Source of the DNA: Candidatus Dormiibacterota bacterium
Lineage (GTDB): Archaea > Thermoproteota > Bathyarchaeia > 40CM-2-53-6
Length of the DNA: 64,000 nucleotides
NCBI GenBank assembly: GCA_035637535.1
Contig: DASPWZ010000009.1
Span: forward strand, 1,082-65,081
Reading direction: 5' to 3'
Shown: in pieces, positions 1 through 64,000 of the stretch
Numbering within the stretch: the first letter of the stretch is position 1
Layout of the letters: each line of letters opens with the position of its first letter
Notes under the pieces: model-generated
The model's database searches: none
What the model was told of the DNA's origin: nothing
Seen by the model: the letters and a program-made list of their open reading frames with translations, nothing else
Translations under genes and position numbers: made by a program

Positions 1-158
1 GGGAATTGTCCCAGAACTTCAAGCAGATCTTCCTCATCAGCCACGTCGGGGACCTAGAGGTTGAGGCGGACACGGTTATCGAGATGGAGAATGGAGCTGT
101 CCGGGAAGTGGTGACTCGCAAATCCTCATTACCACAGCCAATAGAGATTCCTGCCTGA
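1..158 (+). CDS. 3' end of an SMC/Rad50-like ABC ATPase gene (5' part lies outside the window)
   Basis: Frame +3 is open from the window edge to TGA at 156-158. The peptide ELSQNFKQIFLISHVGDLEVEADTVIEMENGAV has the FLISH H-loop-like ending typical of Rad50/SMC C-termini. It is absent from the ORF track because it has no start in the window. Confidence 0.45.
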   Translation, partial: ELSQNFKQIFLISHVGDLEVEADTVIEMENGAVREVVTRKSSLPQPIEIPA

Positions 159-164
159 CACGTC

Positions 165-914
165 TTGAGCCTCGACTGGCTTTACAGCTTCGACGAGCTA
201 AGCGCGTACAGGCTAGAGACGAAGAAGGGAAAGGAGCGTCTTGACGCTCAGATCAAGAATCTTCCCGGGCTAATGAGTCTTGCCGGAATAGAGCTTCCGA
301 GAAAGCCGAGGATTCTCTGCTTGATGGCTGGGTCTTGCATTGAAGGAATAGCATTCGCGAAAATCTACGATGCCGACGTGACCTGTGTTGACCTGCAAGA
401 ACGACTATTGTCTAAGGGTCTGAGAGAGGCCAAGAGGAGGAGGCTGAAACTTCACGTGATCCGCGGTGACGTCCGAGAGCCATCAAAGCTGGTTAGTGGC
501 AAGTTTGATCTAGTGACGGTCCTGGGACAGCCGCTTCCACACATTGGGATTTTCGACTTCGACCAGACAATAGGCGGAGTAAAGAAACTCCTTCCGAAGA
601 ACGGGACGTTCCTGATTGACCAGTCGGATCTGATCTTTAGAATCCTCCCTCAATACAAGGACGCTATGACGCATAACCTGGAACCGCCAGTGTTCAGCAT
701 TCACCGTAACCTCAACGCTAGACACGGATACTTCGAACGACTCTACTACAGCCGAACAAGACACGACTCCTACAAGACCTACCTATGGGCACCATGGATC
801 ATCGAGTACATGCTCAAGAAAAACGGATTCACCAAGGTTGAAGTCAGACCATACGTAGACCCGTACAACATGGCTCAAACCTACTTGCATACTGCAAGAA
901 GCCCGATTCACTAG
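165..914 (+). CDS. class I SAM-dependent methyltransferase
   Basis: 249-aa ORF with a TTG start. Rossmann methyltransferase-like motifs: ILCLMAGSCIEG, VTCVDL, IRGDV, FDLVTVLG, LLPKNGTFLI. Confidence 0.6.
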   Translation: MSLDWLYSFDELSAYRLETKKGKERLDAQIKNLPGLMSLAGIELPRKPRILCLMAGSCIEGIAFAKIYDADVTCVDLQERLLSKGLREAKRRRLKLHVIRGDVREPSKLVSGKFDLVTVLGQPLPHIGIFDFDQTIGGVKKLLPKNGTFLIDQSDLIFRILPQYKDAMTHNLEPPVFSIHRNLNARHGYFERLYYSRTRHDSYKTYLWAPWIIEYMLKKNGFTKVEVRPYVDPYNMAQTYLHTARSPIH

Positions 915-945
915 ATCTGGTGGGCTTCTTACCGAATCTCGCGAG

Positions 946-1284
946 CTATTTGATCCTGCCAGTAGCTTGGTAGCTCTTCTTCAGGAAAGGCAGAATAGTC
1001 AGCAGGTTGTCTCGCGTCTTCAGTTCCCAGACTGGCTTCCAGATAGTCTTGCCACCCATCTTGAACGATACCTTCTTGCTCAATTTCGATAGATCCGTCT
1101 GGTCTTGTTCAGAGAGCTTCGATATCACAATCCCGTCTGTTACGAGAAACGCGATCATTTTCTTTCCGCGTAGGTAGCAGAAGCATCCCATCATCTCCCT
1201 ACTCGAGACCCCCGGCCACTGCAGAATCTCTTTTTCCAGTTCGTCTCGAATCTGTCCCATCTTCTCTTTATCGAAGTACTTCAT
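946..1284 (-). CDS. small hypothetical protein (TfoX-N/YjbR-like fold suspected)
   Basis: 112-aa ORF with an ATG start. The segment REMMGCFCYLRGKKMIAFLVTDGIVISK resembles TfoX N-terminal domain proteins. The functional call is weak. Confidence 0.45.
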   Translation of the reverse strand: MKYFDKEKMGQIRDELEKEILQWPGVSSREMMGCFCYLRGKKMIAFLVTDGIVISKLSEQDQTDLSKLSKKVSFKMGGKTIWKPVWELKTRDNLLTILPFLKKSYQATGRIK

Positions 1285-1359
1285 GCAAGCAGCTCAATCA
1301 TCAACCCGCCTATGTTAGATTGATCCGAGAGATGATTCCAGAGGTGCTAGCCGGGAAGA

Positions 1360-1566
1360 GCGCAGAATGAACCCTGATCTGGGATCTGGGAGGGGCATTT
1401 CATATGAAGCCCACTTCAAGCATGCATTGATACAGATGGAGACCGGTCGAAAAACGGCTGATTCGCTTGTTCGCGGGACAAACCAATAGTCTCGCCCAGA
1501 AACGTTTCAGACAGCGAATGAACCCTTTCCAGAATTTAGAAAAAAATATTTCCCGCGACACAAAAC
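1360..1566 (-). repeat. A-type unit (A1) of a conserved non-coding repeat / candidate structured RNA family
   Basis: Positions 1363-1440 match the reverse complement of 18937-19014 with only 2 mismatches in 78 nt (manual alignment). The rest aligns with substitutions and a 1-nt indel. It ends in the shared box aaaaaaatatttcccgcgacacaa (1541-1564). The strand given is the orientation shared with loci 2 and 3; the transcribed strand is unknown. Confidence 0.7.
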
Positions 1567-1650
1567 TCGACTCGGAGGGAATTAACAAACGGTAACCTTC
1601 TCTTCAGCTTCCGAGGAGGCAATTCGCAGACTGTACCATTTGAAACGTGA

Positions 1651-1865
1651 CAGGCGCAGAACAAGCCCTAATCAGGAATCAGGGAAGGGTGATTTTGATC
1701 TGCGAGATCTTCACGCTGAATCATGCGGATAACTCCCATGTGGCAGAACTGTTGACTGGCTCATTCTAAACCGTAAATCAGGAGACTCGCCCGGAACAGT
1801 TTCGACTGGGCGAGACCCCTCTGAAAAAAAGGGGGTCAACAATATGATTCTCGAGACGCAAGAGT
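1651..1865 (-). repeat. B-type unit (B1) of the same repeat family
   Basis: Aligns in reverse complement with 18560-18775. Shared blocks include atccgcatgat, the stem-loop GACCCC-N12-GGGGTC (1814-1837) and the motif ccctaatcaggaatcaggg (1666-1684). Its degenerate 5' box region runs into the 3' end of the GNAT ORF. Confidence 0.65.
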
Positions 1866-2396
1866 GTTCTTTGGACAATCTCTTATCTTGGCGGGAAAAC
1901 TATTCCTCAGACATTGTTTAGTCATATCTACCCCTTTTTTCTTGACTTGCAAGTATTCGGCTATGTCGAGTTCGAGGAAGACTTCTCCAATGTCTCCCAT
2001 AGTCTGCTTGAAATGATGCCTTTCGTACAACTGCTTTGCGCGCACATGTATCGTTGAGGTCTCCACACCAACTGCGCTCCTCGCGAGCGAGTCACTAATC
2101 GCCTTCTCAAGTAGAAGTGTTCCTATTCCTTTTCCTCTCTCTGCTTCCGAGACGTAGAAAGCGGATATGAACGCGTTCGGGCCTCCGTCGATGATATCTT
2201 CATGCAGGACGTAATGGATGAAACCGACGACTCTAGAGCTGGCTTTTGCAACAAGTAGCTCCTTTTTTCTGACTGCTCTTTGGACCGAGTTTAGCCGTCC
2301 TGAGATAGGTTTCCAGTCAAACCACTCAGATAGAAGATTGTCCACACCGGGGGCATCTGTCATCAACGCTCTCCTTACAACGAGGGTTCTGGACAA
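1836..2396 (-). CDS. GNAT family N-acetyltransferase
   Basis: 186-aa ORF with the acetyl-CoA binding motif RGKGIGTLLLEKAI and GNAT-like beta strands (VVGFIHYV, FISAFYV). The last ~20 codons overlap repeat unit B1. Confidence 0.75.
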   Translation of the reverse strand: MSRTLVVRRALMTDAPGVDNLLSEWFDWKPISGRLNSVQRAVRKKELLVAKASSRVVGFIHYVLHEDIIDGGPNAFISAFYVSEAERGKGIGTLLLEKAISDSLARSAVGVETSTIHVRAKQLYERHHFKQTMGDIGEVFLELDIAEYLQVKKKGVDMTKQCLRNSFPAKIRDCPKNTLASRESYC

Positions 2397-2475
2397 GTCT
2401 CATTGTGGCCCCTCCGGCAGAGAAGAGGATGGTCTTCGCCAGACGGATAAAGCCTCCGACTAGGTGGTCTGATTC

Positions 2476-2853
2476 CTAGCCGATGTAGCTTGGGACAGTT
2501 GAAGCTTGGAAGGATTTGAGAACTCTCAGCAAGGTCTCCTCAGCCTTGCTCCGATCGGAGTAGTGTTCCTTTAGAGCTGAGGTCCATAGATGGTAGACCA
2601 TTCCTCCCTGCTCTGCAGCCTGGAAGAAACCCAGCTCCTCGAGAGACCTTGTCAATGATAGGAGCCGATCAGAGAGGACTGAAAGACCCGCAGTTATCGT
2701 CCAGTCACCTGTCTGGTCAAGCATGACATGTACGATTCCATCGGAGAAAGTCAGCGATATGCTTCCCCCCGGCCTGAGTGAGGAGTCTAGGAGGCCTGCC
2801 ATTGACATCGGATCGTAGGTCTCCTGGCGCTGGACGGGCGCGTTCGCTGTCAT
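2476..2853 (-). CDS. hypothetical protein
   Basis: 125-aa ORF filling the gap between neighbouring genes. No recognisable motif. Confidence 0.45.
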   Translation of the reverse strand: MTANAPVQRQETYDPMSMAGLLDSSLRPGGSISLTFSDGIVHVMLDQTGDWTITAGLSVLSDRLLSLTRSLEELGFFQAAEQGGMVYHLWTSALKEHYSDRSKAEETLLRVLKSFQASTVPSYIG

Positions 2854-2985
2854 GATAACCGCCCACCGGTGAGAACAGGCTTAACACTCGTGTAACCTAA
2901 TCCCGCGAAGGCGCGGAACTTGTGAGCGAATTCTGGACGTTTATATCGAACAGAAGCCTCTCCAAAGCCTCCCTCAGGCTTAACC

Positions 2986-3993
2986 ATGTCCATTTATGAT
3001 CTGGAGGAGGATAGGCTCGTAGCGGAGATAACGGGTAGAGGTGCCCGAAGGTTACTCATTCAACTGCCCGACGGACTCAAGAGCGAAGGACCCCGACTCG
3101 CCAGCCTCGTCCGAGAGAAAACTGGTGCGGAGGTGTTTGTTTCAGCGTCCTCCGCTTGGGGCGCTTGCGATCTATCCCTCGACGCGGCCGTGCGTCTGAA
3201 AGCTGACCTTCTGGTTCATTACGGTCATAACGAATTTCTGCGCGACGGGTCCAACGGCATACCTGTCGTCTATATTCCCGCCAAGAGCAGACACGAAATA
3301 ATCCCAGTCGTGGATAAGGCGCTACCGCTCCTACAGGGACCACGCATAGGATTGGCCACGGTCGTCCAACACCTTCACAATCTTCCAGACACTGTCAAGT
3401 TCCTAGAAGAGAAAGGGTTCAAGGTCCAGCTTCCTGGACGCGGACCCTGGTCGCACGAAACGGGCCAGGTTCTAGGCTGCGACTATTTCGGACTCAAACG
3501 GATCGAGCCTGAAGTAGACTCGTTCCTGATAGTAGGAAGCTACTTCCATGGCCTAGGCGCAGCACTATCACTAGAAAAGCCGACAATCCTCGCGGACCCC
3601 TACGATAAGACTGTTCAATCGCTCGACCAGGATCGGGCAAGAATCATACGCCAACGATACGCAATGGTCGAGAAAGCTCGACAAGCCAACAATTTCGGAA
3701 TAATAATCTCCACCAAACCCGGCCAGTCCAACCCAACGATAGCACTAAGCATCCAACGACAACTTGAGGAGAACGGCAAGAAAGCAGTCCTCCTCTACGC
3801 CGACGAAATAAGACCCGAAAAACTGTTAGACTTCACAGATGTCGACGCTTTTGTCGACACCGCATGTCCAAGACTCGCTCTAGATGATCCCGAGAGATTT
3901 CCGAAACCCATCGTGACGCGGGACGAGATCATGGTCGTAATGGGCGCGTGGACCTGGGAACAGCTTCTGGAGCGCGGCCTGGTCCGCCTCTAA
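2986..3993 (+). CDS. dph2: 2-(3-amino-3-carboxypropyl)histidine synthase (diphthamide biosynthesis, Dph2)
   Basis: 335-aa ORF. The N-terminus YDLEEDRLVAEI...RLLIQLPDGLK and the conserved cysteine-containing blocks (WGACD, VLGCD, DTACPR) are typical of archaeal Dph2. Confidence 0.85.
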   Translation: MSIYDLEEDRLVAEITGRGARRLLIQLPDGLKSEGPRLASLVREKTGAEVFVSASSAWGACDLSLDAAVRLKADLLVHYGHNEFLRDGSNGIPVVYIPAKSRHEIIPVVDKALPLLQGPRIGLATVVQHLHNLPDTVKFLEEKGFKVQLPGRGPWSHETGQVLGCDYFGLKRIEPEVDSFLIVGSYFHGLGAALSLEKPTILADPYDKTVQSLDQDRARIIRQRYAMVEKARQANNFGIIISTKPGQSNPTIALSIQRQLEENGKKAVLLYADEIRPEKLLDFTDVDAFVDTACPRLALDDPERFPKPIVTRDEIMVVMGAWTWEQLLERGLVRL

Positions 3994-3994
3994 A

Positions 3995-4615
3995 ATGGCC
4001 GACAAAAAGCATCTCTCAAAACGCCAGCTAGAAATCTTGCTCGGCAAACTGAAAATTCTCGATAAACCCAATCTAGAGCTCGAACAGTATCCTGTCTCCG
4101 CTGAGGCTGCAAGCGAACTCCTCTACATGGCAGGATTCGAACACGACGACCTAGGCGGTCGAATCATCGACCTCGGCACTGGGACAGGACGCCTCGCGAT
4201 TGGCGCCGCGCTTATGGGTGCGCGAGAAACTGTCGGAGTAGACATGGATGAGAGAGCGCTGGCACTAGCCAAAGAAAACGTCGAGACGGCAGGAGTGATT
4301 GTAGAATGGGTCCATTCTGATATAGAAAAGTTCAACGGGAGATTCGACACGGTGATAATGAATCCTCCTTATGGGACCCGGACTTCTCACGCAGACACAA
4401 GATTTCTGGAGAAAGCCTTCCTATTAGCCCCCGTCGCCTATTCCATCCATAAATCAGCAACTAGAGATTTCCTGCTCCAGTTTGTGAAAAGGTCGGATTG
4501 GCAGGTTGACCAGGTGCGATCCATGAGGATGGAGATTCCCCATCTCTTCGAATTCCACCAGAAAAAGCGGAAGAGAGTTGAGGTTGACCTCTACAGGATT
4601 ATCCGAACACCTTGA
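3995..4615 (+). CDS. SAM-dependent methyltransferase, archaeal METTL5/COG2263-like (NPPY motif)
   Basis: 206-aa ORF starting 2 nt after the dph2 stop. Motif I is IIDLGTGTGRL and the amino-methyltransferase motif IV is MNPPYG. Confidence 0.75.
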   Translation: MADKKHLSKRQLEILLGKLKILDKPNLELEQYPVSAEAASELLYMAGFEHDDLGGRIIDLGTGTGRLAIGAALMGARETVGVDMDERALALAKENVETAGVIVEWVHSDIEKFNGRFDTVIMNPPYGTRTSHADTRFLEKAFLLAPVAYSIHKSATRDFLLQFVKRSDWQVDQVRSMRMEIPHLFEFHQKKRKRVEVDLYRIIRTP

Positions 4616-4641
4616 ACGGGTGTTTGAAGTGGGGGTTTTTG

Positions 4642-5049
4642 TTACATCGTTCCTTGGAAGACGGCGAATGTGTTGCCGTTGGGGTCTGTGAGTATTGCGA
4701 AGTGTCCTTTTCCCGTTTCCTGTTTTGGAGTGACGACTGTGGCGCCCAGGCTTGATGCTTGTTTCAGGGATTCGTCTATGGATTTGACGCTGAAGTAGTT
4801 GAGGATTCCTTGCTGGGACATTCCTTGCTCAGCCTTGTAGAGTCCCCCTAGTGTCTCGTAGGGTGACTTGGCATCTTTGTGGCTGATGAGCCAGTAGTCC
4901 ATGTTTCCGCCTTCTATCTTGGTGAATTTCCAGCCGAAGAGTTGTTCGTAGAACCGGGCTATTTTTGATGGTTCCTTGGCGGGGATTTCGAAGTGGACGA
5001 GGGTGTTGTACCTGGGAGGGGCTTTGGTAACGTTTTTGGTGGAGTCCAT
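4642..5049 (-). CDS. VOC (glyoxalase/bleomycin-resistance) family protein
   Basis: 135-aa ORF. HFEIPAKEPSKIARFYEQLFGWKF and GHFAILTDPNGNTFAVF match the paired beta-alpha-beta-beta-beta VOC pattern. Confidence 0.7.
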   Translation of the reverse strand: MDSTKNVTKAPPRYNTLVHFEIPAKEPSKIARFYEQLFGWKFTKIEGGNMDYWLISHKDAKSPYETLGGLYKAEQGMSQQGILNYFSVKSIDESLKQASSLGATVVTPKQETGKGHFAILTDPNGNTFAVFQGTM

Positions 5050-5158
5050 CTTTGTATCAGCGTTTCTTATCGCTTAGCAAGTATCTCTTAAACATCCTCC
5101 AAGCCCGCAAACGCGAGACAGAGCTACGGCTCATTCTCGTGCGACAGAACTGGCGTTC

Positions 5159-8100
5159 CTATTCCTTCTTAGGAGGAACCAGTGTGGCTGTCTCTTCGAC
5201 TATGGTCCCCGGCGTTCCCTGGGCCGGAGTGGCCGGTATTGGCTCCATAGATGGCAATCCAGGAATTATTCCAGATACAGTAGGAACTATCTTGCTGATT
5301 TTTCGTGGCCGAATACGCATCTTTCCAGCCCACTGGCGGAGCCGATTCGCTGCGCCTCCTGCACTCTTTGGCTTTGATCTGTCTTGCAACAGGAAGTAGG
5401 TAGCGAGAAATGATGTAACCCCCAGGATGACGCCTGTCCAGACATTGATACCTGAAAGTATGGCCGTGGCAGTTCTGCCAACATAGTTCTGCAGATACGC
5501 ATTGTTGGAATAATCGAGGTACAGCGCTGACAAGAGTCCAATGATTGCACTAGTTTCCACTATCACTCCAAACTTCGTCTTCAACGGAATCGGTGGGATC
5601 AGCTTCTCTTCCGGCCGAACCGGGACCCTGCGTAGCCGACCCGGCGCCCACCAGTTCAGCCGCTTCATCATCATCATGATCGAGGGCACAAGATAGATCC
5701 GAGTAAGAGTCGCATCCAGCAAAACCACAATGAAGATCGCCAATCCCAGCTGCTGAAGCATCGGAATCTGGGACAGCATCATCGTTCCATACGCGCCGGC
5801 GGTGACGAGACCTGTCACAGTGATGATCCCACCCGTACGTTCAACCGCTGTCTCAATCGCCTCCTCGTCCTTCGCACCCCCCGCAACATACTCGCGGATC
5901 CTAGTCACCAGGAAAATATCATAGTCGAGTCCAAGCCCAACCATAATCACCAACAGCATGATAGGCAGTATCCAGATCAGTTCAGTGGAGAAGTATGTCT
6001 TGAAGAAATAGACTGTTGCGGCCATTGCCCACGATATGCTGAGGAGGATTGTGAAGATCAACCGTAGAGGGGTAAAGACAGAGCCCAAAGCGACTAGTAG
6101 AACGATGAAGACTCCTACGAGCACTAATGCTGTGAGGTTGAAGTAATCAGAACCGCTCGAAGTGGCTAGATCACTGACCGACGCAGTCGCTCCACCTACA
6201 AACATAGTGGATGAAGCCAACAGCGGGTCCTGGCTCTTCAGGACATTCACATTAGCACGAATCTGAGCAACTGTTGCGATGGCTTGATCAGAGTAGGGCT
6301 CACTATCGAATGCAGCCCAGACCATAGCTGACTTCCCGTCGCTACCTAGGAACGGCTTCATGCTTCGGAGCACCGCCTGTTGCTCGGCTGAGTTCAGCTG
6401 GTTGAAACTCGTGAAGGGAATAGGATTCCCCGAAGGATGAGTCAGTCCATACACCTTGGAGACTCCTGGAATCATGGACGTCGAGTTTTCTGCTAGGGAT
6501 ATTGCTTTCAATGCCGTGATGTTGATCCAACCGCCGGAGACTAGCATGACCGGCGTCTGGACGATCGTGTAGGTTGGCGTGACTGTTCCAGCACCAAAGC
6601 CTTGGCTCATGATATTGTATCCGTTCTTGCTCTCTAGGGAAGATGGAATCTGTCCAATCAGGTCATGACTTGTCTGGGACGACAGAACAGTGCTAGCTGC
6701 GGGGAGTGAGATGACTAACGCTAGCAGAAGAACGAATTTCGAATGTTTCGCAGTGAACTGTGCCGCTCGAGCATAGTAGCTCGCGCCGACAAGCTTCTTC
6801 TTCCTCCACAAACCCAAGCCACGAGGCCAGAAGATCCGATCGCCGAAGAGCGAGAGAGCAGCGGGGACCAGTGTTAGAGCAACAAGCAAGGCAATCGAGA
6901 TTCCCAACATGACCGCAATACCCACAGAACGCAGAAGACCAAAACTGGCGAAAGCTAAAGTGCCGAATGCGATGACTACAGTTGCACCGCTGGTTGCTAT
7001 GCTCTCGCCAGCCCAGGTTACAGATCTCTCAACTGCGTCCTTCTTTCCCCTACCTAGCCTACGTTCTTCCGCGTAGCGGCTGACGAGGAAGATGCAGTAG
7101 TCGGATCCCGCGCCGAGCATTGAGACCGGAAGTAGAGTCAGAACGAGATAGTGGACGTTAGTAACGTAAGAGCCAACAAGGTAGACGAGGCCGAAGGCTA
7201 TTCCTATCGATAGACCGATAGCGGCGATCGGAATCAGGGGCGCGACGAGAGAAGCAAAGAATACTCCAACAATCACAAGGATCAACGTGATCGTTATCGG
7301 GTCAATACGTTCGATGTCGGTTACAGTCTGTGTCTGAATGTCGTAGTTGAAGGCCGGAGCTCCAGTGACATAAACCACCAAACTCTCGTTGCTGATGATG
7401 TTGGCAATCCCTACATCATGCCTGATCTCTGGCACACTATTCATCGGGTCAGGACCGATCGTCCTGAAATCGAGAATCACCAGCATAGTATCGTTCTTGG
7501 CCGAAGCAAACTGGGAATACACATCCCTGCTCGGCTGCACAGGATATGTCAGCATGTTGTAGTTACGGAGGATCTGCAGCCCTAGATTAGATAGGTCAGA
7601 ACTGGTGGCTGAGTCGCCGAGGTCATAGATCTCGCCCATTATCGTAAGCTGGACCGAGTTGGCCATTGCGCCTTGGGCAACAGTGTTTATGGTGAACGAT
7701 CTTATTGCGTTCTGATCATTCCAACAATTGTTATTGGAACATCCAATTCCCGAGCCGGCGCCGTAAATATTGAAGAATCTGGCCGCGGAGACGAAGAGGC
7801 TCAGAGTCTCAGCGTCAAAAGGAAGAGATTCAACGAACGGCAGGGTGATGTTGTAGTAGGAAGGCTGCGTAGCCAAAAGGGGGCTACCCTTTGTGACGTT
7901 CTGTGCGCGGGCGAACGCTCCCACGAATAGCTGTAGCGGTGTGTAGGTTGTGTTTGTGAATGTCTGGTTCCAAGACTTATAGAAGAGTGTCAGATAGTTG
8001 AAGGCGATCGTCTGATAAGCTGCGGGGGTCTGAGACGAGACGATAGGCCAACTAGAGTTGTACGCTTGGTTGTTGTATGCCCCAAGCTGAGCCTGGTTGA

Positions 8101-8599
8101 CGGTTCCCGATCCCGAATTCACCAGCGATATCCACTGGCTCACGAAAGTGCTCGGAATACCGAACTCGATATTTGAGGCGAGGGTTGTCGCGTTTTTTGT
8201 CTGGTATAGTTCTAGGTGCACTACGCTGGTGTAGCCCAGAAGTAGTTGGCCGTAGATGTCGTAGATGCTTGTGATGTTGTTGATGTTCGAGAGCTTTCCA
8301 TCATTATGCAGGGTTCTGTTTAGGGCGAGTGTGAAATCCCGAACATCGTTGCCCCTGATATCGCTAGCCGTGATGACGACGATGACGCTGCTGCCTTGAT
8401 CGATGCTGAACTCTCTGCTCACAATGTCCTGAGCTTTGCTCGACTCGGAGTTTTTCGGATTGAAAGCAGTCTCATTATAGACAATGACGCTCTGAACTTG
8501 CAGAATCGCTGGAATACTGAGGACTAGAGCTACTAGCCAGATCACGAAAACGGCCCTGTTATGCCGGATTATGAGGCGAGCTAGTTTCGTGAATAGCAC
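5159..8599 (-). CDS. MMPL/RND-superfamily membrane transporter
   Basis: 1146-aa ORF with two blocks of TM helices, each preceded by a large extracytoplasmic domain. GSDYCIFLVSRYAEE and GLDYDIFLVTRIREY are the duplicated MMPL signature. Confidence 0.85.
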   Translation of the reverse strand: MLFTKLARLIIRHNRAVFVIWLVALVLSIPAILQVQSVIVYNETAFNPKNSESSKAQDIVSREFSIDQGSSVIVVITASDIRGNDVRDFTLALNRTLHNDGKLSNINNITSIYDIYGQLLLGYTSVVHLELYQTKNATTLASNIEFGIPSTFVSQWISLVNSGSGTVNQAQLGAYNNQAYNSSWPIVSSQTPAAYQTIAFNYLTLFYKSWNQTFTNTTYTPLQLFVGAFARAQNVTKGSPLLATQPSYYNITLPFVESLPFDAETLSLFVSAARFFNIYGAGSGIGCSNNNCWNDQNAIRSFTINTVAQGAMANSVQLTIMGEIYDLGDSATSSDLSNLGLQILRNYNMLTYPVQPSRDVYSQFASAKNDTMLVILDFRTIGPDPMNSVPEIRHDVGIANIISNESLVVYVTGAPAFNYDIQTQTVTDIERIDPITITLILVIVGVFFASLVAPLIPIAAIGLSIGIAFGLVYLVGSYVTNVHYLVLTLLPVSMLGAGSDYCIFLVSRYAEERRLGRGKKDAVERSVTWAGESIATSGATVVIAFGTLAFASFGLLRSVGIAVMLGISIALLVALTLVPAALSLFGDRIFWPRGLGLWRKKKLVGASYYARAAQFTAKHSKFVLLLALVISLPAASTVLSSQTSHDLIGQIPSSLESKNGYNIMSQGFGAGTVTPTYTIVQTPVMLVSGGWINITALKAISLAENSTSMIPGVSKVYGLTHPSGNPIPFTSFNQLNSAEQQAVLRSMKPFLGSDGKSAMVWAAFDSEPYSDQAIATVAQIRANVNVLKSQDPLLASSTMFVGGATASVSDLATSSGSDYFNLTALVLVGVFIVLLVALGSVFTPLRLIFTILLSISWAMAATVYFFKTYFSTELIWILPIMLLVIMVGLGLDYDIFLVTRIREYVAGGAKDEEAIETAVERTGGIITVTGLVTAGAYGTMMLSQIPMLQQLGLAIFIVVLLDATLTRIYLVPSIMMMMKRLNWWAPGRLRRVPVRPEEKLIPPIPLKTKFGVIVETSAIIGLLSALYLDYSNNAYLQNYVGRTATAILSGINVWTGVILGVTSFLATYFLLQDRSKPKSAGGAANRLRQWAGKMRIRPRKISKIVPTVSGIIPGLPSMEPIPATPAQGTPGTIVEETATLVPPKKE

Positions 8600-8904
8600 A
8601 GTTGGCCCTCTTTAGGATTGAAACGATTGAAAACCGGGACGGCGGCCATAAAGTCGTGGTGTAACCCGGAAACGTTCGAGAACGGCTAATACCCGACTCT
8701 AGGCACATCTATAAGACGAAAAAGGGACAGTTTCAAACAAGGGACCAAGTCACGAAGCCGATAACTCTCCTTCTAGCCCAAACCAGCCCTAAACTAGCAA
8801 AGAAGGAGGAGAACCTGAAGACAATCGCCACGCAGGCAAATGCGGCGAGGAAGAAAGGCGTCGATCTTCTAGTATTTCCCGAACTACACCTCACCGGCTA
8901 CACG

Positions 8905-9579
8905 ATGCAAGACGAAGTGTACAATCTGGCTGAGCCGATTCCAGGACCCAGCGTCAAGAAGGTCGAGAAGCTTGCTAAGGAACATGGATTACACATTGTG
9001 TTTGGGATGCCTGAAGAGAGCGCTGTCAAGGGGGTGATCCACAACACGGCCGTACTCGTGGGGCCTAGCGGAATCGTCGGTAAATATCGAAAGATCCACC
9101 TTCCGACTCACACGGTCTTTGAAGAAAGGCGCTACTATCGTCCGGGGCAAGAGGCTCCAGTCTTCTCGACTCCTCTCGGAACAATCGGGTTGACTATCTG
9201 TTACGACCTCTACTTTCCCGAACTGACACGGCTCCAAGCACTAGCTGGAGCACAGCTCGTAGTCTGCATCTCAGCCAGCCCAGGTCTGAGACGCCGATTC
9301 TTCGAAGGATTCTGCCTAAGCAGAGCGATGGAAAACGCGATCTATCTCGCCTACGTCAACCGGGTCGGAATTGAGGATGGAAACCAGTTCTGGGGCGGCA
9401 GCAGAGTCGTCGCTCCAAATGGGTCAGTCATAGTCCAGTGCAAGTATGATGTTGAGGATTACCAGCCTTGCAAGGTTGACTTGGACGAGGTCTCGCGGGC
9501 CCGAGCTTTCATACCTACGATAAAGGATCTTGAGCCTCAGCTGTTCGATCAGCTGCGGACTAAGAGCAGAGAAGCCTGA
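8905..9579 (+). CDS. carbon-nitrogen hydrolase (nitrilase superfamily); the true N-terminus probably lies upstream
   Basis: Catalytic Lys (YRKIHLP) and Cys (LTICYDLYFPE) are present. The catalytic Glu block (LLVFPELHLTGY) is in frame at 8860-8895, upstream of the first ATG, with no ATG/GTG/TTG back to the stop at 8662. Confidence 0.8.
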   Translation: MQDEVYNLAEPIPGPSVKKVEKLAKEHGLHIVFGMPEESAVKGVIHNTAVLVGPSGIVGKYRKIHLPTHTVFEERRYYRPGQEAPVFSTPLGTIGLTICYDLYFPELTRLQALAGAQLVVCISASPGLRRRFFEGFCLSRAMENAIYLAYVNRVGIEDGNQFWGGSRVVAPNGSVIVQCKYDVEDYQPCKVDLDEVSRARAFIPTIKDLEPQLFDQLRTKSREA

Positions 9580-9582
9580 AAG

Positions 9583-10119
9583 TTGTCTAGGCACTTTCGC
9601 AGGCTAAGCCTGGCTCAGGGCTCGTCTCTCTGCACCGTGGGAGTGTTAGTGGGTCTTGCTCTGCTCGTTGTAGTTCCGCATATCAGATCGATTCCGGTCG
9701 ATGTGTTGTTCCTGCTTGCTGCTTGGTTCTGTCTCTGGTTCTTCTCGCACGATCTTGCGCATCATGTGATCGGAAGAATTGTTGGAGTTGGCTTCCGCTA
9801 CTATTTCCTGGGACGATCGTCGATAACGAAACTGAGCCTGCCAATCGTGTCCAATTTGTTGAGAATGTTCCCGGTGCTAGGATTGAAGATCGACAAGTCA
9901 AGTTTGAAATCCGCTTCTCCGAACAAGGCACGCGCGATGTACGCTTCAGGGGTCATCTCCTCCATGTTTCTACCATGGCTCGTGATCCCTACCGGATTCT
10001 CAATTGGTCTTCCAGTCGGAATCTTGCTAACAATACTGACAATAGCAAACATTGTCTTTACTCTCTACTTCAGCCTCCAAGTAGGCGACCTTCACCATGC
10101 TCGAATGGTCAGAAGATAG
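9583..10119 (+). CDS. multi-pass membrane protein, unknown function (HDLAHH motif)
   Basis: 178-aa ORF with a TTG start and 4-5 hydrophobic helices. Confidence 0.5.
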   Translation: MSRHFRRLSLAQGSSLCTVGVLVGLALLVVVPHIRSIPVDVLFLLAAWFCLWFFSHDLAHHVIGRIVGVGFRYYFLGRSSITKLSLPIVSNLLRMFPVLGLKIDKSSLKSASPNKARAMYASGVISSMFLPWLVIPTGFSIGLPVGILLTILTIANIVFTLYFSLQVGDLHHARMVRR

Positions 10120-10238
10120 GTCGAATCGCTTATCACGATACATTCTGAAGCCGATTGCTTAGCTTCTATCTAGAAATCCATCCCGAGAATACTATAGTAT
10201 ATTAGCCGGAAGGACTGTAGGTTTCAAAGGCATCTCAC

Positions 10239-10841
10239 TTGAAAGGCAGAAACTATCGCTCTCCCTCAGGTCAGGCTTACACCCGTTTGAAGTACATTCA
10301 TGGATCCCCGACCCCGAAAGTCTCGAAGTTCAACATGGGGGATCTCTCGACTCATTTTGCCCGAAGGGTCCATCTTGTGTCCAGAGAGAATGTCCAGATT
10401 CGCCATAACGCCCTCGAGTCGGCGCGTGTTTCTGCTAACAAGGTTCTCTTCGACAAGTACGGCGAGACAGGTTACAGGTTGCAGTTGTGCGTTTATCCTC
10501 ACATTATTCTCAGAGAGAACAAGATGATAGCCACTGCGGGGGCTGACCGTCTCCAAGAAGGAATGAGGCGGGCCTTCGGAAAACCCACCGGAAGGGCTGC
10601 GCGGGTCCATGATGGGCAGTCGATACTCATCGTCTACGTTCCAGAAGATGGTGTAGATACTGCTCGAAAAGCGTTAGACACCGCGTCGACGAAATTCCCG
10701 ATGAGGAGCCGCATAACCGTTGAAGAGATTCCTGTGGAAGAGCAAGCTCAAGTTCCCATTCAAGCTCCGGTCCCTCCAGAAGAAGTCGAGCCTACCGAGG
10801 CCGCGGAAGAAGTTACTCCGATTGTAACCGTGGGAGCCTAG
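10239..10841 (+). CDS. rpl10e: 50S ribosomal protein L10e (uL16)
   Basis: 200-aa ORF with a TTG start. YTRLKYIHGSPTPKVSKFNMGD, ENKMIATAGADRLQEGMRRAFGKP matches L10e. It has an acidic/Pro-rich C-terminal tail. Confidence 0.85.
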   Translation: MKGRNYRSPSGQAYTRLKYIHGSPTPKVSKFNMGDLSTHFARRVHLVSRENVQIRHNALESARVSANKVLFDKYGETGYRLQLCVYPHIILRENKMIATAGADRLQEGMRRAFGKPTGRAARVHDGQSILIVYVPEDGVDTARKALDTASTKFPMRSRITVEEIPVEEQAQVPIQAPVPPEEVEPTEAAEEVTPIVTVGA

Positions 10842-10846
10842 TCTGA

Positions 10847-13237
10847 ATGGTCAGCTCCGACGCCATCGTCGTCTGGCTTGAAAATGTAAGAAAAGACGAC
10901 ATTCATATCGTCGGCGGAAAATGCGCCAATCTCGGAGAGCTGACAGCTAAAGGCGTCACTGTTCCACCCGGCTTTGCAGTCACCGCGGACGCGTTCCGTC
11001 GCTTTTTGGAAGAGACGAAGATCGGAGAGGTCATCCAGAAAACCCTCACAAGCTCTAATGGTCCACGAGATCCGAAACAGTATGAAGAAGCGTCGCAAGA
11101 GATCCGGAAGATCATCGAGTCAGCCCCAATGCCGTCCGACATCGCCAACGAGGTTCGAAGCGCATATCGTGATCTAGAACGGAAAACGAATAGTCCTCAG
11201 GTCAAAGTGGCAGTACGATCCTCAGCCACTAGCGAGGATCTTCCGGACGCGTCCTTTGCTGGACAACAGGATACGTATCTTAACGTGAAGGGAGAGGACG
11301 CGCTTGTCCACTACGTCCAGAAGTGTTGGTCTAGTCTCTACACTCCCCGCGCGATATTCTATCGTGAAGAGAAGGGATTCCCGCACGAGAAGGTGCTCAT
11401 CAGCGTCGGGGTCCAGAAGATGGTTGAATCAGAAGTCTCGGGAGTCATCTTTACTCTCGACCCTGTTAATGGGGACCCGTCGAAGATTATCATTGAATCA
11501 AGCTGGGGCCTAGGCGAGGCGCTTGTGGCCGGGGTCGTCCGGCCGGACCGGTTTATTGTCGACAAGGGAACGCTTCAGATTGTTCACAAGGAGATTGTTC
11601 CGAAGATGGTTGAGCATGTTCCGAATCATGAGACTGGGCTTACGATGGAACGGGAAGTTCCGGCGGAGCGTCGGAATGCTGCGAGTCTTGGGGATGAGCA
11701 GGTTGTTGAGCTTGCGCGGTTGGCTCGGGATATTGAGGATCATTATCAGACTCCGCAGGATGTCGAGTTCGCAGTCGAGCGTTCAAAGTCTGGTCAGAAG
11801 GTGTACGTGGTTCAGACTCGGCCCGAGACTTTCTGGGCGCGGATGAAGTCGCCCTCAGAGTCGGGAAAAAGTCCTGTGCTTGATCGTGTTGTCGTGGTTC
11901 AAGGTCTTGCGGCTAGTCCAGGTCTTCACGCGGGACGGGCCAAGATTGTGGTAGGTTTGCAGGATGCTGGGAGGATGATGAAAGACAAGGATATTCTCGT
12001 TACTAGGATGACGAACCCGGACTGGGTTCCCTACATGAAGATCGCCGGCGCGATCGTTACAGAAGATGGGGGGACGACGTGTCATGCGGCGATTGTTTCT
12101 CGTGAGATGGGGATCCCGTGTATTGTTGGGGCGAGGAACGCTACGAAGGTTTTGCAGACCGGCAAGGAGTATACTGTTGATGCAAAGGCGGGAGTTGTCT
12201 ATCAGGGACTCGTCGAAGACGTTCTCAAACCCGCCGCTGCTGTGGGCCAGCAAATTCCTACTGTAATTCCTGTTACCTCGACCAGAATCTACGTCAACAT
12301 CTCGCTGCCCGAGCTGGCTGAGAAGGTTGCACGGGAGACGCACGCGGATGGTGTGGGGTTGTTGAGGGCGGAGCACATGATGTTGTCCGTGGGGAAGCAT
12401 CCTCGGCTGTTGATCGAGGAAGGTGGCGGGCAGAAGATGGTCGATGCTTTTGCGGAGGGTGTGCGGAAAGTGGCTACTCCTTTTGCGCCGAAGCCAGTGG
12501 TCTATCGTTGTCTAGATTTCAAGCCTGACGAGTTTCTCGGACTGCCTGGTGGTGAGAAGTATGAGCGGGAGGCGGGTCATGTCGGGCCCAATCCGTTGTT
12601 GGGTTTCCGGGGAGCGTTTCGGTATGTGAAGGAGCCGGATGTGTTCCGGTTGGAGTGTCGGGCGATACGGAAGGTGCGGGAGGAGTTCAAGTTGACGAAT
12701 GTGCATGTGATGTTGCCGTTCGTCCGGACCTTGGAGGATTTCCGGAATGCGAAGAAGATTATGGAAGAGGAGGGGTTGAAGAGGAGTCCGGATTTCAAGC
12801 TCTGGATAATGTGCGAGGTTCCCGCGACTGTCTTGTTGATTGACAAGTTTGTTCTGGAGGGGATTGATGGGATCTCGTTCGGGACGAACGATCTGACCAT
12901 GCTGATTCTCGGGATCGACCGGGACGATGCGTCTATACAGGAGATCTATGATGAGCGGAATCTTGCTGTGCTAAGAGCGATGAGTCATGTTATACGGATC
13001 TGCAGCGAGGCGGGTGTCACGACCTCTATCTGTGGCCAGGCGCCTTCGAACTATCCGGAAGTCGTCGAGTTCCTTGTACGTGAGGGAGCTGTTAGCATGA
13101 GTGTCAATCCTGACAAGGTCATAGAGACGAAGCAGCTTGTCGCGGGGATCGAGCAGAAACTCATTCTCGAAGGTATGCGAAAGATGCGACAGAATAACGG
13201 TGATTCGGGAGCTCTCCAGCCCCGCTGGCCGAAGTAG
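10847..13237 (+). CDS. ppsA: phosphoenolpyruvate synthase (pyruvate, water dikinase)
   Basis: 796-aa ORF. ATP-grasp N-terminus (VGGKCANLGEL), phospho-His swivel motif GGTTCHAAIVSREMGIPCIVG, and a PEP-utilising C-terminal TIM barrel (SFGTNDLTM). Confidence 0.9.
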   Translation: MVSSDAIVVWLENVRKDDIHIVGGKCANLGELTAKGVTVPPGFAVTADAFRRFLEETKIGEVIQKTLTSSNGPRDPKQYEEASQEIRKIIESAPMPSDIANEVRSAYRDLERKTNSPQVKVAVRSSATSEDLPDASFAGQQDTYLNVKGEDALVHYVQKCWSSLYTPRAIFYREEKGFPHEKVLISVGVQKMVESEVSGVIFTLDPVNGDPSKIIIESSWGLGEALVAGVVRPDRFIVDKGTLQIVHKEIVPKMVEHVPNHETGLTMEREVPAERRNAASLGDEQVVELARLARDIEDHYQTPQDVEFAVERSKSGQKVYVVQTRPETFWARMKSPSESGKSPVLDRVVVVQGLAASPGLHAGRAKIVVGLQDAGRMMKDKDILVTRMTNPDWVPYMKIAGAIVTEDGGTTCHAAIVSREMGIPCIVGARNATKVLQTGKEYTVDAKAGVVYQGLVEDVLKPAAAVGQQIPTVIPVTSTRIYVNISLPELAEKVARETHADGVGLLRAEHMMLSVGKHPRLLIEEGGGQKMVDAFAEGVRKVATPFAPKPVVYRCLDFKPDEFLGLPGGEKYEREAGHVGPNPLLGFRGAFRYVKEPDVFRLECRAIRKVREEFKLTNVHVMLPFVRTLEDFRNAKKIMEEEGLKRSPDFKLWIMCEVPATVLLIDKFVLEGIDGISFGTNDLTMLILGIDRDDASIQEIYDERNLAVLRAMSHVIRICSEAGVTTSICGQAPSNYPEVVEFLVREGAVSMSVNPDKVIETKQLVAGIEQKLILEGMRKMRQNNGDSGALQPRWPK

Positions 13238-13252
13238 TTCTGCTAGTCATAG

Positions 13253-13684
13253 ATGTTTGATGATCTAGTCGATTATGTCCGCGAGAACTATTCTCGAGCC
13301 TCAAAGATTGTAGAGCTGGGAGTAGGCAGCCGGATAGATGTGGCGGAGAGGATCAAGAAACATCTTCCACTAACCGAGATTTTGGTCACGGACAAGGATG
13401 AAGCATGGGTCCGGAAGCATATCACGAGTCATGTTCGGGCTGTTGCTGATGACGTGATGTTTCCGCAGACCCGGATCTATGAGAATGCCTCGCTAGTCTA
13501 CTCGATTCATCCGCCCTTCGAGATCGTGGCACCCATGGTTGTTCTCGCGGGATCGGTAGAAGCTGATCTGCTGGTTGTGCCTAGGTCGGATGAGCAAGAA
13601 ATGTTTCATGATGGCTGGAAGAAGCTTGTCAGGAATGGAAGGACGCTCGGCTGGCTCCGAGACTTCAGAAAGGAACAACATTAG
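13253..13684 (+). CDS. UPF0146 family protein (archaeal methyltransferase-fold protein)
   Basis: 143-aa ORF. KIVELGVGSRIDVA...LVYSIHPPFE resembles the conserved archaeal UPF0146 family. Confidence 0.65.
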   Translation: MFDDLVDYVRENYSRASKIVELGVGSRIDVAERIKKHLPLTEILVTDKDEAWVRKHITSHVRAVADDVMFPQTRIYENASLVYSIHPPFEIVAPMVVLAGSVEADLLVVPRSDEQEMFHDGWKKLVRNGRTLGWLRDFRKEQH

Positions 13685-13714
13685 CCTAGAACGGGATATA
13701 GAATCATCCGGTTT

Positions 13715-14000
13715 CTGCGTCGCGAGACCGGCCTTCATACCTGTTTTTTCTGGATGTCCTATTGCTAGCTGGATCTTAACAGGGACCGAGCAAGAACCCC
13801 GTTCGCATCTTCTCAAGCGTCATGCGGATTTTATCATCGACTTGGACCCTCAGGCGTTTTCCAGGCGACTTCCTTGGCACCCTCAGGACCCTACTGGTCT
13901 CGCCGTGGCTGCTCCCGAGCTTGGGATGGAACATCCGCCTGGTAGCTCAGAATCTTCCGAAAATGGTCCTTGCTCGAGGACGGGAATCTTGAAATATCGA
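13715..14000 (+). repeat. possible degenerate B-type repeat unit (fourth locus)
   Basis: In order, it contains gcgtcgcgag (13722-13731), a T6 run about 20 nt later, tcccgagcttgggatggaacatccgc (compare tcccagatgggaattatccgc in B2) and a ctcagaatc...gggaatctt tail. The match is much weaker than at the other loci and the middle is expanded. Confidence 0.3.
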
Positions 14001-14033
14001 GTAGCACATAAAATAACACTAAGTGTGATACTA

Positions 14034-14228
14034 TTGGCCCTGGCGAGAGTCAGAAAAGTCGGCGGAAGCCTCGTAGTAACAATTCCCCGAGAGGTCGCCG
14101 AGGAAGAGGGAGTCAAGGCCGGAGAGCTTGTCAATGTAGAGATTCGTAAAACCCGGAAAAGCTTCTTCGGAGCGGCTAGGGGAATCGGACCCTTCACCGT
14201 CGAGGATGAGATGAAAGACCACGACTAG
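14034..14228 (+). CDS. vapB: AbrB/SpoVT-type antitoxin (VapB-like)
   Basis: In-frame TTG at 14034 gives MALARVRKVGGSLVVTIPREVAEEEGVKAGELV, the classic SpoVT/AbrB swapped-hairpin motif. It ends 7 nt before the PIN gene. Confidence 0.7.
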   Translation: MALARVRKVGGSLVVTIPREVAEEEGVKAGELVNVEIRKTRKSFFGAARGIGPFTVEDEMKDHD

Positions 14229-14235
14229 ATATGTC

Positions 14236-14607
14236 GTGGACGCTTATGCTTGGATAGAGTATCTCGACGGTAGCCCTAGAGGAGCCAGAGTCAGAGACCA
14301 TATCGAGAATCCAGCGAATACGATACTCACTTCAGCAGTCACGCTTGCGGAGCTTGTTAGCAGGTCTCTCAGAACGAAGCGGGACCCTAAAGTTGCGATC
14401 ACGGCAGTCGAGAGCAACTCAACCTTGCACACGATCACTCCCGGGCTAGCGACGCTAGCAGGGGAAGTGCACGCTGAAGAGAGGAAGCGCAAACAAGACT
14501 TTGGCCTAGCAGACGCCTTCGTCCTAGCCACCGCTAGGAGCAGATCCTCTAAGGTTCTGACAGGAGATCCTCACTTCAAAGACGTCCCCGAAGCAGTCAT
14601 GATCTGA
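14236..14607 (+). CDS. vapC: PIN-domain ribonuclease toxin VapC
   Basis: 123-aa ORF with a GTG start. Acidic PIN residues sit at the expected spacing (VDAYAWIEY, LAELVS, LADAFVLATA, TGDPHF). Confidence 0.75.
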   Translation: MDAYAWIEYLDGSPRGARVRDHIENPANTILTSAVTLAELVSRSLRTKRDPKVAITAVESNSTLHTITPGLATLAGEVHAEERKRKQDFGLADAFVLATARSRSSKVLTGDPHFKDVPEAVMI

Positions 14608-14717
14608 CTCAACACAATCTGGGCTCCGTCTCGTAGCCTGGAAACTCTAGAGGCTCGGTAGACGATACTTCCGAGCACCCGTGCTGCCCTGGGGATTCTG
14701 CTGAGACTCTCGGTCCG

Positions 14718-15014
14718 CTAAACGATAGAGCTATGGTTCTTGTTGTTGATCTCTGCCGCTGAACCTTTCCAAGTGTTCTCAACCAGCTCCACAACATCGG
14801 CCAGATGAGCGCCCAACTCTCCAAGCCGTTTCCCCGTCTCTGGGTCTTCCTCGCCGAAGAATGAGCTTAGCCTGCCGAGAATAACCATGCACTTTCTGAT
14901 CGTTGCTACTTCGTATCGTATCTGTTCGCCGACCGCCATGTCCCAGAGGATGGCCCTCCGCTTTACGACAACGTCCGAAGCTTCAGCCTCAGAATCTGTT
15001 TCGGTCTCTAACAT
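14718..15014 (-). CDS. hypothetical protein
   Basis: 98-aa ORF with no recognisable motif. Confidence 0.4.
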   Translation of the reverse strand: MLETETDSEAEASDVVVKRRAILWDMAVGEQIRYEVATIRKCMVILGRLSSFFGEEDPETGKRLGELGAHLADVVELVENTWKGSAAEINNKNHSSIV

Positions 15015-15095
15015 GCTCGCTGAATCGGAGCCGGTCCGTGTTTAGAATCCGTGTAACTCTATCGTGGATTCCAAAGTGACAACGCGGTATCTACG

Positions 15096-15386
15096 CTAGA
15101 TCCCCAGTTCTAACCGGAGAAAATCCTTGACGCCATCCCTTCCAGTTGCCCTGAGCCAGATAGGCCCTTGATCACGCTCCAATTCTAAGGTGAGTGTAAG
15201 GAAGGGACAGTAGAGCTGTTCCAGAGTAGCCCACTCCGATAATGCTGTGAAAAGCGAGCGGTTGTTCGGGAAGCGAAACCCATAGCCGTCGGGTAGTTCT
15301 CTTACTTCAAGATGCTTCGGGAACAGGTCTTGGCTAAGTTGTCGTGCCGTTTTCTCTGTTCTTGGTCGAGGGCTGATAGGTTGCAA
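15096..15386 (-). CDS. hypothetical protein
   Basis: 96-aa ORF. The segment ELPDGYGFRFP...YCPFLTLTLELERDQGPIWLRATG looks like a conserved small domain that I cannot name. Confidence 0.45.
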   Translation of the reverse strand: MQPISPRPRTEKTARQLSQDLFPKHLEVRELPDGYGFRFPNNRSLFTALSEWATLEQLYCPFLTLTLELERDQGPIWLRATGRDGVKDFLRLELGI

Positions 15387-15559
15387 GAAAAGGCGTCCAC
15401 TTCACTTCAGACAATCAACTATACTTTTCCGAGTAGATAAACAACGGAGTTCCTGCACAGTAACTTGCTTTCGCTATAGTTAGTCACCTTCGCAATAGTT
15501 TCATTCTAGAATTTGTCCCACTCTCCCACCTTTCTACTTCGAACCACACACCAAGCTCT

Positions 15560-15730
15560 ATGCAAAGCGTCGACTGCAAGGTCTTCTGCCGAACCTGCCA
15601 GGAACCCACATACCGCGAACTCCGATACCGATCCGACTTCCAGTTCGTAGGCCGACTACTAGTATGCCAGAAGTGTGGCGAGACAATCTTCGAACCAGTA
15701 GGGTCCGGGACGGTGTGTCAAGACTGTTGA
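15560..15730 (+). CDS. small zinc-ribbon protein (56 aa; below the ORF-track cutoff)
   Basis: ATG at 15560, TGA at 15728-15730. Peptide MQSVDCKVFCRTCQEPTYRELRYRSDFQFVGRLLVCQKCGETIFEPVGSGTVCQDC has CxxxCxxC, CxxC and CxxC motifs. Its 3' end and downstream flank are duplicated at 19031-19178. Confidence 0.5.
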   Translation: MQSVDCKVFCRTCQEPTYRELRYRSDFQFVGRLLVCQKCGETIFEPVGSGTVCQDC

Positions 15731-15826
15731 CAAGCCTACAAGCAATGTGGCTACTAGACTTACGCGAACGTCCCGACGAGACCCGTAATGAGCGCAAGCC
15801 GGACGGTCGGGTCAAGAAAGTCTCTA
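15685..15826 (+). repeat. direct repeat copy 1 (3' end of the zinc-ribbon gene plus its downstream flank)
   Basis: Aligns with 19031-19178. This includes a 26-nt exact block gcctacaagcaatgtggctactagac (15734-15759 = 19084-19109). Confidence 0.75.
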
Positions 15827-15833
15827 GGAGTTA

Positions 15834-16280
15834 TCACAAGGGTCTCAGCCGCCAGGCTCGATAGGTCTCAGACCAGAATATCGCCACAGTGAATCCTCCG
15901 AAGATGAACGCTACGATATTATGAGTTGAGAAATCGGGAGGGTAGAGAATAGGGTAGAGAGCGAGCATTACCGTGAACATTGCGGAGTAGAAGAGATGCC
16001 TAGGCAGTAGAAAGCCCAATACACCGACAAAGTTCTGTAAGACCCCCACCTCTACCTGTTCGGCGAGATGGTACTCGCCTGTCGGGTCCTTATCCACCAA
16101 CCCTAGTGATCGCAGCTTCTCCAGATGATGTAGCGCGACGCTGGGACTGCTCATTCCCAGAGCACGTTGTACAGACCTCACTCCGATCGGTTCTCTCCTC
16201 GTCTTGAGAAGGTGCCAGTAGACGCGTAGAGTGAGTCCCTTCAGCTCAGACTCTATGATCCTGTCCCGGTCTTCCGTCAA
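15834..16280 (-). CDS. winged-helix DNA-binding protein with C-terminal transmembrane helices
   Basis: 148-aa ORF. An ArsR-like wHTH (VRSVQRALGMSSPSVALHHLEKLRSLGLV) is followed by two hydrophobic helices. Confidence 0.65.
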   Translation of the reverse strand: MTEDRDRIIESELKGLTLRVYWHLLKTRREPIGVRSVQRALGMSSPSVALHHLEKLRSLGLVDKDPTGEYHLAEQVEVGVLQNFVGVLGFLLPRHLFYSAMFTVMLALYPILYPPDFSTHNIVAFIFGGFTVAIFWSETYRAWRLRPL

Positions 16281-16506
16281 AAGCCGTCTTCGAGAAAGAG
16301 AATAGCGTCAGACCAATACAAGCTTGCTTGTTTGCAGAAGTGTTTTGATCTGTGAACACCCCGTTCTAAACCGTGGCCTTAAGGTCCTCCGCCTCGTACA
16401 TCAAGTCCATGCAGCTACCGGTAGAGCAGAGACTGAATCAGAATCTACATTCTGGTCGCCGAATTATTCGAGACGAAGAGAACTGGGACGAGAGGAGGAT
16501 ACGGCT

Positions 16507-18477
16507 GTGAAGGTTGGCTCCAAAACCCGGACTGTCTTTGGGCTCACACTGGGAATCATCGCCGGACTCGCGCTAATACTCCTTCCCGGAATAATGGTCA
16601 TGTACACTCACCTACCCAATCCCAACGCTACTGACCAGCATGTCATGGTCCCCTTCACATCCTATCAGGAGTTGCACAGCTTCATTTTCACAAAGAGCTG
16701 CAACAGCACCGAAGTTCGCAACCTCTACAATCCCACTCCCGCTCCGGTAATCCTGAACACGAACACGAACGGTCTCAACCCTGGCGGGTTCACCGGCACT
16801 GTTTCCACCATTGCCACAAGTGGAACCTCCACGGTTTCAATCTCAACGAGCGCTACTCCCAGCCACTCTGAGACAAACGCTCAGGTGGCCGGCGTCGACG
16901 AGCTTGACACCGTAAAGAACGACGGCAGCTACATCTACACGGTAACGAATAACACTGTCGGGGTCGTCCTTGCTTACCCTATCACAGACGCAAAATTGCT
17001 TGCCCATGTATCGGTGAACGGTTCTCTCCAGGGGATTTTCGTCGACGGCAATAGGCTAGTTGTTGTCAGTCAGCAGTACCAGCAGTACCCTTCACCATTT
17101 ACCGCTACCTTGCAACCTGCGGGTTCTTCTATCGCTGTCTATCCAATATTCCTCAACTATCCCCAGACCACTTCTCTATCGATCTTCGACATTTCTAACC
17201 ATGCCGGTCCAGTGCTGACAACTACTCTCGTAGTAAATGGAACTCTCGCCGGGGCCCGGCTAATTGGAGACTACGCTTACCTGGTAGCGACACAACCAGT
17301 CTACTGCACAGGCCCGATTCTGCTTCCGGTCAATGTGGTAGACGGGCGGGCGTTGACAATGGGGATTGCATCAGTCTATCATTCTGATATCGCTGATGTG
17401 GCTCATAGCTTCACTACGGTTGTTGGTATCAACGTAACCCAAGACAACCCGACTCCAGCGGCTAAGATCTTCCTCATCGGCACGAGCAGTAACATCTACG
17501 TCTCACTTCACCAGATCTATCTCACTCAGCCAATCTGGAGTCAGGTCGAACAGACTGCTGTGCACCGGATCAGTATTGATGGTGCAAGCATTAGCTATCA
17601 GGCGACGGGTACTGTGTCGGGACATGTTCTGAACCAGTTCTCCATGGACGAGTACAATGGCAACTTCCGCATTGCCACAACCGGCTACAGCTTCAACCAA
17701 GTAGCCTCGACGGGAGGCGTATCGTCTTCCTACGTGCAGCAAACCAATCTGTATGTCTTGGACAGCGGCCTGCATATCATCGGAAAGCTCGAAGGACTGT
17801 CGCCTGGTGAAATGTTCTACGCGGCCAGGTTCATGGGGGACAGAGCCTACCTAGTCACTTTTCAGAGAATGGACCCGTTGTTCGTCATCGGTCTGCAAGA
17901 CCCCACCCAGCCAAAGGTCTTGGGCCAGCTCAACATCCCTGGAGTCTCTGACTATCTGCAGCCCTACGATGAGACTCACTTGATTGGTTTCGGAAAATCT
18001 TCGACGAACGTTACCTGGGAGAACGCTGCACTGTTCCAGGGTCTCAAGCTCAGCCTCTTCGATGTCACGGATCCGAGTAACCCTATTGATACGAGCAACT
18101 TTTTGGTCGGAGATCGGGGTAGTGACTCTCCAGCTCTGACGGATCACAAGTCGGTGCTTTTCGACAGGTCTCTCAACCTGCTGGTAATACCTCTGACGAT
18201 TGCGCAGGCTCAACCGAACGCAACTTGCACATGGTGCTACAATCCTCCTGTCTGGCAGGGAGCCTACGTGTTCAACATCACCGTTCAAGACGGAATCGTC
18301 CTCCGCGGCAGAATAACACACCTCGCCACAGGCCAGCTTCCCAGCTGGTATAACAGCAGCTTCTTCGTCACTCGCGCTCTCTACATCGGCAGCGTACTCT
18401 ACACAATCAGCAACAACATGGTCAAGATGAACAGTCTCTCCGATCTCACAGAACTCAACTCTGTAAGCCTAGCCTAA
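16507..18477 (+). CDS. secreted beta-propeller domain protein (COG4880 / Beta_propel family)
   Basis: The long ORF is open from 16324. In-frame GTG at 16507 gives a signal-anchor MKVGSKTRTVFGLTLGIIAGLALILL. The C-terminal signature is ARFMGDRAYLVTFQRMDPLFVIGLQDPTQPKVLGQLNIPGVSDYLQPYDETHLIGFG. Confidence 0.8.
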   Translation: MKVGSKTRTVFGLTLGIIAGLALILLPGIMVMYTHLPNPNATDQHVMVPFTSYQELHSFIFTKSCNSTEVRNLYNPTPAPVILNTNTNGLNPGGFTGTVSTIATSGTSTVSISTSATPSHSETNAQVAGVDELDTVKNDGSYIYTVTNNTVGVVLAYPITDAKLLAHVSVNGSLQGIFVDGNRLVVVSQQYQQYPSPFTATLQPAGSSIAVYPIFLNYPQTTSLSIFDISNHAGPVLTTTLVVNGTLAGARLIGDYAYLVATQPVYCTGPILLPVNVVDGRALTMGIASVYHSDIADVAHSFTTVVGINVTQDNPTPAAKIFLIGTSSNIYVSLHQIYLTQPIWSQVEQTAVHRISIDGASISYQATGTVSGHVLNQFSMDEYNGNFRIATTGYSFNQVASTGGVSSSYVQQTNLYVLDSGLHIIGKLEGLSPGEMFYAARFMGDRAYLVTFQRMDPLFVIGLQDPTQPKVLGQLNIPGVSDYLQPYDETHLIGFGKSSTNVTWENAALFQGLKLSLFDVTDPSNPIDTSNFLVGDRGSDSPALTDHKSVLFDRSLNLLVIPLTIAQAQPNATCTWCYNPPVWQGAYVFNITVQDGIVLRGRITHLATGQLPSWYNSSFFVTRALYIGSVLYTISNNMVKMNSLSDLTELNSVSLA

Positions 18478-18504
18478 GAACTTCGCCGGTCCCGACTACC
18501 CCGT

Positions 18505-18775
18505 CTTGTGTCGCTGGAAATATTTTTTGTAAATCCTAGGCAGAAGAGGAATCTCCCAAAGATAACTCACGCGTCGCGAGGAAAATATTGCTGGCCCCCT
18601 TTTTTCTAGGGGGCTCTCGCCAGCTGAAACCGGTCTGGGCAAATCTTGCGATTCAGGCGCAGAATAGAACGGTCTACCGTTTTCCCAGATGGGAATTATC
18701 CGCATGATCAAGCGTGAATATCTCAGTGATCAAAAATCGCCTGCCCCGATTCCGGATCAGGGCTGATTCCAAGCG
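18505..18775 (+). repeat. B-type unit (B2) of the conserved non-coding repeat / candidate structured RNA family
   Basis: Starts with the box cttgtgtcgctggaaatattttttgtaaatcctagg. It contains ctcacgcgtcgcgagg, the stem-loop GCCCCC-N9-GGGGGC (18594-18614), ggcgcagaat, atccgcatgat and the terminal hairpin ccccgattccggatcaggg (18744-18762). Confidence 0.7.
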
Positions 18776-18810
18776 ATTTTCATGGATGGATGTTTCTCAA
18801 AAGAACTGTT

Positions 18811-19017
18811 TTGTGTCGCGGGAAATATTTTTTTTGTAAATTCCAGGAACGGTCCAGTCGCTGGCTGAACCGTTTCTGGGGGAGATTGCTGGTTTGTCCC
18901 GCACAACAGGCGAGTCAGCGATCTTTCGACCAGTATCCATCTGTATCAACGCATGCTTGAAGTGGGCTTCATATGAAAAGCCCCTCCCAGATCCCAGATC
19001 AGGGTTCATTCTGAACG
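18811..19017 (+). repeat. A-type unit (A2) of the same family
   Basis: Starts with a near-identical box ttgtgtcgcgggaaatattttttttgtaaattccagg. It ends with gggcttcatatgaaaagccc and the hairpin cccagatcccagatcaggg (18986-19004). It is the reverse-complement match of 1360-1566. Confidence 0.7.
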
Positions 19018-19030
19018 ATTCTGACGACTA

Positions 19031-19178
19031 AATCATCGAACCAGTTAGGTCCGGGACAGCGTGCAAAGACTGGAACTTGACATGCCTACAAGCAATGTGG
19101 CTACTAGACATACGAGAAGGTCCCGACGAGAGCAACCATAGGCGCAGCCGAGACGATCAAGTGAAGAAACTCTCTGCT
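19031..19178 (+). repeat. direct repeat copy 2 (fragment of the zinc-ribbon gene 3' end plus flank)
   Basis: Matches 15685-15826 but the reading frame is broken, so only the tail IIEPVRSGTACKD is recognisable. Confidence 0.7.
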
Positions 19179-19597
19179 AAACCGAGCATCATACACAAGC
19201 ATCGGACCGTTAGATCCTCGAACATGAAGACCCGCTGATTTCGGGAGCAGACTAACTTCCGTCATACGAACAATGATAGTCGTACAGCCGTGAGACAACG
19301 AATGCCCTACACAGCATCGATGCACGCGAAGCTCCTGGAGAAGCTGGACCTCGCCAAGCGCCCGTTCACAGATCAGAGCGGGCAGAGCCGGAAGTCCGGG
19401 TTCCGCCCAGTGTTATGACTTTCGAAATTATTTTCGCTCACCTCGCTTGAGGCCTATAGATTGCCGATGATTACTGAAGCGAGATGAGCGAGAGTTCATC
19501 AGTGGTACGACCTACTCCCTCGCCGGCGGCCACCTCAGATACTGACAGACCCATCGTAGGCCTTTAGTAACTTTCACATCAGAGACAGGTGTAGACA

Positions 19598-19969
19598 ATG
19601 CGAGGTAGTATTGCCCCAAAGTGGAACGAGCTCGACCGGATCGCCAAACTCTCCTCCATGACAGGAATTGTTCTTGGAACCTGGGGCTTCCCTCTGTTTG
19701 CGCTGGTTCTTGCGCAGGCTCAAACCGGAATCTTTGGGGAGGGAGAATATGGAATAGGTGAAATGTTTCTTGCCCTCGTTCCGGCTTCAATCCTGCTGGT
19801 CGCGAGTGGGCTGAACTTGTGGTTTTTCGCCTCGACCAGAAGGAGAAGGTTGAGCATTACAATCCTAGTCTTGCTCGGGGCATTCGTTCCTATATTCATG
19901 ACTGTTGGGTATGTCATCCATCTTCGATATCCGTGTTGGCCCCACCATCCCATCGACTATTGTCCTTAG
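19598..19969 (+). CDS. small membrane protein, unknown function
   Basis: 123-aa ORF with three hydrophobic helices. Confidence 0.5.
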   Translation: MRGSIAPKWNELDRIAKLSSMTGIVLGTWGFPLFALVLAQAQTGIFGEGEYGIGEMFLALVPASILLVASGLNLWFFASTRRRRLSITILVLLGAFVPIFMTVGYVIHLRYPCWPHHPIDYCP

Positions 19970-20154
19970 AAGTTGGGTTTTGGTATTTGCCGAATCATCT
20001 TGATCTCTGGTGGTTGTGAACCTGTTATCAAGGAAAAGGGATTGGCCGAGAACCTAATTCAGATGTCTAACTATATGACGCCAAGGCTTTCTACCTTTAT
20101 TATGAGAGAAGGTAGATTCGTGTTATGTACAACATCAAATCTCCCCACAAGTAA

Positions 20155-20472
20155 TTGCAAGCAATTAAGATAACTCCAACCGTCCGCGACAGAATTCTAC
20201 TGCATTTGGCAAGATATTCCCTATATGAGAAAGACTACAACGTGCCTTTCGACGTTACGCAGCAAGGAATTGCTGAAAATGTATCTATCAGACAGAGTCA
20301 TGTGCCCCAATATGTTCGACCTATGATCAAGGATGGTCTAGTACTTGAAAAGTCGTCCGTTGCGAAAGGAGGCAGGCGGCATAGAAAAGTATACTTCCTG
20401 ACTTCCCAAGGCCGGACAGCTCATGCTTGGCTCCACGATAATAATCCTGAAGAGAGCCAAGCCCGATTCTAA
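20155..20472 (+). CDS. winged-helix transcriptional regulator
   Basis: 105-aa ORF with a TTG start. FDVTQQGIAENVSIRQSHVPQYVRPMIKDGLVLEK...RKVYFLTSQG is an HTH plus wing pattern. Confidence 0.55.
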   Translation: MQAIKITPTVRDRILLHLARYSLYEKDYNVPFDVTQQGIAENVSIRQSHVPQYVRPMIKDGLVLEKSSVAKGGRRHRKVYFLTSQGRTAHAWLHDNNPEESQARF

Positions 20473-20576
20473 CGACATCGGACCCTACAACAAACCCTCG
20501 AAGCTGTTGCGGGTTCCCTAGAGAAAGCAACCGTCTTAAATTTCTCAGAGTCGGTAATAGTCATTTGTAACCGTAT

Positions 20577-20598
20577 ATCCGTAGGTATACCTACGGAT
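20577..20598. promoter_or_regulatory. perfect 22-bp palindrome, candidate operator
   Basis: ATCCGTAGGTATACCTACGGAT equals its own reverse complement. It lies between the wHTH gene and the large surface-protein gene. Confidence 0.5.
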
Positions 20599-20697
20599 TA
20601 TCTGAGGTCACGTTATAACGCATTCTTGCGTTCTATGCTTGACCGTAATGAAGGCCTTCATGAGGCGACATGGGATTCTCGGTGTTGAGAATTCAGA

Positions 20698-23600
20698 ATG
20701 AAAAAACTCAGCTTATTGATTCTCGTTTTGACCTTGTCTATCCTCGGCTCGGCAGTATTATTCTCGGCTCACAACCTCATTGCTCGGAACATTTCCGAGC
20801 AGGGGAAAACGACCGAAGCCGCTCGCCAAGTCAGTTCTCAGACAATCGGTGTGAGCCCGCTTACCTTGACTCCTCAAACGGGCAGTTCTCCACAAGAAGC
20901 GACCTCTTTGATGGCTGCGGGCCCGCCAGGCACGACGCCAACGCATCACGGCATCTCCCCCCAAGATACCGTCTGCTGCCCGATTGCGGGAGGAACCGCT
21001 CAACCATGGAGCGCGGGTTATATGGATCAAAGCGCGACCCTAGCTTCCGAAGTCAGAGTTCAGGTATCATTCCTGAACACCGTTCAAAATTCTATCCCAA
21101 CGGGTAACTATATTCGAGTAGGAATGATGGCTCAATCACAATCAAATGGTGCCAGTAACTGCATTCAGACCTGCGGCACTCTTGATTGGGCAAACTTTGC
21201 CTGGGTCCAAATTTCCAATGCTGGAAATCCCACGATCGTATCAGAGGTAGACACGTCACCTGGATATTTCGAGAGTTCGATCAACGTGTTCACTTCGAAC
21301 TGGAATTGTTATTGCTACACTGCTTCCGACTTCGCCACCTTAACGATGCGGTGGAACAATGGAGTCCTAGAATGGCTGGCAGCAATTAATGGAGTCGACC
21401 AAGGGGTCATCGCCACTTACACTCCTTACAGCTATCAGCAACAAGTATTTCACGTAGGAGCCGAAAGCTTCTCACTATGCGCTAACCTGTTTCCTTGTAC
21501 GGTGAAGTATTTCCAGTTCGGAATATTCGGACAATCGCCCGTGTCCAACCCCGGATTCCAAGTGTTCATCCAGTCCCCGCAGTACATGCCAAACGGTAGC
21601 AGCACTTGGAACGATGTGACAAAGTCTACTTCTACCGACGGATCAGACGCTCTGGTTGACAAACAGTACGCGGTAGGGGGAGAGGCCTACGTTCAGGCGC
21701 AGGCAAACTATTGCAAGAATGATGGAACGAAGCCATTCGGCCAGATCTTGTTTACGGAGTCGCCTAATTTTCTTCAAAGCGGAGTCTTGCTATGGGATTC
21801 CGGCTGTACAAAGGCCAACTTCTCATTCAGCGCTAGTCCCTCGTCCATCAACATCAATCCTGGCCAAACGCTTTGCTGCACACTGTCAGCGTCCCTAGGC
21901 ACTCTTAACAGCTACACTGGCGGAATCACTGTCTCGATGACAGGCCTTCCTAATTGCGTGACAAGCTCAATACCTAATCCCACGCTTCTAACTTCCGAAC
22001 CGCCCATATCGGGCTCTGGAGCTGGTTTCAGTATTAGCCTGTCTGCCTCGACCAGCTGTCCATCAGCGTCAACCTTTACCGGAACCCTGACCGCGAATGA
22101 CGCTATAATTAGCCACACAGCAAGCTTCACGCTCCAGATTTCAGACTTCGCCATCTCAGCCAGCCCGTCCACTGTCTCTCTGACACTCGCAGGATCTTCG
22201 GCTTCTTCTACTGTCACCGTGGCCAGTAATGCAGGTTTCTCATCCGCAGTGTCCCTCGCTGCTTCTGCTTCTCCCAGCGGCCCGGTCGTATCCGTCTGGC
22301 CGACAAGTGTCACCCCGTCTCTAGGTGGTTCATCCATCTCGACACTTGACATTAGCGCTGGAGGTGCCGCCCCTGGTACCTACGCAGTCACAGTAACGGG
22401 CACCAGCGGCTCGCTGGTTCACTCGACTACAGTAACTGTGACGGTAGCCGGTGATTTCAGTGTCGCAGCGAGTCCGACCACGCTGACTCTTCCGGCCGGC
22501 TCCTCAGGAGCCTCCACAATCACGCTGGCGAGCCTAAACGGCTTCTCGGGTACAATATCACTGGCATCATCAGCCAACGTAACGATCAGTGCCGTGGACA
22601 TTGATGATGGTAATTACCGGGCCTTCGGCCTAACTATAGACCAGGCTCTGTACACTCCCGATTTCTGGAACCAGCAGCCAGGCTCTATAATCGGGGATGC
22701 CAGTAGCATCTTTACCTACTCCCATACTTTCCCGCTCCCCACAGGCTCACATTTCATAGAGTTCGGTGTCAGCGCCTGGGTGGGCCACTGGCACGCCAAG
22801 ATCTGGGTCAACGGCGTGCTCATGGCGGATGTCGATACAAACGTCGTCACCCACGTGCACGTACCATTCCAGGTCACGGGAGTCTCCGTCTCACCATCAG
22901 TGACTAATGGGCCGACAGGCTCGTTGAGCGCTACGAGCACTACTCTGTCGGCGGCGGGATCCTCGGCTATCACGCTCAGTATCGCTACAACGTCGTCAAC
23001 GCCAGCGCAGAACTATGTCTTCACTCTGATCGCTAGTAGCGGTGGGGTCTTCCACGCATCAACTGTAACAGTCAAGGTTCTGGATTTCAGCCTCACAACG
23101 AATCCATCCAGCCAGTCTCTTATTCTGGCAGGCTCGTCGACCACGTCCACTGTCACCGTTGCTAGCCTCAACGGCTTCTCGGGGACCGTGTCCCTCACCG
23201 CTTCTACCTCTTCTTCTGGACTGGTGGTTTCTCTCTGGCCAAACAGCCTAACTATTTCGAGCGGTGGCTCGGCGACTTCAACCCTTTCCATTAGTGCCGG
23301 AGGGGCTACGCCGAGCACCTACACTGTAACCGTCGGCGGGACGGGTGGCGGGCTTAGCCATTCAGCCACGGTGACCGTTAGTGTTGGTGGCGACTTTGGA
23401 ATTTCAGCCAGCCCGACTAGTCTGAGCATTAGCCATGGGAGCTCAGGTACTTCCACGCTTACTCTGACGAGCCTGAATGGCTTCGCTGGAACGAGCTTCG
23501 CTGGGACGATAACGCTCCCAAGTCAGGCTTCGATCTCGATTACGGCAACTAGCACAGACGATCATTACCAGAGGTCCTTTGGGCTACTGTTTGATCAGAC

Positions 23601-24036
23601 GCTGAATCCTGATTTCTGGAATTCTCAACCGGGCTCGGTGATAGGAGTGAGCTTCAGTCCGTTTACCTTCTCCCACACCTACTCTCTCTCCCGCGGAAGC
23701 CACTTCCTAGAGTTCGGAGTCAGTGCTTTCGTTGGCCACTGGCACGTGCAGATTACGGTCAATGGCGTGGTAGTGGCTAGTGTTGATACCGACGTGAGCC
23801 ACCATGTTCACTCCTCGTTCAGCATTGGAGGAACCTCCGTCTCACCCTTGGTCAGTAATGGTCCAACTGTCTCGTTGAGCTCAAACAGCGTTACGCTCTC
23901 CTCCGGAGGCTCAGGCACAATTACGATGACGATATCAACAACACACAAGACTCCCACGGGCAACTACACGGTTACGGCGATAGCGACCAGCGGCGGACTT
24001 TCCCATTCAATAACGATTACTATCACTGTTACATAG
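20698..24036 (+). CDS. large secreted surface protein with Ig-like repeats and an internal ~950-bp module duplication
   Basis: 1112-aa ORF with an N-terminal signal/anchor (MKKLSLLILVLTLSILGSAVLF). Ser/Thr-rich Ig-like repeats recur (ASPSTVSLTLAGSSASSTVTVAS...). Residues ~482-794 and ~795-1112 are paralogous modules. Confidence 0.8.
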   Translation: MKKLSLLILVLTLSILGSAVLFSAHNLIARNISEQGKTTEAARQVSSQTIGVSPLTLTPQTGSSPQEATSLMAAGPPGTTPTHHGISPQDTVCCPIAGGTAQPWSAGYMDQSATLASEVRVQVSFLNTVQNSIPTGNYIRVGMMAQSQSNGASNCIQTCGTLDWANFAWVQISNAGNPTIVSEVDTSPGYFESSINVFTSNWNCYCYTASDFATLTMRWNNGVLEWLAAINGVDQGVIATYTPYSYQQQVFHVGAESFSLCANLFPCTVKYFQFGIFGQSPVSNPGFQVFIQSPQYMPNGSSTWNDVTKSTSTDGSDALVDKQYAVGGEAYVQAQANYCKNDGTKPFGQILFTESPNFLQSGVLLWDSGCTKANFSFSASPSSININPGQTLCCTLSASLGTLNSYTGGITVSMTGLPNCVTSSIPNPTLLTSEPPISGSGAGFSISLSASTSCPSASTFTGTLTANDAIISHTASFTLQISDFAISASPSTVSLTLAGSSASSTVTVASNAGFSSAVSLAASASPSGPVVSVWPTSVTPSLGGSSISTLDISAGGAAPGTYAVTVTGTSGSLVHSTTVTVTVAGDFSVAASPTTLTLPAGSSGASTITLASLNGFSGTISLASSANVTISAVDIDDGNYRAFGLTIDQALYTPDFWNQQPGSIIGDASSIFTYSHTFPLPTGSHFIEFGVSAWVGHWHAKIWVNGVLMADVDTNVVTHVHVPFQVTGVSVSPSVTNGPTGSLSATSTTLSAAGSSAITLSIATTSSTPAQNYVFTLIASSGGVFHASTVTVKVLDFSLTTNPSSQSLILAGSSTTSTVTVASLNGFSGTVSLTASTSSSGLVVSLWPNSLTISSGGSATSTLSISAGGATPSTYTVTVGGTGGGLSHSATVTVSVGGDFGISASPTSLSISHGSSGTSTLTLTSLNGFAGTSFAGTITLPSQASISITATSTDDHYQRSFGLLFDQTLNPDFWNSQPGSVIGVSFSPFTFSHTYSLSRGSHFLEFGVSAFVGHWHVQITVNGVVVASVDTDVSHHVHSSFSIGGTSVSPLVSNGPTVSLSSNSVTLSSGGSGTITMTISTTHKTPTGNYTVTAIATSGGLSHSITITITVT

Positions 24037-24266
24037 GTCGATTCGCAGCAACGAACCCCTGCTTCTTTCCTTCAGCTTTTCTTCATCCCAGCAGATAAGC
24101 AGCGGTCTTCTCCAGCAAGACAAGGGACCGGCTATACGGTGAAATTATTAGAAAGCCTAGGCAAAGAGTAGTCTGAGGGATCTGAGCTTTGCGAATAGTC
24201 TCTCGGTCAACCTAGGATCAGTGTGTCAGTTAGGCCGGGTCCGAAGAAAGCCAGTCTCCTCGCTTT

Positions 24267-24743
24267 GTGAAGAAACCAGTCTCAGGCGCAGTGAAGTTCG
24301 GAAGGCTGAACCTGGAAGGCGACCGTCAAGCCGACCTGACAGTTCACGGTGGAGTAGACAAGGCCGTCTACGCCGATCCATCTGAACACTACCCGTACTG
24401 GGTCGCGAAATATCCGAATATGGAAGTCCCGTGGGGAACATTCGGGGAAAACTTGACCACAGAAGGGTTACTTGAGAGCGAAGCTCACGTGGGCGACCAA
24501 CTCGGCGTCGGGTCGGCAGAATTTGCGGTGACCCAGCCTCGCTTTCCCTGTTACAAGTTAGGTCTGAGATTCGGAACCCAAGCCATCCTCAAAACTTTTC
24601 TCGACTTTGAAAGATCCGGATACTATCTCAAGGTCCTGCGAGAAGGAAAAGTCAAAGCCGACGACCCGATAAAAACTATCCAAGCAAACGAGAACTCCCT
24701 GACCATCACCTCGATGGTCCCGATGGTTAGGAGAAGCGGCTGA
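24267..24743 (+). CDS. MOSC domain protein
   Basis: 158-aa ORF with a GTG start. LEGDRQADLTVHGGVDKAVYA and VTQPRFPCYKL are MOSC signatures. The N-terminus looks short. Confidence 0.75.
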   Translation: MKKPVSGAVKFGRLNLEGDRQADLTVHGGVDKAVYADPSEHYPYWVAKYPNMEVPWGTFGENLTTEGLLESEAHVGDQLGVGSAEFAVTQPRFPCYKLGLRFGTQAILKTFLDFERSGYYLKVLREGKVKADDPIKTIQANENSLTITSMVPMVRRSG

Positions 24744-24934
24744 GACTACGTCCAGTCACACTCTTTCCCTTCTCGCGCAGCCTTGGCGCCTCGGAACGAT
24801 CGATGGGTAATGAGGGTATTGGTGACGGGCTTCGGTGGATTATCGTTGGACGTTCGCGGCTGTTAGCTGTGTCGGATGAACCTCAAGCCGGGCAGAACCG
24901 AACCTTTCGAGAATTCTTTGATTCTCCTTTTCGC

Positions 24935-27067
24935 CTATGCGATAGCTATGGTGGTGCTACCGGAACTGCTGAGATGATCCGTATCTCCGGTATACGTTGC
25001 GGTGATTTGTTGAATGGTTGCTCTGCCTGTGCTTGGCGTATAGGTGACGGTGCAAGTTGCTGTCGGTCCGTTGCCGGAGATGATGCAACTGGTTGGGCTG
25101 AAGGTCCCGGTTCCGCTACTGCTCCAGCTAGCGAATCCTGTCGGTGTTATCGGTGTTCCAGGTGATGTGTCTGTCACACTGGCCTGGCATGTTGTTGAAT
25201 GTTTAGGCCGGAGGGCGCTGGGCGAGCAACTGACGCTGGTCGACGAGGCACGTTTTGTTACTTGCAGGCTGGTTGAGCCTGAGCTTCCCTGATGAGTCGA
25301 GTCGCCGCCATAGGTTCCGATTACGGTCTGTGTCCCTTCCGTGCCTGGACTCGGCGTATAGCTCAGAGAGCAACTGCTGGTCGAGGAGCTGGTGGGGCCT
25401 AGTGTGCAGGTTGGCGAGGGGGCGAATGAACCGGGGCTACTGCTGGAAAAAGATACACTGCCAGTTGGTGAGGTCGGGGTGGCTGAGGTGTCTGTGACGG
25501 TCGCTGAGCATTGAGCGGCTTGGTTTACGGCTATCGTGGCTGGGGTACAGTTGATGGTGGAGCTTGTGCTGGACAATGTCGTTCCACCACTCTTGTTAAT
25601 GGTGGCAGTGAAAGCGTCTTGGTCAACACAGCCGTACGGCGGAATATTTGTGTCGCATGCATTCCTGTTGTCGCTCCATATTGGCTGAGCTGTGGCGGGC
25701 GATGCTGCTATCTGGATATAGTCTCCCATGAAAGCACAGAATGTGCAAGGAGGGTCGGTTCTCAGAACAATGTTGGGGTTGAAGCTAGTCGAGGTCACTC
25801 GTAGGTTGGGCGAGAAGGTGCTGCCGGCATCGAGCGATTGGGCATAGAAAACGTCAACGGCAGTCATCGACGTGCCAACGTTGAGACGGCTGTCGTACCA
25901 GGCTACACTGATGATACCCCCGGAGGCAGCTATTGTTGGAAAGAAGTGCTGTCCAGTCATGACATCATTGACCATCAATGGAGCAATCCATGTGATGCCG
26001 CCGTCAATCGAACGGGTGAAGAAAACGTTGGAGTTTCCAGTTCGGAAATCATCCCATACAAGATAGACTCCATTCTGATCAGCGGCCATTTGAGGAATAG
26101 TGAATGCCCGGAAGTTTCCTCCGGGAAGAGGCGAAGGTATCAGAAAAGCAGGATTAACAGCCCTCGTCGTCCCTGCGACCGTTGTCCCACCGTTCGTTAT
26201 CTTCGTCACTTCAATATAGCCTAGAAAATTCTCGGTCACAGCATCAAACGCGTCAGCTGAGACGTAGACATTGCCGGACGAATCGATCGCCATTCCTGCC
26301 AACTCTCCGGTTTCATCGGCTGGAGTGTAGAACGGCGCCGACCAAGTATTACCCCCATCAGTCGAGCGGGTGAAGAGAGTTCCAAAATAGGACGTGGCGG
26401 TCAGGTTAGCGTCGTAGGCGACGTACACGTTTCCGTCGAAAGGTCCACCAGTCGTATCCGCTACGATCCAAGGTTTGTCTGGAAAGATGCCCGCAGAGAT
26501 GAGGTTCGCGTTGGAGTACGTGGCTCCGTCATTCGTGAACTTCGCCACGAAAAGACCGGTGTTGATGAAAGGGCTGTTGACCGGGATGCTGAGAACGAGG
26601 CCTACGTAGTACAGATTTCCGTTCCGGTCGAATGTGAGCACAGGGTCGGATGTCGCATTCCAAGCATGTAGGGGTGAGGCGAGTCCTTCAGGTGAAGTGT
26701 CGCCCGGGAAGCCTGGGAGGAGAATATTCGTCCAGGTTTGGCCGCCGTCTGTTGACCGGTAGAATCCATGCCAACGATGCTCTCCAACAGATACGAGTCT
26801 CAGATCCTGGGCGCCGGCAACGATAATGCTCGGGTTGCGAGGGTCTATGGCGATGGTCGGTTCAACCTGCTGACGGTCGGGAGGCGCATCGCCAACGATT
26901 CCCACGTTGGATCCCGTCGATAACTCCGGAAGAATAGTTGTATTCGGCGTCGAATTAGTCAGTGCTACTCTCTGCAGAGCAGAGCTCGACATCGCTGCTG
27001 GATCAGTTGTTAGGAACAGACCAACCATGATCAAGGCGACAACGATAATCATCGGCCTGCTTGACAA
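24935..27067 (-). CDS. BNR/Asp-box repeat (sialidase-fold) secreted protein with C-terminal Ig-like repeats
   Basis: 710-aa ORF with a signal anchor. Asp-box motifs are STDGGQTW, STDGGNTW, SIDGGITW and SLDAGSTF. The C-terminal region is Ser/Thr-rich and repetitive. Confidence 0.8.
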   Translation of the reverse strand: MSSRPMIIVVALIMVGLFLTTDPAAMSSSALQRVALTNSTPNTTILPELSTGSNVGIVGDAPPDRQQVEPTIAIDPRNPSIIVAGAQDLRLVSVGEHRWHGFYRSTDGGQTWTNILLPGFPGDTSPEGLASPLHAWNATSDPVLTFDRNGNLYYVGLVLSIPVNSPFINTGLFVAKFTNDGATYSNANLISAGIFPDKPWIVADTTGGPFDGNVYVAYDANLTATSYFGTLFTRSTDGGNTWSAPFYTPADETGELAGMAIDSSGNVYVSADAFDAVTENFLGYIEVTKITNGGTTVAGTTRAVNPAFLIPSPLPGGNFRAFTIPQMAADQNGVYLVWDDFRTGNSNVFFTRSIDGGITWIAPLMVNDVMTGQHFFPTIAASGGIISVAWYDSRLNVGTSMTAVDVFYAQSLDAGSTFSPNLRVTSTSFNPNIVLRTDPPCTFCAFMGDYIQIAASPATAQPIWSDNRNACDTNIPPYGCVDQDAFTATINKSGGTTLSSTSSTINCTPATIAVNQAAQCSATVTDTSATPTSPTGSVSFSSSSPGSFAPSPTCTLGPTSSSTSSCSLSYTPSPGTEGTQTVIGTYGGDSTHQGSSGSTSLQVTKRASSTSVSCSPSALRPKHSTTCQASVTDTSPGTPITPTGFASWSSSGTGTFSPTSCIISGNGPTATCTVTYTPSTGRATIQQITATYTGDTDHLSSSGSTTIAIA

Positions 27068-27274
27068 GAATGATCGAAGGAAAATCGTCTCGAATCTTGT
27101 ATAAAAACGTACATGACTCTAAAAAGAATAATCGTTCGAGCTGAAGCCGTTCAAGAATATCCAGATATACCAAACTATCTACTCTTCTCATCACGACTGC
27201 TTCCAACAGGTCTAAGCATACGAAACGTGTCTGAGTCGGCCTGGTCACGACTCCAACAAAACATAAACGAAAGA

Positions 27275-27442
27275 ACAGGATCCACTCGCTAGCTGAAACG
27301 CCTCTCGGCGAGAATATCGGTTTGTTGCGCAGAACAGCCGAATCATCATTTTTCCAATAGCGGACTGATGGGATCATGCAAGAGTGAACTGCGCATCATA
27401 TGGAACCCTTCTCCCAGATTACGGATCTAGGCTTATTCTGGG
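27275..27442 (+). repeat. A-type unit (A3) of the repeat family
   Basis: Aligns with 18850-19012. Shared blocks are cgctagctgaaacg / cgctggctgaaccg, ggtttgt, catgc, tcatatggaaccc and the hairpin cccagattacggatctagg. The upstream box is degenerate. Confidence 0.55.
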
Positions 27443-27600
27443 CACTTCCATGAGAGGGATCTCCCCAAGGAGCACTCGCGCGTCGCGAGGAATTTGTGAC
27501 CTCCCTCCCCACTTTTTTCCGGAGGGGTCCTGCCAGATGGAACGTTTCCATGGGACGATTCGAGTTCCGGGCGCAGAATTCACTTGGATGCCTGTTCTCC
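27443..27600 (+). repeat. B-type unit (B3) of the repeat family
   Basis: Aligns with 18548-18672. Shared blocks are gggatctcccc, ctcgcgcgtcgcgagg, the stem CCCTCC (27503-27508) / GGAGGG (27521-27526) around a T6 loop, gccagatggaac and gggcgcagaat. The 3' part is truncated or divergent. Confidence 0.6.
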
Positions 27601-27648
27601 GATAGACTAAACCGGGCCGGCCACAAAGAGCACTGATGGGAGGCGGCC

Positions 27649-28011
27649 TTGGAGATGAAACTGGCTTCTTCCGTGGTGCACAACTGGGGCGAGCTGGATC
27701 TGCCTCTTAGAATATCAGCAGCAATGGGTCTGCTGTCCGGAGCGAGTCTGCCCATAGTCTACGAGTTCATTCTGCCCTCACTCGGCGGTGCACCGTCCAT
27801 CATTGGACTAGCCCTCACCATAATCTACCCGCCCCTAGCACTCTTCGTAACTCCGTCGATAGCAGGGTTCGTCGGCACGATTGCGTTGCTTCTCCGTCCT
27901 ATGAGCGTTGAACAGCGTGGAATCGTAGGCTTCATAGTCTTCATCGCTTCGGTCCCAAGCGTCTTCTTCATGCTTCTCTACGCCGTGTATCTCTGGGGAC
28001 CGCACACATAG
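27649..28011 (+). CDS. small membrane protein, unknown function
   Basis: 120-aa ORF with three to four hydrophobic helices. Confidence 0.5.
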   Translation: MEMKLASSVVHNWGELDLPLRISAAMGLLSGASLPIVYEFILPSLGGAPSIIGLALTIIYPPLALFVTPSIAGFVGTIALLLRPMSVEQRGIVGFIVFIASVPSVFFMLLYAVYLWGPHT

Positions 28012-28144
28012 GCTGGGGGCTTCGATCAGTTCCGATTGTACCCTTCACTCCAGAAGTGGATTAATGCCACAGAACTGTGGGAAGAAGAACGATTTTTCCA
28101 GCATGAACGTCTTCCCCAAAGAGCAGCTTCTGGTATCTTGAGGA

Positions 28145-28307
28145 TTAAGCGCAATTAGGTCCGTTGGGTTCTACAGCCCAGAGATTGCTGCCGCAGATGC
28201 AGGCGCGGCTGACGGCGACGAGTGCATCGGTCGGCTGGATCAGGCGGGCGTTGGACACGTTCTCGATGCAACCGTCCTTTGGCGCCGTATCGGATGCTCG
28301 CGCGCAT
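28145..28307 (-). pseudogene. N-terminal remnant of a zinc-dependent (MDR) alcohol dehydrogenase, frameshifted and truncated
   Basis: IENVSNARLIQPTDALVAVSRACICGSNLW matches the MDR-ADH N-terminus (EPTDAIVRV..AAICGSDLH pattern). The only ATG (28305-28307) is in a different frame. The ORF stops after about 50 codons. Confidence 0.45.
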
Positions 28308-28340
28308 CTCGGACTACTTCGGGCTTCCGGCGGGCGTGGG

Positions 28341-29177
28341 CTAGTCGAGAGAGAGCGACGTGGACAGTTGGTGGTAGGCGTCGATCTGCGCCTTGAGATC
28401 GGCGATCTTCTGCTCGGCGAGGGCGATGGCATCGGTGCCGGCGATGAAGCGGCGCGGCGGCGACTGCTCGGCAGCGACCCTGACGAGCGCTCGCGCGAGC
28501 TTGGCTGGATCGCCGGGTTGCTGCCCGTTCTGCGCCTCCCACCACTTGAGTTGCTCCGCTCTGCGGTCGGCGTAGTCCTCAATGGAGCGGTCGGCAAATG
28601 TCATCGACTCCTTCGTGAGGAGCTTGGTGCGGAAGAACCCCGGGTTGACGATGGTGGTGTGGATGCCGAACGGCTCGACTTCGGGCCGCAGCGACTCCAT
28701 CCAGCCCTCGAGACCGAACTTCGACGCGGCATAGGCGGAACAGAACTCGAAGCCGACGAGGCCCGCGCCCGACGAGATCGAGATGATGTGGCCCGAGCGC
28801 TGCTTGCGCATGATGGGCAGGACCGCGCGGGTGACATTCATCGGGCCGAGGAGGCTCGTCGCCAGCTGCCGCTCGACCTGCTCCGGCGTCAGCTCCTCGA
28901 AGTAGCCCGCATCAAAGGTACCGGCGTTGTTGACCAGCACGTCGATGCGACCGAACCGGTCGACCGCCTCCCGCACCGCGGCCTCAGCATCGGCGCGGCT
29001 AGTAACGTCCAGCTTAACGACCCGCAGGTCATCCAAATCACCCACGGCCTTAGCCACGGCATCAGGGTCCCGACCGGTGCCCACCACCGCGTGGCCGGCG
29101 GCCAGAGCGGCTTTGACGAAATCGACGCCCATGCCACGGCCGGCTCCAGTAATAAACCAGATCTTCCTGTTAGTCAT
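28341..29177 (-). CDS. short-chain dehydrogenase/reductase (classical SDR), very GC-rich
   Basis: The likely start is MTNRKIWFITGAGRGMG (TGxxxGxG). NNAG, the catalytic S...YxxxK (YAASK) and PG follow. The gene sits in a stretch where all six frames carry long ORFs, which is a signature of high GC. Confidence 0.85.
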   Translation of the reverse strand: MTNRKIWFITGAGRGMGVDFVKAALAAGHAVVGTGRDPDAVAKAVGDLDDLRVVKLDVTSRADAEAAVREAVDRFGRIDVLVNNAGTFDAGYFEELTPEQVERQLATSLLGPMNVTRAVLPIMRKQRSGHIISISSGAGLVGFEFCSAYAASKFGLEGWMESLRPEVEPFGIHTTIVNPGFFRTKLLTKESMTFADRSIEDYADRRAEQLKWWEAQNGQQPGDPAKLARALVRVAAEQSPPRRFIAGTDAIALAEQKIADLKAQIDAYHQLSTSLSLD

Positions 29178-29349
29178 GGTATCATTGACACTCAACCCAA
29201 TCTCCATCATTTGACCAAGGCTCAATCAACTCTAGCATATATCTACACAAACGTGGTCCAACCAGCCAGGTAATTTTAGCGAATTCGCAAGGATTCCGAA
29301 CCGGGAAAATGGATTAGCTTAAAATTTCAAGTGAATCCGGAATGCATCA

Positions 29350-29600
29350 ACTGTCTCGGAAGAAAGACCTCCCACGCCCGACGAACTCAGGACGGTACTT
29401 CAGGCTGCTGACCTCAGGCTAAGGCATCTGTTGCACTGATGGCGTTCTGCGGTATCACTATCGGAACCGGGTCCTATTACATGTGTGATACGCGAATTAG
29501 CCAACTTAATGGAACTGAGTTTTGGTACTTGATGAACACAATCTTTAGTGAAGAGCAAGTCTACTGGATTTCGAGAGAAATCGAGGGAGCGGGCTCGTAG
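29350..29600 (+). pseudogene. possible tyrosine-recombinase (integrase) remnant
   Basis: The broken frames read SEERPPTPDELRTVLQAADLRLRHLLH then, after a stop and frameshift, MAFCGITIGTGS...ISQLNGTEF. This resembles the start of an integrase catalytic domain (TpeEl..ll.aa...r.r.l.ll...tGlRigE). The call is weak. Confidence 0.25.
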
Positions 29601-29810
29601 CCCTTACAAAAAAGAGGGTTTCAGCTGAAGAACCCTTCGAGCTGCCATACGTTCAACGTTAGGAATCCGGGCGGGATTGGTTGTGAACCTAGTTGCAGTT
29701 CAAATCCCACCGGCTCTGAACCCACAATCCGAGACACTGCCAAAAATCATAACTACCCATCCACAACGACTTCGTCCGACGCCGACGGCGGGTGATAGGA
29801 ACTCTCCTGC

Positions 29811-30530
29811 TTGGCAGCAGGATATACTATATTGAAAACAACACTAGGGCATGAGGGGAGGATTCGGTCGTCCAGACTCGGGGCACTATTCGGAGTAATG
29901 GGTTCGGTCTTATACATTACCAGATTCTTCCTACCTATCAGCGCTGAGAATCCGGCAGAGAGTCTCGCCAACTACGATGGTAGATTGGCTATCGTCTTCG
30001 GGCTGGTGAGTACCTTTTCCGGGATTTTCCTCATCTTGTTCGTCCTATCACTCCGCGCTGCCCTTCCAAAAAGGGACAGTGTGCTAACCACGGCCGCAGT
30101 GGTTTTTTCAATAGTTGCGTCTATCGTCCCTGTCGTCGTGAACTTGATCGTCTTGGATGCGAGGGCCACCCTAGCAGGTATTTACAACAACTCGACAGTA
30201 ACCGGGGTTGACAAGGCAGCCGCTCTCGTCTCCGAGCAAGTGTTAGAGGCGGAGGAGGAGGCGATCTTTGCTGTATATGTTGGCGCACCGCTCGCTATCG
30301 GGCTTTTTAGCGGGTCGATGTGGAAGAGCAAGGTCTTCCCGAACTGGCTCACGTACGTAGGACTTGCATTCGTCACCGTGACCGGTGTCGGGCTACTCCT
30401 TGTCGCGATTGGAGCAGTCGTTCCCGGCTTGGGTTTCGCCTACCTTGGGCTCTTCGTTCTGTGGATCTTGGCAAGTTCGGCGTACCTCTACCGTTCCGGT
30501 CGCAAGACTGCAACCACGGACCCACGATAA
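29811..30530 (+). CDS. multi-pass membrane protein (possibly DUF4386-like)
   Basis: 239-aa ORF with about 6 TM helices. Confidence 0.55.
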   Translation: MAAGYTILKTTLGHEGRIRSSRLGALFGVMGSVLYITRFFLPISAENPAESLANYDGRLAIVFGLVSTFSGIFLILFVLSLRAALPKRDSVLTTAAVVFSIVASIVPVVVNLIVLDARATLAGIYNNSTVTGVDKAAALVSEQVLEAEEEAIFAVYVGAPLAIGLFSGSMWKSKVFPNWLTYVGLAFVTVTGVGLLLVAIGAVVPGLGFAYLGLFVLWILASSAYLYRSGRKTATTDPR

Positions 30531-30666
30531 GCACGTTCCACGTAAGGCGCGGTCATAGGGACGCGAAGTAGCGGTTTCCTAGGCGAGATGAAATTCAACC
30601 GTGAAGATTTCGGTCCCGCAGCCAAAGGTGCAGCGTAGCCGACCTTCTGAAGCCAGCTAAGGAGCG

Positions 30667-30780
30667 CTAGTTGTTTTCGACTCGTTGCTTCCAGACGAGA
30701 TTGCTGTCGCCAAACTCGTGCAAGAGGTAGCAATGCCTGACTGACCCTGCCTCCACAAGCATGATCTTCTTGCTAGTCAT
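30667..30780 (-). pseudogene. 5' remnant of a second SDR-like gene
   Basis: The 26 nt around its ATG (gataccATGACTAGCAAGAAGATC) match the start region of the intact SDR (gataccATGACTAACAGGAAGATC at 29160-29183) at 24/26 positions. The peptide MTSKKIMLVEAGSV... decays and stops after 37 codons. Confidence 0.3.
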
Positions 30781-30807
30781 GGTATCTCATTCCCTCCTTG
30801 ATGCCAT

Positions 30808-31056
30808 TCACATTGTGTATCCCCGTTTCTTGTATAACTTCTCCGAGTTGTTGACGACGTCGGATTGATGGACGTTCTCAGCCCAGTCCCGTGGTTTGAC
30901 TTCTTCGATGGCTACCGAAACTGATTCTTCTGCCCGAGAACCGTCAGGATTTCTTGGATGTATTCCGTCGTTTTGGAGTTTGAATGCGATTTCTTGTTCC
31001 ATACGGAATGGGTTGGCGCGTAGTCGTTCGCGCCAGTCGCTCCGCTGACCAGACAT
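30808..31056 (-). CDS. hypothetical protein
   Basis: 82-aa ORF, co-directional with and just downstream of the HEPN-motif gene. Confidence 0.4.
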   Translation of the reverse strand: MSGQRSDWRERLRANPFRMEQEIAFKLQNDGIHPRNPDGSRAEESVSVAIEEVKPRDWAENVHQSDVVNNSEKLYKKRGYTM

Positions 31057-31117
31057 CTGTAGAATTCATCTGTCTTTCGGCTATTGCTCAGACACGAGAA
31101 CGAAACTGCCTAGTTCT

Positions 31118-32077
31118 CTAGTTCTTGCCTTTGACCGATGAACCATAGCTGTCTATGGTCTTCATGACTTCGTCTATGCTAGCCAACCCTTCTTCAACGT
31201 CGCCTTTTCCAATATGGGCGGGGTCATGTACCGCCATGTTCCGAAGTTTCACAAGTCTCTTCATTCGTTCACTAATGCTTGGGTAAATCTCGCTCAATCC
31301 CTTGGCCAGCGATAAGGGATCCGCAGTAGGCTGAGCGATTTTCCTCGCCCATAGGAGAATGCTAACTTTCTCTTCGAGATTACGGAAACGATCAAGGAAC
31401 TCCCGTAACTTAGGGGTCAATCTCTCGTGGTCAGGCATATGCCATCGAATAAGGGCATCAGGCTTCAATATGTTGAACTGAAATGAAACTTCAACCTTCA
31501 GGTCACCTCCAGGATCCAACGCAATTCTTAGCCTAGACCCTATTGTATCGCCCGGCATTGCAATCCACTCAGCAAAGATGGGATCGAGAATCATAGCCTG
31601 GTCAAATGGAGAGAACTTGTTGGACCAATGTAGCGACAGTCGGGTGAGTGTATCTAATGTTAGAATATCGAACTTGGGGCCGAACTCGATATTGTGCCCA
31701 CTATCCTTGCACCACTTGAAGAATTCGGCATAATTTTCGACTGGGAGAAAGAGGACTTGCGGCCTAAAGCCTCTAAGCCTAAGCGTGTTCGCTGCAGTGA
31801 AAATCACTTCAAACTGCTCCCCCTTCATGGGTTCGTATTTTTCTCCGCAGGACGTTAACTTGGAAATCAAGTACCCCTCTTCACGAATTGCGAGTGAACG
31901 TCCGGCCTCGTAGAAGACCATGTCAGCCGATACGTTGGGGTCTGAAAACCATTCTCTTTTAGTAGTGAGTTGGAGTGCTAGCTTTTCGAATTTCTTGTCC
32001 CAATCAACATTCTCTATGTACCATCGAGTTCCAACCGTATCAGGAATTATGCTTGCTTTTTCGTAGGACGATCTCAA
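31118..32077 (-). CDS. hypothetical protein with C-terminal HEPN-like Rx4H motif
   Basis: 319-aa ORF. The helical C-terminal region carries KLRNMAVHD (R279-N-x3-H284; 31226-31243), which fits the HEPN RNase motif Rx4-6H. The N-terminal ~220 aa are unrecognisable. Confidence 0.55.
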   Translation of the reverse strand: MRSSYEKASIIPDTVGTRWYIENVDWDKKFEKLALQLTTKREWFSDPNVSADMVFYEAGRSLAIREEGYLISKLTSCGEKYEPMKGEQFEVIFTAANTLRLRGFRPQVLFLPVENYAEFFKWCKDSGHNIEFGPKFDILTLDTLTRLSLHWSNKFSPFDQAMILDPIFAEWIAMPGDTIGSRLRIALDPGGDLKVEVSFQFNILKPDALIRWHMPDHERLTPKLREFLDRFRNLEEKVSILLWARKIAQPTADPLSLAKGLSEIYPSISERMKRLVKLRNMAVHDPAHIGKGDVEEGLASIDEVMKTIDSYGSSVKGKN

Positions 32078-32122
32078 CGTGGACTCAAATTGGGCCCTCC
32101 TATCCTCGATGAGTAAACCCAG

Positions 32123-32551
32123 CTAGACTCGCCTCCTTGCTCCCGCTAAGGCATCGACGAACGATGGTATTTGCCGGAAACTCGCTGCTGGTCTTCTATG
32201 ATCAAACCTGAACCATTGAAGGTCCATATAATCTAAGATATGTGGAATTGGCGCATCATCTGCAACAAAGGGCAGAACAGGTACCTGCTTTCTGTAAATA
32301 TAGCTCATTTCATCTCGCCATCTCCTCGATCTAAAGGTCCACCTAGTTACGATCATGATTGCCACGTCAGAATTACGTATCTCTTCAATAATTTCCGGGA
32401 GTTCGGCAAGACCCGGAGTTATTCTCCTAGCGACGAAACAACGATACCGTCTTATGCTCTCGAGAAACTTGTTGAGTTCAAGGGCTATCGAGACACCGGC
32501 GGATCCTCCCCATCCCATGAATACATTGAGGATGACCACGCCTCTTGGCAA
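32123..32551 (-). CDS. TIR-like domain protein
   Basis: 142-aa ORF with a TTG start. The pattern VVILNVFMGWGG...IEEIRNSDVAIMIVT...SRRWRDEMSYI...VPVLPF follows the TIR/DUF1863 layout (betaA VFISY-like, betaC IVVlS-like, W..E helix, iPv strand). Confidence 0.5.
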   Translation of the reverse strand: MPRGVVILNVFMGWGGSAGVSIALELNKFLESIRRYRCFVARRITPGLAELPEIIEEIRNSDVAIMIVTRWTFRSRRWRDEMSYIYRKQVPVLPFVADDAPIPHILDYMDLQWFRFDHRRPAASFRQIPSFVDALAGARRRV

Positions 32552-32634
32552 CGAAACGCATGATGTTCAAAGAATATTAGAGCGTTCTTCATCTATTCTC
32601 GTCGCCGGCGTCGGCGTGAAGTCGCGAGCTTGCA

Positions 32635-32649
32635 TCAACGCTTAAGGGC
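32635..32649 (+). repeat. 15-bp exact direct repeat, copy 1 (TCAACGCTTAAGGGC)
   Basis: Identical 15-mer at 33238-33252. The pair brackets the orphan RHH gene. Confidence 0.6.
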
Positions 32650-32899
32650 GAGTTGAGGCTGCTAGAGAGCAGAAATGTGTTTGTTTTGGCTGTGATTTGT
32701 GGTTTTAGGTTTGAGGTTCGGCCCGAGGATGAGGTTGTTGTGTTGGAGGCTGAGCATCATACTGTTCATGTCTGTGTGGACTGTCTCACTCTCTTGACGG
32801 TTCATCGTCGTATTCATCATATGAAGGTGGAGAAGGTTATTGTTGAGATGGCTGAGCGTAGACCCGTGCTGGCTGAAGCGTGAAGAGCAGAGTTCGAGG

Positions 32900-33178
32900 C
32901 TACGTTGGGTCGTAGAGGAACCGGTCGATCTCAGACGACTTAATCTTCTGTTTGAACCTGACAGGTTTGAGCCGGAATAGAGGATCATTCTTCAAATCCA
33001 TCCTCGACGTACTCCAATCTAGGAGTGCCCGACGAGCAGCCTCCTTGATGGTCAAGCCCTTCTTCTTCGCCACCTCGGAGAGGAGATCATACTCACGTTC
33101 TTCCAGCTCCGTCTGGACTACCTTCTTAGTCGCCAAGACCCCTTTGATCATCCGGACTGTGATCGCCGGCTGTTCCAT
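32900..33178 (-). CDS. ribbon-helix-helix antitoxin-like protein (orphan)
   Basis: 92-aa ORF. LEEREYDLLSEVAKKKGLTIKEAARRALLDW is an RHH pattern. No PIN or other toxin ORF is recognisable downstream. Confidence 0.55.
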   Translation of the reverse strand: MEQPAITVRMIKGVLATKKVVQTELEEREYDLLSEVAKKKGLTIKEAARRALLDWSTSRMDLKNDPLFRLKPVRFKQKIKSSEIDRFLYDPT

Positions 33179-33237
33179 CTAAATCTTGAATGCAAATGAG
33201 ACATATAACTCGACGCGGCTGAACTGAATCTAGATCT

Positions 33238-33252
33238 TCAACGCTTAAGGGC
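33238..33252 (+). repeat. 15-bp exact direct repeat, copy 2 (TCAACGCTTAAGGGC)
   Basis: See copy 1 at 32635-32649. Confidence 0.6.
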
Positions 33253-33328
33253 AGGCCGAAGCCCCTTAGAAGCGCGGTGAGTCTGCGTTGACCGTGACGT
33301 ACAACCTTAGACCCCTTGTGACTGAAGT

Positions 33329-34411
33329 GTGAAGAACAAAGTCAGATTCGGATGCCGAATCTTTCTAGCGGCCAACGAACCCTTCCAGCAGATAATCAAG
33401 AGAGCACAATTCTGCGAAAAACATGGATTCGACTCCGTCCTCATCGACGACCATCTGCTCTACGGGACAGAAGCCGCAGCCGCACCCGAACCCTTCACCA
33501 CTCTCGCCGCAATAGCCGCCGGGACCCATAGGATCAGGGTCGGAATCGCCGTAACAGACCTCGTCCGGAGACACCCGGCCATCCTAGCCCAGACCCTCGC
33601 AACACTCTCCAACCAGTATCCAAAACGAGTCTTCCTCGGAGTAGGCGCCGGCGATCCCATGAACCAGTCACCCTTCGGCTTGTTCTCGGAACATCGCGTC
33701 GGCAGGCTAAGCGAGGGTCTGAAGATCATCCTGCAGCTCTGGAACTCCAGCATAGACAAGCCTCAGAGCTTCAAGGGCCGCTTCTTCACACTGAACAACG
33801 CATACCTGCAAGCCGGCCAGGAGAAACAGCCAGTCCCGCCAATCTATCTGGCAGCCTTCGGTCCCAGAATGCTGAGACTCGCAGGGGAGGCAGCGGACGG
33901 ATGGATACCGCACTGTCACACACCTTCAACATACAAGATGGATCTTGATACCATCATCGGGTCAGCCCATAATGCGGGTCGAGATTTCGGTGTGTTCCGC
34001 TCTGCATACTACACGCTCTCCTCCATCTCCACCAACCGCGCAGAAGCAGACAGGAACGTGCTGGGCCCAGCGAGATACTTCCTAGCCTTGATCCCCGAGG
34101 CGTTGAAGAAGATCAATCCTTTAGCAAACCATCCGGGCAGGATCTGGGAGAAGATTTCAAACCCCAAAGAGCAGCGAGAGATAATCCGCAAGATCGCCGC
34201 AGAGATTCCGGAATCAGACGCCTACAACACCGTCATACATGGAACAGCTGATGATTGCATCGAGCAGATCGAAGGCTATCAGAAGGCTGGTTGCAAAGAG
34301 TTCATGCTGACCCTCGTCTCGAAAGGAGGACTATGGTCCACAACAGACTTGCTTGAACAGATGCGACTCTTCTCAGACAAGGTCATGAGCAACTGGGTAA
34401 AGGTCAAATGA
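33329..34411 (+). CDS. LLM-class (luciferase-like) F420-dependent oxidoreductase
   Basis: 360-aa ORF with a GTG start. FDSVLIDDHLL, RIRVGIAVTDLVRRHPAILAQTLATL and LGVGAGD are typical of luciferase-like monooxygenase family proteins. Confidence 0.75.
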   Translation: MKNKVRFGCRIFLAANEPFQQIIKRAQFCEKHGFDSVLIDDHLLYGTEAAAAPEPFTTLAAIAAGTHRIRVGIAVTDLVRRHPAILAQTLATLSNQYPKRVFLGVGAGDPMNQSPFGLFSEHRVGRLSEGLKIILQLWNSSIDKPQSFKGRFFTLNNAYLQAGQEKQPVPPIYLAAFGPRMLRLAGEAADGWIPHCHTPSTYKMDLDTIIGSAHNAGRDFGVFRSAYYTLSSISTNRAEADRNVLGPARYFLALIPEALKKINPLANHPGRIWEKISNPKEQREIIRKIAAEIPESDAYNTVIHGTADDCIEQIEGYQKAGCKEFMLTLVSKGGLWSTTDLLEQMRLFSDKVMSNWVKVK

Positions 34412-34836
34412 AGAGTGGAGTCTCAGTGCGCGTCCCGCGCGAACGGGCCGCTGAGTGTGTGAGTGGGGTTCTGATAAGCGACTGTTCAGTTCTTGTCGAA
34501 AAGCGACGAGTCGATGATGATGCGGACCCAGGGCTAGTTTTGCTTCCAGGGGGCCACGTAGAGGTGGGCGAATCGCTGAATCGGGCTCTGAAGAGAGAGA
34601 TGCGAGAAGAACTAGGGATCAGAGTGGAAAAGATCACATCGATTCGCGTCCGATATTATACAGCGTCGAATGGAGAGAGACAGAGAATACACTATTTTCG
34701 TGTCAAAGACTGGAAAGGGAAAATCAGATCAAACGAAGCCGAGACTGTACACTGGGAATCAGACATCAGCCATCTAAGCGATACCATAGAGAGAAAAATT
34801 GTACTCAAACTATTGAGTCAACGCTCTAGCGTCTAG
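34408..34836 (+). CDS. NUDIX hydrolase
   Basis: 142-aa ORF overlapping the previous stop by 4 nt (ATGA). The Nudix box is LPGGHVEVGESLNRALKREMREELGI. Confidence 0.8.
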   Translation: MKSGVSVRVPRERAAECVSGVLISDCSVLVEKRRVDDDADPGLVLLPGGHVEVGESLNRALKREMREELGIRVEKITSIRVRYYTASNGERQRIHYFRVKDWKGKIRSNEAETVHWESDISHLSDTIERKIVLKLLSQRSSV

Positions 34837-34949
34837 ACATTAGCCAACGCGTGGGCAAGGTATGATACAGCTCCAATTTGGGTCCACGCTCGAACACCAT
34901 TACCCCTAAAAGCCGGAACACACTAGACCCAAAACGAGTCGTTTCTTAA

Positions 34950-35762
34950 ATGGTATCAAAAACAAGGTTATCCGGAATAGTCCTACTGCCTCTGATTGCG
35001 CTCCTTGTCTACGCGACGCCGGTCAATGCTGCTCCACCCAGCATGAGCCTGGACGGCGTGGCGATTGGCAACTCATACAGTTGTGACACATCATCCTGCT
35101 CTAGCCTTTGTTCCAGTCACCTCAATTGTTCGGCGTCTGCAACGCTGACAACGACGAGTAGCAATGATGTGATCGTTGTGATCGCCCAGTGTGGGATCTT
35201 TGGAAATTGCGGATCATGCTGCCCTTCACCTTCCTCTGTTGATAATGTAACATCAATTGTCGATGATGCTGGTCACACGTGGACCTTGAGAGCGGCGTAC
35301 ACGCCCCCGCACGGTCGTCCCATATGGGAATATTACACCGTAGCCGACTCGCCTCTATCTTCAGACGGAATAAATGTCACATGGTCCGGCTCCAACGCGT
35401 TTGTCGGCTTCATCGCCATAGGCGTCAGTGGAGCAAATACTCAACACCCTTGGGACCCATCTCGGAATCTGCCTGCGAAACAGGCGCTCTCTTCAGGTTG
35501 CACCGATCCCAGAACGTGTACGATTAATTTTTCACCGGACGGAGCGCAAGACTTCGTTATAGTCAGTACAGCCATAAACGATGACCAGATCTGTCAGGGC
35601 ATTTCACCATTTCATAACTTGGCTAACGCGATTTTCGGCCAGGCCGAAACAGACTATTTGGTAACTCGAGTCGGAGGCTCAAACAGCATTTCGTTTACCT
35701 GTAGCGATAGCAGCCCCATGACAATCCTAGGCGATGCTCTGCAAGGTCCCGGCCGAAACTAA
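34950..35762 (+). CDS. secreted Cys-rich hypothetical protein
   Basis: 270-aa ORF with a signal peptide (LLPLIALLVYATPVNA). Confidence 0.55.
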   Translation: MVSKTRLSGIVLLPLIALLVYATPVNAAPPSMSLDGVAIGNSYSCDTSSCSSLCSSHLNCSASATLTTTSSNDVIVVIAQCGIFGNCGSCCPSPSSVDNVTSIVDDAGHTWTLRAAYTPPHGRPIWEYYTVADSPLSSDGINVTWSGSNAFVGFIAIGVSGANTQHPWDPSRNLPAKQALSSGCTDPRTCTINFSPDGAQDFVIVSTAINDDQICQGISPFHNLANAIFGQAETDYLVTRVGGSNSISFTCSDSSPMTILGDALQGPGRN

Positions 35763-35891
35763 GTGCGGCAACGATAACCTGCTAAAATCCTACTTCGAAA
35801 CTAGTCTTCGAGCAGCCCATTCTCACTCGACTTTTAAAGAAGACGAAGTCTGGCCGGAGCCTATCGTGCAAGGGATGGAGTAGTCTAGGTC

Positions 35892-36377
35892 ATGCACAAG
35901 TCAGAACTCAGCCGAGTCCGAAAAGCGTGGCCTTGGCTGATTGTTCTAGCTCTAGTTCTGGCCGGGATGGCCTATCTCATTCTCTCGCATATTGGATCAT
36001 ATGTTTCCTCATCTGCGGTGATCGAGCTTGACAAGGACCTGATTTCGACGAACGGGCTGATGATAGCTTTCACTGGCATAATATTCACAGGCATGCTAGC
36101 TGAGATACGGTTCAGAACTGAACGCGCGATTCAAGCATCAGATCAGCAGCGTGCCAACAGGCTGGAAAGAACGTCGAAAGCTCTCCGAAAGACTGCTTTA
36201 GCGAGCTTTCTGTTCTTCGCACTATCCCTGTCAGATGCAATTGGGAATCTGCCCGATCCGCTATCCTCCCCATCGTCAACCTTCTCCCTAGCAACCACCT
36301 TTGTGCTTCCTGTAGCGTTAATGGTAGGAGGTCTGACCCGTCTAATGACTGCGCTGATAATGATAGCTTCGGAGTGA
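35892..36377 (+). CDS. membrane protein, unknown function
   Basis: 161-aa ORF with 4 hydrophobic helices. Confidence 0.5.
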   Translation: MHKSELSRVRKAWPWLIVLALVLAGMAYLILSHIGSYVSSSAVIELDKDLISTNGLMIAFTGIIFTGMLAEIRFRTERAIQASDQQRANRLERTSKALRKTALASFLFFALSLSDAIGNLPDPLSSPSSTFSLATTFVLPVALMVGGLTRLMTALIMIASE

Positions 36378-36619
36378 AAACCAAAACTACATTCGAACGA
36401 TCGTCATCACAACCCTCCGTACTCAGTCGACCCGCGGAACCAGTCGAACGAAGACTTCCGGAAGGCAGGGTGCAAAGAGATCATGCTCGCCTTTGTGCCA
36501 AAGGGAGGACTCTGATCTTCAACAAGCCCTATCACAAATACGACTCTTCTCCAGAAAGGCGCTGAGTCACCTCGACCAATCATTGAACCGTTCTGACACA
36601 GACTAACGAGTGGCCTCGG

Positions 36620-37405
36620 TTATCCACTGCCACTGGTTGGAGGTATGCCACCGTACGGAGCCATGGGCTGCGGTGTGATGGGTGAGGGGATTTCTCGCCT
36701 GACGATGCGCTGTCTTGCCAAGTAGTACGCTCCTGCGTAGAGCAGAGCTGGTATGATTCCTAGGAAAGAGGTGAGAAAAATGGCGGGAAACACGAATCCG
36801 GTTCCGCTGAAGAAAGGAAGGATGAACAGGAAGTTTGCGATACTGATTGCGATTGAAGCTGCATAGGCGGTCCATAATAGTATCCGGCCGTTGCTCAGCT
36901 GAAGCGCATAGGTCAGCAGGACCTCGGAGATGCCTGTGACTCCGCCACCGATAATGGTGATAACACCAAGCCATGCGAATGACGGCTGAACAAGAGTGCC
37001 AGGACCAGCTCGATAAGAAAACGCCGCGAAAAACAGGACGACGAATCCAACAATTGTAACGCCGATGCCTACGAAGAAGACTATGAGTGCCAGTATTGCG
37101 TTTCGGGCATGCTCGCGTCCAAAAGCCTCACGTCCAAGAATAACCAGCAGGGCACCGATGAGCGCTACGAGTCCACCTATCGCGCCGATGAATGGAATCC
37201 AGCTGATTGCCAGGCCGATGATCAGGAGTAGTAGACCGGTTCTTGTGTTGTCTATCTTGCCCGCTAGATGGTGTTCCCAATAGCCAGCTGCTGACCCGTA
37301 GTACGGGTATGGTGGCGGCTGAGGCCCACTGAAGGCTGGGGGCATTGTTGGAGGCGCAGCTACTAGTGGGGTGCCGCAGGTCAGACAGTATCTCGCCGTT
37401 GCCAC
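36620..37405 (-). CDS. zinc-ribbon plus multi-pass membrane protein
   Basis: 261-aa ORF. An N-terminal YCLTCGTPL zinc ribbon and a Pro-rich linker are followed by ~6 TM helices. Confidence 0.6.
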   Translation of the reverse strand: MATARYCLTCGTPLVAAPPTMPPAFSGPQPPPYPYYGSAAGYWEHHLAGKIDNTRTGLLLLIIGLAISWIPFIGAIGGLVALIGALLVILGREAFGREHARNAILALIVFFVGIGVTIVGFVVLFFAAFSYRAGPGTLVQPSFAWLGVITIIGGGVTGISEVLLTYALQLSNGRILLWTAYAASIAISIANFLFILPFFSGTGFVFPAIFLTSFLGIIPALLYAGAYYLARQRIVRREIPSPITPQPMAPYGGIPPTSGSG

Positions 37406-37666
37406 GTTGCTGGCTCCGCATCGCGGGCAAGCTATGGATGACGTTCAGAATCCTCTCGTATCATGACAAGGGAGAGGAGAGAATTAACCCTTGAGGGTTG
37501 GACAGTTGCGCTAGATAGAACACGATCTCACTATAACGGGGCCGCTCGCCTCTTTTCCAACGAAGCGCTGAGTATTCGGAACTAGGCGACCTGCCTCTCA
37601 GTTTAGCCTAACGGGAACTACGTCAAGCAACCTTTTTTGTCTTGAAGTCTCCCGTTCCTATTATCG

Positions 37667-37924
37667 ATGCGTAAGCCGGACCGGATTGGTGCAATCGTGT
37701 TAGCTTTCACACTGTTTGTGGCCTACTGGGGATGGGCAGGCCTCTTGTATTTTCAAGGGGTGATTTCCCTACCGCTCGGTGCACTTGGAAGTGAAGGTCT
37801 CCTACTCGTGTTGGTTGACGTGGTTATCGTGAATCTCTACGCTTTTCGTCAGAGAAGGCGTGCCCGGACAAGTCCAAGTCCCGGGTCAGTGAGACATAGG
37901 AAAGGTAATCAAAGCAACGGCTAG
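37667..37924 (+). CDS. small membrane protein
   Basis: 85-aa ORF with two hydrophobic helices and a basic tail. Confidence 0.4.
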   Translation: MRKPDRIGAIVLAFTLFVAYWGWAGLLYFQGVISLPLGALGSEGLLLVLVDVVIVNLYAFRQRRRARTSPSPGSVRHRKGNQSNG

Positions 37925-38024
37925 CGGTATCCATCTCCGACAAGGACTGATCACATATTGAAACTGGCCCGCACACGACCGCTCGGGGGCCGAGGGTCCA
38001 GACCGTTGAAGATGATCGTTCAGA

Positions 38025-38465
38025 TTATTTCGCGCGGGCCGCGGCAGCTTTGGCGGCGAGTGCAGCGAATTCTTGACGGCCGAATGCTGCGCCTGAGAGT
38101 CCCCAACCGCCCTCTGCTGCCTCAGTCAGTATTACCCAGGTGCGACTGGCTTGGTTCGGATCGCCTGAGATCCGTGAAACAATCTCGGTGATTTCCTTGA
38201 CGAGTTGCTTCTGACCATCACGGGTCAGAGCGGCTGGAGGAGTGATGACCTGAACTCGGACAGTACGGGCGGAGTCGGTGGCTGCGGTATGAACCGCGTG
38301 TGGATCCATCCGGTGGATGAAAGCCGCAGTATTGTTGAGATGAAACGGGCCAGGTGTCGACACACCCTCAGCACGTAGAACAGCCATAGTCAGCTCATGG
38401 CCAAGCCGGCCATCGGAACCTGGCGGGAATAGATCTGCTGGCGCGTAGACATCAATCATTGGCAT
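38025..38465 (-). CDS. tautomerase-superfamily protein
   Basis: 146-aa ORF. The MPMIDVY N-terminus (catalytic Pro1 after Met removal) and a second beta-alpha-beta half fit tautomerase family proteins. Confidence 0.65.
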   Translation of the reverse strand: MPMIDVYAPADLFPPGSDGRLGHELTMAVLRAEGVSTPGPFHLNNTAAFIHRMDPHAVHTAATDSARTVRVQVITPPAALTRDGQKQLVKEITEIVSRISGDPNQASRTWVILTEAAEGGWGLSGAAFGRQEFAALAAKAAAARAK

Positions 38466-38534
38466 TGTAAACGATCGGCGCTGGCAAAATGACAGCTAAA
38501 TAGCTTGTTGGCTCACGAGCCACCAGGAGACATT

Positions 38535-38927
38535 ATGCCAGTTAGCAGAAGAAAACGAACAATTTCTGATTACATGTCGACCCGGAAGAATGATTACGTG
38601 ACCTGCGCAGCGGTCGAGTCAGCGCGAAAGATCGGCAACCAGTGGCGGCTGATAGTGGTCAGATATCTCTTGGAACGGCCAATGAGGTTCAACGAGCTGC
38701 TCAGAGTTGCGTGCGAGATCGACCCAAAGACACTCTCTCGAGTCCTCAAATATCTTGCCTCGGAGAAGATCATCCGAAGAGAAGTTCTCGACACACAACC
38801 CTTCACTGTCCGATATGCGTTGACTGACAAGGGTGAGCAGATACGACCCATAATGCAATCATTGAAGGCGTGGGGGGAGAACTGGATTCTCGGCGACACT
38901 GCCTTGAAAATTACTCAAAAATCTTAG
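38535..38927 (+). CDS. HxlR family transcriptional regulator
   Basis: ATG at 38535 lies within an ORF open from 38505. CAAVESARKIGNQWRLIVVRYLLERPMRFNELLR...TLSRVLKYLASEKIIRR...YALTDKG is the HxlR signature. The gene is divergent from the tautomerase gene. Confidence 0.8.
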   Translation: MPVSRRKRTISDYMSTRKNDYVTCAAVESARKIGNQWRLIVVRYLLERPMRFNELLRVACEIDPKTLSRVLKYLASEKIIRREVLDTQPFTVRYALTDKGEQIRPIMQSLKAWGENWILGDTALKITQKS

Positions 38928-38977
38928 CCAGTCACGACCCAACGTAATGGTTGCGTGGTCCTAATTGGTATGCGATT

Positions 38978-40231
38978 TTACGTGGTTGCTGGCAGTGATT
39001 TCAGTTGACAGCCCCAGCCTTGGGGTGAGCTGTTACAGTCGAGTGTGCCGAGAGGGCTCGTCCTAGTGTCTGTCCAGTCTCCAGCGGGCCACCAGACCCA
39101 GTTGATTCTCGCGGGCGTATTTGCATCATACAGGTCTGTGAGTGTCTGGATGAAGCTGAGGGTTACGGTAGTGTAGCCTGCACTGCCGGATAGTTCCGTG
39201 TCAGGCGGGGGAGTAGCGCAAGGATTGCATAGTGGATCTGCTCCGCCCTCAGTGTTGAGGGCTGGCCAGCCGTACTTCGTTGAGGCTGACAGTACCGCCT
39301 GGTAGTAGCCGTTCGCTACGGCGGTGGCAGTCGTCGTGTTCCAGCTGTTCGAATAGTACGAGTAGCTCATGTAGCTGTGAATGCTGAGAAATATACGGCC
39401 CGCCGGATCGGTGACTATTGGATAGCCGTCGACCGCAGCTGGGCAGTCTCCGGTCCCGTCAGGACAGAGACCGCAACCATAGCTGCATATGCTCTGCACG
39501 ACTATCCAATGGGTATCGCCCGTTGACCGTGTCTGGTTAATCCACTGCTGATACGCACTGCCAAGATATGTTACGCACGAGCTGTCGCTTGAGCAGGGAG
39601 CGCTCGGACAGGACGACGGACTATTCGAACAGTCAGTCGTGGGCTCGTTCTCAGGCTCCCAGATGATCCGGGAATACATCGGTCCGATATTCTGTACTAT
39701 TGGCTTCCAGTAGCTGAGCCAGCAGCTGGTGTTCCGGAAAATATCCGAGTATCCGTGGTAGTCTATTATTATCCAGAAGCCGTAGTGCTGCGCTATCAGG
39801 ACGGCCTTCTGGGCGTTCGTCTGAGAATAGACACTCATGGAGTTGTAGTCTGCCATGTCGGTACAGTACGGGTCAAAGTCAACCCTAACGGTATTGAACC
39901 CTCGAGCCCGGAGAACCTGCACTACATATTCGAGATCGCTCGCCGTCTCACCGGGAAAGACGCTGCTGACAGGATTGCCCGAAGCCGTCCGAGACACCTC
40001 GTTTAGAGCTACGCCTCCCCATCCCACCAACGAAGGTCTCGGGCTCGGAACGGTTGGGTGATGGCCATCTAGCAGCGAATACAGAAAGGCAAACGACACG
40101 GCGAGGGCGATGATGAAAACGGTCACCATTATGATACGCCGCGACCGAAATCGCCTTATCCACCTTTTTTCGATGCTTCTATCGCTCTCCATCAAGACCT
40201 TCTTGACCTTCTGCCATCCAACAGGAAGCAC
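38978..40231 (-). CDS. membrane-anchored glycoside hydrolase family 5-like protein
   Basis: 417-aa ORF with a GTG start; an alternative ATG is at 40192. The order is a TM anchor, GFNTVRVDF, IIDYHGY and the acid/base motif IIWEPENEP. Confidence 0.6.
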   Translation of the reverse strand: MLPVGWQKVKKVLMESDRSIEKRWIRRFRSRRIIMVTVFIIALAVSFAFLYSLLDGHHPTVPSPRPSLVGWGGVALNEVSRTASGNPVSSVFPGETASDLEYVVQVLRARGFNTVRVDFDPYCTDMADYNSMSVYSQTNAQKAVLIAQHYGFWIIIDYHGYSDIFRNTSCWLSYWKPIVQNIGPMYSRIIWEPENEPTTDCSNSPSSCPSAPCSSDSSCVTYLGSAYQQWINQTRSTGDTHWIVVQSICSYGCGLCPDGTGDCPAAVDGYPIVTDPAGRIFLSIHSYMSYSYYSNSWNTTTATAVANGYYQAVLSASTKYGWPALNTEGGADPLCNPCATPPPDTELSGSAGYTTVTLSFIQTLTDLYDANTPARINWVWWPAGDWTDTRTSPLGTLDCNSSPQGWGCQLKSLPATT

Positions 40232-40473
40232 TAGCTCCAGTTTAACAAGCGATTGTCACTTTCGCCTAATCAGTCGGATTCAGTCCATCGGATCGCTTCC
40301 TCTTCAGCCTGAAACTACAACGAGTGTGACGTCTTCAAGAGAAGTTACGGCATAACTCCTGTTGCAGATACGACTTTTCTCCACAGGATCCTCGCAGATG
40401 TCAGGACTAGTCGGATAGCTTAAGTTAGCATGGGGTTGGATATCACCAGCATGCCTGGTGAATCCGAGCAGAC

Positions 40474-41337
40474 ATGACCGGCTCGGCTCCAACCCGCAAT
40501 CAGAGGCTGACAGAGAGTGTTCTCTGGGGACTGGTAATAGCGTATGCTATCGGAAGCCGCATAATCCCGGGCCTCATCACGCCCCTGCTGTTTCCCTTCG
40601 CGTTGATCCACGGGGGGAGGAGGTATGGATGGAAGACTATTGCTATCTTCATGGTCGTCACGGCAATCGTCAGCAACATCCTGGAAAACAGTAGCATCCT
40701 CATCGGCTTTCCGTTCGGCAACTACTACTACACCGACTCGCTGGGACCCAAGATAGCTCTCGTACCCTTCTTCATCTCTCTATCCTACATCTCGTTCGGC
40801 TATCTCGCCTGGGTCTTCTCAACCCTCCTCGTAAGCGAAGTCCGCAAGGGGTCTGCCCTCCTCATCTCGGTCGCGGTTCCAGCAGTCGCATCTTTCGTAA
40901 TGGTAGCATGGGATTTCTGCCTCGACCCGATAGCCTCCACTATCAATCACGCCTGGATATGGAAGGACGGAGGAGGATACTTTGGCGTACCATTCTCTAA
41001 CTATCTCGGCTGGTCATTCACTGTCTACATCTTCTTCCAGCTTTTCGCGCTGTACCAGCGGAAGCGTGGATCGGAAGACCTGAGTCGAGCGCTACCAGCA
41101 ACCCACTATCTCCAGGCGATCATACTCTACCTGTGGACGGGAGTTGGGTTTGTCCTCGGCTACTTGTTCATGTCCCCCAGCACTTACGTGATAGATGCAG
41201 CTGGACATTCTTGGACGACAAGGGACATCTTTGAGTCGATGGCGATCTCGGCAATATACACTATGATCTTCATCTCGATCCTAGCCCTTGCAATACTCTA
41301 CAGAGACCAGTTAGTGCAGAAAAGAGCTGTAGCCTGA
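40474..41337 (+). CDS. multi-pass membrane protein, possibly carotenoid-biosynthesis protein family (DUF422/CruF-like)
   Basis: 287-aa ORF with ~8 TM helices. The block IGFPFGNYYYTDSLGPKIALVP resembles DUF422 from memory. Confidence 0.45.
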   Translation: MTGSAPTRNQRLTESVLWGLVIAYAIGSRIIPGLITPLLFPFALIHGGRRYGWKTIAIFMVVTAIVSNILENSSILIGFPFGNYYYTDSLGPKIALVPFFISLSYISFGYLAWVFSTLLVSEVRKGSALLISVAVPAVASFVMVAWDFCLDPIASTINHAWIWKDGGGYFGVPFSNYLGWSFTVYIFFQLFALYQRKRGSEDLSRALPATHYLQAIILYLWTGVGFVLGYLFMSPSTYVIDAAGHSWTTRDIFESMAISAIYTMIFISILALAILYRDQLVQKRAVA

Positions 41338-41517
41338 GAAGCGATAAGCAATTCTCAGGCATATCATGGAACGAGCGTCAGACGCTCGTCAACGAAAGAG
41401 GAATCGTTCGGGTCATAAACAGAAGTCCCTTCAGCGACACTTTCAACGGCCCGAGCGTCATATCTAGCCGTATAGGCGACAAAAAAAAGAGAAGTTGGAT
41501 GTTTGACGATCGCTTGA

Positions 41518-41946
41518 TTACTTTTTGGCGTAGACTTTTGCGGTGAACGTCTGGTCGGCCTGGCTGGCGGTTCCCTCGATCCAGCCCTTGGTATTGTTGA
41601 GCCAGGATAGGCTCGGCGATTGCGTCATGTACTTCTGCTCTCCTTCGAACCAGATGGTTCCGTCAGCGTTGTTGCGTCCCTTGCCATGGCTTGTTGCGAC
41701 GACCATGTCCTTGCCGGCCATCTGGATGCTTTTGCCTTCCCATTCGCTCGTACCGTCGGTCTTCATGTGAATACTGACCGTCTCCATGAAGTTGGCCTGG
41801 TACTTGCCTGTGATCTGGCCTACGTCGTTGTTCTCGATCTTGATGCCGTTAGCGCCGATGTCTTTGATGCTGAAGCTGTCGGTCTTACCGCGCAGCTCGG
41901 CGATTACCTCGCCTTTGGTTTGCTGTTGAGATTGCATACTACTCAT
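41518..41946 (-). CDS. hypothetical protein
   Basis: 142-aa soluble ORF with no motif recognised. Confidence 0.5.
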   Translation of the reverse strand: MSSMQSQQQTKGEVIAELRGKTDSFSIKDIGANGIKIENNDVGQITGKYQANFMETVSIHMKTDGTSEWEGKSIQMAGKDMVVATSHGKGRNNADGTIWFEGEQKYMTQSPSLSWLNNTKGWIEGTASQADQTFTAKVYAKK

Positions 41947-42174
41947 CTTCGACTGCGGGAGAGGCCTCTATTTGAACGGTTGTATCCACGGAACAGAATC
42001 CGTCTCCAATCGCAGGATAGCCGAGGCATTAGTCAACGATTGTCCCCAGATGACATTGTGTTTGATTCGAAGATAGCGGTAGACCAGCGAGACAGGCATT
42101 AGCTGCTATTCAAAGAGAGAATCTTTTAGCACGATTCTCGACGAGAGAAGAAAATTAGCCGGGCAAACCAGACG

Positions 42175-42300
42175 ATGGCCGCTGAGACCAAGCCGACAAC
42201 GGTTCTAGGTTTCCGGAAGATCTGGTACTTGGGCATTGTAAGCATCTTCATCGATATCTGGTCTGAGATGATTCTCAGAGGCAGGACCCCGCTAGGATAG
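42175..42300 (+). pseudogene. possible N-terminal remnant of an MFS-type transporter
   Basis: The 41-codon ORF MAAETKPTTVLGFRKIWYLGIVSIFIDIWSEMILRG resembles MFS N-termini (SLFxDxSSEMI pattern), then terminates. Confidence 0.2.
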
Positions 42301-42397
42301 GGTCCGCTGGAATTGTCTGGATGATTTCTTTGGGCTTATGCTGGTGCGGCGAGTTCTATTTTCTTGGCCTGGGTTTTGGCTCAGATCCTTCACTTCC

Positions 42398-43084
42398 TCA
42401 GGCCGTGTTGGAGCCATGGATTTCTCTTTGCAAAACATCGTAGGCGAGGGGTCCGTCCTTGTCGTCGACGACCATTATGATGTCGCCGTAGCCAAGAAAC
42501 GCGTCAAGAATATTGACCCCGTTTCTGAACAGTAGCTCAGTGATGAAGGATGCTATTCCTGGGGTCATCTCGGCGCGGGGCGATAGGTTGAGAATCAGCT
42601 TAGACACGTTCGCCTGTGTCGCCGCCTCTCTAAGATGGTCCCATTTCCCTCGGACAATGGTGTAATCCTCCTCTGGCAGGATCAGTTTGATCGAGTTTGA
42701 GAGGGGGAAGATGTGAGGGAACTCTGAAAGCTGGGCTGCAATGTCTGATAGTTCTTTGACTATAGCTGAAAACTGAATTCTTGGGGCTCTGATCGTCACG
42801 TCTACTATGCCGCTTGAAAGGGAGATCCTCGCGTCCTTGAGGACTATTGACGCGTCCGGGCTTTTGCTATTGGATAGTGTGTCGGAGAATCTCTTGATGG
42901 CTACTACCAGGGTGTTGATGCTGGCCTCTTTACCACTCAATTGTTGAACTTGAGGCTGGATGAATTCTGCGAGGGAGTGGAAGTTCATGAGTTTCATCTT
43001 CAAGCATTGGTAGACGGGATAGTTTCTGGTCAGGATCTCTCGTACGGCTTCTGGGACGCTGGCGCTGTTTCGGTGGATTGTCAA
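42398..43084 (-). CDS. ACT-domain regulatory protein (COG2150-like)
   Basis: 228-aa ORF. The C-terminal PGIASFITELLFRNGVNILDAFLGYGDIIMVVDDKD is an ACT-like ligand-binding pattern. Confidence 0.5.
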   Translation of the reverse strand: MTIHRNSASVPEAVREILTRNYPVYQCLKMKLMNFHSLAEFIQPQVQQLSGKEASINTLVVAIKRFSDTLSNSKSPDASIVLKDARISLSSGIVDVTIRAPRIQFSAIVKELSDIAAQLSEFPHIFPLSNSIKLILPEEDYTIVRGKWDHLREAATQANVSKLILNLSPRAEMTPGIASFITELLFRNGVNILDAFLGYGDIIMVVDDKDGPLAYDVLQREIHGSNTA

Positions 43085-43197
43085 GTCCTTTCTCGCCCTA
43101 CTCTCATGTAATAGATAGTGGGTTCTGGAATAAAAGCCTTAAATGCAAGTAACAAGTGTTACTATACTGCAATAAAATGCAGTAGAAAAAAACAACA

Positions 43198-43716
43198 ATG
43201 CAAACCAATATGAATTTCCCGACCTACGTATTCGCGACCGTTAATTCGGGCCGCGCTACGAAAGTGGTCGAGGAGCTAAAGCGCAACAGCCAGATCGACA
43301 TCATCGCACCGGTCACAGGCAGATACGACCTAGTTCTACGCCTGAAACCGAACACTCCACAAAACATCTACCAGACAGTCAAAGAAATCCGCGAGATCAG
43401 CGACGTACGCACAACCGACACTCACACCGGCTTCGACGGTATGCAGCCGACCAAGAAGCTCGAGAGCCAGATGGCCCTCGGCGTCTCCGTATTGACATGT
43501 GAGCACAACACCAGCGAGAACGTCATCAAGCAGCTCAGCAACATCCCAGGCTTCATCGAAGCAACCACAGTACCCGGACAGTTCGACATCGTAGCACTCT
43601 GGCAAGCAAAGACCTCTGAAGAAATCGTGAAGAATTCCGTAGAGAGAGTTACAACTCTCCCAGGCGTCTTCAAGAGCGAGACACTTCTCGCTTATGCACC
43701 ATTCTTCAAAGCGTAA
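43198..43716 (+). CDS. tandem Lrp/AsnC-type ligand-binding (RAM) domain protein
   Basis: 172-aa ORF with two repeats of the pattern VxAxV..g...vv.eL......i....vtGryDlvl. Confidence 0.55.
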   Translation: MQTNMNFPTYVFATVNSGRATKVVEELKRNSQIDIIAPVTGRYDLVLRLKPNTPQNIYQTVKEIREISDVRTTDTHTGFDGMQPTKKLESQMALGVSVLTCEHNTSENVIKQLSNIPGFIEATTVPGQFDIVALWQAKTSEEIVKNSVERVTTLPGVFKSETLLAYAPFFKA

Positions 43717-44011
43717 TTATCCAATATAGCTCCGTCGACCTTCCCCCCTTTTTTGTGGGTCCGAAAGGATTCTGGATAGACCGATTCTAGTCTATAGTTG
43801 ACGATTACTCGGAAAGCGAATTCGGTTTCACCAATCGGCTGAACCAAGGCAAAGCGCGGTTCCCCAAGGACTTTTTTCGGAACACTTGGGCGGACCCGCG
43901 ATGTGGTTTGTAATGAGGTCAGATATTGCATGTCCCTACACGGAATGTCCTCTTCCAGCGGGGTTGTAAATTTTTTTTGGTTTTGCGTAATCAGCTAGGG
44001 AAAACGCGCGA

Positions 44012-44581
44012 TTAGACCACGATGTCCTTGAGTCGCTTTCGCACTACCAGATACCAGTCGGCGTCCTGGTGTGTGCTGAAGCCGTTCTTGAGGTACATTG
44101 ACAATGGGCCGGGAAAGTTGTAGGCAGCTGACTCTGGCTTCTTGACCGGATACGCTTCAGCATACTCCAGTCCTTTCTGGGAGAACTTGTTGCATGCAGC
44201 GTTCAATAGCTGAGACGCGACTCCCTGGTTGCGATGCGTGGAGGCTATTACGAAGCAGACGATTGAACCGACCCGCTCATACTTGTCTGGCCCGGGACCC
44301 ATGAGCCACTGGACTCCAGGGTAGCTGCTGCGAGGAGCCGCATTACACCAGCCGACGGGCTTTCCACCGTCGTAGGCGAGGAATCCGTGCATTCTATCCT
44401 CCTCGATGAGGCTTGAGGCCTCGCGACGACTCTCGGCTTTTCCCTTGTTGTTTGCGAAATGATAGGCCGAGCAGTAGCAGTCAGACCAGTCAGGATTGTC
44501 CGCGAATGCAACATTGTCGAAGAAGTGTAGGAAGTCGTCTCTCAGAGACGGCGTCAGTTCTTTGACGACCAGTTCTCCCAT
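44012..44581 (-). CDS. GNAT family N-acetyltransferase
   Basis: 189-aa ORF with the acetyl-CoA motif HRNQGVASQLLNAACNKF. Confidence 0.75.
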   Translation of the reverse strand: MGELVVKELTPSLRDDFLHFFDNVAFADNPDWSDCYCSAYHFANNKGKAESRREASSLIEEDRMHGFLAYDGGKPVGWCNAAPRSSYPGVQWLMGPGPDKYERVGSIVCFVIASTHRNQGVASQLLNAACNKFSQKGLEYAEAYPVKKPESAAYNFPGPLSMYLKNGFSTHQDADWYLVVRKRLKDIVV

Positions 44582-44681
44582 GGGACGACTATGATAATGT
44601 GATCTTCGATATCTGCCTTCTGCCAGCGAAAGTTTTCGTTTCGAATGTGCTAATTCCTTACTGTTCAGTAATTGAGTTGGC

Positions 44682-45155
44682 TCATGCTGGTGATACTTTC
44701 GTTGGAGGCCGCTTATTCAGAGAATCCATGTATTCGGGGAGCGAGATTACTCTGCCCGATTTTCCGGTGTAGGTCGATAGCCAGTTTGTAAGGCAATTCT
44801 TCTTGTCGAAAATATGGCTCGAGTCACATTTGATGCTCATGCGTCCCGGCCCCACCTGGATCTCGACGACGTGAAGCGTTGGGTCCTTGGGGGCAAGATC
44901 CTCGATTCGTCGATTATCAATGTGGAAACGAGTTACCGTCCCGCACAAGGGGCATCGAGCTTCGGCCCTGAGGTCCGTCTTCAATCCGTTGATGAGTATG
45001 TCCGCTCCACATTTGACGTAGACATCTCCTCTTTCGGGCAGAATCATTCGGTATAATGTTGGCGTGTCGGAGAACCCGACTAGTCTTACGGAACCATAAA
45101 ACGACGTATCTTTCAGACCTCGGCCTCTACTCCGCGCAGCAACTAAGCTCGTCAA
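44682..45155 (-). CDS. short MerB-like (alkylmercury lyase fold) protein
   Basis: 157-aa ORF overlapping the merA stop by 29 nt. VYVKCGADIL aligns with MerB YAWCALDTL (Cys96/Asp99). RCPLCG aligns with the SHCAATG region. IKCDSSHIF aligns with FCCHVHFF (Cys159), with nearly identical spacing (61 versus 63 residues). The MerB N-terminal domain is missing. Confidence 0.5.
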   Translation of the reverse strand: MTSLVAARSRGRGLKDTSFYGSVRLVGFSDTPTLYRMILPERGDVYVKCGADILINGLKTDLRAEARCPLCGTVTRFHIDNRRIEDLAPKDPTLHVVEIQVGPGRMSIKCDSSHIFDKKNCLTNWLSTYTGKSGRVISLPEYMDSLNKRPPTKVSPA

Positions 45156-46521
45156 TGTCCTTCCGGAAAGACGTCGCGGCCAGCTTGATCGATTCAGTCA
45201 TCGTCGGAAAAACATGCACGGTGTCGACGATGTCGTCGATCGTCAGCCTATACTTAACCGCCAGAACTGCCTCGTGGATAATATCAGCAGCGCCGTCTGC
45301 GAGGATGTGAACTCCCAATATCCTTCCAGTCGAAGCCTCAGCAACCATTTTGATCAATCCTCTAGTCTCTCTGATGACGATGGCCTTTGGCACCTTTGAC
45401 ATTGGTATCGTTCTGCAGGCGCAATTGTAGCCCCGTTCATGAGCCCCTTTCTCAGTGAGACCAACTGAGGCTACTTGTGGCGACGTGAATATCGCTCTGG
45501 GAACGGGGAGGAAATCTATCTTCTTATGCGTCCCCGACAAGGCGTTCTCGGCGGCCGTAGCTCCCTCTTTTGCCGCAATCGTTTCTAGCATCGGTTCGCC
45601 TATGACGTCTCCGGCAGCCCACACGTGAGGGGCGGTCGTATGCATTTCTCGGTCAACTTTTACAGCGCCATCCTTTCTGACGCTTGCTCGCACAGTCTCC
45701 AAGCCTAGTTGGTCCGTGTTGGGGGCTCTCCCGGTCGCCAAGAGAAGTTCTTCTCCTCTGGCTTCGAACTCTCTCCCGTTGATTGTGCCGGCTACGATCT
45801 TCTCGCCTTGGTTTTGGTAGATGCGTTTGATCCGTACTCCCGTCTTGATCTTGATTCCCTCCTCCTCTAGGTACTGGCGTAGTGCGTCAGAGATTGCAGG
45901 CTCTTCTTCAGGAATTATCCTATCGCTCCTCTGTAGAAGAGTCACTCTGGTCCCCATGTGCGAGTACATCTGGGCGAACTCGAGCCCCAGGGCTCGGCCA
46001 CCGAGCACAACCATCGGGGCGGGTCTGTTCCTCAGGCTGAGAGCCTCCACGTTCGTCAAGTAGTCCACCTTCTCAATGCCAGGAATGCTGGGTATCCGGG
46101 GTGAGGATCCCGTCGCGATCACGAACTTTTTACCGTCAACATTGATGCCGTCCACTTTTACTCGCGTCCGCGAAACGAATCTCGCGTTTCCGCGAAAGAG
46201 TTTGGTTGAGGGTAGTGACTTTAGAACGTCGGCGTACTTCTCTTTCCTGAGTCCCCTAACGATCTGGTTCTTCTGTTCTATGATTCTATTGAATTCGAGT
46301 GTTGTGGCTCCGGGCTTTATCCCGGGGAATTCGCGATGACTGTCATAGTATCGAAGCTCCCCTGCTCGGAGGAGGTTCTTGCTTGGGACGCAACCAACAT
46401 TTACGCATGTTCCACCTATGGTGCTTCTCTCTATCATGGCCGTTTTTGCTCCATGGTCGGCGGCTTTGATTGCAGCGGCAAACGCTGCTGAGCCCGACCC
46501 TAGAATTACTAAGTCAAACAT
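45127..46521 (-). CDS. merA: mercuric reductase MerA (core enzyme, no NmerA domain)
   Basis: 464-aa ORF. FAD motif ILGSGSAAFAAA, redox-active GGTCVNVGCVPSK, NADPH motif and the C-terminal vicinal Cys pair (ELSCCAE). Confidence 0.9.
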   Translation of the reverse strand: MFDLVILGSGSAAFAAAIKAADHGAKTAMIERSTIGGTCVNVGCVPSKNLLRAGELRYYDSHREFPGIKPGATTLEFNRIIEQKNQIVRGLRKEKYADVLKSLPSTKLFRGNARFVSRTRVKVDGINVDGKKFVIATGSSPRIPSIPGIEKVDYLTNVEALSLRNRPAPMVVLGGRALGLEFAQMYSHMGTRVTLLQRSDRIIPEEEPAISDALRQYLEEEGIKIKTGVRIKRIYQNQGEKIVAGTINGREFEARGEELLLATGRAPNTDQLGLETVRASVRKDGAVKVDREMHTTAPHVWAAGDVIGEPMLETIAAKEGATAAENALSGTHKKIDFLPVPRAIFTSPQVASVGLTEKGAHERGYNCACRTIPMSKVPKAIVIRETRGLIKMVAEASTGRILGVHILADGAADIIHEAVLAVKYRLTIDDIVDTVHVFPTMTESIKLAATSFRKDIDELSCCAE

Positions 46522-46532
46522 AAGATTCGACT

Positions 46533-46556
46533 GTCATATGACGCTGTTGTCATATA
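46533..46556. promoter_or_regulatory. candidate operator in the merA/arsR divergent promoter region
   Basis: A 10-bp perfect palindrome GTCATATGAC lies at 46533-46542. A direct repeat of TGTCATAT occurs at 46532-46539 and 46548-46555. Confidence 0.4.
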
Positions 46557-46609
46557 AGCTTGCTACAGGCTGGGGATGGCTCGATTAGTTTAATTGTAGA
46601 AGCGCCCAT

Positions 46610-46966
46610 ATGGAGTGTGGGCTAATCATGAGCCAACAGCTCATCCTCGGAAAGACCGGTGTGACAGCAGCTTCGCTGCTCTTTACTGCGCTCTCGAACG
46701 ATTGTCGGGTAGGCATTCTGAACCTGCTCAGAAACGGTCCAAAGAATGTGGGAGAGATTGCCGGAGCTCTCAAAATAGAGCAAACCATGGCCTCCCACAA
46801 CCTCAAATGCCTAGCATTCTGCGGACTAGTAACAAGCCAGAGACTTGGAAAAACAATAGAGTACACCCTCAACCGAGAAACAGTTGAACCGATTCTTCGC
46901 CTAGCAGACAAGCACATCTCAAAATACGCCATCAACCTTCGAACATGCAAAACCCTAGAACGCTAA
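46610..46966 (+). CDS. ArsR/SmtB family metalloregulator
   Basis: 118-aa ORF. LSNDCRVGILNLLRNGPKNVGEIAGALKIEQTMASHNLKCLAFCGLV is the ArsR wHTH pattern. Cysteines flank the recognition helix. The gene is divergent from merA. Confidence 0.8.
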   Translation: MECGLIMSQQLILGKTGVTAASLLFTALSNDCRVGILNLLRNGPKNVGEIAGALKIEQTMASHNLKCLAFCGLVTSQRLGKTIEYTLNRETVEPILRLADKHISKYAINLRTCKTLER

Positions 46967-47126
46967 GGCAAACTTGTCCGAGTTTACATTGCGGGGCTTC
47001 AAGGGTCCGTTGCTCCAGGCCTAGATTGCTGTGGAGCACGTAGTGGGCGACTGGTTCTTGTTCACCGCTTCGACATTCTTCACAAGCAGACGGGGCCTTC
47101 GACCGGAGAGAGTGCGGAAAAGGTTG

Positions 47127-48590
47127 CTAGCATTCCTTTGTCGCTGTTAAGGGTCCTGTGAAGACAGCGAGTGTGTCGGCCAAGTAGGAGATGCCATCCT
47201 TGACTGCTCCAATATCTGAGTTCGAGACTTTCACCGAGGCCGTGCTATTTGTGTCTGATCCGTTCTTGACATCGCTGCAGCCTGCGATGTTGCCGTTCGG
47301 GTCTGTCTTTACAAGCCAGAGCGAACCATACCCGTCGTTATACTGGTTGGTGACGCCTGCTGCGATGAATCCGCCATCGCTCGTCTGCTGGAAGGACAGG
47401 AATTTTCTATCAGAATACTCAACATCCGCGCCATAGATCTTGTCCCACTGCACTTTGCCAGCGGAGTCGGTCTTGACCAACCATGCTCTCTCGTCGTAGA
47501 CGGTGTTCTGGAAGTAGTACCCCGCGAACGCGTATCCTCCATCAGCTGTCTGTTGTGCGCCCGTGATTGCTAGGTCGCTGATGCTGCCAGATGGAGCATA
47601 GGTCTTGGCAAATTGGGTGTTGCCTGTTGAGTCGAGCTTCAGAAGTAGAACACTACTGCTGTATGATGTCGCAGTGCTTATGGACACTAGCCCGCCGAGG
47701 ATGAAGCCACCGTCAGACGTCAGCGCCAGGGTCTCAGCGTAGCTGTCAGTTCCGATGGCGTAGACATGTTGCCAGACTAGTGCACCGGTTGAGTCGAGTT
47801 TGAAGACGAGTATCTGATTGTATTATACCTCTCCGGCGACCACATAGCCTCCGTCCGCCATCTGTCGGACCGCGTAGGCTGCCGAGTACTGACTGCTCGG
47901 ATCTACGAAGATATGTTGCCATTGTATCTGCCCGGTTGAGCTGAGTTTCACGACGAACGGGTTGTAGCTCGACGCGGGGGCGAAGGTATAGCCTGCTACG
48001 ACGTATCCACCGTCGGTCGTTTGTTGGAGGTCGAGAGGCCATGTGAGGGGGCCGTAGGTGGAGCTAGTAGCGATTTGAAGGTCATTTGCCCATTGAACGT
48101 TCCCGTTCGAGTCCACTTTGACGATCGTGCCACAGCTGGTCTGTCCGGTTGTGGGACAGCCGAACTGCGCGTTGCCTGCGAAGATGGCGCCTCCGTCCGC
48201 GGTCGATCGGATGAGATTCAATGGTGTAGAGTATGGATATTTCACGTAGTTGTATTGGATCTGCGATTGAATATTTCCGCTTGAGTCGACCCTCATGACC
48301 ATTGCAGTTGGCTCTGAGAGTGTGTTGCAGTTGGGAGTGGTTACCGCAGCTGCGGTACACGAGGCTCCCACGACATAACCACCACTGGACGTCTGAGCAA
48401 CGCTTTCGGCCAGCGAGTAACTGTATGGGATATTGTATGCCCTGGACCATGTCGCGGAGGTTGATGATGGTGGTTGAGGCTTTGTTGCGGCTACGGTATG
48501 AATAGGAGAAAATTGGGTAAACACGGGAATTATTGTGAGCATCAGAACCGCTAGGGTAATCGCGAAGGTGGCTTTCCTACCCTGGTACAT
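47127..48590 (-). pseudogene. secreted repeat protein (DGGY beta-propeller-like repeats) interrupted by one in-frame TAA
   Basis: ORFs 47823..48590 and 47127..47687 are in the same frame. The 45 codons between them are open and continue the repeat pattern (TSDGGFILGG). The only interruption is TAA at 47823-47825. Confidence 0.55.
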
Positions 48591-48759
48591 TAAAAGTCAA
48601 CTATTTCATAGGAAGTATATAAAAGGTACTATCATGATAGCAACCGAATTGATCTCTAGGTGAGAGATTGGGCCGCTCAAGGGTTTTCACCAATGCAAAG
48701 CTTTTCTAAGCTACTATACATGTAAAAGCTTTTAAGTCCTAGCCTTCGACCTGGAGACC

Positions 48760-49209
48760 ATGGTTACTTGGGGTCCTCGAAACACAGTAATCGCTGCAGT
48801 ATTATTGTCGGCACTTGTTGGAGGCGTCACCGGGTTTAGTGCAGGCTATCTTTCTCGCGCCGGTCCGAGTGCTCAGACACGGGATTTCTATCTCTTCGGA
48901 GTGGACCAATCGTTCAACTCTACTCTCGCCTCGGGACTCAGAGGTGATTACGCCTTCTCTTCGAGCGTAATCAACGTAAACAAAGGTGACACCCTAGTAG
49001 TTCGCTTCTACAACCCGACTGACACAAATCATACCTTTACGATTGGTTCGCCTTATGGAAACGATGTGGTCGTGGCGGGACGCCCAACTGATACCAGTCC
49101 AATCCATAACGCAACCATCACCATAGGTGCAAGCCAGGCTGGAATATTTCCGTTCTACTGCAGGTTCCACATGCCATCCATGTCGGGAAGTATCGTCGTC
49201 CAGGGATAA
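48760..49209 (+). CDS. cupredoxin (plastocyanin/halocyanin-like blue copper protein)
   Basis: 149-aa ORF with an N-terminal anchor. Copper ligands are NHTF...FYCRFHMPSM (His, Cys-x2-His-x4-Met). Confidence 0.8.
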   Translation: MVTWGPRNTVIAAVLLSALVGGVTGFSAGYLSRAGPSAQTRDFYLFGVDQSFNSTLASGLRGDYAFSSSVINVNKGDTLVVRFYNPTDTNHTFTIGSPYGNDVVVAGRPTDTSPIHNATITIGASQAGIFPFYCRFHMPSMSGSIVVQG

Positions 49210-49384
49210 TCTGGTCCCCTCCTCGTGGCCATACCCTGGACAACCTTCTGTTCGATTGTTGGAGCAACAGTGTCGCTTTAGTTTCCCAAAAAGAGCTTAG
49301 TGAGATTCACCACTAGCGCACGGTGCGCTGGTGCGTTCTTGAAAAATGGGAGGGTTGAGGGGGTTGTCTAGATCGGTCTGGCTG

Positions 49385-49621
49385 TCAGTCTCGCAGTCTG
49401 CCTACTGCTTGGAGAATGTGCTCTCGGCTGCTGACTTGCTGGTATGGCCGGATCTTCTCTGCGTTTCCGTTACTGTTTTGTTTGGCTGGGGGGTTAATCT
49501 TGACCCAGTCCGGGATGATGACAGCCCTGATCAATTCTTGGACCGTTATGCCGCGGTCCTCGGCTTCGTTTGTTAGGAGTTTGAAGTTCTCGTCGCGGAG
49601 GGAGAGCATGAATTTTGCCAA
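49385..49621 (-). CDS. ribbon-helix-helix (CopG-like) DNA-binding protein
   Basis: 78-aa ORF. MAKFMLSLRDENFKLLTNEAEDRGITVQELIRAVI is an RHH pattern. Confidence 0.55.
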   Translation of the reverse strand: MAKFMLSLRDENFKLLTNEAEDRGITVQELIRAVIIPDWVKINPPAKQNSNGNAEKIRPYQQVSSREHILQAVGRLRD

Positions 49622-49796
49622 AGAGTCACCTAATTGGAAGGGAGTTGTTCCCTGTCAGCAGTTCATATAAACATTCCGAAAAAAAGTACAGAAGATTTTC
49701 CTCTCAAGAGAGTAAAAACGCGCGAAGGAATACCTATCAATCCGTACTCCCTTCTCCTATTTCGAGGATAGAGCGTCCCGTTCGACCGCGTCTGCC

Positions 49797-50549
49797 ATGC
49801 GAGAGCCAATAGAACTTCACCTCAACGAAGCTCCCAAACTCCACAGTCCAATCCTCATCGCCGGACTCCCAGACAGTGGGCGCGTTGCGAAGATTGTTCT
49901 CGATCACCTTGTCAAGACCCTCAAAGCCGCTCCACTAGGTTACCTTCACTCCGATTATCTTCCACCTCGCGTCCTGCTGAAGCCTGACGGGACGCCGGAG
50001 TTGATGAAGCATGAATTCTACTACTGGGTCAACAGCGATGAAGCTGGCAACGATCTAGTTCTCTACACGGGAGACGCTCAGCCGATACTTCCTGAAGGAG
50101 CTTTCCGACTTTCAGAGGCCGTCGTTGATCTTGCAGAACGACTAGGCGTTGGCACTCTTATCACTGTGGGGGCTTTCATAACTGGTAGAATTTCTGACAA
50201 CCCCAAGGTCTACGGGGCAGCCAGTGAATCCGATCTCGTCCAAGAACTCAAAGCTCTAGACGTTCAGATCATAGACAGCGGCGCAGTAACCTGGATGAAC
50301 GGGCTAATCCCAGGCCTGGCCAAAGTCCGAAACCTCAAGGGGCTATTCCTCTCTGGCGAGACCTCTGGTTTTATGGTGGATCCGAGAGCGGCTACGATTA
50401 TCCTACGTGTCCTCATACGTAAGCTCGGGTTGCAGATTGAGATGAAGGAGTTGGAGGAGCAGGCGAAGGAGATTGATGATGCTCTCAAGAAGGGCGGCGA
50501 CAAAGAATCCCAGGCGGCTCAGCCGGGCAAAGCGAAGTACGTAGGCTAG
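49797..50549 (+). CDS. PAC2-family proteasome assembly chaperone-like protein
   Basis: 250-aa ORF. LHSPILIAGLPDSGRVAKIVLDHL and the later blocks resemble archaeal PAC2/COG1938 proteins. Confidence 0.7.
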   Translation: MREPIELHLNEAPKLHSPILIAGLPDSGRVAKIVLDHLVKTLKAAPLGYLHSDYLPPRVLLKPDGTPELMKHEFYYWVNSDEAGNDLVLYTGDAQPILPEGAFRLSEAVVDLAERLGVGTLITVGAFITGRISDNPKVYGAASESDLVQELKALDVQIIDSGAVTWMNGLIPGLAKVRNLKGLFLSGETSGFMVDPRAATIILRVLIRKLGLQIEMKELEEQAKEIDDALKKGGDKESQAAQPGKAKYVG

Positions 50550-50654
50550 TCCGTGGTCATGGACTAGGCTTGTCGTCTCAATTCAAGTAAACAGCCGCAG
50601 ATCAGAGCATAGGCAGTGACCCAATGTCCCGCTGACAAGTGTTGAGCTAAGAAC

Positions 50655-51983
50655 ATGAAAAGGAACACGATCGAGACTGGACTGGCCTTTGTCGGACTGG
50701 GAATGATCTATTACGGCGCTAGTGTCAAACAGTGTCTGCACGCGGCTGGACAGCCGGCTCCAAATTGCCACTTCACACCTCTGGGAGACACGTTCTTTCT
50801 CGTAGGGATGGTAGTGGCCTGGATTGGGATTGCGCCGTGGAAAATTTATGCAAGAAACTATCTCTGTCAGGTCTGCGGGGCAGCGTTCGGGGGAGGCAAG
50901 GAAGGTAAGCTCTCACAATCCTCGCACCTCCAAAGTACCCACCCAGACTTCTACAAGTGGGATGTCAGATGGATTCGTTGGACTAACGTCTTTGCCATTT
51001 TCTGCTTCGTCTATATCATTGGGACGGGCGAGCTAGTCGGCGCCATGCCTTCCTTGAGCGCGTTCAATGATTTGTGGTTGCTCGGCTTCGTCGGAGTCAT
51101 GGCAGCCCTAGTTTTCGATCTAGCCGACTTGCATTTTGTTACTAAGAAATTCAAGAACAAATGGCTACTACTTCACCCTGAAGAGAAGAACGCTGAGACA
51201 TTACGGATCGAACCGGAAAAATTGGTGGCAGGAGTCGCAGCTTGGAACAAATTCACTCGTGGACAAGAACAATACTCCGGTGGGCTGATGAGTGGGGGAT
51301 TGAAGAAAAAAGGCAACTTTGCAGGAGGGTACGGAGTCTACTTTACTTCTCAGAGAATCATTGGAGTCAAGACCAGCAGATGGTTCGTGGTCATTCTTGT
51401 CGTTGCCGCGTTGGCCGGAATCGCAGGGGCCTCAGCTGTTGCCATCATTGTCGGAACTTCAGCAGCCTATTCCTACTTCATAGCGGCTCCGATAATTCTG
51501 GCTCTCATTGCCTGGGGGCAAAACAGATTGAGATTCCAAGATCCCATGACATTAGAGGAATTAGACCGCAGGAAAGACTTTGAAATTCGGCGGGAGAATA
51601 TCTCCGGTGTAGACCTCAAGAAGCCCGGCATTGTGCGACGAGGACACCTGATAATCACATCCAAGAGAGGGAAGGATCTCACAGTCATGATCAACCAAGA
51701 ACCCGGTGTCTTTGAAAGGTTGAAGGGATTAGTCTCAGGATTTGCCTTCGTACCGTCTGAAACTTGGATCAAAGAAAGATCTCACACAATCAACTACCCG
51801 ACGCCTATCTACACATATCCGGGGAAATTGGACAGTATCCAGGACGACTCTGCTGAGATTCAGCGCATCGTTGACGAGAAACACGTTGAGCAAAGAGATT
51901 TTGAATTATGCCCACATTGTGCAGCCATGGTCCCGCGCGGTACTGGCGTCTGTCCGAGTTGTGGGAAAACCATAGAGAGTTAA
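50655..51983 (+). CDS. membrane protein with C-terminal zinc ribbon
   Basis: 442-aa ORF with several TM helices, an internal CQVCG and a C-terminal CPHCAAMVPRGTGVCPSCG. Confidence 0.6.
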   Translation: MKRNTIETGLAFVGLGMIYYGASVKQCLHAAGQPAPNCHFTPLGDTFFLVGMVVAWIGIAPWKIYARNYLCQVCGAAFGGGKEGKLSQSSHLQSTHPDFYKWDVRWIRWTNVFAIFCFVYIIGTGELVGAMPSLSAFNDLWLLGFVGVMAALVFDLADLHFVTKKFKNKWLLLHPEEKNAETLRIEPEKLVAGVAAWNKFTRGQEQYSGGLMSGGLKKKGNFAGGYGVYFTSQRIIGVKTSRWFVVILVVAALAGIAGASAVAIIVGTSAAYSYFIAAPIILALIAWGQNRLRFQDPMTLEELDRRKDFEIRRENISGVDLKKPGIVRRGHLIITSKRGKDLTVMINQEPGVFERLKGLVSGFAFVPSETWIKERSHTINYPTPIYTYPGKLDSIQDDSAEIQRIVDEKHVEQRDFELCPHCAAMVPRGTGVCPSCGKTIES

Positions 51984-52121
51984 AGCATGAGCATGATCTG
52001 CTCACACTCCCTCAGCGAGGCAAGGCAAAGTACGCCAAATAGAATCTATTCCTAGCGTTACAGTCTACAAGAAAGCTCCGTTAGTGACTCAAGAGATACT
52101 GCTTTCGAGCTGGATCGGAAT

Positions 52122-53063
52122 ATGAGGAATCGCATCATCGTTGCTGGAGGCAGTGGCTTCATTGGCCGCTTGCTCACTGACAGACTTGTCTCTGGAGATA
52201 ACGATGTCGTTGTCCTGACTCGATCCCCACAAACGGCCGGGCAGTCGATTCGTCTAGTCGGATGGGATGGGCGTACGCTGGGAGACTGGGCGAGAGAACT
52301 CAAAGGTGCGCGGGCACTAATCAATCTCGCCGGGCGATCAGTGAATTGCCGATACAACGAGCGCAACAGGCGGGAGATTCTGGAGTCGCGAGTCGATTCG
52401 ACGCGCGTGCTGGGCGAGGCAATCGCTCGTTGCAGCAAACCTCCTCCGGTCTGGCTTAACGCCAGCACGGCCACTATCTACAAACACACATTCGACCGGC
52501 AGATGGATGAGGCCACCGGCGAAATTGGTGCGACTCCGGAGGCCAAGGATGCATTCTCGGTCGAGGTCGCCCGTGCTTGGGAAGAAGCGCTCTTCAACGC
52601 CTCTACGCCTGCGACACGGAAGGTCGCACTGCGTACCGCTATGGTCTTCGCCGCGAGCAAAGGTGGTGTCTACCGGGTCCTGCGAGGGCTCACGCGATGG
52701 GGGTTGGGAAGCGCCATTGCCGGCGGGCATCAATATATTTCCTGGATTCACGAAGCTGATTTTTGCCGCGCTGTCGAATGGTTGATCGACCGGGACGATT
52801 TCAGCGGGCCAGTCAACCTGGCCTCGCCGAACCAGATTCCGCAACGCGAAATGATGAGAATCATACGTCGGGAGCTTGGTGTGCCCTTTGGATTGCCCGC
52901 GACGCGCAGGATGCTCGAGGTCGCGGCCTTCGTTCACAGGACCGAGGCCGAACTGATAATCAAGAGCCGCCGAGTTGCGCCCGGCCGGCTGCTGGCATCC
53001 GACTTCCAGTTTCTTTTCCCGAGAATGGAAGACGCCGTGCGAGAGATTGAAAGCCGCCTATGA
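52122..53063 (+). CDS. TIGR01777-family NAD-dependent epimerase/dehydratase-like protein (SDR39U1-like)
   Basis: 313-aa ORF. The IIVAGGSGFIGRLL Rossmann motif and a DUF1731-like C-terminus are present. Confidence 0.75.
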   Translation: MRNRIIVAGGSGFIGRLLTDRLVSGDNDVVVLTRSPQTAGQSIRLVGWDGRTLGDWARELKGARALINLAGRSVNCRYNERNRREILESRVDSTRVLGEAIARCSKPPPVWLNASTATIYKHTFDRQMDEATGEIGATPEAKDAFSVEVARAWEEALFNASTPATRKVALRTAMVFAASKGGVYRVLRGLTRWGLGSAIAGGHQYISWIHEADFCRAVEWLIDRDDFSGPVNLASPNQIPQREMMRIIRRELGVPFGLPATRRMLEVAAFVHRTEAELIIKSRRVAPGRLLASDFQFLFPRMEDAVREIESRL

Positions 53064-53208
53064 CTTAGGACTTGAACGATCGAGCTGAATGATACGATTA
53101 GCCCGTATTCCTAAAACCTAGTTCCGCCCACGAGGGAGTTACGCCTATTTTGACCGCAAGATTTGGAGTCAAACTCTTTATTTTTGATTACTCTCCCATG
53201 ATCGAGCA

Positions 53209-53787
53209 ATGCTTTCAACTCAAGCGGCTGTAGTCGCAAATCGGCTAGGATCTGTGATTGACGGGAAGCTTGTTCGTACCAAGATTAGCACCCCTCTCGG
53301 GTCGATGATCGCCGTCGCGGATGACGCAGCATTATTCCTACTCGAATTTGAGAATCGTGTGGCATTAACAGGCGAACTTCGTCGTCTAGAGCGAAACTTT
53401 GGACTGATCGGTTCAGGCACCAACACTGTTCTAAAAATGCTCATCGCTCAGCTCGACGATTATTTCGCCGGCGAGTCTGCAGATTTCCAAATCCCTACGA
53501 CCCAGCACGGCACAGCGTTCGAAGAAGCCGTCTGGCAGGCCTTGAGACAGATTCCTACTGGACAGACACGAAGCTATGGTGACATTGCTGAAGCGCTCGG
53601 ACAGCCTGAGAAATCCCGCGAGGTTGGAAAGGCAAACGGTGCCAACAAAATATCGCTCGTTGTGCCATGCCATAGAGTGATTGGTTCGGATGGCTCGCTT
53701 GTCGGATACGGAGGAGGAATATGGCGGAAAAAATGGCTTCTAGATCACGAACGACGGTACGCGTGGACCTCGTTCGAACACGGTTAG
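53209..53787 (+). CDS. ogt: methylated-DNA--protein-cysteine methyltransferase
   Basis: 192-aa ORF with the active site VPCHRVI preceded by TRSYGDIA. Confidence 0.85.
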   Translation: MLSTQAAVVANRLGSVIDGKLVRTKISTPLGSMIAVADDAALFLLEFENRVALTGELRRLERNFGLIGSGTNTVLKMLIAQLDDYFAGESADFQIPTTQHGTAFEEAVWQALRQIPTGQTRSYGDIAEALGQPEKSREVGKANGANKISLVVPCHRVIGSDGSLVGYGGGIWRKKWLLDHERRYAWTSFEHG

Positions 53788-53899
53788 ATAGCACTCAGTC
53801 GGCCCGCGTGACTGTCCTCAAATGATGTTTCGAAGTCATCAATCCCAATCTAAGATCTCCGAGAAAACCATTGGCGGAATCTGCTGCTGTTCCCATCTA

Positions 53900-54589
53900 T
53901 CACCAAGGTAGGCCCAGTGCCCCTGCTAGGAACTTGTTGAGCGGGTCAAGTTTCTTACCTGCTTGGACGAAATCCTTCATGAATCTTGGGCCCGTAACTT
54001 GTGCATTGCTGAATTGGACCCCTGCGGTAATGTCCTTCAGTTTCAAATCTCCGACGAAAGGATGTTTAGCGTCAAACCCGGTCGGTGGTCGTTTCAAAGA
54101 TTCACCCTCCATCTTCAACCCGCTCTCCTTGACCCGCTTCCAAGCCTCGGGTTGGGACACGATCGCCCTACGGACCCTGTTTAGGGTCGGAGGGTCAGGG
54201 TGCCATATGCCTGCACCGGCAAAACTGTCTCCCGGTGCCAGGTGAAGGTATAGCCCGGTGTAAGACTTCTTTCCTCCTCGACGGTGCCAGAACTCCATGG
54301 CCACATTGGTCTTGTAGGGACTCTTGTCCTTGGAGAAGCGTATGTCTCGGTAGATCCGGAAGAGTGACCCGCCAAAGGGCCGAGGGTCTGCCACAAGGTA
54401 TGGGCTAACCGCTCTAAGCTCGGCACCAGCGTCTTTAATGAACCGGAGGCTGGGTGCGAGGACATACCTCTCATAACGTTGCTTGTTCTTCTGAAACCAT
54501 ACTCTGTTATTGCTTCTAGCCAAGCTCCTCAGAAACTTGAAGAATTCAGGAGAGAAGTAAGACCCGCTGGACTTCGAGCTCAAATCCAT
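53900..54589 (-). CDS. DUF2461 (TIGR02453) family protein
   Basis: 229-aa ORF. FFKFLRSLARSNNRVWFQKNKQRYE and IYRDIRFSKDKSPYK are family signatures. Confidence 0.7.
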   Translation of the reverse strand: MDLSSKSSGSYFSPEFFKFLRSLARSNNRVWFQKNKQRYERYVLAPSLRFIKDAGAELRAVSPYLVADPRPFGGSLFRIYRDIRFSKDKSPYKTNVAMEFWHRRGGKKSYTGLYLHLAPGDSFAGAGIWHPDPPTLNRVRRAIVSQPEAWKRVKESGLKMEGESLKRPPTGFDAKHPFVGDLKLKDITAGVQFSNAQVTGPRFMKDFVQAGKKLDPLNKFLAGALGLPW

Positions 54590-54748
54590 CAGTATTTACT
54601 CGCGGATTTCGTATTGTTAAGCTCTGCTCACTCAGATCCAAGTTCTTTCATCATCGGCCGAATTTCCGTCCGGGTTAGCTCTCAAGAGAAAACATAGAGA
54701 ACCCTCAAGAGAGAAACATAGAAAACGCTCACGAAGGAGTGACTCTGC

Positions 54749-55756
54749 ATGAAAGGTCCTGCCCTTAGCTGGCTCCTTGACCCCAAGGACCCGTCGGTTA
54801 GACATCAGGCTCTCATCGATCTGCTGCACAGGCCAAAGGATGGAAAAGATGTCTTGGCGACACGGGAGAAGATTCCAAGCTACCGGCCGGTCAAGAAGAT
54901 CATCGCCACCCAGACAAGCAAAGGTATCTGGTCTCCCAAGGAGACCTGTTATCGTCCAAAATGGACATCCGCTGTCTGGCCTCTAGCACTACTCGGAGAA
55001 ATGGACGCTCCGCCCGATCATAGGATCAGTTCTGAATGCGAGAGATTTCTCGATCTTCACCAGACAGAGACCGGTGCCTTCGCCTGCCCGAGCAAGGTCG
55101 AGGAGAGCAAGAGATGGGACGAGCCGTGTCTCACAGGAAATATGATTCGGACTCTGATCAAGTTCGACTACTCTAATGACCCGCGGGTTCGAAGGGCGAT
55201 CGACTGGCTGCCGAAGGATCAGCTAGAGGATGGTGGCTGGAACTGCGACCATCCTGAGAAGAAAGTGAAGCATAGTAGCTTCATGTCCACCATCGAGCCG
55301 TTATGGGCCTACTCTGAGATTCCAAGACAGAAATGGACCCGGAAAATGAAACAGTCCATCAATGATGGGGCCGAGTTTCTCCTCATGCACCACCTCTACA
55401 AGTCAGACAACCACCACTGGCAGGAAACCTACCCATTCTTCACCAAACTCCACTTTCCAATGTACTACTTCTACGACATCCTCCACGCGCTGCGAGTATT
55501 GACGAAGCTTGGATATGGAGACGATGAGCGAATCAGAAGTGCCGTTCACCTGTTGCTGTCAAAACGTAGACCTGATGGCGCTTGGAATCTCGAGGGCGAC
55601 TGGTATCGAGAAGGCGACTTCTTCTATCCTAGCGGGAAAGGCCGAAAGGCACCCGTAGAGGTTGAAGAGATCGGAAAACCCAGCAAGTGGATCACTCTGA
55701 ACGCCTACAGGGTCCTGACCCATACCGGCGACATTGACCTGAACCAAGACTCGTAA
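54749..55756 (+). CDS. alpha/alpha-toroid (prenyltransferase/squalene-oxidase repeat-like) protein
   Basis: 335-aa ORF with repeated DGGW/DGAW-containing helical repeats. Confidence 0.45.
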   Translation: MKGPALSWLLDPKDPSVRHQALIDLLHRPKDGKDVLATREKIPSYRPVKKIIATQTSKGIWSPKETCYRPKWTSAVWPLALLGEMDAPPDHRISSECERFLDLHQTETGAFACPSKVEESKRWDEPCLTGNMIRTLIKFDYSNDPRVRRAIDWLPKDQLEDGGWNCDHPEKKVKHSSFMSTIEPLWAYSEIPRQKWTRKMKQSINDGAEFLLMHHLYKSDNHHWQETYPFFTKLHFPMYYFYDILHALRVLTKLGYGDDERIRSAVHLLLSKRRPDGAWNLEGDWYREGDFFYPSGKGRKAPVEVEEIGKPSKWITLNAYRVLTHTGDIDLNQDS

Positions 55757-55857
55757 CAGACAACCAAGACTCCGAGCCCCGCATTAGTCGCTTCGGGTCG
55801 CAGGGTTTCTTGGTGAGGGCGGTGAGGTGGGTGAGCACGCACGGCGTTTCTTGTCCA

Positions 55858-56166
55858 TCAAGTTAGTTTTCCAATGAGAACTTCCCAAGGATAGATTTCG
55901 AGGGGGCGAAGCACTCCAGTGCGCATCCAAGGATCTTCAGCGAGCCTCTTTCGAAGGACCCCCTCGTTAGGCGCACTAAGGACGAGCATCGCCCTATGCT
56001 TCGAGTATTTCAATGGCCCACCAAGAATTACAAAATGTTCGTCAGCGAGAGCGTCCATGAACACGGCGTGTTCAGTCCACCCTTTCTGATCCCGCATCGA
56101 CCGCTTCTCATCCCACGCTGGTCCTTGCTCGTTGATCACAACGAAGTATGGCAATTCCCTGCCCAT
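55858..56166 (-). CDS. YciI-like protein
   Basis: 102-aa ORF. The pattern WTEHAVFMDALADEHFVILGGPL...DPW fits YCII-related domain proteins. Confidence 0.6.
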   Translation of the reverse strand: MGRELPYFVVINEQGPAWDEKRSMRDQKGWTEHAVFMDALADEHFVILGGPLKYSKHRAMLVLSAPNEGVLRKRLAEDPWMRTGVLRPLEIYPWEVLIGKLT

Positions 56167-56311
56167 GCCTCATAGATTGGCACGAATTGGTTTCACATAA
56201 TCGTAACGATCCAAAACCCGTTTTCACCGACTGAATGCTGTACGTTCAAGAAGGAGTGATTCAGCAAACATTTTTGACTACTCGCTACACAGCCGTTGTA
56301 GCAGACTTTCG

Positions 56312-56992
56312 ATGATGACATTGAAGAGTCGCATGGTCGAATTCAAAACAGAAGATGGCTTTGGAAAGGGATACCTGGCATCGCCCGAAAACCCGCGCAG
56401 CGGAGTTCTCGTTCTGCACGCCTGGTGGGGACTCAATGATTTCTTCAAGGGCTTTGCTAACAGGCTAGCCTCTCAGGGATTTCTCGCACTAGCGCCGGAC
56501 CTTCATGACGGTGCTGTAGCAACGTCCGTAGAGGGGGCGAAGGAGCTCCGGTCAAGAATCGCTGACGAGAGAATAAAGCAAATAGTTCTAGCAGGAACCG
56601 ACTACCTACGAGCAGATCCATCAATATCCGGACACAAAATCGGCGTCGTGGGCTTCTCCATGGGGGCAGCATGGTCTCTATTATTGAGCACGTTGAAGCC
56701 CGAAACGGTTGGAGCAGTTGTTGTCTTCTACGGAAGCTACACTATGGATTTCTCAAAAGCTGAAGCATCCTTTCTGGGTCATTTCTCACCCGAGGATGAA
56801 TGGGAACCGCTTGGGGACGTGCGGGCTACAGAGGAGAAGATTCGCGGGGCCGGAAGGGAGGTTTCGTTTCACTTCTATCCTGGAACGAAACACTGGTTCG
56901 TCGAAGAGAATCGGCCCGTAGAGTACAACCGGGCCGCCTCAGACCTGGCTTGGAAGAGGACGCTAGAGTTCCTCGACACAAAACTACGATAA
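56312..56992 (+). CDS. dienelactone hydrolase family protein
   Basis: 226-aa ORF. VLVLHAWWGLNDF, the nucleophile-elbow-like VVGFSMGA and a C-terminal H (GTKHWF) are present. Confidence 0.8.
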   Translation: MMTLKSRMVEFKTEDGFGKGYLASPENPRSGVLVLHAWWGLNDFFKGFANRLASQGFLALAPDLHDGAVATSVEGAKELRSRIADERIKQIVLAGTDYLRADPSISGHKIGVVGFSMGAAWSLLLSTLKPETVGAVVVFYGSYTMDFSKAEASFLGHFSPEDEWEPLGDVRATEEKIRGAGREVSFHFYPGTKHWFVEENRPVEYNRAASDLAWKRTLEFLDTKLR

Positions 56993-57057
56993 TCGTTGGA
57001 TCGGCTCAGTCGCAAGCACCGACCTATTATACGCAATGTACAATTCGCCCAGGTCAG

Positions 57058-57906
57058 ATGAGCCCTGATTACCGAGTAATCATCGGCGACAGTCGTCGAA
57101 TGAGCGAAGTCACCGACGAATCGGTCCACCTTACCGTGACCTCGCCCCCATATCCTATGGTATCGATCTGGGACGACTCTTTCGCGGAAGCTTCAGCTCC
57201 ATCCTACGATGATATGCACGAGTATCTCAACGAGGCTTGGCGTGAAATCAGAAGAGCGCTTGTTCCTGGCGGCATTGTCTGCATCAACATTGGAGATGCG
57301 ACCCGGACCTCGAATGGAATATTCCACCTCTACCCCAACCATTCCAGAACAATCGAGAACTTTGAGAAGCTCGGCTTCGTAACTCTGCCCTACGTGCTCT
57401 GGAAGAAGCCCACCAACCGGCCCCATTACAAGGGCAAAGGAGCGTTCTTGGGATCAGGATTCCTTCCACCAAACGCGTACGTAACGCTCGACATGGAATA
57501 CGTGCTCATCTTCCGCAAAGGCTCACCACGTAGCTTCCCGCCAAAAGACCCCAGACGGTATGACAGCAAGTTCACCAAGAAAGAACGGGACGAATGGTTC
57601 TCACAAGTCTGGAAGGTCCCTGGTGCGAGACAGGATATTGAAGGTCTTGAGCGGCGAGTAGCAGCTTTTCCGGAAGAGATTCCTAAGAGGTTGATTAAGA
57701 TGTTCTCGATTCTAGGAGACACGGTCCTCGACCCGTTCCTTGGGTCCGGGACAACACTCAAGGTTGCCATGGACCTCGACCGCAAGTTCGTGGGCTACGA
57801 AAAACTCCCACAAATGGCTGAGATCATCAAACGGAGAGTCGGGTCCAACCGAAGACTAGTAGAGTTTCTTGAGCAGGGCCGCGTCGTCAACGAACTCGTT
57901 GGATAG
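57058..57906 (+). CDS. N4/N6 DNA methyltransferase (N6_N4_Mtase family), apparently orphan
   Basis: ATG at 57058 lies inside a longer ORF. Catalytic motif SPPY (LTVTSPPYP) is near the N-terminus. The C-terminal SAM motif is VLDPFLGSGTT. Confidence 0.8.
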   Translation: MSPDYRVIIGDSRRMSEVTDESVHLTVTSPPYPMVSIWDDSFAEASAPSYDDMHEYLNEAWREIRRALVPGGIVCINIGDATRTSNGIFHLYPNHSRTIENFEKLGFVTLPYVLWKKPTNRPHYKGKGAFLGSGFLPPNAYVTLDMEYVLIFRKGSPRSFPPKDPRRYDSKFTKKERDEWFSQVWKVPGARQDIEGLERRVAAFPEEIPKRLIKMFSILGDTVLDPFLGSGTTLKVAMDLDRKFVGYEKLPQMAEIIKRRVGSNRRLVEFLEQGRVVNELVG

Positions 57907-57920
57907 ATATGATGAGTTAG

Positions 57921-58301
57921 CTACTCGTCCTCGAAGACCATCACATCTTTTGTCTTCTTCACCATGTCGCCGAAGACTCCCTTGTACCGGGTGGCCCGGA
58001 TCGGAGTGTCGTCAATGTAATGGTACTCGTCTCCTTCATAGCGCCTAGGCTTGCCGAGGATCAGCTGGTGATACCTCACTCCATGTTTCTGAAGCCAGGT
58101 CAGAGTAGCTTCTCTATGTTCTTCTGTTCTAGCCGTGAAGAAGCAGATGAAGTGGCCCTGGTCATGCCATTGGTTGATCTTTGTGATCGAGTCAGGATAT
58201 GGTTGCGCGGATGACATCAGCTCAGAATGCTCATTGTCCACATGTTCGCAGATGCACCCGTCAATGTCGATAATGAAGATCTTCCTCAACGAGACTCGCA
58301 C
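57921..58301 (-). CDS. HAD-superfamily phosphatase-like protein
   Basis: 126-aa ORF. Motif I is IIDIDGCIC, followed by FFTAR and a downstream Asp-containing IDD. Confidence 0.5.
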   Translation of the reverse strand: MRVSLRKIFIIDIDGCICEHVDNEHSELMSSAQPYPDSITKINQWHDQGHFICFFTARTEEHREATLTWLQKHGVRYHQLILGKPRRYEGDEYHYIDDTPIRATRYKGVFGDMVKKTKDVMVFEDE

Positions 58302-58530
58302 GCTGAATGTCTTATGGAATGCTTAGAACGTTTCCCATTTTCGCCCGTTCTATTCGCGCCAGTAACGGTCGATTTACTTTCGAGTGCGACCCCCTATTGT
58401 TGACACGGATTCTCTGCGATACTTGAACGGTGACAAAGTTCCAACTACAGCTTACAGCTGCTGGGCATGATCGTATACGGGCGCTCTGAGAATCTGAATG
58501 CGATGCAAGGATCTGCAGGTCGGAGAATAC

Positions 58531-58884
58531 ATGAGAAACAAGCACATAGCAATATTCGTGATCGCTCTAGTCGCTGTTGCAGTTCTCGCATGGTACCAGA
58601 GTCTACCCCGGCCTCATGGCCCGGCGAGCCCGACCGCGCACTGGACAGAGTACGTGTTGACCAAAAATGGTAACCATACTCAGGTTCAAGCCTCGTACAG
58701 TGATGGACAAGTGACCACGGATCAGATAATCTGGCTGAATTTCGACAATAGGACCGCGGTCTACAACTATTTCGGCTGCACCCCCTCGATGCCCGGCTGC
58801 ACACTCGACGGCTGCGCCTTCACAGTCCTCAACGATACTGCGACGGAATACCGGGTGAAAGTCTACTGCACACCTGGAGCCTGA
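58531..58884 (+). CDS. small secreted/anchored hypothetical protein
   Basis: Internal ATG at 58531 gives MRNKHIAIFVIALVAVAVLAWY, a signal anchor. The ORF is open from 58498. Confidence 0.5.
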   Translation: MRNKHIAIFVIALVAVAVLAWYQSLPRPHGPASPTAHWTEYVLTKNGNHTQVQASYSDGQVTTDQIIWLNFDNRTAVYNYFGCTPSMPGCTLDGCAFTVLNDTATEYRVKVYCTPGA

Positions 58885-58903
58885 GCCCTTACCCGAGCAT
58901 CTA

Positions 58904-59584
58904 TCATCGCTCTCGTTGGAGAGCTTTGACCAGCCCAGGTAGCGCGCGTAGATTAGGAACCCTATAATCCGGGTCGCCTCCCCGGTTTCCTCTGCGATCA
59001 ACGATCACAGAGATCATTCCGACAGCTTTGGCCCCCTCGATATCGGTCCTAGGATTATCGCCGATATAGATGCTGGATTTCGGCTGCACTCTGAGTTTTC
59101 TCGCGATGAGACTAAATGACTCATGACCAGGCTTGACCCTAGGCGTGTCCTCACCCGCGACCACAATAGCATCGAATAGGTTGTGGAAAGGGACCTGTCG
59201 TATCCTCTTCCTCTTCATCCCCGGTGTCCCGTCACTGTCTGAGACGATACCAAGCTTGTATCCGACGCGTTTCAATTTGCGGACGGTCGGCTCTGCGTCC
59301 TTGAAAGGGGGGCTGTTCGCCGCATAGACTCTCCAGTACTGAAGCGTTAGATCGCGGATCCATTTTGGGTCCATCCGCTTCAGCCCCAGTTCCTTGAACA
59401 GTGTCTTCCACCATACATCTCTATTGTATCGGAATTTTCGCCCCAACATTTCATGATCGATACGCCGCAGATGTTCGAATAATCGGACATGGCCCATGGA
59501 GTAGCCGTTTTTCTTCAGCTGCTTGGAAACAAGCTTCGCGACAGCGAGCAGTGAGAGTCTGGCCCCGATCGGCGATCTGAGCAA
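58904..59584 (-). CDS. HAD-superfamily hydrolase; the true N-terminus probably lies upstream of the annotated TTG
   Basis: HAD motifs II-IV are present (GIVSDSDG, K...GDN..TDI). The nucleophile motif I (VVFDLDNTL) is in frame at 59585-59608, upstream of the only canonical start. Confidence 0.75.
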   Translation of the reverse strand: MLRSPIGARLSLLAVAKLVSKQLKKNGYSMGHVRLFEHLRRIDHEMLGRKFRYNRDVWWKTLFKELGLKRMDPKWIRDLTLQYWRVYAANSPPFKDAEPTVRKLKRVGYKLGIVSDSDGTPGMKRKRIRQVPFHNLFDAIVVAGEDTPRVKPGHESFSLIARKLRVQPKSSIYIGDNPRTDIEGAKAVGMISVIVDRRGNRGGDPDYRVPNLRALPGLVKALQRER

Positions 59585-59645
59585 GGTGTTGTCTAGGTCG
59601 AAGACGACCGCTTCGATCTCTCGCGCCGGAATGGCTACTGCCCTT

Positions 59646-60422
59646 CTAGTCGTAGGTCTCTGGTCTTCGATCGGCGAACCGTTCTCTACGGAGACGGTTA
59701 TGGAATGAGAGGTCGATCTCTTGGATCACAATTCCCTCTCCCATTCTGGAAACTGACGCGATTTTTGGATGAGAGATCTTTGTTCTACGGTCCTCTCTCA
59801 AGCTAATGATCATGCTGTGGCCATTAAACCGCGGCGGCGCATACACGTTCGGAGCGACTATCGGCATACGATTCTCCAAGCAGCGAACGGTAACGTACTG
59901 TTGCCAGGGCGTGATTCCCGGTTTCACTATTCTCGACGGGCAGAGTATCAATTCGACTCCGTTCAGTGCGTAGATGCGTGATGGTTCGGGAAAATCAACA
60001 TCGTAGCAGACCAGTATGCCGATCTTGTACCCCTTCACCTGAAAGACGGGATAGGAGCTCCCAGGCTTAGCGTACTTCCTTTCAAAACGGAACAAGTGGA
60101 CCTTGAACTGTCGCCCAATAATTTCCCCATCTTCTCCAATAACCGGACTGCTTAGCCGCACCCTTCCCTTGACCTTTTCATAGAACGCTCCTCCAACAAC
60201 AGCCACTCCATACTCCTCAGCCAGCGACTGCAGGCCTGGCAGAGGGCTCATGGGCGCGGGAATCACTTTCTCCGGCAACCAATGCTCAGGCAGACAGATG
60301 ATATCTACTTCTCTCTCTGCAGCTTTCTTCGCGAGCTTCACCGCGTGAAAGATCGTATCCTCCACGGATGTCTCGATTGGTTTGACCTGCACTGCCGCGG
60401 CTCGGATTATCTTCTTCGCCAC
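59646..60422 (-). CDS. carbon-nitrogen hydrolase (nitrilase superfamily)
   Basis: 258-aa ORF with the catalytic triad blocks LPEHW (Glu), FKVHLF (Lys) and ILVCYDVDFPE (Cys). Confidence 0.85.
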   Translation of the reverse strand: MAKKIIRAAAVQVKPIETSVEDTIFHAVKLAKKAAEREVDIICLPEHWLPEKVIPAPMSPLPGLQSLAEEYGVAVVGGAFYEKVKGRVRLSSPVIGEDGEIIGRQFKVHLFRFERKYAKPGSSYPVFQVKGYKIGILVCYDVDFPEPSRIYALNGVELILCPSRIVKPGITPWQQYVTVRCLENRMPIVAPNVYAPPRFNGHSMIISLREDRRTKISHPKIASVSRMGEGIVIQEIDLSFHNRLRRERFADRRPETYD

Positions 60423-60440
60423 TAAAAGAACAGTCCCAAG

Positions 60441-61694
60441 TTAGTCTCGCATTCTCTTGACGGCCAGGTCGACTAGCAGTCGCGCAACCTCCCGCTTCTC
60501 AGCCAGAGGAATGTGCACAACTTTCTTTCTAACATCGACAACATACAGCTCGTTCGTATCCACCTGGAACCCTACGCCCTCGTGTCCCACATCATTCGCT
60601 GCCACTAGGTCAGCATTCTTCTCGTGTATTATCTTGAACGCTTCATCAATCAGCTCTTCATTCGACACATTGTGTTCGGTCTTGAAGGCAACTAGGAATG
60701 TTTTCGGGCTTGCTCTCCGGATCTCCTCCAATATCTTGGGAGTTGCGCGAAGTTCCAAGTTGATCTGCGGTTTCTCGCGGGTCTTGATCTTCTTAGGAGC
60801 GACGGTTACGGGTCTGTAATCGGTCGGGGCGCCTGCGGCGAAGACTAGATCCGGTGCAGTCTTCTTGAGTTCGCCGAGAACCGCTTCCAGTAGTTCGGTC
60901 GTACTCTCAACCCTGAGCGTCTTAATCCCGAAGGGCGGATTTACCGTCCCGGGACCCAGAATCAGCGTCGTGCTCGCGCCACGAGAAGCAACCTCCTCTG
61001 CGATGGCTACGCCCATCTTCCCGGAACTCCGATTAGTTACAACGCGGACAGGATCGATGTGTTCGATTGTTGGACCTGCGGTCACGAGAACTCGTCGACC
61101 CTCCAAGTCCCTACTTTGACTACTTGACAAGCGTGCGATAACTGAACGAACTATATTCTCTGTGGAAGCGATCTTCGCCTTTCCCTCTGAGACTTCTGGC
61201 TCGATGAATTCTACACCAATCTTCTTGAGCCGTGAGATGTTCTCTTGGACGATCGGATGGTCGTACAAGGGCTCGTGCATCGCAGGCGCAATCATTACCG
61301 GTATTCGTGAGCCGATAGCGGTCGCGGCGACTGTGGTGAGAGGTGTGTCATCAATTCCCGTGGCCAACTTTCCTATTGTGTTTGCAGTAGCTGGTGCCAC
61401 CAGAACTAGGTCTGTGTGGCCCTCGCTCTTCCCACCGAGCGCGATATGCTCTAGCTTACCCGTGAGATGTGTGACTACGGGGTTTCCTGTTGCCCATTCG
61501 AGAAGATCCGCGCCAATCATCTTCTCCGTGGAGGGAGAAATGACCGCGTAGACATCTGCTCCGTGGCGCATAAGCTCGCGAGCAATTTCCGGCGCCTTGA
61601 ACGAAGCAACACTACTCGTCACGAGGAGTGCGATCTTCCTTCCAGCCAGTTCTCGACCCTTGGAGGAGATGATGTCTTTGGACGGATGGCTCAT
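60441..61694 (-). CDS. coaBC: bifunctional phosphopantothenoylcysteine decarboxylase / phosphopantothenate-cysteine ligase
   Basis: 417-aa ORF. An N-terminal flavoprotein domain (KIALLVTSSVASFKAPEIAREL, PATANTIGK) is followed by a C-terminal CoaB domain (VTAGPT.E.IDPVR...N.SSGKMG). Confidence 0.9.
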   Translation of the reverse strand: MSHPSKDIISSKGRELAGRKIALLVTSSVASFKAPEIARELMRHGADVYAVISPSTEKMIGADLLEWATGNPVVTHLTGKLEHIALGGKSEGHTDLVLVAPATANTIGKLATGIDDTPLTTVAATAIGSRIPVMIAPAMHEPLYDHPIVQENISRLKKIGVEFIEPEVSEGKAKIASTENIVRSVIARLSSSQSRDLEGRRVLVTAGPTIEHIDPVRVVTNRSSGKMGVAIAEEVASRGASTTLILGPGTVNPPFGIKTLRVESTTELLEAVLGELKKTAPDLVFAAGAPTDYRPVTVAPKKIKTREKPQINLELRATPKILEEIRRASPKTFLVAFKTEHNVSNEELIDEAFKIIHEKNADLVAANDVGHEGVGFQVDTNELYVVDVRKKVVHIPLAEKREVARLLVDLAVKRMRD

Positions 61695-61709
61695 GTTTCG
61701 ATGTGTCCC

Positions 61710-61973
61710 CTACCTCTTCAGTTTCCCTGTTTCGTATGCCGAATCCAATAGTTCGATTAACTCGTTGAGAGTGTACTTTCCAGCGCTAGCTGGTATTCTG
61801 CGCAGAATATCAGGCAGTGCGGGGAGCATGGGTCGAATGAATGCCGGGATCTTTTCGTACATTACCTGGACGCCCGCTATTATCTCGTCTGCATCCTTTC
61901 CTTGGATGCTGGTCCCCTTCGGTTTTGCCCTAGTCTTCGCACTCAATATCGTCACAGCTTGACTGGCGCTCAT
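61710..61973 (-). CDS. hypothetical protein
   Basis: 87-aa ORF immediately upstream of coaBC on the same strand. Confidence 0.45.
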   Translation of the reverse strand: MSASQAVTILSAKTRAKPKGTSIQGKDADEIIAGVQVMYEKIPAFIRPMLPALPDILRRIPASAGKYTLNELIELLDSAYETGKLKR

Positions 61974-62091
61974 AGCCTTACCATATAATGGGTTCTCGTT
62001 ACAATCAAGTTGTTCATTCGGCCGTTTGAGCTAGGTCTCCATGCTGTACGAACGTCTCTAAAGATTCCGTGGAAGTTCAGCAGTCCCTTAG

Positions 62092-63213
62092 TCACGGGAA
62101 CAGTGGAGCAGGCGATTCTCCAAAGCCCGGAAGACCGGTCTGTATCGCAGAACTATGAATCAGAGTCCATTGATGCCATTTCCTCCAGAGCCGACGCGAG
62201 AAGAGGACGAAGAATAGATCAGCGACAACTATCAGCAAGTTGCCAGTCCCAATGCTTGCTATGAAACCAAAGACGACAATTGGGAAGAGTAGGCCAATGC
62301 CAAACCCTACTTTCTGCTCTTGGTTGTTTGTTGATCCCATCGATTTGAAGGCTCGGGTCAGTATGAGTATTGCGAAGATTATGTCGAGTATCATGGGGAT
62401 TATTGGAGGAATGCTTGCTCCGGCAGCAATGCCTCCAGTCAGCAAGGTCGCCGGAAACAATAATGCGCCTACTACCGCGAACTTTCGGGGACCCCAATCT
62501 GGCTCAGACGGTTTAATCTTCAGGAAATTTCCCGGAAGTTTTCGGGCCGTGATTATTAGGATCGCTATGACGAGCGCGGAGAAAAGCAACAATCCCCCAC
62601 CGGGAGTATAGTTGGGATAGATAACAGACTCTAGAACGAATAGGGCAAAGCAGTCGATCGTAAGACCGAAAATGCTGAACGTTAATCCCGCCCCAGAGAC
62701 TAGGCTCTTCGATTTTAGTTCTGGAAAGACTAGGCCGAAAAGGAAGATTGGGAGGCCGATACTGTATACCGAATGGAATATCAAAAGGCCAACCGTCCAG
62801 ACCCAGTTTACGCCTAGCCAGTGACCGTAGAAGCCGAGATTGCCGACCGGTTGCGCTAAAGGATTGAACAGGGTCCACAGTGCTATTCCTTCCTCGACGA
62901 TTCCATAAGCGACTCCAAGGAGGAAGACTGAAGCCCAGCCTTTTTTCCAGCGGATCATTGCCTCTCGTATCAATATGACACCCGAGCCGTAGAGTCCAAG
63001 ATTTGCCGCTAGTAATCCGAAGAAGACTAGAGGGCTAATCACCAGCAACGTAAGCTGACTGGAGGCCGAGAGATACTCAGGAATACCGGGCGTTAGGAGA
63101 AGCAGGAATAATAATGGATGAGACTTGAGAAACCGGACTAGTCTGGAAACCAGATTCATGGACTGCGGGCTCGGACTCATTGAAGGGGGCAACGACAAAG
63201 ACTTGGACCTCAC
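62092..63213 (-). CDS. multi-pass membrane protein, unknown function
   Basis: 373-aa ORF with ~9-10 TM helices. Confidence 0.6.
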   Translation of the reverse strand: MRSKSLSLPPSMSPSPQSMNLVSRLVRFLKSHPLLFLLLLTPGIPEYLSASSQLTLLVISPLVFFGLLAANLGLYGSGVILIREAMIRWKKGWASVFLLGVAYGIVEEGIALWTLFNPLAQPVGNLGFYGHWLGVNWVWTVGLLIFHSVYSIGLPIFLFGLVFPELKSKSLVSGAGLTFSIFGLTIDCFALFVLESVIYPNYTPGGGLLLFSALVIAILIITARKLPGNFLKIKPSEPDWGPRKFAVVGALLFPATLLTGGIAAGASIPPIIPMILDIIFAILILTRAFKSMGSTNNQEQKVGFGIGLLFPIVVFGFIASIGTGNLLIVVADLFFVLFSRRLWRKWHQWTLIHSSAIQTGLPGFGESPAPLFP

Positions 63214-63279
63214 GGAGGCGAGTACACGTCTGGGGCTATCTCAGAATTCAATATACCGTTCCCAGCGCTGGAAAGCGCC

Positions 63280-64000
63280 TTGAACAAGAAAAATGTCGAC
63301 TGGCCCCAGCAGCTATTCATCAAACACGGAAACCTATTCCTAAAGCTGTTGGAGAATAGGACTGACTCAAAGAAGCTCGAAGTCGATGGACTTGTCCGAA
63401 TCTTTGAAGAGTTCAATGTCCCAAAGCATGCTAGGATCCTTGACGTTTCTTGTGGAATTGGCCGCCACTCGATCCCACTAGCTGAAAGAGGGTATGATGT
63501 TCTCGGTCTGGACCTTTCTCCTCTCTTCATTGCCAAGGCGAATGCGACATCGGAGGCGCGAAAGCTCAGCTCCCGAGCAAAGTTTCGTGTTGCAGATGTG
63601 AGAGAGATCGCGAGCGTCCTCCATCGTGAGGATTTTTTCAATGTGGTTCTGAACCTCTGGAGTTCACACGGATACTATGGCGAAGAAGAGGATGTTCGAA
63701 TGTTCACTGCTCTTAGAAACCGGACAGTTCGAAATGGGTTGCTAGTCGACGATACAGTCAACCGAGACTATCTGATCATCAATCCGCAACCAACAACGGT
63801 CGATATGGTTGGAGATATGGAACTACGTGAGTGTAGGAGGTTCGACCCAGAAACTTCGTGGCATGAGAGCAACTGGTCTTTCTCCATGAAAAGGGGACAG
63901 GATTTCAAACTAAAGGCAAAGCTGAGGATTCATCATCGAGTCTACTCATTGCATGAATTGAGGGCACTGCTCCAAAGAGCAGGATGGCAATACGTAAAGA
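63280..64000 (+). CDS. class I SAM-dependent methyltransferase (3' end outside the window)
   Basis: The frame is open from 63184 to the window end. TTG at 63280 is the only canonical start before motif I ILDVSCGIGRHSIPLAERGYDVLGLDLS. It is absent from the ORF track because no stop occurs in the window. Confidence 0.7.
   Translation, partial: MNKKNVDWPQQLFIKHGNLFLKLLENRTDSKKLEVDGLVRIFEEFNVPKHARILDVSCGIGRHSIPLAERGYDVLGLDLSPLFIAKANATSEARKLSSRAKFRVADVREIASVLHREDFFNVVLNLWSSHGYYGEEEDVRMFTALRNRTVRNGLLVDDTVNRDYLIINPQPTTVDMVGDMELRECRRFDPETSWHESNWSFSMKRGQDFKLKAKLRIHHRVYSLHELRALLQRAGWQYVK

Follow-up and report, generated by a model that had tools for sequence, protein, structure and literature searches.

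The DNA downstream of the beta-propeller gene in our window (the whole 64,000-nucleotide stretch of contig that was analysed) carries two members of a large, previously undescribed non-coding repeat family of soil Bathyarchaeia. The repeat unit is ~230 nt long, is non-coding and holds several conserved blocks. The original prediction, which was made from this DNA alone, described a tandem pair of units and proposed a search for further copies with a record of their flanking genes; in that search, 151 sequences yielded 236 copies or more, and 189 copies were both full-length and unique; the flanking genes were recorded. Every real copy came from a soil Bathyarchaeota MAG or a soil metagenome, the MAGs deriving from soil samples of the 13_1_40CM/14_0903 type and from the SMAG soil sets, and when 596 Gb of genome sequence was searched with the terminal motif alone, these genomes were pulled out almost exclusively. 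One incomplete MAG held at least eight loci. Clustered at 30% distance, the units formed ~50 groups, and the large groups mixed units from several genomes. Full-text literature searches turned up no work on non-coding RNAs or repeats of Bathyarchaeota; soil Bathyarchaeia are abundant and uncultured, and very little is known of their non-coding genome.

At positions 18498-19027 of the window, a solo box is followed by a B unit and then by an A unit (Table 1), in agreement with the tandem B and A units placed after the beta-propeller gene in the original prediction. The near-identical boxes said to open the two units were located at 18505-18540 and 18811-18847. The closing motif that the units were said to share, CCCNGATYNCNGATYWRGGYTNRTTC, has five occurrences in the window (at 1365, 1659, 18744, 18986, and 27413), compared with 0.00 matches expected in window shuffles. 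The solo box lies directly 3′ of the beta-propeller stop codon, and junction comparison with L003, L114, and L109 showed that in related genomes it is fused directly to the A3 body. Unit B2 contains the box GCGTCGCGAG at 18571-18580, a GGCCCCC-T6-GGGGGC hairpin at ~18594-18616, a body beginning CTCGCCAGCTGAAAC, and a terminal motif at 18744-18769. Unit A2 contains the box GTGTCGCGGG at 18813-18822 followed by a TATA-like A/T-rich stretch, a body beginning GTCGCTGGCTGAAC, and a terminal motif at 18986-19011.

Table 1. Members of the repeat family in the window, with coordinates, strand, and profile match
Feature	Coordinates	Strand	Match
Solo promoter-like box CTTGTGTCGCTGGAAATATTTTTTGTAAATCCTAGG	18498..18544	+	nhmmer E = 3e-4, model positions 11-59
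Unit B2	18552..18786 (nhmmer 18552-18783)	+	score 182, E = 2e-55
Unit A2	18796..19027 (nhmmer 18796-19026)	+	E = 4e-48
Unit B1, paralogue of B2	1633..1876	-	E = 5e-54
Unit A1, paralogue of A2	1350..1575	-	E = 2e-49
Unit A3, body and terminal motif, without box	27277..27454 (nhmmer 27277-27450)	+	model positions 57-231, E = 2e-36
Unit B3, 3′ half missing	27462..27604	+	model positions 3-139, E = 4e-17
Distant relative, 5′ module only	13713..13784	+	weak nhmmer match, E = 0.05

The inverted relatives expected near 1360-1900 proved to be B1 and A1, which together span 1350-1876 on the minus strand, and those expected near 27275-27600 are A3 and B3 (27277-27604). B1 has a 3′ extension and a linker, the normal B-to-A connector, and a full-length orthologue of the truncated B3 is present at positions 774-1019 of L003. 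A further relative had been suggested, with a "perhaps", at 13715-14000. Its start held up: the weak match there spans the box and body start only (box TTCTGCGTCGCGAGAC, a T-run, and a CTAGCTGGA start) and has an orthologue in L114, but the rest of the body is unrelated. By self-BLAST, A1 and A2 are 88% identical over 206 nt, B1 and B2 74% over 211 nt, and A1 and A3 72% over 176 nt.

Across the family, the usual arrangement is a B-linker-A pair in which the linker is conserved; A and B are taken to be paralogous types that diverged long ago. Units sit in intergenic DNA, mostly at gene 3′ ends, with a modest orientation bias relative to their neighbours (80:43 and 88:54, both inflated by redundant loci). 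Some lie antisense between two genes (L021, L027, and L029, for example), and the units are therefore neither UTRs nor leaders. Neighbouring genes encode an Obg-like GTPase, AspRS/AsnRS, CysRS, aRF1, SHMT, and M20 peptidase, as well as MFS transporter, radical SAM, GNAT acetyltransferase, beta-propeller, MOSC, and wHTH proteins. Several arrangements are kept between genomes, as in the syntenic pairs L013/L015, L009/L026, and L029/L020 (in this last pair, both beside aRF1), and the units of the window, L008, and L003 all follow the beta-propeller gene. We conclude that the units are vertically inherited at syntenic positions across species.

Selection was estimated from 41 long alignments between related contigs. 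In pairs of 78-88% identity, the mismatch rate was 0.282 at third codon positions, 0.290 at variable unit columns, and 0.123 at family-conserved unit columns; in pairs of 88-97% identity, the corresponding values were 0.147, 0.142, and 0.069. Between orthologous copies, the variable blocks thus change at the neutral (third-codon) rate and the family-conserved blocks at ~45% of it. On the basis of these mismatch rates by site class, purifying selection is confined to the short motif blocks.

The original prediction could match the motifs to none of the RNA classes that it considered, and likewise neither the whole window nor any of 13 related loci had a match reaching gathering score in Rfam release 15. 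An E-value search of 18400-19300 returned chance-level matches only (E = 4.5-9.6; 12-16 bits against gathering scores of 35-50), and positions 250-900 of L009 gave no match. Comparison by eye with the K-turn, C/D box, hammerhead core, tRNA T-arm, ORB replication-origin element, and integron attC ended in a misfit or in a negative Rfam or ARAGORN result. The small ORFs, which had already been judged not to be conserved, fared no better with more copies: stop-free stretches in six frames revealed no open frame common to the units, no short ORF or start-codon column was conserved across them, in no column did ATG-started ORFs of at least 20 codons cover more than 21-30% of units, and 3-nt periodicity was absent (period-3 power 0.08 vs. 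a null mean of 0.15). It is hardly credible, then, that the units are decayed or tiny protein genes, such as micro-ORFs, type I toxins, or remnants of a Zn-ribbon family. What speaks for such an origin is a 56-aa CxxC ORF at 15560-15730, whose 3′ end and downstream sequence are duplicated after A2 (19031-19175) and which shares a local GRLLVC match with one A2 reading frame. Derivation from this Zn-ribbon gene was rejected, however, since its local alignment against shuffles was not significant (z = 2.6 for A2 and 0.6 or below for the other units).

The larger sample was also brought to bear on the question of structure. The units had been put forward as a structured RNA whose helices are preserved by compensatory changes, chiefly on the evidence of the B stem, and the three window variants (GCCCCC/GGGGGC, GACCCC/GGGGTC, and CCCTCC/GGAGGG) do differ compensatorily; the stem is nevertheless missing in the largest subfamilies, the largest B subfamily lacking its 5′ arm. 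The consensus is self-complementary, including a long-range GCGCAGAA-UUCUGCGC pairing, and 85% of cells are paired compared with 35-50% when partners are slid. Against column-shuffled controls, however, no excess remained. Among 136 non-redundant units, 85.4% of cells were paired vs. 84.9% in shuffles, 17 pairs were changed on both sides vs. 16.4 (253 of 500 shuffles reached 17), and the covariation score was 0.197 vs. 0.194 (reached by 122 of 500 shuffles), so that pairing and covariation went beyond column composition in no helix. Among 189 units, canonical pairs equalled expectation for every candidate helix. A conserved fold was supported neither by an MI/APC and stacked-helix scan of the 189 units nor by RNAalifold on 28 and 136 units on both strands. 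Folding energies of 50 cluster representatives were close to those of dinucleotide shuffles (mean z of -0.45 on the plus and -0.52 on the minus strand, with z below -2 in only 8%), and the mid-body hairpin that precedes the internal T-run did not hold up across the family (mean z = -0.42, median z = +0.22). The variable segments, as noted above, evolve neutrally between orthologues. The apparent compensatory changes among three copies thus vanish once 136 copies are compared, and a lack of significant covariation among more copies is what the original prediction had itself named as refuting it; the structured-RNA reading is close to refuted, and we regard it as very improbable. The alternative that it offered, a regulatory repeat family, is compatible with these results. 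Nor did the G-U wobbles, which had been taken to favour the plus strand slightly, give a consistent answer, as the CTCGCC/GGCGAG helix has 47 U-G in one pair, which fit the plus strand only, and 62 C-A in the neighbouring pair, which fit the minus strand only.

The reading that we tentatively favour, while giving it less than an even chance, is that every unit constitutes an sRNA gene, a small non-coding transcription unit that is autonomous and has its own promoter, and whose RNA would act through short conserved sequence motifs. The 5′ module, a GYGTCGCGRG box followed by the A/T-rich stretch, would form a BRE/TATA-type archaeal promoter and possibly also the binding site of a shared regulator. 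The expected start point is close to the G-run and CTCGCC, some 25-30 nt past the A/T-rich stretch, and the predicted RNA, of ~165 nt, would end at a nearly invariant imperfect GATC hairpin (CCCNGATY-NCN-GATYWRGG) plus CUUGUUCUG. Its few short motifs, rather than a global fold, would bind protein or base-pair over short lengths.

Several observations are in keeping with this proposal. The spacing between the A/T-rich stretch and the conserved body is right for an archaeal promoter, and what follows one and the same 5′ box varies: A bodies, B bodies, a 3x GGTAAC short body, and the 13717-type body. In L008, an A-box lies ~95 nt upstream of the ATG of a 123-aa gene (the window orthologue is at 19598-19969). 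A U-run, or a linker bearing one, follows the GATC hairpin and CUUGUUCUG in many copies, and the strands are asymmetric downstream, with a T5 run within 70 nt in 24% of units compared with 7% for A5. The non-coding character of the units, their ancient divergence into distinct copies, their vertical inheritance at syntenic sites, the restriction of selection to motif blocks, and the independence from neighbouring genes seen in the antisense cases also argue for sRNA genes. Other features fit less well: the A/T-rich stretch differs among subfamilies and offers several TATA candidates; a lineage promoter model built on upstream hexamers, which was underpowered, gave no TATA-like words; a T4 run is missing from the 70 nt downstream of about half of the units; conserved T4-T5 runs occur inside the proposed RNA (GTTTTC in mid-body); and the orientation bias is modest.

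Multi-copy families of sRNA paralogues include Qrr and PrrF in bacteria and intergenic sRNAs in archaea. Families of this kind comprise several diverged paralogues per genome, each with a conserved promoter module, and tandem duplicates occur; a 3′ hairpin and short motifs are conserved while the remaining sequence varies. The present units resemble them in having paralogues, a 5′ module (the putative promoter), a 3′ hairpin, short motifs, and tandem duplicates. They differ in a much higher copy number, in that no conserved fold could be detected apart from the terminal hairpin, and in having no known RNA chaperone or target linked to them. A more specific version, which we consider improbable, is a new regulatory RNA class of soil Bathyarchaeia with a shared dedicated promoter or regulator box, whose multi-copy RNAs would sequester protein or present motifs. 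Such RNAs, conserved in sequence and unstructured, with repeated GAUY/CCNGAUY motifs, might be an archaeal counterpart of CsrB/RsmZ-type decoys combined with a GYGTCGCGRG-box regulon.

Conservation that is limited to motifs, which change at about half the neutral rate, would fit DNA-level protein binding equally well, and an array of binding sites that acts as double-stranded DNA, any RNA being incidental, is a serious if lesser candidate. The sites would be the palindromic box CTCGCG-T-CGCGAG, the tandem CCNGATY-CCNGATY terminal motif, and other short blocks, and the array might serve as a landing pad for a regulator or nucleoid protein or as a terminator or promoter insulator at gene 3′ ends. 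Constrained blocks set in neutral spacers, palindromic and tandem motifs typical of the sites of dimeric DNA-binding proteins, the lack of RNA covariation and of excess folding stability, and the preference for gene 3′ ends all agree with such an array, as does the spacing of the conserved blocks, which lie ~20-22 bp apart. The peak of the conservation spectrum, at 10.5 nt, has a power of 1.86, the 99% quantile for this period being 1.94. It is a weak hint of binding to one face of the DNA that also counts to that extent against the sRNA proposal, although the peak is below the global 95% threshold of 3.16 after correction for the periods tested. On the other side, a pure array of sites needs neither a fixed B-then-A order nor T-runs on one strand nor an orientation bias, and no candidate binding protein is consistently encoded nearby. 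That the units are instead selfish or neutral intergenic repeats of the REP/BIME, ERIC, BOX, or MITE kind seems unlikely to us. The spread of such repeats would depend on transposition in trans or on recombination; they would be tolerated mainly at gene 3′ ends and would keep their conserved ends through recognition by a transposase or recombinase. The many modular, tandem, intergenic copies per genome, favouring regions that face gene 3′ ends, agree with this, and so do rearrangement breakpoints at unit borders (tandem-to-single variants, an 8.76-kb segment from box 1 to the A3 body, and indels of 666 bp and 1461 bp). The imperfect subterminal hairpin presumably resembles the end hairpins of IS200/IS605 and REP elements.

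Most of the evidence on mobility points away from selfish spread. Terminal inverted repeats were absent: in 48 units, the opening 60 nt set against the reverse complement of the final 75 nt gave a mean z of 0.02. The neighbours are housekeeping genes, and no transposase, TnpB, or recombinase adjoined the units examined; a Pfam scan of 20 flanking proteins found no TnpB, IS, or recombinase. An all-vs-all comparison of the 151 unit-bearing sequences, which sampled unit-containing loci only, revealed tandem-to-single variants and larger rearrangements and no clean whole-unit presence/absence between a contig and its relative. The largest clusters span several genomes, indicating old diversification rather than recent bursts, and fixed orthologous copies change at ~0.45 of the neutral rate in motif blocks, unlike decaying relics. 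Phage, plasmid, and viral-contig collections contained no match to the family, and a virus or plasmid origin was rejected accordingly.

Comparison with individual repeat classes gave a similar picture. ERIC/IRU, pneumococcal BOX, and Neisseria Correia/NEMIS elements in some cases carry promoters or are co-transcribed. Like them, the present units are 100-250-bp non-coding, multi-copy intergenic elements, often near gene 3′ ends, and are modular with conserved blocks (see in part PMC3184786). Unlike them, the units have an archaeal host, no terminal inverted repeats, no excess folding stability or covariation, and a fixed B-then-A order with a conserved linker, and there is no sequence similarity. 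MITEs are described in PMC11602168 and PMC3184786 as non-autonomous, mainly intergenic, and dependent on external transposases. The units share their small size, non-coding nature, multiple copies, and intergenic position, but the lack of terminal inverted repeats and of a nearby related transposase led us to reject a classical MITE; in addition, neither target-site duplication nor presence/absence polymorphism was seen among unit-containing loci, and purifying selection acts on the motif blocks of copies that are fixed. The REP/BIME class was set aside on format, as a ~230-nt unit with several conserved blocks is not the RAYT-associated 20-40-nt GC-rich palindrome of that class.

IS200/IS605 ends, PATEs, and TnpB omega-RNA scaffolds combine a ~200-nt non-coding body with a conserved imperfect subterminal hairpin, and the units likewise end in a hairpin followed immediately by unrelated flanking DNA. 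We rejected an IS200/IS605-derived element or TnpB omega-RNA, as no tnpA or tnpB lies beside the units examined; moreover, there is one hairpin per unit rather than one at each end, no covarying scaffold, and the adjacent variable sequence is neutral. A guide RNA was rejected because antisense 11-14-mer matches elsewhere in the window were at chance level and the variable segments are neutral. GATC methylation offered no clue, GATC being not avoided genome-wide and only 2-fold enriched in units.

The family provides a lineage-specific marker of ~230 nt and, provided that its units are transcribed, would count as one of the earliest sRNA families to be reported in the class Bathyarchaeia. As a candidate shared promoter or regulator box before different downstream sequences, GYGTCGCGRG could define a regulon. 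The units are also recombination-prone landmarks, coinciding with the breakpoints of rearrangements in a variable region where surface-protein genes abound.

The gap 3′ of the beta-propeller gene, whose translation from position 16516 on matched Pfam PF09826 (E = 3e-139), contains in 5′ to 3′ order a box, a B unit, a second box and an A unit, and the tandem pair of the original prediction is present as described. The units there end in CCC-N-GAT-Y...GAT-Y-N-GGG followed by yT.aTTC; the window has five matches to a degenerate form of this motif, CCCNGATYNCNGATYWRGGYTNRTTC, compared with 0.00 expected from shuffles. Self-BLAST aligned A1 with A2 at 88% identity over 206 nt, B1 with B2 at 74% over 211 nt, and A1 with A3 at 72% over 176 nt, and A is homologous to B across the whole ~170-nt body. 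With filters disabled, a profile search of the window detected four complete units, together with A3, which is without a box, and B3, whose 3′ half is missing. The further units originally proposed were recovered by this search, except that the one at 13713 proved to be only a box and the start of the body.

Coordinates of units, boxes, rearranged segments and neighbouring features in the window and in other collected contigs carrying units (L handles)
Feature	Sequence	Coordinates	Strand	Remark
B1/A1	window	1350-1876	-	locus 1
B2/A2	window	18552-19027	+	locus 2
A3/B3	window	27277-27604	+	
First box	window	18505-18540		gap 3′ of beta-propeller gene
Second box	window	18811-18847		same gap, between B unit and A unit
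Solo box	window	18498-18544		profile search
Box and first portion of body only	window	13713-13784		profile search, E = 0.05
Beta-propeller ORF	window	16324-18477		
AbrB/SpoVT-like and PIN-like ORFs	window	14020-14607		
Zn-ribbon ORF	window	15560-15730		56 aa, CxxC...CxxC
Region with duplicated part	window	15560-15825		
Duplicate copy	window	19031-19175		80% identity
Extra segment	window	18543-27303		8.76 kb, box 1 to A3 body
1112-aa gene indel	window	19967-24122		
Direct repeats in 1112-aa gene	window	22711-22929 / 23662-23880		~70% identity, within 22453-23880
Box fused to A3 body	L003	592-618		
Surface-protein cassette	L052	9147-10608		1461 bp
Shorter relative	L041	~1965-2110		
Shorter relative	L045	~1325-1470		
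Shorter relative	L090	~4045-3900	-	
Shorter relative	L120	~1960-2110		
Shorter relative	L144	~1230-1085	-	

The first conserved block of the ~230-nt unit is (CC)AAAGAGC-nn-TTTT-GYGTCGCGRG (block 1), the box being the best-conserved 5′ element. An A/T-rich, subfamily-specific stretch follows (block 2); A units have AAATATTTTTTTTGTAAAT or AATTTTTTTATTTCTAAAT there, the major B subfamilies have AGCAACTACTTTTGAGATTTTT and window-type B units have AAAAATTGTTGGCCCCCTTTTTT. Next come a G-run (block 3), CTCGCCAG-y-TGAA-r-C (block 4), GGGCGAG (block 5), GCGCAGAAT (block 6), GTC (block 7), GTTTTC (block 8), AGCGTGAA (block 9), AAATCGCC (block 10) and, at the 3′ end, the nearly invariant 30-nt CCCNGATTCCGGATCAGGGCTTGTTCTG (block 11). 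The terminal motif can be read either as an imperfect hairpin or as a tandem direct repeat, CCNGATY-CCNGATY. Among the collected loci, 79 carry one unit, 61 carry two and 10 carry three or more. The A type usually comes second in a pair (x-then-A in 35 of ~70 and A-then-B in 3, by a crude motif classifier), and most pairs are joined by a conserved 70-85-nt linker with CTGCGCCTGTC...GAACAGTCTGCG and a strongly conserved ATTACyCTTTGTTAATTCCCTCC; this linker is present at window locus 1 and absent at locus 2, where the gap is ~10 nt. The strongest period in per-column conservation (189 units, columns 15-225) was 10.5 nt, with a power of 1.86 that falls below the 99% quantile there (1.94) and is non-significant once all tested periods are corrected for.

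When the terminal motif was scanned against bacteria and archaea with one genome per species, 29 contigs matched, 27 of which belong to soil 'Candidatus Bathyarchaeota' MAGs (the motif occurs in BA_2, BA_7, BA_12, BA_23, BA_24, 13_1_40CM_2_52_13, 13_2_20CM_2_53_6 and SMAG_U11553). One match was a chance occurrence inside a Gemmatimonadota gene. The other was L018 (DASWCA010000247.1, SMAG_U2696), a 2285-nt contig labelled Acidobacteriaceae, whose unit region and flanks equal window ~27260-27500 (A3, B3) except for one 3′-flank base; this near-identity makes it almost certain that a contig of Bathyarchaeia was mis-binned here into a bacterial MAG. Metagenomes contained the motif in at least 119 soil contigs. 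A family profile built from 28 units and searched against 151 sequences (1.09 Mb) found at least 236 units across them, of which 201 were full length and 189 unique, answering the call for a search for further copies. At 30% distance these formed ~50 clusters, the largest of which mix units of several genomes. No Rfam family matched the units, in agreement with the original reading, which could not match the motifs to RNase P, SRP, C/D-box or H/ACA RNAs, group I/II introns or a riboswitch, nor did IMG/VR viral contigs, plasmids or phages, and we did not find the family described in the literature on Bathyarchaeota non-coding RNAs and repeats. This is a large family confined to a single lineage, the soil Bathyarchaeia.

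The genes flanking units are ordinary housekeeping and accessory genes, encoding an Obg-like GTPase, class II and class I aminoacyl-tRNA synthetases, aRF1, SHMT, an M20 peptidase, an MFS transporter, a radical SAM protein, a GNAT acetyltransferase, a TfoX_N-like protein, wHTH proteins and a MOSC protein. Across all loci, the upstream neighbour was co-oriented with the unit in 80 cases (median gap 55 nt) and divergent in 43 (110 nt), and the downstream neighbour was convergent in 88 (92 nt) and co-oriented in 54 (136.5 nt), indicating that units tend towards gene 3′ ends on both sides. Neighbour orientation rules out 5′ leaders of downstream genes, and simple 3′ UTRs were rejected since copies in L021, L027 and L029 lie antisense between two genes.

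Different MAGs carry units at syntenic positions (L013/L015; L009/L026; L006/L007; L029/L020, both adjoining aRF1 and sharing an unusual CTAGCC variant; and the window, L008 and L003, all 3′ of the beta-propeller gene). With aRF1 as anchor, the synonymous difference between L029 and L020 was 0.38 and unit identity 71%; with the beta-propeller gene as anchor, the window and L008 gave 0.33 and 74%, and their stop-codon-to-unit spacer was unalignable. We then counted mismatches in 41 long alignments of related contigs containing a full unit and at least 250 nt of flank per side. In pairs of 78-88% identity, the rate was 0.282 at third codon positions, compared with 0.123, 0.207 and 0.290 in family-conserved, intermediate and variable unit columns, respectively; the corresponding values at 88-97% identity were 0.147, 0.069, 0.091 and 0.142. 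Orthologue mismatch rate correlated with family-level information content at -0.47. Purifying selection thus acts on the short conserved blocks, which even in fixed orthologues change at ~0.45 times the neutral rate, and the segments between them drift neutrally, which argues against decaying selfish relics and, for the variable segments, against a guide or structural-helix role.

Units are also recombination landmarks. All-against-all comparison revealed loci with two units in L009, L026 and L093 and one in L098, and likewise two in L100, L122 and L128 and one in L084 and L130, with breakpoints in the conserved terminal block. In L003, L114 and L109, the A3 body directly follows the box that lies 3′ of the beta-propeller gene; compared with these contigs, the window has an extra segment with CAG at both junctions that carries B2, A2, a Zn-ribbon remnant and genes for 123-aa, 105-aa, 1112-aa secreted, 710-aa secreted and MOSC proteins. 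In L052, a unit 3′ end is immediately followed by a cassette for a 381-aa S/T-rich surface protein. Single-gene indels of S/T-rich secreted or anchored proteins separate related contigs (1112 aa in the window, 381 aa in L052), and that of the window has no unit motif at its borders. The 1112-aa gene has internal direct repeats, and therefore repeated protein domains.

The box also occurs outside units. G[CT]GTC[GA]CG[AG]G matched 166 times in the collected DNA, 136 of these being unit starts; the others include the 13717-type element (window, L114, L069 and L090) and a shorter relative that fills the A position after a B unit in five contigs. The latter shares the 5′ module of units, TTAATTCCCTC...GYGTCGCGAG, followed by CAAGTGCAATTGACATTTC and three GGTAAC repeats (body GGTAAC-GGGTCT-GGTAAC-CGTGAAT-GGTAAC), and had no match that we could find in Rfam. 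In L008 and L101, the 5′ region of the 123-aa gene comes straight after the A-box and the initial ~12 nt of body, its ATG being ~95 nt past the box; at this point the window and L119 have a 666-bp segment of A body and ~500 nt more. Because the box precedes different bodies, and given the L008 arrangement, the box and A/T-rich stretch look like a promoter and regulator module joined to varied downstream sequences. TATA-like words such as AAGCTTTTAAG, CTTTTATATA and AAGCTTATAT occur 5′ of window genes, and candidates in units are TTTTGTGT within the box, the subfamily-specific A/T stretch, the conserved T-run and TTTGTTAATT in the linker. TTAA and TATA are strongly depleted in the window and genome-wide (0.24 and 0.37 of expectation), so A/T-rich words in units are unusual for this genome; GTAC is also depleted (0.53), and GATC (1.47) and TCGA (1.61) are enriched. 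Within 70 nt downstream of units, a T5 run occurs in 24% and an A5 run in 7%; for half of the units, this stretch lacks a T4 run.

A structured RNA held together by compensatory changes, as originally proposed, does not survive. RNAalifold called just 17 pairs in 28 units, and its covariation term was -0.68 kcal/mol. Among 189 units, mutual information was dominated by subfamily signal, scanning for stacked complementary columns turned up no truly covarying helix, and canonical pairs equalled the expectation for independent columns in every candidate helix (box hairpin, CTCGCC/GGCGAG, CAGY-UGAA-RCUG and the terminal hairpin, whose N-A mismatch does not covary). A formal test used 136 units of <88% identity and their RNAalifold consensus, which includes a long-range pairing GCGCAGAA / UUCUGCGC. 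Observed and shuffled values were 85.4% and 84.9% for paired cells, 17 and 16.4 for double-sided changes (253 of 500 shuffles reached 17), and 0.197 and 0.194 for the covariation score (reached by 122 of 500), indicating that self-complementarity resides in the conserved sequence without upkeep by compensation. Mean MFE z-scores of 50 cluster representatives were -0.45 (plus) and -0.52 (minus). The B stem at the T-loop is real and varies compensatorily in window-type B subfamilies, but its C-run arm is entirely absent from the largest ones, and only certain subfamilies have a hairpin 5′ of the internal T-run (mean z = -0.42, median z = +0.22). The plus-strand hint from G-U wobbles cancels as well, since 47 U-G at one pair of CTCGCC/GGCGAG face 62 C-A at its neighbour. 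A structured RNA is therefore very improbable and largely excluded. Micro-ORFs, also largely excluded, are the least credible reading of all: as originally claimed, the units are non-coding, with no open frame common to them, no 3-nt periodicity of variation, ATG ORFs of at least 20 codons covering any column in at most 21% (plus) or 30% (minus) of units, and the commonest GTG/TTG 'starts' being the GTG and TTG within the box, in two different frames.

What we infer about transcription, strand, start site and function is tentative. Each unit may be an autonomous small non-coding transcription unit, a reading that we favour while placing it short of even, whose RNA would act through short conserved motifs instead of its fold. 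Such a unit would fit the motif-only purifying selection, vertical inheritance, absent coding potential, a shared 5′ module also found ahead of a protein gene, independence from neighbours, and a polarity that is fixed (B before A, T-runs on a single strand). The main rival, in which binding proteins recognise these motifs in DNA, is less likely; it would account for the palindromes and tandem motifs, for spacers that evolve neutrally and for the weak, non-significant 10.5-nt periodicity. Somewhat less likely again is a REP/MITE-like selfish repeat; copy number, placement and breakpoints would follow from it, but selection on fixed copies is left unexplained, we found no terminal inverted repeats in units, and the flanking genes examined included no transposase, TnpB, integrase or reverse transcriptase. 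The family is of the same kind as prokaryotic multi-copy intergenic repeats or sRNA-paralogue families, and is unusual in its archaeal host, promoter-like module, lack of inverted repeats and sequence conservation without structure. It is a real and large family that defines its lineage, and it leads to a testable hypothesis of a regulon.

The 3′ end of the Zn-ribbon ORF and ~100 nt downstream are duplicated directly 3′ of A2; because the 5′ part of the ORF is missing, this copy looks like a gene remnant. Derivation of units from the ORF was rejected, as a GRLLVC match to one A2 frame was non-significant in DNA (z = 2.6 for A2 only and at most 0.6 elsewhere). Downstream of the box-only element at 13713 lie an AbrB/SpoVT-like small protein and then a PIN-like ORF, judged by eye to be a putative VapBC-type toxin-antitoxin pair.

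Follow-up and report, generated by a model that had tools for sequence, protein, structure and literature searches.

The 64,000-nucleotide stretch of DNA analysed here (hereafter the window) carries on its minus strand two co-directional genes, an ORF of 142 aa (32551..32123) followed by one listed at 319 aa (32077..31118). The first encodes a TIR-domain protein and the second a two-domain protein that we call X-HEPN, X being its N-terminal part. The initial annotation of this DNA, made from the sequence itself, had proposed the pair as a candidate defence module of an archaeon. The attribution to an archaeal host holds, because the window carries Dph2, and a lone L10e is encoded there as well. 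Scans of the window against Rfam and for tRNAs gave no matches, and a search for RNA sequencing runs turned up none. The features of the locus are compiled in Table 1.

Table 1. Features of the TIR/X-HEPN locus, in window coordinates
Feature	Position	Strand	Basis or remark
TATA-like box TAATATT	32573..32579	-	sequence reading; centre ~25 nt 5' of TIR start
TIR-domain protein gene, 142 aa	32123..32551	-	TTG start 32551, TAG stop 32123-32125; Pfam TIR_2
Glu81 codon (RWRDEM), putative catalytic Glu of TIR NADase	32309..32311	-	alignment invariance
AGGAGG, Shine-Dalgarno-like motif in TIR gene 3' end	32132..32137	-	9 nt before first X-HEPN codon
X-HEPN gene, full conserved frame, 334 aa + stop	31118..32122	-	ORF lister start = TTG 32077 (319 aa)
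CTG, first X-HEPN codon, directly 3' of TIR stop	32120..32122	-	relatives: GTG or TTG there
Domain X, aa ~1-232, predicted HK97 capsid/encapsulin fold	31427..32122	-	AF2 model + Foldseek
HEPN domain, aa ~233-334, HepT-like four-helix bundle	31121..31426	-	sub-threshold profiles + fold model
R-N-M-A-V-H, Rx4H HEPN RNase motif, R294..H299 (334-aa numbering)	31226..31243	-	alignments

The GC content between 31 and 33 kb is 0.48 versus ~0.52 for the whole window, a modest dip. The pair is flanked by a 92-aa ORF resembling RHH antitoxins (weak matches only) and by an 82-aa ORF with a C-terminal tautomerase fragment, which is the downstream neighbour of the pair, the TIR gene being the upstream neighbour of X-HEPN. 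The surroundings as a whole (a NUDIX protein, an F420-type oxidoreductase, the weak RHH match and the tautomerase fragment) are weakly island-like, and no virion genes were found near the pair. The low-GC patch, gene remnants and orphan antitoxin described initially as a typical defence island can be recognised in outline, but the island character is weak.

The TIR gene and its junction with X-HEPN

The first protein matches the Pfam TIR_2 profile of the STIR clan at 37.6 bits (gathering score 28; E=3.5e-9) over profile positions 12-120 of 122, and PF13676 is likewise carried by homologues; in JGI gene calls on identical contigs the protein is 138 aa long. Residue E81 of SRRWRDEMSY is present without exception in 11 aligned partner TIRs, some of them just 17-25% identical, and lines up with the WC.DE glutamate (SSSWCLDEL) of the plant RPP1 TIR. 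The original reading of a 142-aa TIR protein with a glutamate in the W..E helix is borne out by this profile match and this invariance, and the gene product has the putative catalytic Glu that NAD+-cleaving TIRs carry after the betaC strand and, putatively, their activity. Past the TIR domain the alignment reveals a C-terminal tail common to the partner TIRs, ..L..ARRR[VAI]. Upstream of the gene, the TAATATT box is a candidate archaeal promoter, which may direct a leaderless transcript. The string CTCTAATATT also occurs 5' of the TIR gene at locus L002 and, judging by its translation, at L001.

Although the two genes are indeed a co-directional pair, the 45 nt said to separate them are an artefact of ORF calling. 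The 15 codons from the TIR stop to TTG 32077 share the second protein's reading frame and are kept as protein in all relatives (LGLLIEDRRAQFEST versus V[VG]TLI[ED][ST]R..QFEST), the QFEST codons differing between lineages solely by synonymous changes. The conserved frame therefore opens at 32122, right after the TAG, and the downstream protein, annotated at 319 aa, is more plausibly one of ~334 aa that begins with CTG. The same CTG is found in five independent soil contigs; as CTG is a poor start codon, expression of full-length X-HEPN is uncertain. The AGGAGG motif within the TIR gene doubles as coding sequence for the conserved ..ARRRV tail, and every X-HEPN clade carries a GGAG(G/A)CGA motif 9-12 nt 5' of its X start, although stop codons and frames differ from clade to clade. 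The abutting stop and start, together with the internal Shine-Dalgarno-like motif, indicate that translation of X-HEPN is coupled to that of the TIR gene.

The same junction could be read in another way, with the TAG being decoded or read through in the window's clade so that a 477-aa TIR-X-HEPN polypeptide is made, much like the natural TIR-X fusions known in other family members. All four of the four lineages in this clade have in-frame ORFs split solely by TAG, and the window's post-TAG codon is the poor start CTG. The in-frame state, however, follows automatically from a TAG|NTG junction and hence provides no independent evidence. Furthermore, TAG serves in the window as an ordinary stop, and as the most frequent one, terminating 18 of the 44 large ORFs; on this ground pyrrolysine insertion and genome-wide TAG recoding were rejected. 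In sister clades the stop is TAA or TGA, X is shifted to the +1 frame, or the two genes share 4 nt, yet the GGAG motif is kept; this variety of stops and frames with the motif retained indicates coupled re-initiation, and from it conserved programmed read-through was judged unlikely. We regard a read-through polypeptide in the window's clade as very improbable.

Two domains of the second protein

The LRNMAVH sequence pointed out in the initial annotation as the hallmark of HEPN RNases has stood up to comparison. The R, N, V and H of the Rx4H motif are free of substitutions in 7-9 relatives, down to 36% identity, and the motif aligns with the GLRNIAVHD of solved HepN/HepT toxins. In the Rx4-6H motif of HEPN proteins a polar residue usually follows the R, as the N does here. 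Four HEPN families and the NCBIfam HepT model match the same helix, all below their cut-offs; they include HEPN_Cthe2314 (16.7 vs 27.1), RiboL-PSP-HEPN (15.2 vs 28.4), DUF4145 and, from NCBIfam, HepT_toxin (16.6 vs 60). When the family profile was compared with PDB sequences, HepN toxins were matched at E ~0.09. The AF2 model of the domain (pLDDT 87) consists of four helices, with the motif in H50-68, the third long helix, and the best Foldseek matches are to the HepT folds 6m6u, 6m6w and 7bxo (TM 0.63-0.68, rmsd 2.4-3.2 Å, probability 0.94-0.99), at E values of 0.2-0.6 that are not significant. In each single test the HEPN call is sub-threshold. Chance would be expected to produce a lone Rx4H motif in any protein of such a length, and the weight given to it here derives from its conservation together with the fold and the profile matches. 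These several lines support the assignment of the C-terminal ~100 aa to a HepT-type HEPN domain, which would act as an RNase.

The N-terminal part of the protein, ~220 aa in the initial annotation, had been described as matching nothing recognisable, and it is true that neither Pfam nor NCBIfam has a model covering X and that no encapsulin or capsid family of Pfam reaches threshold. Structure prediction, on the other hand, yields for this part, ~230 aa in length, a confidently predicted HK97 capsid/encapsulin fold. The X-HEPN AF2 model has a mean pLDDT of 93.8, and in it X comprises an N-terminal helix, an E-loop-like hairpin, a 24-residue spine helix, a two-helix A-domain and a P-domain sheet. 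Foldseek returned 226 matches at E<=1e-3 in the PDB, the best 50 of which are all encapsulins or HK97-type capsids (E to 5e-8, probability 1.00, TM 0.67 normalised to the P. furiosus virus-like particle). A further 206 matches at E<=1e-3 were obtained in BFVD; those in the best 50 that bear a name are all capsid, head or prohead proteins, led by one of Halogranum tailed virus 1 (E=9e-10). Signals at the sequence level are weak but agree independently with this fold: the T. maritima encapsulin is matched at E 0.17-1.7, and Pfam ENCP4 gives a below-cut-off match (E=1.4e-3) in 2 of 72 relatives and none in the window protein. PHROGs has no match for 70 of 72 family members, nor for the window protein. 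A prophage capsid remnant was rejected as the identity of X, given this lack of a PHROG for the window protein, an empty phage tblastn and the absence of virion genes nearby.

The X family and its constant partner

X defines a family of ~110 representatives, all from metagenomes, and an HMM built from stand-alone X proteins matches the window X-HEPN at 5.7e-54. Within the limited sensitivity of the scans, the family is absent from the cultured-genome, plasmid and virus collections covered: pattern scans of 185,579 GTDB species genomes and scans of IMG/VR detected no member, and tblastn against plasmids and against 50,697 phage records returned nothing.

At each inspected locus X either follows immediately on a TIR gene or is fused to a TIR. 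The former arrangement is found in the window and at L001-L003, L006-L008, L009, L012, L019-L024, L028 and L030, while 14 family members are TIR-X fusions of the same TIR subfamily, matched down to 2e-17 by an HMM from the stand-alone partner TIRs. The genes are thus co-conserved, as a defence module was expected to be: wherever the sequence upstream of X can be read, TIR and X remain linked, and the pairing is kept from 100% to ~25% identity under purifying selection. Across the wider family it is X, not HEPN, that is the constant partner of TIR, HEPN being an add-on of a small clade. Besides TIR and the C-terminal HEPN, the partners found on X are DUF4062, which replaces TIR_2 in three members, Mrr_cat, and an N-terminal domain with four transmembrane helices that precedes X in four members; 74 of the 110 X proteins lack any effector domain. 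Exchange of effectors on a constant X is a pattern typical of defence sensors.

The cassette is accessory and mobile, some genomes carrying it and related ones not. In L003 it spans ~1.66 kb, which are missing from the corresponding site of L007 between flanks of 92-95% identity, and at one site flanks of 92% identity enclose modules of 76%. Neighbours at family loci include type I R-M systems, OLD/TOPRIM ATPases, toxin-antitoxin pairs, transposases and integrases. A SLOG gene (LDcluster4) and a dCTP deaminase gene were considered as further partners and rejected, the window having no homologue of either; the SLOG gene is a conserved flank (~92% nucleotide and ~99% protein identity) that stands beside very different modules.

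Proposed function and alternative explanations

On balance, the locus is probably, if by no wide measure, an antiviral module of an uncultured soil archaeon, compact, mobile and made up of two genes, which would most likely act by abortive infection, with X as the sensing or assembly module for TIR and HEPN. The defence reading put forward initially is supported to the extent that the TIR and HEPN folds hold, the genes are co-conserved and the pair belongs to no named system, whereas its role in defence, what the enzymes do, what triggers them and how they are activated are all deduced. Because no defence-database model matches the window proteins (no PADLOC model matches either of them), the assignment is founded on domain content and context. 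Likewise, our literature search found no description of a TIR and X-HEPN pairing, in agreement with the initial annotation, which knew of no such system in archaea. TIR and HEPN are well-known effectors, but none of the databases and papers searched describes a domain of capsid fold that is constantly paired with them.

TIR NADases require oligomerisation and HEPN RNases work as dimers. A mechanism can be envisaged in which X oligomerises upon infection, its assembly being perhaps nucleated by, or proceeding together with, a viral major capsid protein, portal or scaffold; alternatively, X might build capsomer-like rings of its own. Such assembly would cluster the bound TIR proteins into the arrays needed for NADase activity and would bring HEPN domains together as dimers with a composite Rx4H RNase site, and the resulting loss of NAD+ and cleavage of RNA would halt the infected cell. 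In its most specific and rather speculative form, which we consider possible but doubtful, X would be a captured viral capsid protein used as an immune sensor: by co-polymerising with the invader's capsid, portal or scaffold it would be drawn into procapsid assembly and would there cluster and activate the attached TIR and HEPN enzymes, an NADase and an RNase, or the Mrr nuclease or membrane effectors of its relatives.

Precedent for assembly on a phage structural protein comes from Swarozyc (KpSwz), whose DUF4062 is a TIR-like NADase and whose auxiliary domain assembles side by side on the phage portal, leading to NAD+ depletion and abortive infection (bioRxiv 10.64898/2026.05.01.722283). The two systems share an N-terminal TIR-type NADase joined to a C-terminal auxiliary domain, and the DUF4062 of three X-family members is a further likeness. 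The auxiliary domain of Swarozyc, however, is a winged helix (bioRxiv 10.64898/2026.05.01.722283), in contrast to the HK97 fold of X, and for this reason identity of the two was rejected; in addition, the window TIR is a TIR_2 rather than a DUF4062, is encoded by a separate gene and is accompanied by HEPN. By its description only, the X pair can also be likened to TIR-IV of E. coli (Wang et al. 2024, PMC11350192), a two-protein TIR system that needs both of its genes and whose partner protein carries no domain that is recognised. Phage escape mutations from TIR-IV all fall in the major capsid protein (PMC11350192). TIR-IV is reported mainly from Proteobacteria and Bacillota (PMC11350192), unlike X, which is seen solely in metagenomes.

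The fold of X, shared with encapsulins of families 1-4 and with HK97-type major capsid proteins, raises the alternative of an encapsulin-like nanocompartment: X would form a closed shell, TIR would be its cargo, docking by way of its C-terminal tail or joined to the shell protein at the lumenal N-terminus, HEPN would lie outside, and the whole would confine an NAD-processing enzyme and sense no infection. Enzyme-then-shell gene order and N-terminal enzyme-shell fusions are features of family 1 encapsulin operons, and both have counterparts here, in the enzyme gene directly upstream of the putative shell gene and in the TIR-X fusions. Consistent with a shell are also the top PDB fold matches, which are encapsulins (the archaeal particle of P. 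furiosus among them), the weak ENCP4 and T. maritima sequence matches, and the tail common to the partner TIRs. That tail, however, overlaps the AGGAGG ribosome-binding motif: its RRR codons coincide with it, and it may therefore be conserved at the RNA level. X partners are toxic effectors and membrane domains, not the ferritin-like, peroxidase or desulfurase cargo of encapsulins. In four members X bears the N-terminal four-transmembrane-helix domain, and in the Mrr fusions the nuclease would have a DNA substrate unable to enter a shell. No Pfam encapsulin family reaches threshold for X, and the mobile, variable, defence-island setting of the cassette is atypical of metabolic encapsulins. Encapsulins are defined by self-assembly into closed icosahedral shells (PMC8346489). 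TIR is unreported as encapsulin cargo, the term 'TIR' occurring zero times in an encapsulin census (PMC8346489). A nanocompartment therefore seems unlikely to us.

We give no more credence to a Thoeris-like scheme, in which TIR would sense infection and make an ADP-ribose-derived signal, and X would be the ligand receptor that switches on its own HEPN RNase. The arrangement of a small TIR-only protein beside a larger, two-domain effector protein does recall ThsB and ThsA; the TIR parts of family members match the PADLOC ThsB model (E=2e-8), and a second TIR in L006 matches Pfam ThsB_TIR. Against this, the effector-free state of 74 of the 110 X proteins and the TIR fusion of 14 imply that X is not generally a receptor ahead of an effector, and no SLOG, Macro, SAVED or CARF signal-binding domain was detected in X. 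The HK97 fold is, to our knowledge, not known as a small-ligand sensor. The SLOG genes at some loci belong to the conserved flanks, and the window has neither these nor a SIR2, transmembrane-Macro or SLOG protein resembling ThsA. Slightly less probable still is that the cassette is a selfish addiction or toxin module or has another non-defence role, with TIR and HEPN as toxins unrelated to viruses; the extreme form of this idea would be a capsid gene of a decaying provirus beside a TIR gene. In toxin-antitoxin systems, HEPN domains of the HepT type are a classic toxin, the cassette is mobile, and some loci lie amid toxin-antitoxin genes. With the type VII system HepT/MntA in particular, the window protein shares the LRNxAVHD motif and the four-helix fold, HepT providing the closest solved structures. 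Its HEPN domain, however, scores below profile cut-offs and is fused to a 230-aa capsid-fold domain, and neither an MntA-type nucleotidyltransferase nor any other antitoxin is adjacent. A decaying remnant is excluded by the TIR pairing, kept to ~25% identity under purifying selection, and is further disfavoured by the lack of PHROGs matches and virion genes noted above.

Were the locus a defence system, as we favour, X would represent a new class of sensor or scaffold in prokaryotic immunity, of viral structural origin, and would widen the known uses of the HK97 fold; sensing through co-assembly with viral capsid machinery would be a testable proposal, and the locus would be a rare TIR-based candidate in archaea, whose systems of this kind have seldom been studied. 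An encapsulin-like shell holding a TIR enzyme would instead add a class of cargo to those known and offer a new means of caging a toxic NADase. Under either reading, the ~110-member family with its natural fusions offers ready experimental constructs. If X does act as a capsid mimic, the family would exemplify self-assembly mimicry, a way of sensing pathogens that would be new in principle, here in an archaeon, and a fourth fate of the HK97 fold besides capsids, encapsulins and gene-transfer agents.

The TIR gene, the HEPN domain and their junction

The initial annotation had described two minus-strand genes as a candidate two-gene defence module, and both open reading frames were found as described in the ORF listing of the window (142 and 319 aa). 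The upstream product, read there as a TIR protein, matches Pfam TIR_2 (E=3.5e-9, 37.6 bits) above the gathering score of 28. The glutamate singled out in it (E81, in RWRDEM) does not vary across 11 aligned TIRs whose genes adjoin second-gene relatives and which include proteins of only 17-25% identity, and the Glu of the WC.DE motif in the plant RPP1 TIR aligns with E81 in a weak sequence match to the PDB.

The downstream protein carries the Rx4H motif LRNMAVH exactly where it had been placed, and the R, N, V and H of this motif are invariant among relatives down to 36% identity. Several HEPN families and NCBIfam HepT match residues ~233-334 below threshold, in each case over one and the same helix, and in the family profile lvelRNsvvHd is aligned to GLRNIAVHD from HepN toxins of known structure (E about 0.09). 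When modelled separately, the C-terminal domain is a four-helix bundle (pLDDT 87) whose closest PDB folds are HepT toxins (TM 0.63-0.68, rmsd 2.4-3.2 Å, probability 0.94-0.99); the E-values are non-significant, as is expected in fold searches with small helical domains. No single test passes a curated threshold, but since motif conservation, profile signals and model converge we accept the domain as HEPN.

The 45-nt gap reported between the genes proved to be an artefact. From the TAG (32123-32125) to the TTG at 32077 there are 15 codons that are in frame with the second protein and read LGLLIEDRRAQFEST, matching the V[VG]TLI[ED][ST]R..QFEST of its relatives, which are 334-340 aa long and start at the codon immediately after the TIR stop; differences between lineages in the QFEST codons are all synonymous. 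This longer protein (X-HEPN, X being its N-terminal ~230-aa domain) has CTG as its first codon both in the window and on five independent soil contigs; relatives have GTG or TTG there. A GGAG(G/A)CGA motif lies 9-12 nt upstream of the X start and is conserved in X-HEPN clades. Sister clades keep the tight junction while stop, spacing, frame and start all vary: TAA or TAG, 1 nt, then TTG in the +1 frame (L019-L024); TGA, one codon, then TTG (L006); TAA, 8 nt, then ATG (L012); or a GTGA overlap (L009). Judged from these sequences, the simplest reading is coupled translation into two polypeptides, the candidates in the window's lineage being a start at CTG 32122, a start at TTG 32077 or occasional read-through. 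Read-through of the TAG to give a single fusion protein would be possible in the window's clade only, where both ORFs are in frame with TAG as the sole separator. We regard it as very unlikely, because TAG is the commonest ordinary stop of the window (18 of 44 large ORFs) and the sister-clade junctions differ; pyrrolysine decoding of this TAG was judged unlikely on the same grounds.

Individual loci show further peculiarities. The TIR gene of L006, beside an X-HEPN of the P0009 type, is open from stop to stop with no ATG, GTG or TTG near its N-terminus and so may use a non-canonical start, comparable to the CTG in the window; ~650 nt upstream of this TIR gene is another, which is ThsB-like. 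In L019, a GenBank metagenome contig, a frameshift splits the TIR gene, reflecting either a pseudogene or an assembly error.

Coordinates of features in the window and at related metagenome loci (L numbers)
Feature	Position	Strand	Remarks
Dph2 and L10e genes	2986-3993 and 10239-10841		archaeal markers
SDR gene	28341-29225 (GC patch 28001-29300)	-	short-chain dehydrogenase-like
82-aa ORF	30808-31056	-	directly downstream of X-HEPN
X-HEPN ORF as first listed	32077..31118	-	319 aa
LRNMAVH	31226-31243	-	Rx4H motif
TIR-domain ORF	32551..32123	-	142 aa, Pfam TIR_2
AGGAGG motif	32132-32137	-	window's copy of GGAG(G/A)CGA
92-aa ORF	32900-33178	-	~350 nt upstream of TIR gene
DNA methyltransferase	56312-57906		PF01555
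TIR gene without canonical start	L006:4340-4783
ThsB-like TIR gene	L006:3733-4128
Frameshifted TIR gene	L019:1054-1499
P0011	L030:4719-6614		extended X-HEPN
Small membrane protein	L009:7157-7555; L028:6579-6953; L025:7079-7555		loci with stand-alone or fused X
Cassette and empty site	L003:~897-2557 and L007:194-287

The fold of domain X

The N-terminal part of the second protein had been described as matching nothing recognisable, and the protein has no PADLOC match and no significant Pfam or NCBIfam match; its fold can nevertheless be identified. A search of 5.8 billion proteins yielded four clusters, and HMMER, run exhaustively on 1.84 billion representatives, recovered 108 relatives, 4 of them full-length and the rest aligning to residues ~1-215 only, that is, to X. 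An AlphaFold2 model built from 72 family sequences (mean pLDDT 93.8, pTM 0.77) was compared with the PDB by Foldseek, and X gave 226 matches at E<=1e-3, the best 50 of which are all encapsulins or HK97-type capsids. Matches include the M. tuberculosis encapsulin (E=5e-8), HK97 itself, Haloferax tailed virus 1 and the P. furiosus virus-like particle (TM 0.67, normalised to target). Against predicted viral structures, the named matches in the top 50 are all capsid, head or prohead proteins, the best coming from the archaeal Halogranum tailed virus 1 (E=9e-10). The modelled order of elements (N-terminal helix, hairpin, 24-residue spine helix, two-helix A-domain, P-domain sheet) fits the HK97 fold. 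Independently of AlphaFold, the C-terminus of the T. maritima encapsulin weakly matches the family profile (E 0.17-1.7) and two X relatives weakly match Pfam ENCP4. The Foldseek answer for the model is unambiguous: X is predicted to have an HK97 capsid/encapsulin fold. As PHROGs does not recognise the family and no phage record encodes a detectable relative, X represents a cellular HK97-fold family that has diverged deeply, rather than a prophage gene. A decaying provirus remnant was ruled out by the conservation and the lack of viral family matches.

Family architecture, mobility and genomic context

Sorting of 110 X-domain representatives by local HMMs gave stand-alone X proteins of 280 aa or less (n=74), TIR-X fusions (n=14), X-HEPN (n=7), X with four N-terminal transmembrane helices (DUF2254-like, n=4), Mrr_cat-X (n=1) and X with other N-terminal extensions (about 9); DUF4062 is present in 3 of 72 members scanned. 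An HMM built from stand-alone partner TIRs matches the fused TIRs down to E=2e-17, so split and fused forms use one TIR subfamily. The association of TIR and X is obligate: a TIR gene lies directly upstream of every unfused X gene with readable upstream sequence (the window, L001-L003, L006-L008, L009, L012, L019-L024, L028 and L030), with the TIR recognised by TIR_2 at E=1e-4 in L009 and by a local HMM at 4e-19 in L028. TIR plus X is thus the core of the system, and HEPN an addition in a small clade. Domains of NADase, nuclease, RNase and membrane types are swapped on a constant X, and a constant module with swappable toxic domains is the usual mark of a prokaryotic defence sensor or regulator. 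P0011, an X-HEPN, is extended at its C-terminus by another 300 aa, in which there are a second weak HEPN match (PF05168, residues 361-405) and one hydrophobic segment; its gene neighbours are MazE/PIN, RHH/ParE and UPF0175/DUF3368 pairs. At three unrelated loci a gene for a small membrane protein (124-158 aa, hydrophobic helices) just upstream of the TIR or TIR-X gene is a candidate third component that is absent from the window.

The cassette of TIR and X genes is mobile. On both sides the L003 cassette is bordered by sequence sharing 92-95% identity with L007 segments that lie only ~92 nt apart, so the ~1.66-kb cassette is missing from that site in this related genome, which carries its own version, only 40% identical, 4.6 kb away. 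This presence/absence polymorphism is the strongest evidence for accessory behaviour. At the site shared by L002 and L003 the flank is 92% identical and the modules only 76%. Such patterns are characteristic of accessory defence genes with rapid turnover. The L003 insertion lies between ...CGTAACC and GAAGGTTTTAATGAC, with no terminal repeats and no recombinase gene seen there. Neighbourhoods of relatives vary from lineage to lineage and include type I R-M operons, an OLD/TOPRIM ATPase, M78 peptidase, toxin-antitoxin pairs, transposase and integrase. The window's own surroundings, proposed earlier as a defence-island context, are only weakly island-like, and the lower-GC patch noted by eye is present (0.48 at 31-33 kb) but modest against the window average of ~0.52.

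The host is an archaeon, since the window encodes Dph2 of diphthamide synthesis (PF01866, E=2e-79) and a lone 200-aa L10e; other chromosomal genes include those for PEP synthase, CoaBC and MerA. Identical copies of the locus are present in at least 20 soil metagenome runs; a look-up of RNA sequencing runs gave none. An SDR-like ORF some 2 kb away from the module lies within a patch whose GC content (63.5% vs ~52%) suggests recent horizontal acquisition. The 82-aa ORF resembles the C-terminal half of a 4-oxalocrotonate/PptA tautomerase over its final 40 residues only (NCBIfam E=1e-6) and probably represents a gene remnant or a fusion. The 92-aa ORF has weak RHH, antitoxin-like matches (DUF6290, E=0.007; RelB, E=0.02; PADLOC PDC-M50A, E=3e-4), no adjoining toxin gene, and is kept in the identical soil contigs. 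An N6/N4 DNA methyltransferase (E=6e-42), overlapping a 226-aa ORF, may act alone as an orphan methylase or belong to a restriction-modification system.

Predicted role and alternative readings

HK97-fold proteins are built for polymerisation, TIR NADases require ordered oligomers, and HEPN RNases require dimers to form the Rx4H site. For these reasons X may act as an assembly platform: infection would trigger its assembly, which X might drive by itself or which viral capsid proteins, portal or scaffold might nucleate, and assembly would activate both effectors, leading to abortive infection. The closest worked example is Swarozyc, in which auxiliary domains assemble around the phage portal and switch on a TIR-like NADase (bioRxiv 10.64898/2026.05.01.722283); its auxiliary domain is a winged helix, in contrast to the HK97 fold here, which makes it an analogy and not a case of membership. 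In E. coli TIR-IV, a TIR protein is paired with a partner without recognised domain and escape mutations fall in the major capsid protein (PMC11350192); compared by description only, the module could be related to it.

An encapsulin-like compartment with the TIR as cargo would agree with the order of the genes, with the N-terminal fusions and with the tail conserved among the TIRs, but four-helix membrane-domain and DNA nuclease fusions are ill suited to a closed shell, as is the mobile context, and we consider it unlikely. A Thoeris-like signalling pair is likewise unlikely, given that the majority of X proteins lack an effector domain and many occur as TIR fusions. A toxin-antitoxin or other non-defence role appears quite improbable.

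No matching X model exists in PADLOC (2023) or PHROGs, none in Pfam-A (2025) or NCBIfam (2026) covers X, and all family members are unnamed metagenome proteins. In full-text searching of a single literature library, no account of TIR or HEPN joined to an HK97-fold domain was found. We predict that the module functions as a suicide-type system, in which the new element is a virus-derived HK97-fold partner domain for the known TIR and HEPN effectors.
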